Assembly (NCBI GenBank): GCA_020137815.1
Contig: CM035362.1
Coordinates: forward strand, 5,084,001-5,148,000
DNA: 64,000 bases
From: Hormiphora californensis
Lineage: Eukaryota; Animalia; Ctenophora
Direction of reading: 5' to 3'
Below are positions 1-64,000 of the stretch, piece after piece; position 1 is the first letter of the stretch; every line of letters starts with the position of its first letter. Below the pieces are notes generated by a model, which searched no databases, was not told the origin of the DNA, and saw only the letters and a program-made list of their open reading frames with translations. The position numbers and the translations under genes are program-made.

Positions 1-178
1 CACTTTGTTATATGTTCTAAGCCTCCCAGGGCGCCCGAAACACAGTCTAGTCAGGTTGGTAACGAAATTACCCCTCTACTCTGTAGATAGGGCATTGCGA
101 TAGTAAGGCACGTTTTAGCATGCCCGCAATGTAGGGGTAATTGCGTTACCAACTAGTCAGGCAAAGCAGCAGTACCAA

Positions 179-274
179 CCTGTTCAACAACGGTGGAATC
201 CTCTGTTTTTGGGGTGCTAGTTGAACTGCTTGTAATGGCTGCCATCTCCCTTTCAGCCGCTTCTTTCTCCAGTG
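179..274 (-). other. Possible exon of an unidentified gene, inside the element that interrupts ARP6 intron 3
   Basis: Acceptor cttatcag, open reading ALEKEAAEREMAAITSSSTSTPKTEDSTVVEQ, donor gttggt. No recognisable family. Confidence 0.3.
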
Positions 275-794
275 CTGATAAGTGAGATATGTGTGTGTGA
301 GAGTTTCGTATTAGACACACTTTGTTTTTATTCGGTGAAATGCTAGATCACAATATGTCACGTGATGCCCATATATGGTATAAGTGGGAGAGAACCTAGG
401 GAGGGGATTTGATAGCTGAAGCGACGATATATTTAGTTAAGCTCAGATTAGTCTAACAAAATTCCAACAATTTCCACCCCTTCCCAGAAAGGCACCACGA
501 TTTGACAGCTGCAGAGTATTGATAAGTTCAGTTAATCCTTGTTTTCCAACTTTGTATGGACAGAGGGGGCCCGGGGCAGTTACATACATCCCCTTCCACC
601 AACTTTTGACAAATGAGATGTTTTTTGAGTAACAGTGCAGATTACCCAAAGTGGGGAATACCCACTGGCTGGATTACCCATTAGTAGTGGGAAAACTGTG
701 AATTTCAACCCCTTTGTAACAGTCACGTGACCAGTGGTCATGTGACTGTTACAGTTGAACACGTGACTGATACAAATGTCACATAGCTGTTACA

Positions 795-1048
795 GTTGTA
801 CTTCCGGGTGACAGCACGTGATTAATGTACTTCCGGGTCAGCCAAGTGACTTGTACCGTGTGACAGCACGTGATTAATGTACTTCCGGGTCAGCCAAACG
901 GAGTACATAGCGCGACAGCCAAACGGAGTATATGTCACGTGACAGCTAGACACTAAGCGACAGCCAAACGGAGTATATGTCACACGGTACAAGTCACTTG
1001 ACTGACCCGGAAGTACATTAATCACGTGCTGTCACCCGGAAGTACAAC
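795..1048. mobile_element. Palindromic MITE with ~45-bp TIRs (GTTGTACTTCCGGGTGACAGCACGTG...)
   Basis: Inverted termini. The equivalent empty site ttaca|gtgac is seen at 23281-23290. Confidence 0.7.
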
Positions 1049-1231
1049 GTGACTGGTTATCAGCCAATCAGGGACCAGTATTTCCTGATTCGGTCGGTTC
1101 TTGGTACGGAGTTTAGTACTGCATCAGTACTGCGTTAATAGTATTTAATAGTTTAAACTGTGCCCACTTAATACAGTGTTTAATACAGTGTTGCAACATG
1201 CTGCCACTGTAGTTTGTACTTCTACACCCAC

Positions 1232-1886
1232 CTGACGGGTTGAGTTTCAGGTGATCGTTAAATGTTGAATCCCAAATCGTCTTCTGTGTCTGCCAATTTA
1301 GAAGATAACCCTGTGAAATACAATATCTAATGGATCAATTAGCAAGCTAGTTAAACAATTAACATGAATTTTAACAGCCCGCATAAAGCGTTGTCCACGA
1401 CGTCTAAGACGCCATTCGCTGACATCGAATGCTTTTTTGTGCGACTTGGACGTCGTGGACAGAGATGAAGCAAACCTTCTGAAAGGTGTAGTGATGTGAA
1501 TACTGCTCATATCTGACACTTCTCAATGCTCTTCCCCACAAACGTGTGCCTCCTATCTTTTGGTCTCATTACCCATTGTGGATGATATCAGGAGATTTAT
1601 CTGTCTTAAAACCTGGTAGGAAACAGAAAATTTCAGCAGGAACCAACCGACACTTGTAAAGACACCATCAGAACTCTGATTTAGTCACGTGACTGGTTAT
1701 AAGCCAATCAGGGACCAGTAATTCCTGATTCGGTCGGTTCTTGCTTAATTTGATGGTTTGTTTGCTAAGTTGGTATCTTTTTGTTCTCCTACATTCGATG
1801 ATTACTTTACAGAAGTAATCGGTTTGATTCTAACCTGTTTTCATAGTGTAACTTCCATTGTCGAGGATAAGTACCTTTTCCACCAT
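1232..1886 (-). CDS. ACTR6: Actin-related protein 6, 5' exons 1-3 (1886-1835, 1612-1476, 1310-1232)
   Basis: Manual minus-strand translation gives MVEKVLILDNGSYTMKTG / FKTDKSPDIIHNG..RHTFVGKSIE..ITTPF(Q)K / GYLLNWQTQKTIWDSTFNDHLKLNPS. This matches the ARP6 N-terminus (LVLDNGAY..PFQKGYLVNWDVQRQVWD). Introns are GT-AG. Exon 2 needs three single-base restorations, probably assembly errors. Confidence 0.88.
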
Positions 1887-2520
1887 TGTGATCGATTTTG
1901 CTAAAAACAGTGGTAAGAGTGAGAGTGATTGTCTGAATTTGGAGAAGAAATAGGTTATAGGCAGGTTACAAGTAATAAGTATGATAAATGGACCAACTTA
2001 CAAAAAAAGAACCCGGGCATGTTAACCACAAATACTCGAGTACTTTGTATCAAAAGACGTGTGAGGGTAAACATACCCGAACTTACCGGCACAGCACTTG
2101 TATATATACCCCAAACACTTAAAGTACCCGAACTTTTTTGTAAGTTGCTCTGAAATATTAAACATGAAAAATGAAAATACATACCACTTCGTAAACTATA
2201 ATTAATAAATAAATAGTAAATGCTTAATGAACATTGATGTTCATTAAGCATTTACATAAATAAACTGATTGACAGTGTTGGTACTAAATACAGATTTTTT
2301 GAAGTTGTCACCTCCGGGGTGGCGTGTGAGTTTTTATTTGATTTATTATCCAATTTCGTCAAACAAAAACTTATGCTCTTTCCGATGATTATATGCGGCT
2401 TTTTGCCGAAAAGTGAGCGCAAATGAGGGCTGTCACGCACAAATACGACGCCGAACATGAAAAGTGGACAACTTCAAAAAATCCGACTATAGAAAGACCT
2501 CACAATTTCCATTTGATCTA

Positions 2521-3315
2521 TTAGAGTCTCTTTGGGCAGGTTATCTCATGAGATCTCAATGGGTCTAATTGTGCAAACTTATCCCCACAGAGAGAACATG
2601 AAAAGGGCTTCTCACCAGTGTGTATCCTCATATGCCTATTCAAGTTTCCTGCCTGTGTAAATCCCATTCCACACTCCTTACATTTGAATGGTCGATCACC
2701 AGTGTGAATTCGTTGATGAACTATATAGTAGCTAGAATGGGAAAACCTCTTCCCACACTCCTTACATTTGTAGGGTTTATCTCCAGTATGTACTCGTTTG
2801 TGTTTAGTAAGAGCAGAATTTACTTGAATGACATGGGACAAATGGAACATTTATGTTCGTGTTCTGAGTGGGATGTTTTGATGTGCTCTTCTAGATTCTC
2901 TCGTGGTACTCTTAATCCACACTTTCCTACCCGACAAGAAATCATGCACTGTTTGTTATGGGTTGTTTTGTGATATTTAAGATTAATTAACCATTTGAAC
3001 CTTTTTCCACATTCATCACATTCAAAGGGTCTATCACCACTGTGTTTCCCGTTGTGTCGAAAAAGGTCTGCTTTCAATTTAAAAGCAGTCGGACAAACAT
3101 CACACCGGTGTTTTCTATCTGATGGGTCAATTCTAACGTGCTCGAACAAGTCCTGCTCTGATGGTTTGAAAACTGAACACCCTCTGATTTTACACTGGAA
3201 ATACGAACTCTGCTCATTTGCTTCATTGGCAACTTTGGAAGTGTGTTCCCAATCATCAGTTGAATTGGAGGAAGACGCATTTTCCAGTACCGCGACCAAG
3301 TTTCCTTTTTGCCAT
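2521..3315 (-). pseudogene. C2H2 zinc-finger gene copy 1 (internally deleted N-terminal region, frameshift near 2822)
   Basis: ORFs 2820-3299 and 2521-2850 have HTGEKPF/HTGDKPY linkers. The ATG context at 3315 matches other copies, but most of the N-terminal region is missing. Confidence 0.7.
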
Positions 3316-3553
3316 ACTCTGTGGGAAAAATAGGTATTATTAGTTTTTAATTGTAAAAGAAGTAGGTTAGAGACAGACTAGAATAAACGACAGCTTTGTA
3401 AGATTACAAATTAAAAATATGATAATTACACTATCATTAACTATGAAACCCTCATACACATAGTTTAGCACTACACGCTTTGAATACCGTTTTTCTACTA
3501 CAAGCACCACTGTCACTTTCAGACGCAATAAATTCATAAAGACGGATATAATT

Positions 3554-5070
3554 TTAGAGTTTCTTTGAGCAGGATATTTCGTGAAGCCTCAGGGAAGTTG
3601 TCTGAGGGAATTTTTCGCCACAGAGAGTACATGAAAAGGGCTTCTCGCCAGTGTGTGTCCTGATATGCGTCTTCAAGTTTCCTGACTGTTTAAATACCAT
3701 TCCACAGACCTTACATTTGAATGGTCGCTCACCAGTATGAATCCGTTGATGCTTTTTACAATCTGAAAGATGGGAAAACTTCTTCCCACACTCCTCACAT
3801 TTGTATGGTTTATCTCCAGCATGTACTCGTTTGTGTGCAATAAGACGAGAATTACACTTGAATGACATTGGACACATGGAACATTTATGTCCGTATTCTG
3901 GATGGGCTGTTTTGACATGCTCTTCTAGATTCTCTCGGGGCACTCTTAGTCCACACTTTCTAACCCGACAAGAAATCATCCGCTGTTCGTTGTGAGTAAG
4001 TTTGTGACTTTGAAGATATTTTTTCAATTTGAACCTTTTTCCACATTGCATCATCACACCCAAAGGGTTTATCACTACTGTGGATTCTGCTGTGACAAAT
4101 CAAGTTTTTCTTCACTTCAAAAGCAGTCGGACAAATATTACACCGGAATTTTCTATCCAAGTGGTCAATTCTAACGTGCTCGAACAAGTCCTGCTCCGAT
4201 GGTTTTTAACCGAACACCCCCTGATTTTACACTGGAAATACGAACTCTGCTCATTTGTTTCATTGACAACTTTGGAAGTATGTTCCCTATCATCACTGGA
4301 ATGGGAGGAAGAATCAGGGGAAGAAGGTTCCTGGATTGTATTAGTTTTAGCTCGTTTAATTCTGGTAGATGTCCTAAGAGATCCTGATTTTAAAGAAACA
4401 GGCTGGTTAGATGGTTGAGGAAGGGTTTCCTGGGAAAGGTTTGGTGAAGTTGGTTGGTGGATACAATTTATCTCATCGTCTTCACTGGAGTCACTGAGAT
4501 CTGTAAGACCCAACATCATGTCATCTTCAGAGCTGCTAACCTCCTCCTCCTCACCACCAGATTCACCCAGACAATCATCTTCGTCTGAACACTCATCATC
4601 ATCTGAGGTGTCGTCATCTGAAACAGGTGAAATTGGTCAAATGACACTGTGTACAAGGGGTGTGGAGCAAGAATGAAACGAGAACAGAGTAAATGATAGT
4701 GAGATGAAAGAAGCTTACCATTATCAGAAGACACAATAATTGGTGAAGCAGTAGAAGTAGCAGGAATTAAGTTTGTGGCACCATCCCCGGTTTGAGTACC
4801 AACCTCCACCAACAAGGCTGTTTTAACAAGTCGGTACCCTAAACCCAAATGGTGAGTACCCGATGTTCCGCAACCCGAACATGTGAATAAAATGCTGTTC
4901 GAAGATATAATTAAACTCTTGGAGTCAGTGCAGGGCGTTTCGATCTCTGGTTTGCTTTCCACCTCGATTTGTTCCGTTTTCAGGAGGGCAGGAATGAGGA
5001 ATTTCCTGGGTGATTTTGAGATGCTTTTCGCTGAACTTTCAGTACCAGATCTTAGTTTTCCTTTTGCCAT
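3554..5070 (-). CDS. C2H2 zinc-finger gene copy 2 (2 exons, intron 4618-4718; indels present)
   Basis: N-terminal [22 protein letters not shown], then an acidic/Ser linker and about 8 fingers ending in a C2HC finger. Confidence 0.8.
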
Positions 5071-5207
5071 ACCTTATATGGGAGAAAAAATGTTTTTTTA
5101 GTCTGAACTTGGACATGAAATAGGTTAAGGGCAGAGGGGGGGGGGGTTCGAGGGTCAGGTTAAGATAAACGTCAACTTTGTAAGATCACAAATTAAAATT
5201 TAAAGTA

Positions 5208-6281
5208 CAGTCGGACCCCGATTTAACGGCCCCCGATTTAGCGGCACCCCGATTTAACGGCAGGATAAATTTCCCCCAAAATTTTTTTTGAAAATTTTTC
5301 AAAGGTCCGTGTATCAACTACGTCCTAATCGTGTTTTGGATCGGTGCATCTTATTACATGTCTTGCTGGTAATTAGACGGTTCGAAACGAACAGATATGT
5401 GATCCCCATGGGGCCCATTGAATCGCGATTTTGACGCTTGGTAAACTGGCCCCATGGCCATGGGGATCACGTATCGGTTCGTTTCGAACCGTCTAATTAG
5501 CGACAGGACGTGCGATAAGATGCACTGATTCGAAACACGATTCAGACGTGGTTGATAGGTATACCTATGAAAAATTTTCATAACTTTTTTTGCAAAATTT
5601 TACAGAATGATTGTCAATGCTTTGATCGGTGCTCCCCATGAATTTTCAGAGAAAAAGATATTTTGAGATTCGAATTCTTCCTCACCCCGCTTAAAGTGCT
5701 CCGATTCGGCATGGTGTTACGTATCGGTTCGTTTCGAACCGTCTAATTAGCGACAGGACATGCGATAAGATGCACTGATTCGATTAACGATTCAGACGTG
5801 GTTGATATAGTACCTTACAGTGGTCATCCGACATATTCCGACGTGAAATTCGACCTGAATCTCGACCTGGAATGAGGCGCGCATCAGAGAGATGTGCCAC
5901 AGTAAGCAAATGATGTCGGGCTTCAACTCTTCTCTCTCGTTAGTCTTTGTGTCTTTCTCACTACGAATGCGCGCCTCATTCCAGGTCGAGATTCAGGTCG
6001 AATTTCACGTCGAGGTATGGCAATTATGTCGGATGACCACTGTTAGAAAGTTTTTCATAACTTTTTTTGAAATTTGAAAAAAAAAATTTTCTTTTTCTAA
6101 CCAGAAATATCATGTAATCAATACATGGACATTGCATTTAATACTAGGAGTGTTTAGTATAGCATTTTGGACAAAAATAGGGTTTTATGGGCCAAAATGC
6201 TCTACCCCGATTTAACGGACACCCCGATTTAACGGACAAAACCCTTTCCCCCGAGGGTGCCGTTAAATCGGGGTCCGACTG
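5208..6281. mobile_element. Tc1/mariner-type non-autonomous element (TIR CAGTCGGACCCCGATTTA, TA TSD)
   Basis: TIRs flanked by TA. Empty site visible near 22040 in a paralogous unit. Shorter family members at 29261-29409, 45554-45632, 45936-46103, 62738-62837 and ~63510-63575. Confidence 0.85.
5818..6042. mobile_element. Nested palindromic MITE, PIF/Harbinger-like (TTA TSD)
   Basis: TIR CAGTGGTCATCCGACATA. TTA at 5815-5817 and 6043-6045. Confidence 0.75.
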
Positions 6282-6631
6282 TAATATAAATTCGGATTTT
6301 TTGAAATTATCATCCCCCTTTTCATGCATGGCCTTGTATTTGCGCGTGACAGCTCCCACTTGCTCTCACTTTTCAGCAAAAAGCCGCAAACCATTGGAAA
6401 GAGCATAATTTTTGGAGTCCGTAAAAGTTTTGTTTGACGAAATTGGTCAAGAAACAAAGGCGTGAGAGCAAAAACAAGTTTCCAACATGCAAATAAAAAC
6501 GTGCGCGCCACCCAGGGGGGTGAAAATTTCAAAAAATCCGACTTTAATATTTAAATGCCCTGATTAACTAATAAACCATCATGCTCTACGTTTAGCACTA
6601 CAAGTTTTGAATACCATTTTATAAAGTATAA

Positions 6632-9600
6632 TTAAAGTGTCCTTGAGCAGGTAATCTCATGAAATCTCAATGTGTTCAACCGGGAGAATCGTTTTCCACA
6701 GATATTAGGGTAGACCGGGGTAATTTGGACGGTTTTGGCATTCAATTGGTATTTCAGAGCCTATTAATTTACTTAATCAATTAGTTAGCTACTCAATTTG
6801 TGCAACTGAACCTTTATTTGAGCCTCAAACAAATTTGAATCGAAAACTAAACTTTATATAGCTAATTAACCTTGTTAATGGAGGTAAGTCGGAATATTTT
6901 TGATCGCGAAGCACGGGGCAATTTGGACTAGTGGCTTCTACACAATCACAATGCGCGCATTCAATCACGTGACCGCGACACACCCACATTGCCCCAGCTG
7001 TAAATCTGCGATGTAAATCAGACAGGTTGGGGCTATTTGGACAACTTGGATGTAGCCACAGTTTTTGAGATATCGATTTCAAACTTTTCAGTCATCTAGT
7101 AATTTAGTATCCCGTGCTATTCCTTTTTCCTTTTTTCAAAATTAGTTAATTAAGTAGTAATTAGCCTAATTAACCAAAAAATTAAGTGTTTATCAGATCT
7201 ATATCTAAGGGTGCATTTTCGAAAGCTCAGGATTAGCCTAGTCGATTAGAAAAAGTATTTAATCTAATCCCAAATGGGTTTTGAGACATCGACACCAGAT
7301 CAAAAAACCACAAATAAAGCTACGGTTTTCAAAGAAGCTGTTTGTGTTTTCAGGTGCTTACAAGGCCAGAAATTACTATTATGGGGATCCAGTCTAATCA
7401 ATCATGTTAGGGGCCGATTCCCACTCAATGCAATTCCCTGGGTTACTATAGCAACGGAGTTTGTACCATAGCAACCGGCGAATTGTGCATTAATGTATAT
7501 TTTCTTGCTCCAAATTCACCCATTACATCCGTATTATTAGCTATCGATTATTTAAACATGATTGTGAGTCACATGAGACATCAGACTATCTTCAGTTACT
7601 AGCCAGTCAGTGGCTTTGGTTTCAAATGTATGCCATTTGCTCTAAGTTAGCCTGTAATTTATCCCTTTATTCAGTTATATCAGCTGCATATATGGTATTA
7701 TCATGATAAAACACTACTTTTGGTCATCAAAGCACCAGTCCTAGATATTCTGGAGCACCCTATGAAGTTGGTTTGTCGAATGCCACACATGGATTGACTT
7801 GTTACCTTGGCATCCAGAGAATTGATTGTAAATGGCGCCTTTTTTCTATTTTTTGGTCTATTTACTCAGTTTTAGCCATCTATATTGGTTGAATAGGATA
7901 ATTATGAAAGCGAGGTTTTCTATTGTTACCATAGAAACGAGTATAATGGCGCCATGAGGCCAATTTGTTTTAACCAATTTGCCTCATGGGGCAATGGTCA
8001 GTTCCAAATTGCCCCATGGGGCAATCTGGATTATGACCGAATTGCCCCCGATTTTTCGTCCGAATTGCCCCAAATTGTCCGAATTGCCCGCTTCATTAAA
8101 ATGCCAATTAGCTAATTAAATCGAAAGCTAATGTCATTTGGATAGATGAAACTGAATAGAAAAGTATCATATTGTGAAATTCTGACCCTTAATTTAAATA
8201 ATTATCATAATTAGTTTACCGAAACAAAGTTTAACACTTTAAAGTCGTCATTTTTCGTTATTTCACACTAAACACCACAATTTAAAAGTCCCATATAAAT
8301 CACTAGTCCACATTGCCCCGTCCTGTAACCACATTGCCCCACCGTCCAAATTACCCCGGTCTACCCTACACAAAAAGGGCTTTTCTCCAGTGTGTGTTCT
8401 CATATGTATCTTCATGCATCCTAAATGTGTAAATGTCTTTCCACACTCCTTACATTTGAATGGTCGCTCACCAGTGTGAACCCGTTGATGAACTATATAG
8501 TAGCTAGAATGGGAAAACCTCTTCCCACACTCCTTACATTTGTAGGGTTTATCTCCAGTATGTACTCGTTTGTGAACGGTAAGATCAGAACTAGTTTTGA
8601 ATGACATGGGACAACTTGAACATTTATGTTTGTATTCTGGGTGTGCTGTTTTGATGTGCTCTTCTAGATTGTCTCGGAGCATTCTTAGTCCACACTTTCC
8701 TACCCGACAAGATATCGTCCATTGTTCGTTATGAGTAACTTTGTGATGTCTAAGGTCAGTCTTCAATTTAAAAGCAGTCGGACAAACATCACACCGGTGT
8801 TTTCTATCCGAATGGTAAATTCTAACATGCTCGAACAAATCCTGCTCCGATGGTTTTACAACTGAACACCCCCTGATTTTACACTGGAAATACGAACTCT
8901 GCTCATTTGTTTCATTGACAACTTTGGAAGTCTGTTCCCTATCATCACTGGAATGGGAGGAAGAATCAGGGAAGAAAGGTTCCTGAATTGGATTAGTTTT
9001 AGCTCGTTTAATTCTGGTAGATGTCCTAAGAGATCCAGATTTTAAAGAAACAGGCTGGTTAGATGGTTGAGGAAGGGTTTCCTGGGAAAGGTTTGGTGAA
9101 GTTGGTTGCTGGATACAATTTGTCTCATCGTCTTCACTGGAGTCACTGAGATCTGTAAGACCCAACATCATGTCATCTTCAGAGCTGCTAACCTCCTCCT
9201 CCTCACCACCAGATCACCCAGACAATCATCTTCGTCTGAACACCATCATCATCTGAGGTGTCGTCATCTGAAACAGGTGAAATTGGTCAAATGACACTGT
9301 GTACCAGGGGTGTGAAGCATGAATGAAACGAGAACAGAGTAAATGATAGTGAGATGAAAGAAGCTTACCATTATCAGAAGACACAATAATTGGTGAAGCA
9401 GTAGAAGTAGCAGGAATTGAGTGTGGCACCATCCCCTTCCATATTTACAGGATCTACAATAGCATCACGATCCAACAATCCGATATCGCCTAACATTCCA
9501 GAATCCTCTAAATGAATTTCAGGGTCACTAGACTCATCCCCAGTTTGAGTACCAACCTCCACCAACAAGGCTGTTTTAAAAAGTCGGTATTCGAAACCCA

Positions 9601-9814
9601 AATGGTGAGTACCCGATTTTCCGCAACCCGAACATGTGAATAAAATGTTGTTCGAAGTTATTGAACTCTTGGAGTCTGTGCAGGGCGTGTCGATCTCTGG
9701 TTTGACTTCCACCTCAATTTGTTCCGTTTTCAGGAGGGCAGGAATGAGGAATTTTCTAGCTGATTTTGAGATGTTTTTCGCTGAACTTCCTGTACTAGAT
9801 CTTCTTTTCGACAT
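6632..9814 (-). pseudogene. C2H2 zinc-finger gene copy 3, last finger interrupted by a transposon
   Basis: ORFs 9374-9856 and 8263-9171. Removing 6708-8366 plus one TA restores PFLCNICGKRFSRLNTLRFHEITCSRTL*. Confidence 0.8.
6708..8366. mobile_element. Non-autonomous DNA transposon (TIR GGGTAGACCGGGGTAATTTGGACGG, TA TSD)
   Basis: 25-bp perfect TIR with TA on both sides and subterminal ATTGCCCC repeats. No transposase ORF. Confidence 0.88.
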
Positions 9815-10056
9815 ACCCTGTGGGAAAAAATGGTTTATTAGTCTGGACTTTGACAAGAAATTATAGACAGGTTAAAATACACGAAAGCTTCGTAAGGTTA
9901 AAAGTTGAAATGATATGATAATTACACTCTAATTGCTATCATTAACTATCAAACCCACATGCACTACATTCAGCACTACATGTTTTGAATACCACTTTTC
10001 TACTACAAGCACCACTGTTGCATTCAGACACAATAAATTCATAAAGACAGAAATAA

Positions 10057-11672
10057 TTAGAGTTTCTATGAGCAGGATATTTCATGAAGTCTCAGGGAAG
10101 TTGACTGAGCGAATTGTTTCCCACAGAGTGTACACGAATAGGGCTTCTCGCCAGTATGTGTCCTCACATGCGTCTTCAAGCTTCCTACCTGTTTAAATAC
10201 CATTCCACAGACCTTACATTTGAATGGTCGCTCACCAGTATGAATCCGTTGATGCTTTTTACAATCTGAAAGATGGGAAAACTTCTTCCCACACTCCTCA
10301 CATTTGTATGGTTTATCTCCAGTATGTACTCGTTTGTGTTCAATAAGGGCAGAATTAAACTTGAATGTCATAGGACAACTGGCACATTTATGTTCGTATT
10401 CTGGATGGGATGTTTTGATGTGCTCTTCTAGATTCTCTCGGGTCATTCTTAGTCCACACTTTCCTACCCGACAAGATACTATCTGTTGTCTGCTGTGAGT
10501 AAGTTTGTGATGTTTTAGATTAATTTTTTGATAAAACTTCTTTCCACATTCGTCACACTCAAAGGCTTTATCCCCACAGTGGATTCTGCGATGACAAGTG
10601 AAGTTTTCCTTCAATTTAAAAGCAGTTGGACAAACATCACACCGGTATTTTCTATCTGGGTGGTCAACTTTAACGTGCTTGAACAAGTCCTGCTCCGATG
10701 GTTTTACAACCGAACACCCCCTGATTTTACATTGGAAATACGAACTCTGCTCATTTGTTTCATTGACAACTTTGGAATTATGTTCCATATCATCACTGAA
10801 ATGGGAGGAAGAATCAGTGGAAGAAGGTTCTCTGAACGGATTAGTTTTAAGCTCGTTTAATCTGGTAGATGTCCTAAGAGATCCAGATTAAAGAAACAGG
10901 CTGTTAGATGGTCGAGGAAGGGTTTCCTGGGAAGGTTTGGTGAAGTTGTTGTGTGCTGATACAATTTGTATCATCGTCTCACTGGAGTCCACTGGAGATC
11001 TGTAAGACCCACATCATGCATCTTCAGAGCTGCTAACCTCCTTCCTGCCTCACCACCTGATCTCACCCCAGACAATCCCCTTCGTCTGAACACTCATCAT
11101 CATCATCTGAGTGTCGTCATCTGAAACAGGTGAATTGGTCAAATGACACTGTGTACAAGGGGTGTGGAGGCAGGAATGAACGAGAACAGTAGTAAATGAT
11201 ATGAGATGAAAAGCTTACCATTATCAGAAGACACAATAATTGGTGAACAGTATGAAGATGGCAGGAATGAGTTGTGGATGGCACCACCTTCCATATCTAC
11301 AGGATTAACAATAGCATCACGATCCAATAATCCGTTATCCCCTAACACTCCAGAATCCTCTATTTGAATTTCAGGGTCAGTTAACTTATCCCCAGTTTGA
11401 GTACCAACCTCCACCAACAAGGCTGTTTTAACAAGTCGGTACCCTAAACCCAAATTGTGAGAACCAGATTTTCCGCAACACGAACATGTGAATAAAATGT
11501 TGTTCGAAGTTATTGAACTCTTGGAGTCTGTGCAGGGTGTGACGATCTCTGGTTTAACTTCCACCTCAATTTGTTCTGTTTTCAGGAGGGCAGGAATGAC
11601 GAATTTCCTGGCTGATTTTGTGATGTTTTTCGCTGAACTTCCAGTACCACGACCAAGTTTTCTTTTTGCCAT
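10057..11672 (-). CDS. C2H2 zinc-finger gene copy 4
   Basis: ORFs 11139-11672 and 10066-10788 (8 fingers). The middle segment is indel-rich. Confidence 0.78.
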
Positions 11673-12630
11673 ACTCTGTGGGAAAAATAAGAAGAAATGT
11701 TAGTATAGGGGTTGTACCCTTCGTTGGACGTCGGGTGACTCTGCTTCACAGCAGTTGAACAATGGGACCCCTTAAAAAGTTCAGCTCTTAAACAGCATTT
11801 TGGGGGGGGGGGGTGTCACCCTTTCTTCATGCCCTAATTTAAAAAAACGCTATGGGCAAAAATTGGGCAAACTCTAAAATAAATTCATTTTGAAGCTGTA
11901 AAGTTGAAAAAACTACTTTGAAATTTGATAAGAATTGATTTTGTCCTTTTTGGCCCATATAAAAATCAAAATTCACTGGGATTATAGGCTATTGGCAAAA
12001 AAGGTGACTTCCCACTCCCTCTAAATAGCGTTTACACCGTCGTTACAATGTAATCATTCTTGGAATAACGGCTGTGAAAACACTGTGAAAATACTGAACT
12101 TTTTTAGGGATCCCTATAGAGTTAGACAAGAAATTATTTATAGGCAGGTTAAAATAATAAAATAACTTTTTGTGGGTTTACAATTTGAGATATTATGACA
12201 ATTAAACCTTCCCCAATTGTATAAAATTAAGTGCTTAATACGATTCATAAAAATAACCTCACAAAATAATGACAAATCAGAGCATTAGATTGACGACGAG
12301 TACGTTAATATATCGACTATCGACGTTACTTATTAGACTTCCAAGGATCTTAAACCTATAGGTGCCGTATTAGAAGGCTAGTTAATACTGGGAGGACGCT
12401 GTTCCGATCTGCTGATTAGTGTTAGCATTTATTTAGCCCCAAAGCGGAATATAAACGTTAATTGTATTTGTATTTGTATTTGTTTGGCATAGTTTCAAAT
12501 GAGCAAGCTTGAGAGTCATTTTCTTTGCTACCATCATGCTCTACGTTAAACACACAAAATACCGTTTTCCCACTACATCACCACTGTTACATTCACACAC
12601 AATAAACTCATATAATAAAGAAAATTATAA

Positions 12631-13620
12631 TTAGAGTTTCTTTGAGCAGGATATCTCATGGAGTCTCAGGGAAGTTGACTGAGCGAATTGTTTCCCACAG
12701 AGTGGACACGAAAAGGGCTTTTCACCGGTGTGTGTCCTCATATGTATCTTCATGTGTCCTAACTGTGGAAATGTTTTTCCACACTCCTTACATTTGAATG
12801 GTCGCTCACCAGTATGAATCCGTTGATGCGCTTGAAAACTGCGACGGTGGGAAAACCTCTTCCCACACTCCATACATTTGTAGGGTTTATCTCCAGTATG
12901 TACTCGTTTGTGTTGAACAAGAGCAGAATTAAACTTGAATGACATGGGACAACTGGAACATTTATGTTCGTGTTTTGGATGGGCTGTTTTGATGTGCTTC
13001 TTCTAGATCTCTCTCGGGCATTCTTAGTCCACACTTTCCTACCCGACAAGAAATCATCAACTGACTGCTGTGAGTAAGTTTGTGAAATTGAAAAGACCTT
13101 TCCCATTTGAACCTTTTTTCACATTCATCACACTCGAAGGGTTTATCCTCACTGTGTTTCCCGCTGTGATGAAAAAGGACAGTCTTCAATTTAAAAGCAG
13201 TCGGACAAATATCGCACCGGTATTTTCTATCTGAATGGTCAATTCTAACGTGCTCGAACAAGGCCGCGCGGCGCCGGATGGGGGGCCAACAACCCGGCGC
13301 CCGGAGGGGACACGGAAAAGACGAACGCGGGGGGCGCAGGGGGGGCAGGGACAACTGGGGAGGAAGGGCGGGCGCCGAGCAGCACGGAAGGGGAGGGGAA
13401 GAAGCCGGGGAAGAAGGGGGCCGAGGAGGGAGGAGGGGGGGGAGCCGCGGGGAAGCGGGGAGAGGGCCAGAGAGAGCGCAGAGGGGAAAGGAGAACAAAA
13501 CCCACGGTAAAGGTGGGGGGGGGGGGTGGGGGGGGGGTGGGGTCCCCCCCCCCCGCCCCCCCCGGCTTTTTTTCGGGGAGGGGTGGGGGGGGGGGGGTGT
13601 TTTTTTTTGTTTTTGTTTTT

Positions 13621-13691
<71 letters not shown>

Positions 13692-14790
13692 TCCTTTCTC
13701 TCTGTCTCCTACATGTTTCCCCCCCCCCCCCGCTCCCCCTTTCTCCGCGGTTGCCCTGTTTGCCGCCCACATTTTTTTGTCTTCTTTTTTCTATTGTTCC
13801 TGTCCAGGTTTGGTGAATTGTTTGTCCTGGATATCAATTTGATCTCATCGGCTTCATCTGGAATGCACTTAGATTTCTTTAAGTCCCTCAAGCCTCCTTT
13901 CCATTCTTCCTTATTCTTGGCTAAACGTCCTCCTCCTCATCCACGACTGCATTTCACCAATCCAATACATCATCTTCGTCTGAACACTCATCATCATCTG
14001 AGGTGTCGTCATCTGAAACAGTGAAATTGTGTCAAATACACTGTGTACAAGGGGTGTGAAGCATGAATGAAACGAGAACAGAGTAAATGATAGTGAGAAT
14101 AAGAACTTACTATTATCAGAAGCACAATAATTGGTGAAGCTTAGAATTAGCAGGAATTGAGTTGTGGCACCATCCCCTTCCATATTTACAGGATCTACAA
14201 TAGCATCACGATCCTAAACATCCGTTCTCCCCTACATAACATTCCGAGATCTCTACTGAATTCATGGTCACTAGACTTTCCCCGTGCAGTTTGAGTATGC
14301 CTTCAATTGCGAAAAAAAAAAGAGAACAGGCGCGCACCCCACCAGGGACGCTCCCACTCCACGGCAACAAGGCTGTTTAACGTAAGTCGGTATCGCTAAA
14401 CCGCAAAATGGTGGGTACCGTTTTCCTCAACACGAACTGTGAATAAAATGTTGTTCGAAGTTATTGAATGAGAGAAAAAAGGAATGAAAAGGAGTGGAGA
14501 ACGAACAAGAATTCAGGAGAAAAAAGACGAAACAATCGGAAGTAAGAGGGGAGCATAAGGGGGAGCGCGGTCCGCTCGATTGGAATCTTGAAGTGGAGGA
14601 GAAACGCATATTGTAGTGCTCTTGGAGTTCTGTTGCATGGCGTGTCGCTCTCTGGTTTGTACTTCAAACACTCGATTTTGTTTCGGGCGTTTTCAGGAGG
14701 GCAGAATGAGGAATTTTCTAGCTGATTTTTTGAATGTTTTTCGCTGACTTCCTAGATACCAGATCTTAGTTTTGGCGTTTTGCGCATATG
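12631..14790 (-). pseudogene. C2H2 zinc-finger gene copy 5 (poor-quality sequence in the middle)
   Basis: Finger ORF 12631-12945 plus homologous 5' parts. 13263-13790 is junk-like. Confidence 0.65.
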
Positions 14791-15071
14791 CCGCTGTGGG
14801 ATGAAAATAAAGTTTATTAGTCTGGACTTTGACATAGAATTTAATAGACAGGGGTTTTAAAATAACTAAAGCTTCGTAGGTTAAAGTTGTAAATGGCTAT
14901 GATAAATTACAAGATTTTTCCTCTTTAATTTTCTATCATTAACTATCAAACCCTACGTCCCACCATCACGTACATTCAGGCGCATACATGTTTTGAATAC
15001 GTCACTTTTCTACTACAGAGCACTGCACTTGTTGCATATCGACACAATAAATTCATAAGAGTGTAAAATAA

Positions 15072-16672
15072 TTAGAGTTTTTCATATGAGCAGTATAATT
15101 TCAGAATCTCAGGGTAATTTGAACTGAATCGATTGTTCCGGCTATTCAGAGTGTATGCATCTAATAGGGCTGATCTCGCCAGTGTGTGTCTCATATGCCT
15201 ATTCAAGCTCCTGCCTGTGTATAATACCATTCCAACAACCTTACATTTGAATGGGCGTCTCACCAGTGTTGAATCGTTGATGAAACTATATATACTCTGA
15301 ATGGGAAACCTCTTCCCACACTCCTTACATTTGTAGGGTTTATCTCCAGTATGTACTCGTTTTGTGTTATAAGGCAGAATTTAACTGAATCATGGGACAA
15401 ATGGAAATTTATGTTCGTTCTGAGTGGGATGTTTGATGTGCTCTTCTAGATTCTCTCGTGGTACTCTTAATCCACACTTTCCTACCCGACAAGAATATCA
15501 TCTGTTGTTGTGGGTTGTTTGTGATGTTTAGATTAATTGAACCATTGAACCTTTTTCCACATTCACATTCAAAGGGTCTATCACTGTGCCCGTTGTGTCT
15601 GGAAAAAAGGTCTGCTTTCAATTTAAAAGCAGTCGGACAAACATCACACCGGTGTTTTCTATCTGAGTGGTCAACTCTAACGTGCTCGAACAAGTCCTGC
15701 TCCGATGGTTTTTCAACCAAACACCCCCTGATTTTACACTGGAAATACGAACTCTGCTCATTTGTTTCATTGACAACTTTGGAAGTCTGTTCCCTATCAT
15801 CACTGGAATGGGAGGAAGATTCAGAGGAAGAAGGTTCCTGGATTGGATCAGTTTTAGCTCGTTTAATTCTGGTAGATGTCCTAAGAGATCCAGATTTTAA
15901 AGAAACAGGCTGGTTAGATGGTTGAGGAAGGGTTTCCTGGGAAAGGTTTGGTGAAGTTGGTTGCTGGATACAATTTGTCTCATCGTCTTCACTGGAGTCA
16001 CTGAGATCTGTAAGACCCAACATCATGTCATCTTCAGAGCTGCTAACCTCCTCCTCCTCACCACCAGATTCACCCAGACAATCATCTTCGTCTGAACACT
16101 CATCATCATCTGAGGTGTCGTCATCTGAAACAGGTGAAATTGGTCAAATGACACTGTGTACAAGGGGTGTGAAGCATGAATGAAACGAGAACAGAGTAAA
16201 TGATAGTGAGATGAAAGAAGCTTACCATTATCAGAAGACACAATAATTGGTTGAAGCAGTAGAAGTAGCAGGAATTGAGTTTGTGGCACATCCCTCTTCC
16301 AAATTTACAGGATCTACAATAGCATCACGATCCAACAATCCGTTATCCCCTAACATTTCAGAATCCTCTAATTGAATTTCAGGGTCACTAGACTCATCCC
16401 CAGTTTGAGTACCAACCTCCACCAACGAGGCTGTTTTAACAAGTCGGTACCCTAAACCCAAATGGTGAGTACCTGATTTTCCGCAACCCGAACATGTGAA
16501 TGAAATGTTGTTCGAAGTTATTGAACTCTTGGAGTCTGTGCAGGCCGTGTCGATCTCTGGTTTGACTTCTACCTCGATTTGTTCTGTTTTCAGGAGGGCA
16601 GGAATGAGGAATTTCCTGGCTGATTTTGAGATGTTTTCGTGAACTCCAGAAATCTTAGTTTTCTTTTGCCAT
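15072..16672 (-). pseudogene. C2H2 zinc-finger gene copy 6
   Basis: ORFs 15409-16026 and 16231-16461 are homologous to copies 1 and 3. Many indels. Confidence 0.65.
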
Positions 16673-16936
16673 ACCCGTGGGAGAAAAATATGTTTTATTA
16701 GTCTTTTCTTGGAAAAGAAGTAAGTTATAGGCAGACTAGATTATAACTACAATACTTCGAATAGAGATTACAACGGCTAAATATTACAATACTTGGCACT
16801 TAAAAGTTAAACGCCATCATTCACTATGATACTCTCATGCACTACACAACAAAAACAAAAACAAAATATGTTTTTCTACTACAAGCACCACTGTTGCATT
16901 CAGACACAATTACAATTGCATTCAGACTCAATTACA

Positions 16937-19765
16937 ATTAGAGTTTCTTTGAGCAGGTACATTTCTGCGATGAGTGCTCCGGTTCGTTGTATCGACGTCG
17001 AATTGTTTTCCCGCAGATAGTACAACGAAAGGGGGCTTTTCGCGGGTATGTGTCCTTCATATGCGCCCGTCTGTTCTGACTGTTTTGAATGGCGCATTTT
17101 CACGATTATTACATTTGAATTGTGGTCGGGTCACCAGTGTGACCCTTTGCTAGTAGTTGAACTGCTTTATCACTGAGAAATTTCTTCCTGCACACTCGCT
17201 TACTTTGGTATGGTTTATCTCCATCACCCCGGCTTTATGTACTTCGTTTGTTGAATAAGTAATATTAAGTTAAACTTGATACATGGAGCACTAGAACATT
17301 TATGTTCGTATGTCTGGAATGGGCTTAGTGAGAGTTCGATAAGAACACTCACCTCCTCCGATTTCAGTGAGACTTCTCACATGCTAACATAATGATAAAT
17401 AGGGAGGTACAAATACCGCTATTTTAGGTCGGAAAAACTTTTGGTTCGTTAGCTTATCGCTAATTGAAAAACGCAAAAATGGCATAAAATGGCTCACTTA
17501 AGTTGTGGATTTGAAATGTTTGGGGTAGAGTGAACTCGGCCTAGACTTGCGTACAGGTGTCCGCTGAGATCCAATATGCACCAGCACGGTTGAGGCGGGC
17601 TAGGCCTAAATTCGTCGTCGTAATTTTTGCGTAAGGCCGATGGTCTTGATTTTGGTCCCGGTGATTGGCAAAACAAAAAATCAGTTTTTTTTGGGTCTAT
17701 TGTGCATTCCTGCAGCGCCTAGATGAAAAATAAGCCATTTCCTCTGCATTTAATTTTTTCTTTCTGCATCGATTAAAGCAGCTATGACCTGGGCCCCTTA
17801 TCTTCAACGGTTCAGAAGTTAGAGTTTTGCAAAAAAAGAGGCGGGAGAGACTAGATGGCGTGCAGATTTTGTAAGGCGGATTGTGTCTTTCCTGTGCGTT
17901 CTGGGATGAAAAATTGATCTGTCAAAACGTGTCATTTTCATCATAGGTCTGTTCCGTATGGGCTATTAGGCAGGTATAAACATCCCTCTAGGCTGAGGCG
18001 CGTTGCGAGAAAGTTAGCTGAACTCGAGGTCTCCGTGACCATCAGTATTAGCGCATCTCGTGCTTACGGTGCAAAAATTCGGACGAATTTAGGCGCTTAG
18101 CTCCGCTCTGTGTGCATATGGCATCCTACGGACAGCCTGTTACGAAGTCTGGAGTTCCAACTCCAAAATTTCAAATTCCTACCTTAATGTCCATTTTTTG
18201 CCATTTTTAGGTCGTTTTTTTCAATTAGCGATATTAACGTAACCAATAAACTTATTTGGATCCTAAAATAAGGCGTATTTGTACGCTCCATTATGCATAT
18301 TTTAGGCATGTGAGGAAGTTTTACTACTGAAGATCGGAGGAGGTGGAGATGTTCGCTTGAGCGGACGCTACTAGGCTGTTTGATGTGCTGCTTCTAGGAT
18401 TCTCGTACCGGTTGGCATTCTATAGAGTCCCACAGCTTTTTCTACCGCGACAAGAAATCTGCACTGGTTTGTTTATGGGTTGTTTTGTGATATTTAAGAT
18501 TAATTAAACTCCATGTTGAACGCTTTTTTCAGTACATCATCACAAGATTCACTTCGAATAGGGTTGTCCTCACTGTGTTTCCTTCCGGCTTGTGAATAAT
18601 CTATAGCATTGCCAGTATTTAAGACTGGCATGTCGACGAGCATCACTACGTCGTGTTTTCTATCTGGATGGTCAATTCTAATCATGCTCGATACAAATCC
18701 TGCTCCGATGGTTTTAGCAATCTGAACACACGGCCTGATTTTACAACTGAATACGAACTCTGCTCGCTTTGTTCATTGACAACTTTTGGAAGTCTGGTCA
18801 CCTTATCATTCACTGAAATGGGAGAAGACTCAGGGGAAGAAGGTTCGCTGTTGTATTTAGTTTTAGCTCGTTTAATTCTGGTAGTGTCCTACAGATCGCA
18901 GATTTTAAAGATAACAGGTCTGCTAGATGGTTGAGGAAGGGTTTCTCTCTGCGGGAATAGTATGGTGAAGTTGGTTGCTGGAATAGCAATTCGCCCATCG
19001 TCTTCACTGGATCCCTGAGTATCTGTAAGACCCCTAACATCATGTCTATGGCTTCAGAGGGCTGCTTAACCTCCTCCTCCCGTCTCCTCCTCCTCACCAC
19101 CAGATTCACCCTATGACAATCATCTCGTCTGAACACTCATCACACCCCTGCATCTGAGGTTGTCGTCATCATGAAACAGTGAAATTGGTCAAAGACACTT
19201 GTTAGGTGTACAGGGATAACAGGGTGTGAGAGCGTGAATGAAACGAGAGCTCGAGTATAATGAATAGTGAGATAAAGAACTTAGCGCATTATCAGATAGA
19301 CACAACAATTGGGGAATCAGATAGTAGCATGATTGATTTTGTGCACCATCTCTTCCATATTTACAGGATCTACAATAGCATCACGATCTAACAATCCGTT
19401 ATCCCTCTAACTATTCGAATCCTGCCAATTGAAATTTCAGGTCTACTAGGACATCATCCGCAGTTTGAGTACCTACGCTTCCACCAACAGGCTGTTTTAC
19501 TACAATCGGTATCCCTAAACGCCAATGGTGGGGTACCCGGATTTTCCGGCAGACCCGAACATGTGAAATAAAATTTGTCGAAGTTATTGAACTCTTGGAG
19601 TTCTGTGCAGGCTGTGTCGATTATGCCTGTTTGACTATCCTACCTTCTGCAGCCTTCAATCTTGTTCTGCTGTTTTCAGGAGGGTCAGAATGGGTAATTT
19701 CCTGCTGGATTTGTGATGTTTTTCGCATGACTTCCTCCAATACGTCATGATCTTCTTTTCGCCAT
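16937..19765 (-). pseudogene. C2H2 zinc-finger gene copy 7, degraded, with a ~1 kb TIR insertion
   Basis: Nucleotide similarity to the other copies on both sides of 17346-18350. Confidence 0.6.
17346..18350. mobile_element. Foldback element, CACTCACCTCCTC family
   Basis: Degenerate long inverted arms. A related copy lies at ~58818-61133. Confidence 0.65.
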
Positions 19766-20125
19766 ACTCTTGTGGGGTAGAAAACTATGTTGTTTAGTCT
19801 GGTACGCAAAAAAATAGGTTATAGGCAGGTTAAATAAATGAAAATTTTATGGGATTCCAGGTTGAAACAATTAAACTTCTCAACGATAATAGCTAGCGAT
19901 AAAAACAAAACATGAAAACCCATGCCATACGCACAAATGGACTTAGCCTGCTGCGTGCTTGTTGCTGTTCAGCATTTGCCAAATGAGGCCGGGCTTTCGA
20001 CAATACTTTTATTTTCTAAGCAACCCTCACACTCAACGTTTACCAACCCATCACAAATACCCTGTATTCCCGCTAATCTACAAACTATTCATTCAGAAGC
20101 AATAAACTCATACAGACAGAAATAA

Positions 20126-21900
20126 TTAGAGTTTCTTTGAGCAGGATATTTCGTGAAACCTCAAGGACTCTAACCGACGAAAATTTTTCCCACAGATAGT
20201 ACACGAAAACGGTTTCTCGTCAGTGTGTGTCCTCATATGCCTCTTCAAGCTTCCAGAATTATTTAAAGCCAACCCACACTCCTTACATTTGAATGGTCGC
20301 TCATCAGCGTGAATCCGTTGATGCTTTGTATAATTCCCACTGCGGGAAAACTTCTTCCCACACTCCTTACATTTGTAGGGTTTCTCTCACATGATGTAAC
20401 TCGTTTGGTGTTCCAATCTTTTCAACAAGTCTAGCATAACTCAACCTCGTGAATTGAGCCCTTCGTACTAGGTCACTTGGAACGACCTATTTATGCTCGT
20501 TATTTTGGATGTGGCTGTTTTGATGTGCTCTTACTAGATTCACGTCGGGGTATTCCTCTTCCTAGTCCGATTTCTAACCGGCGACGAAGAAATCTATACC
20601 GCTGTCGTTGTGAGTAAGTTGTGTAAATTGAAGAAGACCTTTCCGCATTTGAACCATTTTTTCGCACATTCTTATGCACACTCAACATTGGGTTTATGCA
20701 CTATCTGTATGATTCTGGTCTGTGACGTATCAAGGTCAGCCCTTCAGATTTAAAGAAGTAGTCGGACAAACATCACACCGGTGGTTTCTATCTGGGTGGT
20801 CAATTCTAACGTGCTCGAACAGTTCTTTTTCTTTCAGTTAGGCAACCGAATTATACACCCCTCTCGATTACGATGTCTGGTATAATACGAACTCTCTGCT
20901 CATTTGTTACTTTGACAACTTTGGAAGTTTGTTCCCAATCATCACTATCGAATTGGAGAAAGAATCAGGGGAAGTAGGTTCCTGGGTTGGATTAGTTTTA
21001 GCTCGTTTAATTCTGTGTAGTGATGTCGTCATAAGTAGATCCTGATTTTAAAGAAGCAGACTGGTTTTAGATGGTTGAGGTTAGGGATTCGCTGGGAAAG
21101 GTGTGGTGAAAATTGGTTGCTGATAAATATTGTCTGCATCGTCCTTTCACTGGAGTCAGTGGAGATCTGTAAGACCGCTATACATCATTTCATCGAGTTC
21201 AAGTTCTAACCTCACTCTCTCTCTCTAGCGCACCATATTCCCATGACAATGGGCATCTCGTCTGAACACTCATCATCATCTGAGGTGGCGTCATGCTGGA
21301 ACAGGTGAAATTGTCAAATTACTACTGTGTACAAGTGGATGTGAAGCATGAATGTGAAAGCGAGAACGAGAGTTAAATGATAGTGAGTATGAAGAAGCTT
21401 ACCTATTATCAAGAAGTACCAATAATTAGGTTGAAATCAGTAGAAGTAGTAGGGATAGAGTTTGTGGCACCATGCCTCGTCGCATATTTACAGGTATCTA
21501 TCAATAGCACGCACGATCCAACAATCGCGATAACTCCCTAAATTCCAGAATCCTGTCTAGACTGGAATTTCTAGTGTGTCATCAGACTCATCCTCCCGTT
21601 TGAGTACAACATCTTCCACCGCATACAAGGCTGTTTTAACAAGTCGGTATCCGCTAACCCAATGGTGAGTACCAGATGTTTCTCGCAAACCCGAACATGT
21701 GAATAAATGTGTTGCCGAAGTTTTGAACTCTTGGTAGTCTGGTGCAGGGCGTGTCGATTCTCTGGTTTATACTGTCTTGCCACCGTCTAATTTGTCGTTT
21801 TCAGGAGGGAGTAATGTAGGAATTTCGCTGGTGATTTTGATATGTTTTTTGCGCTGAACTTCCCTGTAACGCATATCTTAGTTTCTTGTTGGAGCCTTAT
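20126..21900 (-). pseudogene. C2H2 zinc-finger gene copy 8, degraded or raw-read quality
   Basis: Colinear with the other copies but dense in indels. Confidence 0.6.
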
Positions 21901-22464
21901 AACTCTTTATATGGTTGTTAGAAAAAATGTTTTTATTAGTCTGGACTTGGACATGAAATAGGTTAAAGGGCAGAGGGGGTCGCGAGGTGCAGGTTAAGAT
22001 AATGTCAACTTTGAAGGATCAGCAATTCTAATTTAAGAGTAAATATAAGGAGTCGCTTTTTGAAGTTATCAGATCACGCTCGGCGGCTTATTTATCATGG
22101 GGCACGGCGTCGTATTTGTGGGCGTGTTACATGCCCCTCACTCTTGCTCTCATTTTTCAGCATCAAACGGCACGAATACCATCGAATCTAGTTGCAATAC
22201 CTATTTTATTGATTCGTACAAGTTTGTTTGACGAAAGGATTGGTGCAAGAACAAAGTCGTGAGCGCGAAACAGCTCCGACACGTTTCTGATGCACGAAGA
22301 TAAAAACTCGTGCGCCACCTCAGGGGGGGGGGTGAAAACCAAAACCCTTTCAAAAATCCGATTTAATAATTTATTCCACGGCGCGTATATTAACTGATAA
22401 ATCGATCAGTGGCTCTATGTTTATGCATTACCGCGTTTTGAATACGCCTTTAATAAAGTAGAAT

Positions 22465-22902
<438 letters not shown>

Positions 22903-23001
22903 NNNNNNNNNNNNNNNNNNNNNNNNNNNNNNNNNNNNNNNNNNNNNNNNNNNNNNNNNNNNNNNNNNNNNNNNNNNNNNNNNNNNNNNNNNNNNNNNNN
23001 N
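22903..23001. other. Assembly gap (99 N)
   Basis: Run of N. Confidence 1.
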
Positions 23002-23508
23002 NTGGATATCTATATTTGAGTTAGTACATTCAGAAAATCGTTGTTTTCAATGCTTGTATTGGGTTAGGGTAAGTATATGGTGACCACACATTGGGTAACC
23101 CGCCCATAGCAACTCACATAACAGGCAGATTACCCAATGTGTCTATTTGGTGTGGGTAATTAGAACAATATGGGAGTAGTGGGAAAACTGTGAATTTCAA
23201 CCCCTTTGTAACAGTCACGTGACCAGTGGTCATGTGACTGTTACAGTTGAACACGTGACTGTACAAATGTCACATAGCTGTTACAGTGACCTAAATAGCG
23301 AGTTCTGATTGATTGTTTACTTGTGTCGGTCGGTTCCTGCTCAGTACTAACGCAGTACCAAAGTGATCAATCTATTGAAATGCAGGACCTCCATAAATTA
23401 CCATGTTTCTGGTCGACCTTTTCCTGTGTAATACCCCTGAAAGCGTGCGTTAGAGAATTAACATTAGAAACCTTATGTAACAGTGATATGTAACAGTTAT
23501 ATTTTCAG

Positions 23509-26500
23509 ATACAAACTTCATTGTAACGGAACCAGTGTTAAACTTCACTGCGATCAAAGACCCATGGGATGAGGCCATTTTTGAGGAATACGGCTTTAAA
23601 TCACTGTTCAGGTAAATAACTAATCCTCACACTGTTGGGTATGTGCCTAGATATATCGAACCCAGTCGATTCCCTTGGTAACCTCACAGTTACCTCAAAG
23701 TACGGCACCTTGAACCGCCTTAGTCATTTTCCAGGGACTTTAATCTTCCCTTTGGTTATCTTGAGTCGCCTGACATTGTGACCGTGCTAATAAAAAGAAA
23801 GTATGAACAATTCAATAATTATGATATCTAATCTTCCCTTTATTAACAGGTGTTCAGGTGCAACGTTAACCGCATTTCAGTATAAAGATACCCACCCCGA
23901 GTCACAGTGCTGTCTCGTCATAGATTCAGGTACGGGGTTTGAAGATATTTTGAACTTTTGTATCGAGGTTTAATTATAACTTAATGCTTGATACAACTGA
24001 TCTGAATTCCTTGAAAGCGAGATTTTACCTCTTGTAGACTTTATAATAGTAGACCTATGTGTGTTACCAAACCACCTATTTTCAGGACACGCCTTTACCC
24101 ACATCGTCCCCTATCATAATGGAGTTCAGATCCCCGCTGGAATCAGGAGGATTAATCTTGGAGGTATTATAGTACACCCCTTAGTTTGAAATATTCGCAC
24201 TATCATGACCAGCGTGTTGCGACTTGCGTGAGACATAGTTTTCAGCAGACGAAGTACATACATTGGTTCTTCAGAAGCATATTTGTCATTGAGTGGAACT
24301 AACTAAATCACCCCTCAGTTCTACTAGTGGAACTAACTAAATCACCCCTCAGTTCTACTAGTGGAACTAACTAAATCACCCCTCAGTTCTACTAGTGGAA
24401 CTAACTAAATCACCCAGTTCTACTAGTGGAACTAACTAAATCACCCACCAGTTCTACTAGTGGAACTAACTAAATCACCCACCAGTTCTACTAGTGGAAC
24501 TAACTAAATCCCGGCGATTTAGTTAGTTCCATTCAATCCCTCACCAGGAAAACACCTGTGCAATCTGCTGAAAGAGCTGATATCCTACCGACAGCTGAAC
24601 CTGCTGGAGGAGACGTATGCCTGTAATCTGATAAAGGAAGATATTTGTTTTGTTTCCACTAGTTTCAAGGAAGAGATGGAGTTGGCTAAAAAACGTGATC
24701 CCTCGGTTTCATGTGAGAACCCAGATCAATTAGTTCGACCCTTTCTTACTGTGCCCCACGATAAATATCTAAGATCACTTTGCTTGTTTAACCCTCCCAC
24801 AAATGTTGAATACTGTAAAGGTGGGTTATTTCTTAGTGAGATCACACCTCAGGACTCAGGAGAGCTAGAGCTGGTACAACTATCTAGTCAAGTTGAACAT
24901 GTTAGAGGTTTCTCTTATTCTGTAATCCCAAAATTAGAAATTGTTATTTTTCAGGTGAGTACGTGTTGCCAGATTTCGTTACAACACACAGAGGCTATGT
25001 GAAACTACCAAACTCCACTGAGGAGGCGGATAGACCTAAACCTACTAAAGAGCAGATGATTAGGTAAAATTAATTAGAAATTGAGCTGTTCATTGTGAAA
25101 GCCTATTTAAAAACAGAGACACTCTCGTAAAAAAGATTATCTGTTTTTTGTAGACTTTCAAATTACTCACTTTGCATGAGCCATGGATAAATGGCAGTGA
25201 AACATGTTTCCACCCTTTTGGCTTTTATCCGAGACTAATATCATCTTTTGATGTACTAAAAGGGTTGTAAATAGTCTAGTGAAAACATGTTTTGACCCCC
25301 GAAATTTTTGATGCATTTGTAATTCCTTCACCAAAATGTCCTCAAAGGCCTTCTGGGTGAGATCCCAAAAGTCTACCAACCAACTCCTGGGGGAAGTACC
25401 CTTAATTGGCCCTAATTGGCTTGATGGTATAACTCGCCAATTTTGCTAACTCAGCTCTGGAGCGTCGTAGAGACCTTTCATTGGTCGCAATCGATCCGGA
25501 ATATATGATTTTATATTAGTGCTATGAAGGTCCGAAGTCGCTATCTCTAACCGTTTAGCCGCTAATTGGATTTAACTGATTGATTGGACTTAATTGGCAC
25601 CCTCGTATCTCAGCTCAGGGACATTGTAGAGACTTTTCATTGGTCGGAAACTGACCGGAATGTGCAAGTTTATATTAGTGCTATGAAGGTCCAAAGTCGC
25701 TATCTCCAACCGTTTAGCCGGAAATCGAACTTCTTTAAAACCGTTTTGCGCATGGTTATTGGGTGTGTCTCACCAAATTGACACCTCGAGTTTGGAAATT
25801 TTGTACAGGTCCGTAGACCACCTAAACATTGGCCAATTTTGTTAATTTTTGTACCAAACTGTCAGAAAATGTCTGAACTACTGAATTACTAAATATCATG
25901 ATAATTATGCATCACTGAGCTGAATTATGATGCATAATATGCCAAAAAAGCCTTTTTTTGGCGTTGACGTAACGACCGTAACGACCGTAACGCATTTTTG
26001 AACGATCATAGAATCGGTTGTAGTTATCGTACGAAGTTGAAACTGGTACTCAGCGGTAGCTGTGACTGAGTACTTTCTCCTGTCTGAATTCTGAAGCCTT
26101 AGTCCAAAAAGTATGGCCGTGGCTGCCTGAACATTCTGGAGATGTAACATTTGTAACGACCGTAACAGCAACCGTAACGTAACGGTCGTTACAAATGTAA
26201 CGACCGAAACGTTACGGTCGTTACAAATGTAACGACCGAAACGTTACGGTCGTTACATTTGTAACGACCGTAACGTTACGGTCGTTACAAAATATGGTCA
26301 TTTTAGGTAACGACCGTAACATTACGGTGGTAAAACGTTACGGTCATTACAAATGTAACGACCGTTACGTTACGGTCATTACAAATGTAACGACCGTTAC
26401 GTTACAGTCGTTACATATGTAACGACCGTTACGTTACGGTTGTTACGACCATTTTATGTGTAATTTTAAATAGAATACACTGTAACGACCGAAACGTTAC

Positions 26501-29500
26501 GGTCGTTACCAATGTTACGGTCGCTAATTAATTAATAATTAATTAATTGATAATCAATTAAACTGACGCGACATACCGAAATGATCAGTCCTTTACCCGC
26601 TTTCAGATGATATAATTTTTTTTGAAATTCTCCGAGTTTGAAATTTTGGTGTCAATTTGGTGAGACACACCCTATTGGGTTTGTAAGATTTTCTGTTTCT
26701 CAGCTCAGGAGCGTCGTAGAGACTTGATTCCGGTTGCAAACGAACCGGAATACCCAAGTTTATATTGACGCTATGAAGGTCCGAAGTCGCTATCTCCAAC
26801 CAATTAGCCGCAAATTGGACTTAATTGACCTTAATTGGGCTAAATAGCCAAATAGACCGTAAATTAGTGGCAAAATGTGTAACAAGCTAGTTCCTTCACT
26901 AAGTGACCCTAATGGGTCCGCCAAATCACCAAAAATTCCTGGCCGATCGGAGTTGCAGAAGACCCTTATTTCCGGGTGGGCGTGGCACCAGTATTTTCAG
27001 GCAGAAGCCAAAAACGTAACTTTCCTTTGGGAAGGAGTAGAGACAAATCCAAGGACATTAAAATGCGTAGCGTCCTCGCATTAGTGGGGGTAGACGCCCA
27101 TAAAAAGTTCCTATCTCATTTTGTTTATTGGTTAATTAGATAATTAGTTGTGCACATAGCCATATTTCCGATATTATACGGTTTAAATGGCTCAGCCATG
27201 AATAAGGACCTGCTTTTGACGGCTGAATACGATTATGAGCAATATAATGGAACTCAGAGGTGTGAAAAGTGTCTTAATTGGGCATAATTGGATATAATTT
27301 GGCATAATTGGGTACGTTGACCAGATCTTATCTTACTAGATACACCCTAAAACCCACTTAAATATCTCCCAAGACTCTCCTAGAACCCGGTCAGAGCCTC
27401 CTGAATACCCCTCAGACATTTCTAGATACCCTCAAAACCCACTAGATAGCCCTCAGAATTAACTAGATACTCCTCCGATCCTTTACATACCCTCAGAGTG
27501 GCCTCAGACTCTGAGACTCAGAGGCCACTAGATACCCCCTAGAATCACTCGTATGTGTCAACCACATCGTATTGACGTCACCCAGCGCCCTCATAATCCA
27601 CTAGATGCCACTCAGACCGTACTGGATACCCCTCAGACCCTACCTGATACATATCAGACCGTGGTAGATACCATCAAACCCTACATGATACCCGTCAGAA
27701 ACTACTAGATACCTTAAGACTACCTGATACCCCTCTGACCCTCCGATATAACTCTTAGACCATGCTAGTTATCTCTCTGACTCTACCTGACATCCCTCAG
27801 GCCGTGCTAGATGGCCCTGTGACTCTACTTGATACCCTCAGACCCTACTAGATACGTATTACCTCTCAGACCATAGTAGATGCCCTTATACCATGCCAGA
27901 TATTACCAATATATTGGTAATATCTGGCATGGTATAAGGGCAGCCTTAGACCCTGCTAGATACTCCCATATCCAACTAGCTACACCTTAGACTTTTATAG
28001 ATATCTCTTAGGCACTTCTAGACGCCCCAGACTCTATTAGACATCTCTCATACCCATCTAGAAACCCTAAAACCCTCCTGGAACCCCTGAGGGCCTGACT
28101 AAGGCGTGAGCATATACCCCTCATACCATTCTAAAAACCCTTTTGACCCTAACTAGTAGTAGAAGTGTCTAAAAGTGTCTTGGGGGTATTTAGTGGAGGC
28201 TGATGGGTATCTAGTAGAGTCTGACGCCTTTTTAGTGAGATTCAGAATCTACTAGATGCCCCTCAGACTGTGCTATATACCACTCAGACTCTACTAGATA
28301 CTTTTAGAGCCAATTGGATTCCCCTCATAATCAACTAGATGCCATTCAGATTATGTCACTTTAGAGCTAAGAGTCTTGTAGATACATCTGTGACCATGTT
28401 AGTTGTGGTAATAAGGGGTTTCTAGAAGTGTATGAGGGGTATTTAGAATGCCCTGATGGGTTCTTGTAGGACATAAGAGATATCAAAAAGTGTTTGGGGG
28501 CGTCTAGAAGTACATAAGAGATATGATCCAAGGTGTAGCTAGTTGGATCTGGTAGTATCTAGGAGGGTCTGAGGCGTATATTAGTAGTTTCTAGCAGGGT
28601 CTCAGGGGCATCTAGTAGGGTCTCAGGGGCGTCTAGTAGCCAGTAGGGTAGACGGGCATCTAAAATGGTCTATAGGTTGTATTGGAGGGTCAGAGGGGTA
28701 TCAGGTAAGATATTACTAGGGTATCTAATAGGGTCTGAGGGGTATCCAGTACGGTATGAGTGGCATCTAGTGGATTATGAGGGCGCTGGGTGACGTCAAT
28801 ACGATGTGGTTGACACATACGAGTGATTCTAGGGGGTATCTAGTGGCCTCTGAGCCTCAGAGTCTAAGGCCACTCTGAGGGTATCTAAAGGATCGGAGGA
28901 GTATCTAGTTAATTCTGAGGGCTATCTAGTGGGTTTTGAGGGTATCTAGAAATGTCTGAGGGGTATTCAGGAGGCTCTGACCGGGTTCTAGGAGAGTCTT
29001 GGGAGATATTTAAGTGGGTTTTAAGGTGTACCTAGTAAGATAAGATCTGGTCAACGTACCCAATTATGCCCAATTAGGGCCAATTAAGGGTACTTCCCCC
29101 AGGAGTTGGTTGGTAGACTTTTGGGATCTCACCCAGAAGGCCTTTGAGGACATTTTGGTGAAGGAATTATAAATGCATCAAAAATTTCGGGGGTCGACCC
29201 CTTTTTTTACACGTTTTCACTAGACTATAAATACATAATCTGTATAACACAATACAAGTACAGTCGGACCCTGATTTAGGGACACCCTCTTGTCCACTAA
29301 ATCGGGGAGTCCACTAAATCGGGGTCAAATAATGTTAATTTCCTATACCGGGGGGGGGGGGGGAAATCCTGCCACTAAATCGGGGTGCCACTAAATCGGG
29401 GTCCGACTGTACCAACTACCTGCAGGTTATCAATGGAAAGATTCACAGTCCCCGAGATCCTCTTCCATCCCTCTGACATTGGTGTTGATGAGATGGGGTT

Positions 29501-30155
29501 GGGGGAGGCAATCAGGGAAGCGGTAGAGGCGTGCCCACCTGCCATGCAGCCTCACCTTTATAACAATATCGTGATTATCGGAGGAAACTCTAAGTTTCAG
29601 AACTTCAAGGTTTGTGAGAAACACGCACGTCTATATATCATCTCATCTTTCGTTTCCTCTGTCACTTTTTTCTCTATTAAACGACTTTTATTCGGTGCGA
29701 ACGGCAATAGCTAAACCCTCCCCTACCCCAGGAGCGAGTGTACAAGGAGGTAAGGGCCCTTGCACCTGATGAGTTCCCTGTCACAGTGCACAGACCAGAA
29801 GACCCCATTGTAGAGGCGTGGAAAGGGGGTAAGTGTAACAGAAAGCTCAGTACCAGGAGCACACCAACCTGTCGTTCAACTGTCAGTTGCTACTTCTTAC
29901 ATAAATTGTAGCTCCCTTTTTTATCTCAGTTTCTACGTCTAATCATATCTCTGTTTCTTTAGTTCATTCACCTCTTACGCCTTGTTGGAGCTCTAACTAC
30001 GTATTATAATATCATGTTCTATTCCATCGTCTCCAGGTCAGCTGCTGGCTAATTGGCCCCACTTCACCGACCTACGGATAACTAAGCAAGAGTACGAGGA
30101 GTACGGGTTGTCTATCTGCGAAGAAAAACTAACGGACTCAATACATATCACGTGA
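23509..30155 (+). CDS. ACTR6: Actin-related protein 6, exons 4-11 (23509-23611, 23850-23929, 24086-24163, 24548-24712, 24955-25063, 29426-29609, 29732-29828, 30037-30155)
   Basis: Spliced translation DTNFIVTEPVLNF..FEEYGF / CCLVIDSGHAFTHIVPY / RINLGGKHLCNLLKELISYRQLNLLEETY / EYVLPDF / ERFTVPEILFHPSDIG / AWKGG / ITKQEYEEYG matches ARP6. All junctions are GT-AG with consistent phases. Stop TGA at 30153-30155. Confidence 0.93.
24288..24537. repeat. ~32-nt tandem repeat (AGTGGAACTAACTAAATCACCC..) x7 closed by an inverted copy
   Basis: The array ends in GATTTAGTTAGTTCCATTCAAT, the reverse complement of its start. It looks like a small TIR element with an amplified arm. Confidence 0.8.
25274..29225. 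mobile_element. ~4 kb composite foldback element in an ARP6 intron (TIR GTCTAGTGAAAAC.., TA TSD)
   Basis: Arms 25274-25415 and ~29075-29225 are inverted. Inside are a GTAACGACC/GTTAC satellite (~25965-26525) and a palindrome (~27303-29070) built from degenerate ~21-22-nt units. Confidence 0.8.
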
Positions 30156-30660
30156 CACTCCATTGGACATTTTTTTTATTATCTTACAATGTTGTTTTCA
30201 GATGTTATTTATTTCAATTTTATTCTCAGGAACTTGTGTCCTAATTATGCTGTCCCACTTCCCCTCGCTCATTTTGTTCCCAAAACTTGCTTTGGTTCTT
30301 CCTCTAAATAACCACGTTTAGCCCAAAGGCAAAGCCCCTTCCTCTTATAATTTCTCCAAGCATCATATCCCTCCAATACTCTATTCCTCTAGAATCTGCT
30401 AATCCTCGTTCCTTGACCCCCCCCCCCCATTAACATCATAATTTTATAACCTGATCATAAATCATTCCAACTAACACCCACTGTTATATTATACCCCCCC
30501 CCCCCCCCCGTTATATAATCCGTTATATCGTCTCCACTAATACCCCCATTAAAATTAATCTGGCTCTAAATTTCCCTGTTAGCCCAATTCTATACCCCCA
30601 TCAAAGTTAATCTCTACTAACATACCCCATTATAATGATTTAGCCGGATGAGGAGAGATT

Positions 30661-33600
30661 ATGGCGGGAATGTTAGGGGAGCGGATCTTCAAGGCATTGA
30701 AACCCTTAGTCCTGCTGTTGTACAAGCCCTTGAGGCGGCCGAGTTTGATGATGATAACACCGCCCCTGTCGCAACTCCACAGGAGAAAACACATGGTAAG
30801 AGCGTGGGTGGGGGGTCTAGTAGAGGTTGTTGAAGTGGGTGGGGGGGGTCTAGTAGAGGTTGTTGAAGTGGGGGGGGGGGGTCTAGTAGAGGTTGTTGAA
30901 GTGGGGGGGGGGAGGTCTAGTAGAGGTTGTTGAAGTGGGGGTGACGGGGTCTAGTAGAGGTTGTTGAAGTGGGGGGGGGTCTAGTAGAGGTTGTTGAAGT
31001 GGGGGGGGGGGGGGGTCTAGTAGAGGTTGTTGAAGTGGGGGGTATAGTAGAGGTTGTTGAAGGGGGGGGGGGTCTAGTAGAGGTTGTTGAAGTTGGGGGG
31101 GGGGTCTAGTAGAGGTTGTTGAAGTGGGGGGGGGGGGCGTCTAGTAGAGGTTGTTGAAGTGGGGGATTTTCTGATAAGAATTGAACTTTTGTTTATTGGA
31201 CAATGGGTTGTAGAATGGATTTGAACTCCCTGATTCCACCTCTGTCTTTTTGAACTCCCTGTTTCTCTAACACTCACTGACCTCTCTGATTCTCTAACCT
31301 CTAGGACTAGGGAGGTATATTATTGTCTATAATTTCTCTAACACTAACCTCATTTCAGCTATCAAGAGGATAGTAAACTCGCTCTCCCAATTATCATCCC
31401 TCCCCGATCGAGGCAAGGACTACCACGAGTTCGTGGGGTTAGTCCTTGAAAACCTCCTAATCTGCTGTAACGACTCAGCCCCGGATGTACGAGTGGCGGC
31501 AGATGAGGGACTCAACCACTTGATAAATGAGCTGCACTCGGCAGACGCCGCTAAAATCCAGTTGGAGCTGTTCAAAGAGATAAAGCGAAATGCTAGCCCT
31601 CGAAGGGTTAAAGCGGCGATAGTGAGATTCGCTGAGTTGGCTCACTTGATAAAACCTCAGAAATGCCGGGTATACGTCATGAACCTACAGCCCCTACTGA
31701 TCACAATTAGTGCCAGAGAAGAGGAGTCCATTCAGGAGTGTCTAACAGGGGCATTACCTAAAATCCTGACTGTCCTTGGCCCGTTTTTTAGTGAGGGAGA
31801 ACTGTTTACATTCATCTCCCATCTCTTTACAACACTGGTGTCCAAGGTGGCTGCCTCTCGGCGTATGTCAGCGGAGTGCATCACGTCTCTCTGTAATTCC
31901 TGCCTTAAACCGGGGATCTTCTACGCATTGTCGATTGAAAGACTGCTGGTTCTCTGTATCGATCCTTCTGCCTCGCCCGCGTCTCTGATCGGGGGATTCC
32001 TCGGACTTCGAAAGATTCTGGGCTCTCTGCCAAGTCTGCCTAAACGAGAGGAAGATAAGAGGTTCTTCAACCTAGATCACGTGGCCTGTATCCTGCTGGT
32101 GATACTTCGGAATCTCTCACACGCTGATCATAACGTTATAACAGCAGCTCTGTCCACTCTTCAGACGCTAATTGAACAAACGAGGGTCAGTGTTGGAGAG
32201 CTGTTGATGGGAAACGTGGGAGTTTGGAAATCGAAAATTCCAAGGTCGGAACTTGGGAGACTTCATGGTGGGAACCCGACACACAAACAAGAACATGTTA
32301 CTGGCAGCGGATGGATCAGGGATGGTGGAGGAGACTGAGATGGATGGGGTGGTGGGGGAGGTACTTGAGGGTAAGGAGGAGGAGAGTTTGATTGTTGCCA
32401 CGGCCGTCCTTCTCTCCCAGCGGTTCTTAGTCGATGGGAACGGTGATCAGGTCAAAAAGATCAGAGTCAGTGTAAAGTCACTAGTTCTGTCCTGCCTAAC
32501 AGAGCTCACGGTTATCTCACCTGGCCTGCTCCCCGACCATCTGTCCTCCCTTCCAGTGATCTTCAAGGCGGACTGTGACCCAATGCTTCAGGGAAATGTC
32601 ATGACACTCTGTGGAACATACATCCTCAACTATCTACAGAATCATTTCTACCAAGGGTGGAGTAGTGAGTGTGATGAGTACATTGGTCTTATCATCGGTT
32701 GTATTGGCGATGAATCGCAGAAAGTACACAAATCCTGTTGTGATGCTTCCAAGATCTTTGTCGGGGCGTTAATGAGGACAAGGAAATGTGAGACAGTGAT
32801 AAGGCTGGTGGAGTCTCTGCTAACTCTTCACACTAGCTCCTATTGGTTGGTCAAAACAGCCCTGTTAGAAGGTGTTGCGAGAGGTTGATTTTGCTGTCCT
32901 AAGCTGCTATAATGTTGAACTGGTGCCTCGAGCTACAACGGGATGTGGTTGAGGCTTTGTTCTTGATGCTCGCGGATGAGGATGTCCGAGTTCAAACATC
33001 CTGCACGGTCACTATCGCAACGCTGGTTGAGAAACTCAACTTTACCCGAACTCCCCTTCGCTCTTCTCACCAATCTGATTCGTGGGGATTTTGTGCGGAG
33101 TTTTGAGTTTGTGAACCCTCCCGTTTATGCCATCTGTCTGCCAAGTGACGCAAGCCAAACGTTAGAGTCTTCCAAATCTCCCCTGCACATAAAACCTCTT
33201 TCCAGATTGCTCAACCTTCTTCTAGAGCGAATGGTTTCAAGTCAATCCGATGACCTGGTAAGGGATGTATTGAGACTTTCGCGTGCCTTGCCTCTCAGTA
33301 CATATCAGGTGACACCCTCAAAATCTGGGGCATAACGGTATGCGAAGAGCAGACTTTGGGAAGTTCAAGCGGTCTAATCTCATTCTTCACCCACTACCTG
33401 ACCAGCTCCATGTACATGTATGACATTTCGTGCCACCAGAACCTCCTGGCCGTGATCACGTATCTACTCGGTGCGACATGTAAAATGCTGATAACAGCTC
33501 AGAGCTACACCCCTGATACGATCCTCAGCTGGCAGCATTTGAAGGATGAGGGGCTGGTTGAGATAATCAAGACGCTCGTCTTCCACTCGATGAGGGTTCT

Positions 33601-36600
33601 GAACATTTGTTCTCACGTTTGTACGGAGGTAGAGCCAAGTAAGGATACCAAATTACCGGGCATCAAACGGAAGAAAGATGGTGAAAATGATCCACAAAAG
33701 ATTGGGGAGCAGTTGTCAGAGCAATCATCAAAAGTTGGACTTTTTACCCATCTCCCTCACTACATGAAGCTATTTGAGAACCTCAAAGCATCTTACGAAG
33801 CCCATAAAGTATCCCTGGATCTGCAAAGTGACGAGAAGTTCGTGTTGGTGCTCCGGGGAACGCTAACCCTCCTCCAAGAAATCCTAAAATACAGCTCCCT
33901 GAAAAATGTGGGCGGTTTTAGTGAAGAAATTAACGAATACATGGAGAAGCTGCTGAAGAAAGAACCGATTCAGTGTGTAACAACTACACGATATCTCCTC
34001 GCGGCATTGTTCGGGACCAACGTGATTTGCCCGACAAAGATGACGCCAGTTGGAGATAATGCACGGGTGAACAGACCAGTGCCGCTTCAACCATCCACCC
34101 CACTTCATGTTGAGTTTTTCAAGTACTCTCCCTACGTCTACAACAACATGAGGACAGTGTCACCTGAAGGAGGAGGAGGAGAGGAAAGTGAAGAAGAGAA
34201 CTCTTCGTTCGCTTCCAAGATCTTCGGCAGGAAGTTTAATCGAGCTGCTAAAAAGAAGCCAGAACAACAGGATTCCCTTCCTGTTATGCAGAATTACATT
34301 CGGTTCTTTGAGACAGTGGTTATGAAGTCTCTTGAGCTTTATACCATCACCAGTGACACACCCGTTCAGGGAGAAATCTTGGTTCTTCTGATTGATCTGC
34401 TGAGACTCAGAATCAACTACTCCCTTCTTGACACCGGGAAAATCTTTGTAAATTTCCTCCTGAAACAGTTTGAGTATATTGAGCAGGGACAAGTTAGAGC
34501 GGCATCAAAGCTCCTCCCCACCCTCTTCCAATTCCTAATCATGTTGACCAAGGAGCGATACCAAGAGGAAGCTGTGATAGACATCCCCCGGATAATGCAG
34601 CTTTGCGGTACTGCCATGGCCAGTGGTCAGCTGGATACGGCGAGCATCTCCGTCTCCCTGTACCCACTCATCCACGAGCTGTTCTCGGTGCAGGAGACTA
34701 AACCAGAGATAGCGACCCAGAGGGAGGTGGTTGAGAGCATTCTGCTGAAGAATGTAATTCACTATCAGGTAATTGATATCCTGTGGATGGTTCTTCACTG
34801 GTATTCCGTTGATTCTCTGAACTATAAGCGGTACTCAGCGGCTGTGTGGTCGGCCGTTTCCATAGCAATCAGTCAGAAACGGCTCGATGTCTCCCTTCAT
34901 CCTGTGGTAGTGTCCATGAAACGGTTATTGGATGTCATTGAGCTAGAGCCAAACACCATTATCTCAACCCTCCTGGATTTCCTGGGCTCTACCTCGGACA
35001 CAACCACAAAATGTGCGGTTCTGAGCCTCCTCCTACGGTACACCCTACACACGATAACAAAAGGAGGAATTGAAGGACTAGTGGCGGAATGCGGAGACTC
35101 CCTCCTAGCTGCTACTGATATTGACCCACCACTGGAGAATAAACTGCAAACATTTGTACTTTGGTCGATGAGGGAGACACTTGGGTTCTTGGTCGTCTCA
35201 CGGGAGCAACACACGCCCCACTCCGCGCTCTCCGCTCTGAACTACATCCACAAGCTGGTCCACTACTTCGAAAAGGGATCCACTACAACATGTTCCGCTG
35301 ACATTTCTCTCATATCGGAGAGGGCAGATACATTAGCCACGAAATACCCGGCAGTCGCTCTCACGGTTCATAACATCTTCCGTGCGATGGGAGAGACCCC
35401 ATGTCAGTACCCGGAAACCACCATAGTGGACAAGTTCCTCCGGGAGAGCGAGGGTGAGGTGAAACGGGATTTCAGGTCAGTTATTGTGGATATCCGTGCT
35501 GCAACGGAGCTGGATGTGGAGGGATTCGTGGAGAAAATCCACCAAATTGTGACCCTGGGCATGGAGTTGAAATACGCTACCAGCTTGTTCCTCAGTAACG
35601 TGATTGTGGATTATCTCATCGCCAAGTTGCCAGAGATGGGTGTGCTCAGTGAGGAAACTGTGGAGGGGTTGAAGGATATCAGGGAGTTTGTATCGAAAAC
35701 CAATTCCACCGAGAAGGCGAGGGATATGATAAGTGTGGTGCTGGAGAAAAGTGGGGTACAAGTGGAGGAGAAGGAAAATGAAAGAATAAACACAGGTCTG
35801 ACAAGCGATGAATTACACAAGTTCTTTGTTGAAAAGCTGACTGTCTACCCCTCGGATCCTCTGAAAATTGTACCCGTTCTCAAAGAAATGCCCTTCCACG
35901 ATCTAAAATCGGTTGTCTCCCGCCCTACCTTTGATTCTGCGCTCTTCCTCGACATGTTGGAGGTGGGAAGGAAGGAGTTGTGTGCCCAGAAATCAGCCTA
36001 CATATCCCCTGATGACCCTGTTCCACAACTTCCCTCTCTCCTTTTAGTCGGGAAGAGTCAACTGTTGGAGAGGTTGGTATCGCTGACAGGTGTCAAGACA
36101 CCTACAAAACAGAGCCAACCTAAACCAACACACACCCACACCCGGTCTACATCCCTTCCTAAATCCCTCGCTCTGTTTGTTGATAACTCTGCATTCGATG
36201 ATCCAACATCCCTTCTGGCACCGTCAACATCATGGGACGATCCAAAATGGCTCCACGACCTCTTCTGTTATACTCGGGCTACAACTACACTTCTCAATAC
36301 CTCCGTCCTATACCCTGACATTGCTTATCTTGATCCTTATCACATCCACTCTATTACCCGTCTGCTAGCCCTCTCCCTCGCTGTATCCGCCTACCATAAC
36401 CGCTTCAGCTCGGTATCAGTCTGCACGGAGTTACTGGAACTCTTACTTTCTGTTACAGTTACCCGGGATACGTGTGCCATCCTCCACTACGGTGAGGAGC
36501 TGGGGATCGTCGAGAACGTCTGGAACATCCTGCGGGGTCTCTTTGGAAAGTATCTCACCCGGAGCCAGGAAATTGAGGGAAAGATTGAGAAGATTCGGGT

Positions 36601-38858
36601 GATGGTGACGTTTGTGCTGTACCGGTTCCCAACTGACACCCACCATAACTTGTCCCTTCTGATGCTGGTTAAGAAGTGTATCCTCGCCCTAGCATCCCTT
36701 CCCTGTGTCAGCAGTTATCTCAGGATACCATCCTATTTGGCCCTCACAGTCACCCTCTCAAAACACCAACAATAACGAGTTTAACTTGTCCGACATTGAC
36801 ATTGATCTACTTCGAGATTCGGAGGTTTTGGATGATTTCCTTTACCGGAATCTTTCCTTTGGTTGGTCGACGAAGAGACAGTTTGAGGAACTGTGGGTTA
36901 CCCTTCTCGGGATGATAACCTACAACATGGATATGGAACAGGAGCAGGAGATAATCGCCGAGTTATCAGTCGTTAACCGTCTGGCAATCCGTGGAATGAC
37001 CGTCTTGCTGCTACAAACCATGTTACAACCGGTAACTGGATCTCCTAAAACAAGTATCTACCAGCACTTCCCGCGGACTCAACAGATACCATTTCTAACG
37101 ACCACCATGGGGCAAAGAATGGTGTACCCACATAAACTGGTGTTTGACAAACTTTTAGCATGTTCAAGGTGTACCCCAAGTTACCAACCGGTCTTCCCTG
37201 ATCTCAACATCTACATAGACAGCGACTTTACACAGTGTCTTATCGATATGGGAGGACCAGGGGCTCGGGCTATTGACAAGTATGGCGTGTTCCTGCATGA
37301 TCTGAACCGCATCCCGGGATCTAGTGCGTACTATCATGGTTTCTACAGTGCCACTGCTCTTAGGGAGAGAATTATCACCAATGACATCACGGATCTTGAT
37401 AACAGTGGGGTGTTTGAAAGGTCGCAACAAATCGCAAATGATACATCCGATGAACCGGATATTTTGAGTTGTCTGCAGTTCCTGGTTGACCTATTCAGGG
37501 AATGGACCCTTCCGGACTCCCAAATTCCCGCGTCCCTCCTCAACCAGATCATTGACTCCGTCAGCCAGCTGTCAGATCTGTTCCAGAAGACCCACCATTG
37601 CCAGTGGATGGTAGATGGACTGCTTCAGATACTGCTGAACCACCCCCTTGAAGATACTGTGGTCCACGGGAAGCTGCTGTATACGCTCTCCAAGGCTGTG
37701 AGTTTGTTACAAGCGGATAAAGCGGGGGAGAAGTTATTGCCGTTTGTCGAGGAAGCCCTAAACTCGGATTCCATGGTCCTCCAGCTTGCAGCCCTGAATG
37801 GTTCATTTTACCTTCTCGAATCGCAACTCAGCTGTTTCGAAGAGTCACTCGTTCAAATCCTTGCTGATTTCATACTAAACAAGCTGGCATATGACACAAC
37901 TACCCCGTTTACATTTGTCTCGACAATTTGGGCGGTGGCGGTAATCTTGCTGGAAAAGTTCCAAGATGGCTGCCCGGAGGGGTTCTCAACATTCGTCCTG
38001 CAATTCGGTATCCAAGCAACGCTTGACGACAAAACTCCGTTCGTGCTGTATCAGTTAGTAACGCGTGGCCTCCAAAAGCTCATCCTCGCGTTTTGCCTCC
38101 CCTCAAATGACATTGACACCATCACCCAAATGACGACAACCCAGTTAGGGGTGGATGACCCGCAGAAGTGTCTGTCCTCCTTTGGCCTTCTTATGACCTG
38201 TATGTACTGTGGGAGAGAGGGCAGCAGGGTTATACAACTTGAGCGGGATCAGGAGATTACAGATCAAATGTTGGCCGGGGCCATGGATAAGATGAGGAAG
38301 ATTTTGGATTGTGTTGGTCAGTGTTGTGAGATCCAAGCGAAACCACTGGCGGCTGTGATCTGTTACCTCGTCACCGATTTCTTCCCAAAGGAACAAATGA
38401 TCAACACGTTCGTGTCGGAGTTCCTCTCTCCGCGGCAGGAGAACAGGGAAATGATAGCATTAATTCTCCATGACCTGTTCCAAGGAATCATTGAGACGGG
38501 AAACTTTGCCCAAATTGCCGAGTGGGTCTTGCTAGTGTTACGGAACTTCATGCACCTCAAACCACGATCTGTCTCCGTTTGGTCCACCACGATTCTCCTC
38601 CTCTGCTCCATCACCAACCCCAAGATCCGGCAATACTTCCCGTACATCGTCAGCTCGGGGACTGTTAGCGGTGATTGGTTCGTGTTGGTTTGCAGGGAGT
38701 TTGCGGTGAGTCTGAGTGACTCAGAAAGGGTGACATTCGGTGAGATGCTCAAGGTTGGAGCTGAAGTTCACGGGGGTCACGAGTTTGAGACTGTCTCCAA
38801 ACTACTGGAAGAGTTTACCTTGGCTGGTAAGACATCTGCACAGGAGCGTGAGAATTAG
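30661..38858 (+). CDS. HTT: Huntingtin (2 exons: ~30661-30795 and 31359-38858; about 7 apparent frameshifts)
   Basis: Diagnostic HTT motifs: CCNDSAPDVRVAADEGLN, LELFKEIKRNASPR..RFAELAHLIKPQKCRVY, RVSVKSLVLSCL, YWLVK, LADEDVRV, GLFTHLPHYMKL, YIRFFE..YTITS..LRINYSLLD, GWSTKRQFEELWVTLLG, LLMTCMY, DFFP. An alternative in-frame ATG lies at 30648. Confidence 0.93.
30805..31166 (+). repeat. G-run minisatellite (TCTAGTAGAGGTTGTTGAAGT + Gn) x~11 in HTT intron 1
   Basis: Constant 21-nt core separated by G tracts of variable length. Confidence 0.9.
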
Positions 38859-39381
38859 GTTGGTATTACGCAATTACCCCTACCTTGCGGGCACGCTAAA
38901 ACTTACCTTACTACTACTGTAGAGGGGTAATTTTGTTAGCAAAGATTTAGGGTGATCTTGGTGGTTTACAAAATGTTGTCTAGACAGAAAATGTTTGATT
39001 AGTGTTTTTTTGTTATTGTTTATTCCTGGAATCAAGGTGTGTGTGTGTGTCTTGTTATGTGTGTCTTGTTCAATCTGATATAATTCTGTACACATGGATA
39101 TATCCCAGCTTGCATGATTCTATATTTTTCTGGGCAAACTTGATATTTTGTCCAAAGTTTATCTCAGATTATTAATTATCATGAAAAGGAACGAGTGCTT
39201 TTGTTTAATTTGTGATATATACGAGTTGTGTTGAGTCACTGTTTTGAAGTTTTGACCATCAGAAATCTAAATTCAACGCATTTTTACTCCCGGCCGTTTC
39301 TCACCTCTCCCTAATCCCCAGTTCTTTTACCAATGTTTTTTAACCCATCAAATCTTCGATATATAGCTAAAGGTTTCCAGT

Positions 39382-42300
39382 ATGCCCACCCGTAAAAGGA
39401 AGCAGTCTAGTTCCAGTAGTTCCAGTTCTTCAAGTAGTTCTTCAGAAAGTAGTGATGCCTCTCCACCAAGAAGTAAGAGTTTTTACTTTTTACTTTATTT
39501 TTACTTTATTTTTACTGCTTTTTTACTTTATTTTAAATTTATTTTTACTACGGTGGCAGATTCCGGCCAAGTGTTTTTTCAATCAAGTGAAATATTTTTG
39601 TTTGAAATTTTATAAAAATTTTATTTCAAAATGAAAATAAACATGTCGTTAAAATTATTGGCCGGAATCTGCCACGCGGGTGGCAGATTCCGGCCAAGAT
39701 TCTCAAAAAAACCTTGGCCAGAATCTGCCACACACGTGGCAGATTCTGGCCAACCAACTAAAACATGTTTATATCAAAGCGAAAACCACTGTACCCGACT
39801 AATTTTGATACGCTGAATCACGTAAGATACTTTTCCAATCCCTCAGAGGTCAGGAAAGTGTCATAATTGACCATAATTGGGTCTAATTGACCCCACTTAC
39901 AACTTTTCACCTTAAAACGATAGACGCTTATGTGAAGGCACTTTTCCGACTAATTTTGATACGCTGAATCACGTAAGCAACTTTTCCAAGTCCTCCGAGG
40001 TCGGGAAAGTGCCTTAATCGGGTATAATTGGGTCTAATTAGCCTTAATTGCTCAATTAGGGCACTTTGCCGATCTCTGAGGACTTGGAAAAGTTGCTTAC
40101 GTGATTCAGCGTATCAAAATTAGTCGGAAAAGTGCCTTCACATAAGCGTCTATCGTTTTAAGGTGAAAAGTTGTAAGTGGGGTCAATTAACGGGTGACAA
40201 CTAAAAATTGTCCCTAATTCAAAACGGCTGTATAATTTTTTCTTTTGAGATACCTAGCTTCGGGCTAGTGATAAAACGATTTTTCAGACAATTTTGAATC
40301 GGAATAACATACCGGCAAAGTCTAAAAATTTCATTTTCATTGCGATATCGCATCATTTCCTCTTGTCCCTCCAAAACATGTAGTACGGAGATTTGAAATT
40401 TCTATGTTATCAGAAACGACCTTCCCGATGAGATAGAATTCTCAAAATTGGAAGTCTAGTCGTTCATGCCATAACCAACATAACTGCCAAGTTTGAAAAT
40501 TTCAGCTCATTAGGAAGTTGGTTTTCCGCGTCATTAATGTTTCAAGAGATTGTCGAAATGGCGATTTCTCAAATTACCTGTAAACACCGCTTTGTTACAG
40601 AAGATTCTAATCAGGAAATTGAGATTAACGGAGTTTGAAACAAAGTTAATTTCGTTCAAAATTGTCTGAAAAATCATTCTGTCGCTATCCCGAAGCTGTA
40701 TCTCAAACAGAACAGGCGCTAGAGGTGCTAGAAGATTGTGTAGATTTCACGTACTTCATGCTTTGGTGGGGCAAGAGGAAATGATGCGATATCGCAATGA
40801 AAATGAACTTTTTAGTCTTCGCCGTTATGTTACTCCGATTTAAAATTGTCTGAAAAATCGTTCTATCGCTGGGCCGAAGCTGTATCTCAAAAGGGAAAAA
40901 TTCTACAGCCGTTTTAAATTAGGGACAATTTTTAGTTGTCACCCGTTAGACCCAATTATGGTCAATTATGACACTTTCCTGACCTCTGAGGGATTGGAAA
41001 AGTATCTTACGTGATTCAGCGTATCAAAATTAGTCGGGTACAGTGGTTTTCGCTTTGATATAAACATGTTTTAGTTGGTTGGCCAGAATCTGCCACGTGT
41101 GTGGCAGATTCTGGCCAAGGTTTTTTGAGAATCTTGGCCGGAATCTGCCACCCGCGTGGCAGATTCCGGCCAATAATTTTAACGGCATGTTTATTTTCAT
41201 TTTGAAATAAAATTTTTATAAAATTTCAAACAAAAATATTTCACTTGATTGAAAAAACACTTGGCCGGAATCTGCCACCGTATTTTTACTGCTTTTTTAC
41301 TTTATTTTTACTTTTTTACTGATTTTCTCTTTTTCTCTTTTCTCCACCACGACATGAGTCGTTTCGTTTTTTTTCTCATTATTTTGACTGCTTTTATTTT
41401 CTCCTTACATAGCTCGACGAACATTACAATTTCTCCAATGTTTTAGCGGGATCGTACAACAATATATAATATTCAGTATAAGCGATTGTAAAACCATATA
41501 TATCTTGCAGGATCTCAACAGCAACAGCAGCCACCCCAAAGGAGACAGAAAAGGGACAGTAGGTCCCCGCCACCTAGGAGAAACAATAATCGCCGCTCAT
41601 CTCCTCCACCCTCCTCATCACACAATCGGTCAGGGGACAGTGCGAATAGAAGCCAGTCTCACAGTAAGTTGGTATTTAATTTTATTAACTAATTAGTTAA
41701 TTTCTCGGTCTTATTGTAAGACTAAGAAACTCATCCCGGATTCCAGACGGTAGATCCCTTACGTATTCTGGAGGTCTGTTATTATTATGTTCTAACCCTC
41801 CTTTTTTTAATTGAGACAAGGTCGAATAATTATTCAAGTCTCTCGATGAATAAGTTTCATGTTTTATCGCAGTCTCCTCCTTCCAGAAACGCCCACCAAG
41901 TTTCTGGGTAGCGACAGGGCTGGATTAGAGGACTATCTGGCGGAGAGAAAGAGAAGGAACGGAGATAGGGAACAGGAGACAAAGGACCGTGAAAAAGACG
42001 ATAAAAAGAGGAAGGACAAGAAGGAGAAAGAGAGGAAGATGAAAGGAGACAAGGATGGAGAAAAGAAGGTAATTCTCAGGAACCGACCGACACAAGTAAA
42101 CAACCAATCAGAACTCGTTATTTAGGTCACGTGACTGGTTATCAGTCAATCGGGGACCAGTATTCCCTGATTCGGTCGGTTCCTGGTAATTCTCAAGCGA
42201 TGTTTTTACCACACACAGACAGTCAAATACTGGTCCCTGATTGGCTAATAACCTGGTCACGTGACCTAAATAACGAGTTCTGATTGGTTGTTTACTTGTG

Positions 42301-45203
42301 TCGGTCGGTTCCTACAATCTGTCAAATCACACCGTCCCGAAACTCGCTTAGATCTTAAACTGGAGTCAGTCTCAGTCACTCTCACATTTGAGGAAAAAAT
42401 ATTTTGCGTGTTGTTTATTGTACTTAATTCATTCACAGTGTGAATTTCACACATCTCCATCTTATGATCTTGATTCTTGCAACATTTTACGGTGTTTGAA
42501 TCACCAGTTTCACATACGCCCCCCCCCCCCCCCCCCGCGATAGCCTTATTTCGTGGACACAGAAATCCTTGATTTCCCCATGCTAGCCATGCTCCAAACA
42601 GATGATTCACCAATATTTACTAACGAAGCAATAATCACCCTCAACCCCGCTCACATGCACGTAAGTTTTGGTGACGTCATATTATTCTGGTGACGTCAGA
42701 TATTACTCTCGAGGCATCCGTCCGTCAAGTTAAATCCGAAAACGTTGCCTGATCCAGCAATTCAAAACACTGTCAGGGCCGTTATTTTCTCCAGCTCAAT
42801 ATCTTGGTATCCAAGACACCTCACACTCTTCGTTTGGCGTGCTTCGTGCGCCGGCAAGGGAGGGGTAACTTCGTTACCAACTCAACATCAAGACACTATC
42901 AGAGGGAAAATGTTTACTACATTGTACATTATGGGTTCATCCAGGAACGAACTAAAACTTGTGGTGTTTTATTCCAATCGTTTTCCAAACACACATTGAT
43001 TCCATTTTGGGCTTCGAATCCATTCCATACGATCACAGACGCTATGCCAATTACCAGGTTTTCGACACCATTACCATGTACCAACAGAGACCCCTTATTA
43101 TCCCCAGCCCTAATTATAACTTCACCCCTTATCAGGAAGTGGGTGCCCCCAACTTCGAGCGATCAGGGAAACTGACAGAGGAACGAAACACCTACAAGGG
43201 TGTTGTGATCAAATACACTGAGCCAGCCGAGGCTAGGATCCCCAAGACAAAATGGAGGTTGTATCCGTTCAAGGGCGATGAAGCTCTTCAAACGATGTAT
43301 ATTCATCGGAACAGGTACCTATATGACGTCACAATTACGTCACAATGACACTCATCTCTCATGTAATTTCTCTCTTGAGTTGGACATGACAAGATTGTGT
43401 CGGAGAGCGGCGGTAGTTTTCTTGTTTGTATGTCAGGTAGCGCGCGGTAAGAAAGTTGAGATAAAACTACTTTTTCAGCAGTGCAACAACTGCACATTTT
43501 GACGCGCACCGTGGAATTGTAGCTTCTATTGTACGGAAATCGTTAAAAGCTGACAATGTCACGTGATCGTTTTATGAATGTTTGTGATTGACCAAATTAC
43601 TATTGGTTGCCTTGCTCGACCCTGAGTGGGTTAGAACACAACAAACTACTAGTGGACGGCCTTGCTACGGCGGAGTGGTGAACATGCTGGGCCCCTAATA
43701 AGCGTGTTCAGTTCGGCCTCTACTTCTTTCGGGCAGGTCATCCTCCAGACGCAGCAATCACAAACGGAGTACAAACCAAATTACCCCGAAATATTGTTAG
43801 AACCTAGAAATCGTTATGAGCAAAAAAAGTGGGGAAACAGAATTTTACGGGAATTGTATAAGATTGGCTTGCCCCTAATGATTTCTAGGTTCTACTCTCA
43901 AATCCATTTCAGTGGTTATCTTATTGGACGAGAGCGAAAGATTGTTGACATTCCAGCGGACCATCCCTCCTGTTCCTCTCAACATGCTGTCGTCCAGTTC
44001 AGGTGAGAGGAGTAGAGACCCCGGAGGGGTGAGGGGGTACTGTGGTAACCTGGGGGTGAGGGGGGGGGGGTACTGTGGTAACCTGGGGGGAGGGGAGTAG
44101 AGTGATAGTTTGGGGAGGTGAGAGGGGTACTGTGGTAACCTGAGGAGGGGAGGGGAGTAAAGTGATAACCTGAGGGGGTGAGGGGGAGTAGAGTGATAAC
44201 ATGGGGAGTTAAGAGGGGAGTACAGTGATAGCCTGGGGAGGTGAGGGGGAGTAGAGTGATAACCTGGGAGTGGGGAGGGGGTGCAGTGATAACCTGGAGA
44301 GGGGTATGAGAGGGGGAGTAGAGTGATAACCTGGGAGTGGGGGGTACAGTGATAACCTGGGGAGGGGGTGAGGGGTCAGGGGGTACAGTGATAACCTGGA
44401 GGGGTAGAGTGATAACCTGGGGAGGTGAGGGTGGGAGGGGAGGGGAGTAAAGTGATAACCTGGGGGTGAGGGGAGTACACTGTACAGTGATAACCTGGAG
44501 AGGGGGTGAGAGGGTAGAGTGATAACCTGGGGAGGTAAGGGAATACTGCAGTGATGGTCCCAGCATGGGGGGTTATTAAAAATCAGTTAGATATATTATA
44601 TCAGTCCGTCATATTTGCCGTCCATATAGCATTGTCTCTTGGTATACCGTGCCTTTCGGTGTATCTGCAGCATTATAAAAAAAGTAACCAGGATGGAACC
44701 GACCGAATCAGGAAATACTGGTCCCTAATTGGCTGATAACCAGTCACGTGACCTAAATAACGAGTTCTGATTGGTTGTTTACTTGTTTCGGTCGGTTCCT
44801 GATATATAAACCAACCCAAACTCCACGCAGATTGGTGGAACACACCCGGGTGGATGGGTCACAGACAAAGAAGGTTAAACCTTACATGATGGACTTGGAG
44901 TCAACAAATGGGTCCTTTCTTAACAACGTCAAAATCGAACCAAGAAGGTAATTTAGCAGGAACCGACCGAATCAGGATTCAGGAAATACTGGTCCCTGAT
45001 TGGCTGATAACCAGTCAGTAGTCACGTGACCTAAATAACGAGTTATGATTGGTTGTTTACTTGTCTCAGCTGTTATTCTAACTACCATTCTCTCCAGGTA
45101 TTACGAACTAAAGGAGCGTGATATTATCAAGTTTGGGTTCAGTTCACGGGAGTATGTTCTACTACACGAGAGGAGCGAGGGAGTTAGGGACGGGGAGAGT
45201 TGA
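39382..45203 (+). CDS. SNIP1: SNIP1/Pml1 FHA-domain RES-complex protein (exons 39382-39472, 41511-41663, 41887-42068, 43136-43314, 43913-44002, 44831-44947, 45098-45203)
   Basis: RS/charged N-terminus, then PNFERSGKLTEERNTYKGVVIKYTEPAEARIPKTKWRLYPFK, YLIGRERKIVDIPADHPSCSSQHAVVQFR, VKPYMMDLESTNGSFLN, YYELKERDIIKFGFSSREYVLLHE. GT-AG junctions with consistent phases. Confidence 0.93.
39551..41280. mobile_element. Palindromic Tc1/mariner-like element (TIR CGGTGGCAGATTCCGGCC, TA TSD) in SNIP1 intron 1
   Basis: Near-perfect long inverted arms with TA on both sides. Confidence 0.88.
40190..40946. mobile_element. Nested foldback element (TIR ACGGGTGACAACTAAAAATTGTCCCT, TA TSD)
   Basis: It interrupts the right arm of the host. 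Removal restores ggtcaattagacccaatt. Confidence 0.85.
44020..44545 (+). repeat. G-rich minisatellite (AGTGATAACCTGGGG.. units) in a SNIP1 intron
   Basis: About 17 degenerate units of about 30 nt. Confidence 0.85.
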
Positions 45204-45224
45204 TTCCCCAGATTTGAGGGTTAA

Positions 45225-45333
45225 CAGGAACCGACCGAATCAGGAAATACTGGTCCCTAATTGGCTGATAACCAGTCACGTGACCTAAATAACGAGTTCT
45301 GATTGGTTGTCTACTTGTGTCGGTCGGTTCCTG
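45225..45333. mobile_element. ~108-bp hAT-type MITE (TIR CAGGAACCGACC, 8-bp TSD); representative of at least 12 copies
   Basis: TSD AGGGTTAA here, GTAATTCT at 42077-42185, CATAACAA at 50668-50776, CCGCAGCT at 55316-56236. Other copies near 1637, 42225, 44694, 44957, 47158, 50339, 50960 and 58296, plus split halves at 1049 and 23286. Confidence 0.9.
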
Positions 45334-46330
45334 AGGGTTAACGATTGAATGAGGGGACTAAAATAATAAACAGTTTATCTATATTCTAGAGGGGGGTGGA
45401 CTGACCCCATCTGATATAGTTTTTTAAATATTAACAGGGCAAGAAGAGTTGGACTGACGGTTGTATTTTCTATCTTTATGATTAGGAATTGTCGTTTATC
45501 GATTATCAGTGCACCAGCCACCAACATGTTACAGCTGAAATTTTATCTCCATACAGTCGGACCCCGATTTACCGGTTTACTCGGGGGGGGGGGGGGGCGG
45601 TTTGGGTTGCCCGGTAAATCGGGGTCCGACTGTAGTTATAAATGGAAGTCCTCCTTCCCTGACCCTGCCCTGGGAAGAAGGGTCTTGTGAGACGTGATGT
45701 GTTGCTAGTATATATTTGTTAAAGTTGTATTAGCTTATAATGTTCAAGAACGTGACAACTTTCCTTCCAATTTCCACCTAGAACTTCCCCTCCCTACTTA
45801 TATTTTCTTTCTCAGAGCGGTGTCGTGCAGGAATGGGAGTTTTAAGGCTGTTTATTTTAATCAATTACAACATACTGAATCAACTTGTTTGCATTTTGGA
45901 AAAAGTATTTAACTGAAATAATCAGTAAATGATATACAGTTGGATCCCGATTTACCGGAATCCCGATTTACCGGGAGGATAAACTTTCCCCGGTAAAGTA
46001 TTTGACGGTCAAATACTTTTAATTGACGCCAATATAACGGACATCCCGATTTTCCGGACAAAACCCTTTCCCCCGAGCATCCCGGTAAATCGGGGTCCGA
46101 CTGTACCACCTCATCATTATTTTGTGGTTCCCTAGTATGTATATCCCATTACATCTCTCTAGCATGAGCAATGTACTTCTCCAAGCTGATGCTGTCAAAG
46201 CATTGACCCGACAAAGCAGATGTAGTGATGTATCGTACGTATGCAGCAGCAGTGGACCACAATCTACGCAAATCTGCACATGGTCCGAGGTAACAACTGA
46301 TTGAGAAATCATATCCACTTTTCTTTTCAA

Positions 46331-46396
46331 CTAGCGCACCCATTGGGTGCGCCTCAAGTAAGGGTTTTTTGATAACCCACCCGGCTTCGCCGGGCG
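46331..46396 (-). mobile_element. Helitron-like 3' terminus
   Basis: Minus strand has hairpins CCCGGCGAAGCCGGG and GCGCACCCAATGGGTGCGC running into CTAG|T. The 5' end was not located. Confidence 0.4.
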
Positions 46397-47339
46397 GTTC
46401 TTTTCGCCCCTTTCAACGTCAATAACACGGTTGCCATAGCAACTGAATTGGTAACTATGGGGACTGGCATTCGAAAATATTAATAAACTTCCAATGGAAG
46501 TAACTATGGGGACTGGCATTCGAAAATATTAATAAACTTCCAATGGAAGTTCCAAAAGTGTGAATGATAGCTTTACAGCTTTGGTCACATAACATGTTTT
46601 ATGAAGGAGCAGCCTGTCGCTTAGATACCGCCTAACGAACGACCACTTCGACGTTCATCTCCAACTTATAATAGAGATCCTTTGATCCACATTCCAGCTT
46701 TCAGAGCATAGGCTTGACCCTATTCCTCAATCCTCTCGCGCGCGAGAACAGAAGTCAGAGCATTCCTGTGTAAAGCGACCAACCTCACAAACCCCAATCA
46801 TTTGCAGATATTAAAAAGAATGAAATGAATATCCTCCCCTGCAATGAGCACGGATAGATAAAGCTGCCTTCTCAGATGATGTATGTGATCCGAATGAGAC
46901 ATTGAAAGATGCGTCATTATTTCTTGCTCACAAATAAGGTACTTTGTTCTGCAGTTACTTAGTTTTCCAATTCTCACTCTCAGTTCTCGAATGACCAACA
47001 TATAATATATTACGTTCGTCACTGGATTTAGTTTTTTTTCTTGTGGTTATTTCGTTGGATTTTGCTCTTGATGCTTTTTGTCCAACAAATGATGTATCGC
47101 TTGACTATTCTTGATTTGAGTCTCATAATGGATAACAGTTTTAAAATGTTTCCTACTCAGGAACTGACCGAATCAGGAAATACTGGTCCCTGATTGGCTG
47201 ATAACCAGTCACGTGACCTAAATACCGAGTTCTGTTTGGTTGTTTACTTGTTTAGGTCGGTTCCTGATAACAGTTAATGGGTTGATTGGAGCGAGTCTAA
47301 CTTGTCCAAGGGGGGAGACACACTGAAGTTGGTCGCGCG

Positions 47340-48689
47340 GGGGGGGGGGGGGCCGCGTGAATTTAATATCCATGTCCTAAATAAACACGTCCGACTTTAA
47401 TGTCCCTGGGACATTAAAGGACATTAAAGGACATTAAAAGACATTAAAGGACACTTAATTAAAACATGAATTTTCAGCTATTATTAAACTAAAATGGTAT
47501 TTTCAGCCACTTAATATTTACTCCTAATGTCCCCTCTATCGATTCCAACCAATACCATGGATGTTGGGGGTGATTACGCCTCATTTTAGGGTGGCCCGGT
47601 ACCTCTAAGCGAACCCCGGAAATTTTGAAGTTTTGGACTAAATGTCAAGGTTTTAGAGTGAAAATAGCCTCGATTTTGATGAAACTCAGTCAGAATGGTC
47701 TTTGGTGTCTAATTAGAAGTCAAAAAATTTTTAAGGGCTAAAATCCTAAATTTAGGTTTTCCTAGGTTTTTTAGGTTTTTTGTGGCTTTTATGGGTTTTA
47801 GGAAAGTCCTAGAACAAAATAAACAGAACCATCTTTCTCGGCGTGAAATTCTGCATCGATTATAGTGGCTACAAACCTTTCTATGACGTAAGGTAAAAAC
47901 CTTACCACATGAAGCATACCCGTTTGGTTAAAACATGTGGTAAGGTTTTTTAGGTTTTATTCGTTACACAGACATCGCAGATCAAAATGGTTTTCACTAA
48001 AATTATTTCCTCATCAATACACGTCGATTGAGTACCTATAACATGGTGTTCTGACAAGAGGTTCGCCCGTTAGCCTAAAACATGTACCCGCCCCTATAAG
48101 ATGTACCCGTTTGGGATTTTTTGGGATAACTTCTTAACCTTACGCCATAGAAAGGTTTGTAGCCACTATAATCGATGCAAAATTTCACGCCGAGAAAGAT
48201 GGTTTTATTCATTTTGTTCTAGGACGTTCCTGAAACCCATAAACGCCAAAAAACCTAAAAAACCTAAATATCGTATATTTTGGGTTTGACCACTAAAACT
48301 TTTTTGACTTCTAATTAGACACCAAACACTATTCTGACAAAATCGGGGATGTTCTCTACTCGTTTCATAAGATGATTTTGAGATATCGTCTAGCCTAGAA
48401 TTATGCACATGTAAAAGAGGTACCGCACCCACGGTCCACGCAAAAGCAAGCCTAATCACCACTGAAAACTAATGAACATTAATTGGAATCGAAAGATGGG
48501 ACCTTTAGTAGTACATTGGTGGTAGAAATGTTTGGTAACACATTTTGAAATGGTTAAAATTTCTTGTCCTTTAATGTCCTTTAATGTCCTTTAATGTCTT
48601 TTAATGTCCCAAATTACCCCGGACAATTTAATGTCCCAAAAATCGAGGGACATTAAAGGACATTTTAATACGCGGGCCCCCCCCCCCCC
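47340..48689. mobile_element. Element with poly-G/poly-C termini and 8-bp TSD GTCGCGCG
   Basis: Subterminal GACATTAAAG repeats are inverted at the two ends. Inserted in a palindromic element spanning ~47310-49116. Confidence 0.8.
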
Positions 48690-49302
48690 GTCGCGCGCGT
48701 TCAACTCTCAACCTCGCGACACACACTGAAGTTCGAAGTTCGAAGTTTCGCGGAAAAGTTCAAAGTTTCGCGAAAACCCATTTTCGGCTGAGAAATTATT
48801 TGTAAGATGCTAATTTATTTACTGGTACATCTATCGAGGTGCCTTTTATCAATACCGGGTCAATTTCACCGTTTTTAAAATTTTTGGTGAATTGGGACAA
48901 CTGTGACCGGATTAGCCAAAAATTCAAAAACGGTGAAATTGACTCAGTATGGATAAAGGACATCTCGAGAGATGTACCAGTAAATAAGTTAGCCTCTTAC
49001 AAATGATTTCTCAGCCGAAAATGGGGTTTCGCGAAACTTCGAACTTCGAACTTCAGTGTGTGTCGCGAGGTTGAGATTTGAACGAGCGCGCCCAACTTCA
49101 GTGTGTCTCGCCCCCAATCAACACATGTACTGCTTTTTTGTCATTATATATGGGGAGTGGGTGCTGCCAGAGCATTGGCCTGACCCTATTCTCATTTCTT
49201 TCACAAAGGAGCGCGAGAATTGCAGTGGTCAGAACATTAGCAGCCCCTGTATGGCGGCGCCCATACCCCAATTTGATTCTGAGCGCGCGACAGTGTGGGG
49301 GC

Positions 49303-49346
49303 GGTTTCAACACTTTTCAACACTACTTTAAACAAATTAATTTGAG
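49303..49346 (+). other. Genomic copy of a ctenophore-type spliced-leader exon
   Basis: GTTTCAACACTTTTCAACACTACTTTAAACAAATTAATTTGAG matches my recollection of the ctenophore SL. No GT donor follows it. Confidence 0.8.
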
Positions 49347-49381
49347 CTGAAGAAGGGGCACAACCCCGAAACGTTCCCAAA
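49341..49381 (+). ncRNA. Minimal type I hammerhead ribozyme motif
   Basis: UUUGAG-CUGAAGA-A-GGGG cacaa CCCC-GAAAC-GU-U-CCCAAA: both core boxes, a 4-bp stem II, a palindromic ACGU stem III, and stem I with 5 of 6 pairs. Confidence 0.65.
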
Positions 49382-50253
49382 CCACCATGTTTTGACTTCG
49401 TATCATATGACCTCCCACCCCCGGACGTGTCACCCCACACAGACTTAAATATTTGTCAACATTTTTGTTGTTGTAGACGATGTAGTAGACAATGGGCTCC
49501 TTTCCATGCGTGACCTGCTGCAGTCGGTAAACTGTTAAACATTTTCCAGATTTATCAACAATTTTGTTGTTATATAACAATATACCTACGCCACAATATT
49601 ATATAACAATATACGTCACAATATAACAATATATATATACCTGCTCGGTGACCCACGGTTTTTCCTCATTCCATGCTTCTCCGATGACTGTCTAGGGGGT
49701 CAATACTAAATAAGTTTTTAACCTTTAGTGAAATCAAATATACAACAATATATTTTAAAAAAAAAATTAATCGAGAATCAAATATAGTTAAAAAAGAAAA
49801 ACAAAATTTGTGCGGGTTCCCTTTAGGAGGAGAAATTGACAATATATGGAAATCTATAATTATATAGATTCCCCATTTGTCAATTTCTCGCTAAGGGACA
49901 ACCTACAATGGTACCCGGGTTATTTGGATTAACGGAATGATTTGAAATATGTTATCATAGGTTTTAACTTTAAACTCTCCACTCTACATCTCAACTGTGA
50001 CTTCCTCCCCCTCTCTGTTTAGGGTATGTCTCATCCTCTATCTATCGAAACTCCTCACTCATCTAACCACTACCTCTAACCCCAGCCCACCTTCCCACCC
50101 CCACCTTTCCCCCTCTATCTGTCCTGATTCTCCGTCTCAACGCGACCAAATCGTCACTAGATCGTCACTAGATCGTCACGACTTGTGTACCAATTGCTAT
50201 TTGTTGACAAGTGTCATCAGTTTGTTAAGTAACTCGATAATCTTCTTCTGCAG

Positions 50254-57804
<7,551 letters not shown>

Positions 57805-58854
57805 ACCTCCTTCATTTCTCCTGAATAAAGGAGTGATACCGAATAGAAGGGATATGTACTGACATGCAGCAGGCAGCTGGTCGACCCAGAGATATGTAGA
57901 GATAGTGTGGTTTATTTGTTATCATGGTAACCATGGTAACCATGACATGGTTGCTATGCGAGAGGGTTGACATGATCTGTATTGGCTCAATATATGTGAT
58001 ATTGAGTTGTGGACACTGAAACTGCGGACAATATTATGTGCAGAGTGTGAAGTTATAATTATTTCATTTTAACCAAATTGAATTGTATAATAATGCAATC
58101 TCTTTCCCTCCAAAAGTTCAATCTTGCTCAATCTTGTTCTACACGTCTTATTCCTTTCAATTCTTATTTTTCTCTCTCCTTCTCCGTCTCGGTATGAGGA
58201 AAAGGGATTGTACAATCAAACTTAAGTTAAAACCCCTTATATGTACGTGTTTTTACTCTTCTTAAAATAAATTTGAGGGCGACTCAGATAGATATCAGGA
58301 ATCGATCGAAACAAGTAAACAACCAATCAGAACTTGTTATTTAGGTCACGTGACTGGTTATCAGCCAATCAGGGACCAGTATTTCCTGATTCGGTCGGTT
58401 CCTGATAGATATGTAATACTGAGCATTAGCCTGACAGGAGGTTAAAGAAAACGTCGTGTGCGTGCTCCCGACGTCCCGTTCTTCAAAACACACATAATTT
58501 TGAATAATATGAGCATGACAGTCAGCCGCCATCCAGGTCAGCTTCCCCTGCCACTCTGTATGGCGGCGCCATACCCCATTTGATTCTCAAACAGTGCGCT
58601 CAGATGGGTCGCGGCGCCAGACAGCTCCCACTCAAACTGTCTGGCGGTACAAGACCCCTATTTGACAGATGGTGTCCGTGGCGCCAGGCCCAGACAGCAC
58701 TATTTTAGTATTTTTAATTTTTGACCCCGATTTACCGGGCAAAATCCGCGAAAAGGGAGCGGGGCCCGCCTGTATAACAGCAGTCGGCGCCGGACCCCGT
58801 AGTAGAGGCAATAATTACACTCACCTCCTCTGATTTCTATGAAACTTCTCCCAT

Positions 58855-60317
58855 CACGGCGTGCCCGAGGGTAGTTTAACATTTGTTTGAGTGCACACCT
58901 CCAATTCCGGTTGTAACTGGTCGGGAAGACCTCCCTGAAGGTCGTGGCGGTGCGGGAAAAATAGGGTAGACCTGCTGCGGCTTCAGAAAATTGAGAAAAA
59001 GATAGCTATCTTTTTTTTCACTTTGAAAATAAGACGTTTTTTATTAAAAGATCCTTGATCAGTGAGATACGGTTGTCCCCCACCTATTTTTTGACGTAGA
59101 ATCGAATGCCGTTGAAGTCAAATCTCTAAAATGTTGGCAAAATGGAGAAAATCACGTTTTTAGGTGTTTTTTGGTGAAAAAAGCGTTCAAACTGGTAGTA
59201 GATGATGGGATAGAGTCCCAAAAATATCATAAATCGATTTTTTGGGTCTTTTTCGCCCTAGAAACAGAGTTTCATGAAAATCTGGTACAACGCCTATTCT
59301 CCGTTTGCTTTCAAAGAAGCTGAATATTGCTCTAATTTAGCCAATTTTGAAGAAAAGGCGTCCAAAATGATACCAGTTGACAGGATAGAGTCCCAAAAAC
59401 GTGAAAATCATCAATTTTAGGCATTTTATACCCTAGAAACAAATGGACATGGTGGTCGAATGATATTTTTTATCTCGGTAGGCCTCTGAAGTATGTGGAA
59501 ATAGCCACAATGTAGAGATTGTGGTAAATTAATGTGAATAAACGTTTACCAAACCCACTTTAGTGGGCTTCTGGATTATGCAAGAGCCACTCTTCAACTT
59601 AGCAGGTGCTAAAGTGGGTTTGGTAAACGTTTATTCACATTAATTTACCACAATCTCTACATTGTGGCTATTACCACATACTTCAGAGGCCTACCGAGAT
59701 AAAAAATATCATTCGACCACCATATCCATTTGTTTCTAGGGTATAAAATGCCTAAAATTGATGATTTTCACGTTTTTGGGACTCTATCCTGTCAACTGGT
59801 ATCATTTTGGACGCCTTTTCTTCAAAATTGGCTAAATTAGAGCAATATTCAGCTTCTTTGAAAGCAAACGGAGAATAGGCGTTGTACCAGATTTTCATGA
59901 AACTCTGTTCCTAGGGCGAAAAAGACCCAAAAAATCGATTTATGATATTTTTGGGACTCTATCCCATCATCTACTACCAGTTTGAACGCTTTTTTCACCA
60001 AAAAACACCTAAAAACGTGATTTTCTCCATTTTGCCAACATTTTAGAGATTTGACTTCAACGGCATTCGATTCTACGTCAAAAAATAGGTGGGGGACAAC
60101 CGTATCTCACTGATCAAGGATCTTTTAATAAAAAACGTCTTATTTTCAAAGTGAAAAAAAAGATAGCTATCTTTTTCTCAATTTTCTGAAGCCGCAGCAG
60201 GTCTACCCTATTTTTCCCGCACCGCCACGACCTTCAGGGAGGTCTTCCCGACCAGTTACAACCGGAATTGGAGGTGTGCACTCAGACAAATGTTAAACTA
60301 CCCTCGGGCACGCCGTG
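58855..60317. mobile_element. 1.46-kb near-perfect palindrome with CAC...GTG ends and 4-bp TSD CCAT (Chapaev/CMC-like)
   Basis: Arms of about 710 bp around a short spacer near 59565-59610. CCAT at 58851-58854 and 60318-60321. Nested in a CACTCACCTCCTC-family element. Confidence 0.88.
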
Positions 60318-62015
60318 CCATGCTAAGAGGTGGCAATAGAGGTTCAAACACCGTAGAGTTTAAGTCTGAACAATGTTCGGTTCGTTAATTATCGCTAATT
60401 GAAAAACGCCAAAATGGCCTAAAATCTCCCTAAGTTCCGAATTGAAATTTTGGAGTTGAAACTCCAGACTTCGTGGAGATGTCCGCTAGGATGACAATAT
60501 GCACCAAAATCGGACGGAAGCCTAAATTCGTCCGAATTCGGTACGAAAAGCCGGGTAGACTGAATTTTGGTCACGTGACATGGGTCCAAAATCAGTTTTT
60601 TGCCATTTACGCTTTTCCAGTACGTCGGAGACAAAAAATATGGCCAATACTTGTCATTTCCATCGCTTTTCCTGCATCTTTTAAGCCCCCCATAAATATC
60701 CCTTACTTCAACGGTTCAGAAGTGGGCGTCATTTTGGGCTCCTAAAAATACTGAACCGTTAAGTAAGGGATATTTAAAGGGGACTTAAAAGATGCAGAGC
60801 GATGGAAATGACAAGTATTGGCCAATTTTTGTTCCGACGTACGGGAAGGCGAAATGGAAAAAAACTGATTTTGGACCCTGTCCGTGCCCAAAAATTCAGT
60901 CCCCGGGCTTTTCGACCGAATTGGGACGAATTTACTTCCCGCCGATTTTGGTGCATTTTGCCTCCGCGGCCCTCCCACGAGTCGGGAGTCCAACTCCAAA
61001 ATTTCAATTCAATTGGGCGTTTTAATTTTTCGAAAATTAGGAAATTGGGGGGGGTTCAGACTTAACTCCCCGGTATTGAACCTTTTTTCCCCCTCTAGCA
61101 GGGGAAAAGTTTCATAGAAATCAGAAGTAGTGAAATTTTTTCCCCTCTACTCCCCCGGTTTTTGTTTCTCAATCTTTGCATCTACGCAGGCTTCTTTTGG
61201 GACTTTCAGCCCTTCAGGGTCGCGAAACGGGGCCCTGGAGAGCTGACAACGAGGGAAAATTCAAACTCTTACATGCGGCGCCAACAATCAAAAAGGGGGC
61301 GGCGGCTCCCGCATTTTTTAACTTGTACATAATGTACTACATTGTACTTATATCATGACAGCCAAAGAAAGCTGGTATTGGGTGTAGGCTGCACAACAAT
61401 CTCTCAGCACTTGGAGAGATTTTAACACCTCGAAAAACTCTCCCTCATTATAACATGATAGATAATGGTACTCATGACTAATTACATCCTTTTATTTGTC
61501 TTTCTGGGGCTGCCTATTTTTCCTGGGGCCCCAAACAGGGATACTAAACAAACTTCAAGGCAGGGGAAGGCAAACACAAACGCCAAATGATGGTCCCACA
61601 CACAATGGCAAACTGTGTTACTTTTTTTCTTCTCACCCCGGGGGGGAGGTCCGTAATCGACAGACAACTGTTTTGGTGCCCACGGGGCCCCGATACTCCC
61701 CCGCAAATTTGGGGCGCGCAGAGCAAACCCGCCAAAGGGCCCGTTTGTGTGTCTGGGGGGGGGGTTTTCCCAAAACCCCCCCAAAAACGGAATGTATCCG
61801 AGGGGTGGGTGTGTAACACCCAGGGGGCCCTCTTTTTTTTTCTCTGCTGCGTACCCAACCCTGGGGGGGGCCCTCTCGACCTTTTCAATCTCACAATGAG
61901 GGGCACTGGTTGAGTGCTGAAAATGTGCAAACATGGAAAACCCTACCACACCAATTATTTTTTCCCCCATAACATGTGTCAAAACTTGGTGCATAGAACC
62001 AGTAGACACCTGGAT

Positions 62016-62077
<62 letters not shown>

Positions 62078-62566
62078 TAGAGAGAGAGAAAGAGAGATAG
62101 AGGTAGAGAGCGAGAGACTATAGAAAGAGATAGAGAGATATATCGAGAGAGAGAGCAGATAAGTAGAGAGAGACTCTCGCGATCTCTCTAGATCTAGCAC
62201 CTCGCTATCCTTGTCTCTCTCTCTCTCTCTCTCTCTCGCTCTCTCTCGACTCTCTCTCTCGAGCTCTCTCTCTCTCTCCTCTGCGGCTACTCTCCTCTAA
62301 CTCGCTCTCTGATCTCTTCTCCTCCTTTTCTCTCTTCTCTCTTCTCTCTCTCTTCTTCCTATCCTCTCCTCTCTCGCCCTCCTCCACTCCCCTCTTCTCT
62401 TCCTCCCCCCTCTCTCCCCTCTCCCTCCTTTTCTCCTTCCGGATTATTACAAGAAAAAACAAGAGCCATTTCGGACAATAAATATATTTCTCTCCTCTTC
62501 CCTTATCAGTTATCAGGCAAATAAATTCTATTGATAGGGCAGATTGCTCCAGCTTGCCTTGTTCGA

Positions 62567-62600
<34 letters not shown>

Positions 62601-63712
62601 CACGCCCCCTCTTTTACAAATGCAAAGGAGGGTTAGAAAATACCACGCTCTATCCAGCTATTTTCCAGAATGTCAAAGCTGGTTCAGTTATAACACCCTA
62701 GATCATGTAACGGGTTTCAGTTGTAGAGCTATTATAACAGTCGGACCACGATTTACCGACCCCCGATTTACCTAGACACCCCAATTAACAACCACACCCT
62801 CCTTCCCAAACTCCCGTATAAGATCGTGGTCCGACTGTGTAAATATCGCCCGTTGTGTGAAGAAGAAAACCTCACGTAAATTTCTTTGTAAGGGTTCGGA
62901 ATGAGAAAAATCTTTTTAAACGCGTACTGTAAAAAACGTATCGAACACGCTCATATTATATAAGCAATGATCCTGCCTCTAAATCATCTATCGCTTCACT
63001 TCTTCAATAAAGGAGAAAAATAATAATATCTTCACCTCCATATTTGTTTGTCAGAACTAGTCGCAGTTTTTTAGTCATAATAACCCTTCATTAACCATCT
63101 CCGAAGTAATTCTGCTACGTGGAAAACGGTTTCAATTCTAATTCAGGTTTCTCAAACAAAAACTGTAACTACATTTTATATCGCTTTTTAAACAGATTTG
63201 AACATGAACTCACTTTTGAGAAAAAAGAATCACTCTTGAACTTTAAATTTGTGTGGTAAGATAAAAAACACTTGTGTACAGGCGTTGTAAAAAGCTAAAA
63301 AGAGAGAATTATATTGTTACATGTTCATGCTGTGTGCTATTTTACATACAAACAGATTTAGAACTTACTTCAATGTTTGTTCAGGTACGCAGGATACAAA
63401 ACACCACCCACACATGTTACAGTCGTATACCCTGGATTACCTTAACCACCCCCCCATTTAGGCGGGAGGATAGTCCCCCCCCCCCCCCGATATATAGGAA
63501 ATTAACGGTATTTGGACCAGATTTACCGGGCAAACCCATTCCCCCTCAGCATCCCGCTAAATCGGGGTCCAACTGTACAAAAAGGTCTATCAAATACCGT
63601 CCCATTCATTTCATATGTTTCACTTGTGAACCCCGACTTTGAGCTATTATACTGCAGCAGCAGTATGTAAAGCTATACAAAGTAACACACATACACACGT
63701 CACTCACTATCT

Positions 63713-63768
<56 letters not shown>

Positions 63769-64000
63769 TCCTCTCTCTCTCTCTCATCTCCTCTCGCTCT
63801 CTCCTCTCCTCTCTCTCTCTCTCTTCCTTCTCCCTTCTCGTCTCCCAGATCCTCCTCTCCTCTCTCCTCTCTCGTTCTCTCCTCTCCGCTCTACCCTCTC
63901 TCTCTTTCTTCTTCTCATCCTCTTCTCTCCTCTCTCCAGTCTCCCTCTCTCTCCTCGCTCATCGTCTCTCTCCGGTCTCCCTCTCACATCACCGTCAATC

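Follow-up and report, generated by a model that had tools for sequence, protein, structure and literature searches.

The locus considered here raises the question of how a copy of a spliced leader (SL) came to lie directly in front of a hammerhead ribozyme core in the genomic DNA of the ctenophore Hormiphora californensis. The window, that is the whole 64,000-nt stretch of DNA that was analyzed and to which all positions refer, had earlier been read from its letters alone. This sequence-only reading placed an SL fused to a hammerhead at 49303-49381 and explained it either as a reverse-transcribed copy of a trans-spliced, ribozyme-bearing RNA or as a cis-encoded SL-ribozyme module upstream of Lhx3/4. 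The elements were found as described, but the unit is longer, as family similarity continues to 49439. At this locus the repeat unit consists of the SL, the hammerhead motif and a 64-nt tail, together ∼137 nt (49303-49439). The features of the unit and of its surroundings are:

49303-49346, plus strand: full-length copy of the SL exon without a GT donor behind it (comparison with the published SL, window search, contigs)
49347-49375, plus strand: minimal type I hammerhead core (motif scan and folding; features as reported in PMC4209133)
49375-49386, plus strand: AC-rich loop, variable in length among copies, which contains the helix I partner 49376-81 (contig alignments)
49387-49394, plus strand: conserved strand with 8/8 pairing to core positions 49367-49374 (alignment, shuffles)
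49376-49439, plus strand: family tail, ending in a C-run and ACA, homologous to metagenome contig L001 (alignment)
49290-49293, no strand: ACAG, possible left copy of a target duplication with its partner at 49439-49442; uncertain, as a neighboring short repeat ends in it too
49439-49442, no strand: ACAG, possible partner of 49290-49293 on the right side of the target duplication, followed by single-copy DNA (sequence and contigs)
49293-49300, minus strand: 8-nt inverted copy of the 3' end of the element (49433-49440), candidate inverted mini-tail of the type of Penelope-like elements (PLEs) (sequence match)
51164-56520, plus strand: Lhx3/4-type LIM-homeobox gene outside the repeat, with its LIM1 exon starting at 51164 and homeodomain exons at ∼53720-54274

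The leader was compared by eye with the published H. californensis SL (PMC8527503), which served as the reference. The last 35 nt of 49303-49346 are identical (35/35) and all of positions 3-44 of the published SL are matched; the two 5'-most bases differ, and the window copy has one additional C, a private insertion. For a ctenophore SL exon, >90% identity and the ending AATTTGAG are expected, and 42 of the 44 published positions plus one inserted base were found. The 44-mer is the SL of this species, as had been proposed, and no other SL copy is present in the 64-kb window. An Rfam search of the locus gave no match to an SL family. SL variants with 1-5 differences are also present in RNA contigs (run X9, presumed RNA), but this run reaches no farther than the SL plus some chance bases, to 49358, and has no bearing on expression.

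The boundary between SL and core coincides exactly with the 3' end of the SL. Directly behind it, at 49347, CTGA adjoins, and the GT donor of an SL RNA gene is not there, as the sequence-only reading had stated. An Sm site belonging to such a gene would be expected within 20-60 nt and in a multi-copy intron; the sole Sm-like word of the form AT4-6G, ATTTTTG at 49461, lies 115 nt away in single-copy DNA. The unit at 49303-49439 is not an SL RNA gene.

All parts of a minimal type I hammerhead of the PLE type (CUGANGA, GAAA, UH and a helix II) could be identified behind the leader: CUGAAGA, an extra A, helix II formed by GGGG and CCCC (49355-58/49364-67, with G10.1-C11.1), GAAA, a palindromic CG, U16.1 and U17, with a predicted cut after 49375 in register A. 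The motif is unique in the window when both strands are scanned, and 300 dinucleotide shuffles of the window yielded one such motif overall (0.003 per window). Helix II is predicted at a probability of 0.79-0.96, whether the SL is included or the short form is folded. An extra base between 9 and 10.1, G10.1-C11.1 and a palindromic 15.2-16.2 are present both in the window and in L001. The order of the strands is that of type I; a type III reading was dropped, as nothing upstream pairs with helix III. The covariance-model check that had been suggested did not recover the motif: no Rfam hammerhead family was matched at E values up to 10.

It had been claimed that the leader itself completes the ribozyme, its last six nucleotides supplying the 5' strand of helix I. 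The pairing does exist, with 5/6 positions between the end of the SL and 49376-81 (CCCAAA), but an equally good pairing with the SL end is offered by 4815 of 63894 window 6-mers (7.5% of random 6-mers). In other genomic copies the 3' strand of helix I carries a 2-nt insertion, read from inserted bases following 49377 and 49379 and from loose ends following 49376-77, and these two additional bases shift the register of helix I. The corresponding strand of L001 forms 2/6 pairs with its own upstream sequence. When the full SL is included, helix I has a predicted probability of ∼0.001 in the monomer ensemble, and the fold stability of the whole 79-mer is unremarkable (z -0.5). In the 79-nt RNA the 5' part of the SL is predicted to pair over the core (p ∼0.95; 0.05 with the tail included). 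The terminal AG of the leader could come equally from a splice acceptor. Because chance pairing is frequent, the partner strand varies among copies and the predicted helix I is rare, completion of the ribozyme by the SL as a designed feature appears weak and unsupported.

The DNA runs used for the analysis of copy number derive from three studies: X1 and X2 represent one sample, possibly the one from which the window derives, whereas X4 comes from a second study and X7 from a third. The SL-core junction and both flanks were recovered in these runs. A 73-nt contig of X4 (49269-49341) runs from the 5' flank into the SL, and the tail and 3' flank are bridged by contigs of X1, X2 and X4. The junction is therefore no assembly artefact and belongs to genomic DNA, as the sequence-only reading required. 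Among the matches listed, the best contigs span the junction with 30+30 aligned letters (X1, X2, X4), and none reaches 31 on both sides, the length set by the rule used.

To 49328-49507, 40 contigs aligned in X4, 27 in X1 and one in X7; none aligned in X8 (organism B), which is no proof of absence there. Eight of the 17 pieces among the matches listed for this interval begin at the first base of the interval, which lies within the SL, and continue into the core, including single contigs at ∼7 times (X1, no difference) and ∼10 times (X4) the single-copy depth, and X7 is also represented. Other loci are represented by contigs of 406, 417 and 335 nt, which follow the window over 49317-49376 and then diverge from it. 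For the 3' half of the core (49360-80), the depths of the contigs, which are not to be equated with copy number, add up to 3239 in X1, 32269 in X4 and 23255 in X2, compared to 24-45, 137 and 157, respectively, for the single-copy flank. The DNA from 49440 onward is single-copy in three DNA runs. On a rough reading, the genome contains tens of SL+core copies. It is concluded that SL, hammerhead and tail form a dispersed multi-copy repeat with differing flanks, which removes the earlier concern that the motif might be single-copy: SL+core contigs occur in the DNA runs of three studies and several come from other loci. The tandem units expected of a non-LTR retrozyme were not observed, with one motif in 64 kb and single-copy flanks. 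Three patterns gave no matches in viral contigs, and two bacterial genome contigs carrying the motif were rejected as chance matches, having no tail similarity and a score of 12, compared with 69 for L001.

L001 resembles the core and tail of the window copy up to 49439 (78% over 97 columns, E 9e-14). Beyond the pattern used for the search, the similarity of the tails is better than in 5000/5000 shuffles. Upstream of its core, L001 does not carry the SL. Elsewhere this contig has a YqaJ-like nuclease fragment (Pfam E 1.5e-7) and an inverted-repeat element (at 633-914 and 1185-1410, respectively); a 15-nt match between an arm of the latter and the SL (E 0.26) is probably due to chance. The conserved strand 49387-94 pairs with the core at 8/8 positions in both the window and L001, which was equaled in 18/20000 shuffles, and it also occurs in loose ends of runs X4 and X7. 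Possibly it forms a decoy hairpin or, in register B with a cut after 49391, an extension of helix III. The predicted probability of the decoy hairpin is 0.5-0.67 without the SL, ∼0.2 with the SL and at most 0.1 in L001. Register B leaves 2-3 bp of helix I adjoining the core. A consensus fold of the two sequences has 0 compensatory changes in 18 pairs.

The copies appear to have two 3' ends. Four X4 pieces extend to 49403, and loose ends in X4 and X7 carry the tail too. Groups of contigs that depart at 49376 (four in X4, five in X1) agree among themselves at only ∼5 and ∼9 of the 30 positions that follow, so that such copies seem to end inside the AC-rich loop. From this agreement with the consensus, many copies seem to end ∼5-9 nt past the predicted cut, at about 49381-85, and the other apparent end is 49439, which is shared with L001. 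A near end in the AC-rich loop and a far end (49403; 49439 with L001) would resemble the situation of an optional PLE tail.

Possible signals of insertion at this locus come from one copy each. The candidate 4-bp ACAG duplication was seen in one copy, as was the inverted 8-mer, a match that arises by chance in 178 of 100000 random window 15-mers. An empty allele was sought among the contigs of the runs and none was found; the tail is likewise present in the second allele that X1 shows at 49447.

In four copies the core is not preceded by the SL. The bases before CUGA are CTAG in X4, CTAG in X1, CTGG in L001, where they follow a pyrimidine tract, and TTAG plus one base in a further X4 copy. An exact YAG thus occurs at 2/4 SL-less ends, compared with 17/641 CTGA sites in the window (p 0.004), and the other two are one change away. 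Farther from the core the four upstream sequences diverge from each other, and they may represent copies truncated at the 5' end instead of the parent. These ends suggest that an acceptor lay directly before CUGA. A 9-nt word is common to L001 (positions 32-40) and an X4 loose end that precedes 49347, at unequal distances from the core; this word is possibly part of the upstream sequence of the parent, and in L001 it might form a 6-bp pairing with the tail just past the register B cut.

From these data it is judged highly probable that the repeat is some family of retrocopies of an SL-bearing, hammerhead-bearing RNA, and the first of the two alternatives of the sequence-only reading is supported. 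Its specific form, which we favor with moderate confidence, is that 49303-49439 is a copy of a dispersed ∼137-nt repeat that arose by retrocopying of a PLE terminal-repeat RNA, trans-spliced before the core. The parent RNA would carry a YAG acceptor directly before the CUGA of the hammerhead, at the 5' end of helix I, and the host trans-splicing machinery would join the SL to this acceptor. The reverse transcriptase of the element would then start internally, in the AC-rich RNA behind the ribozyme, ∼5-9 nt or ∼64 nt past the cut site. Since the copies span the predicted cut, the template was uncut there. The uncut RNA would be copied up to the capped end of the SL and the short cDNA inserted at a nick, and the product would be a short insert without an ORF, sometimes with an inverted stub. 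Such copies are likely inert.

Several properties of PLEs agree with these steps. Penelope of D. virilis has the 3' end of its intron at the 5' end of helix I (PMC4209133). For Poseidon of Anolis, in vitro work reports that reverse transcription starts in an AC-rich stem-loop downstream of the ribozyme, that uncut RNA is the dominant template and that both strands are extended (PMC11167929). Inverted 5'-truncated PLE copies occur (PMC8557442), and the SL is found on ∼30% of the long reads of transposable elements in Hydra (PMC12220107). The hammerhead starts 119 nt before the end of the element here, within the range of 87-210 nt before the consensus end given for the motif start in 23 of 25 Hydra-clade PLE families, a count made from the supplement with "position" taken as the start. 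PLEs have been reported in the ctenophores Beroe and Mnemiopsis, but this motif is not in their consensi. Two 12-mer motifs had 0 matches in the PLE consensus files of PMC8557442, in which line breaks could hide one. No parent element and no reverse transcriptase or endonuclease ORF was found, the locus has no long ORF, and the YqaJ-like fragment in the flank of L001 is not a reverse transcriptase. PLE ancestry is thus read from the motif and the anatomy of the ends, and the unit, though like a non-autonomous terminal fragment of a PLE, cannot be filed as one.

An alternative that we regard as unlikely is that the SL-headed unit propagates itself as a SINE, with one or a few SL+hammerhead+tail master genes being transcribed and re-copied by the PLE machinery, so that most copies would derive from DNA that already bears the SL. 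Near-identical subfamilies, with single contigs at ∼7-10 times single-copy depth in X1, X2 and X4, are compatible with this, but a few parent PLE families predict subfamilies equally. One multi-copy subfamily has CC instead of GU in helix III of the core (loose end at 49372). Spreading therefore probably needed no intact hammerhead core, which is in line with a SINE. The same subfamily gives an indirect hint of a shared SL change (3 differences over 49338-72, 4 over 49328-71). However, such a change is not diagnostic, as RNA contigs of X9 vary too. An extended version, which is likewise doubtful, makes trans-splicing a switch on the retroelement ribozyme, after which the SL-hammerhead-tail unit would spread as the first SL-headed, PLE-driven SINE. 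Joining of the SL would swap the helix I strand, and its 5' half, predicted to pair over both core strands, would turn off cleavage; the RNA would be capped and would serve as an uncut template. If true, this would seed part of the hundreds of genomic SL copies in ctenophores.

Decidedly improbable is a template switch, in which the reverse transcriptase jumps from the core of an unspliced element RNA onto any SL-capped RNA at a common AG. SL ends are plentiful, being carried by at least 56% of H. californensis long reads (PMC8527503), and AG is common to both sides of the junction. Yet a 2-nt microhomology would not pin one position, and the junction is identical in several sequence subfamilies; the SL-less copies with YAG-like ends also argue for trans-splicing of the element RNA and against such a jump.

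Very little probability is also given to the capture of an SL by a tiny unit of LTR or TRIM-like type (49294-49439), bounded by TG and CA with short inverted ends. These termini, the 8-nt inverted match and the flanking ACAG repeat would fit, but a 5' end of this kind is missing from the 78 nt that precede the core of L001, many copies seem to terminate 5-9 nt past the cut, and no second LTR was found in the window. Moreover, LTR retrozymes are described as carrying type III ribozymes (10.64898/2026.07.22.740005), whereas the motif here is type I.

The second alternative of the sequence-only reading, a domesticated cis-encoded leader and ribozyme that controls the Lhx3/4 mRNA or releases a capped ∼70-nt RNA, is extremely improbable. 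The unit lies on the same strand as Lhx3/4, 0.9-1.8 kb upstream of its exons, and the insertion is present in the DNA of both sampled individuals. The homeodomain exon has Lhx4 as its best PDB match (E 3e-11). The distance of ∼0.9 kb to the first recognizable Lhx3/4 exon applies to an exon at 50254-50325 that is open and in frame with the LIM1 exon but has no recognizable domain; the first domain, LIM1, starts at 51164, 1.8 kb from the SL unit. Against a module stand the low predicted probability of the active helix I (∼0.001) and the reported artefact that SL-bearing reads map to the nearest genomic SL upstream, of which Schultz et al. warn (PMC8527503). Because SL and core are one of many dispersed copies of a repeat, lying among other repeats in a crowded intergenic stretch, a role specific to Lhx3/4 is unsupported, and the copy is likely a bystander and not a control module.

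The interval in which the copy lies begins behind a SNIP1-like FHA-domain gene (42956-45210, plus strand; PDB E 1e-21), which ends near 45.2 kb, and is dense with short repeats up to Lhx3/4. Upstream of the SL, 49163-49203 and 49246-49280 are very high-copy short repeats, with a summed depth of up to 1.9 million in X4; the former resembles 46702-46764 and the latter recurs at 51044 and 58556. Nested inverted repeats (arms 47778-47909/48122-48253 and 48756-48884/48918-49046) lie at 47310-49110 in a larger unit with matching ends, and Rfam miRNA-family matches were rejected as spurious products of the long inverted repeat at 48705-49077. A dispersed repeat of ∼108 nt, in both orientations and often intronic, was found at 23233, 42070, 42208, 44695, 45227, 47160, 50341, 50670, 50906, 55318 and 58289. 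At 58855-60317 there is a near-perfect palindrome with 709-nt arms that are 99% complementary and a 45-nt spacer, either a young foldback element or an assembly artefact. Farther away, a Huntingtin-like gene at 31298-38858 on the plus strand (Pfam Htt N-HEAT and C-HEAT; PDB huntingtin E 6e-44) is nearly intron-free, with four very long open stretches of 346, 226, 1173 and 721 aa; these overlap in different frames, implying short introns or assembly frameshifts between them. On the minus strand, at 2500-23000, about seven diverged C2H2 zinc-finger gene units follow each other in tandem at intervals of 1.8-5 kb.

NeSL-type elements target SL genes in nematodes, but that an SL RNA gene was interrupted at its donor by such an SL-targeting retroelement is scarcely credible and largely refuted at this locus: the junction does lie at the donor position and the Sm-like word is present downstream, but GT does not resume behind the tail, the DNA from 49440 onward is single-copy, whereas introns of SL genes are expected to be multi-copy, and other copies have unrelated 3' flanks.

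The favored reading, a PLE terminal-repeat RNA that was trans-spliced and then retrocopied, can be compared with known systems. The hammerhead of D. virilis Penelope is likewise a minimal or short-helix type I motif with an extra base after A9, G10.1-C11.1 and a palindromic helix III; its splice junction also lies at the 5' strand of helix I, so that spliced and unspliced RNA form different ribozymes (PMC4209133). There, however, the splice is reported to be a cis one, with the intron retained in the genomic copies. In the Hormiphora unit, in contrast, the 5' partner would be a host trans-spliced leader, with the spliced form fixed in DNA, and the unit has no ORF. With Poseidon of Anolis (PAc), the unit shares a ribozyme upstream of an AC-rich stem-loop and the copying of uncut RNA, and its two apparent 3' ends would correspond to the optional tail of PAc (PMC11167929). 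The work on PAc was done in vitro with protein, whereas for Hormiphora these properties are deduced from genomic copies, and the main PAc start lies ∼85-92 nt from the cut, compared with ∼5-9 and 64 nt here (PMC11167929).

SL sequences in DNA without a donor are also described for flatworm retroelement copies, proposed to be reverse-transcribed trans-spliced RNAs, among 597 SL loci linked to mobile elements (PMC12582326), and for dinoflagellate SL-tagged retrogenes (PMC5585692). Unlike the present unit, these are mostly partial leaders at LTR/LINE elements or genes, and the accounts drawn on here state no link to a ribozyme or PLE (PMC12582326, PMC5585692). Non-LTR retrozymes and the hammerhead SINEs of schistosomes are short non-coding type I repeats that are proposed to depend on PLEs (PMC7229834, PMC6765202, 10.64898/2026.07.22.740005); retrozymes, however, are tandem units of a few hundred nucleotides with canonical ribozymes, whereas the Hormiphora copy is solitary, minimal in type and headed by an SL. 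In H. californensis itself, 718 genomic SL copies have been reported (PMC8527503), which are the same leader and likewise dispersed; by depth, the SL-hammerhead family would account for a minority of them.

In the literature searched, precedents exist for each half, but no description of their combination, an SL-on-hammerhead junction, was found. The repeat offers a concrete source for part of the dispersed ctenophore SL copies, which distort gene models. If the favored reading is true, it would be a genomic record of a PLE reverse transcriptase copying uncut, trans-spliced RNA from internal starts in vivo. Evidence for such copying has so far come from work in vitro, and the record would also bear on the role of the ribozyme and on the reason why PLE introns are normally kept. 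The copies suggest that host trans-splicing can divert the RNA of a retroelement into short dead-end copies.
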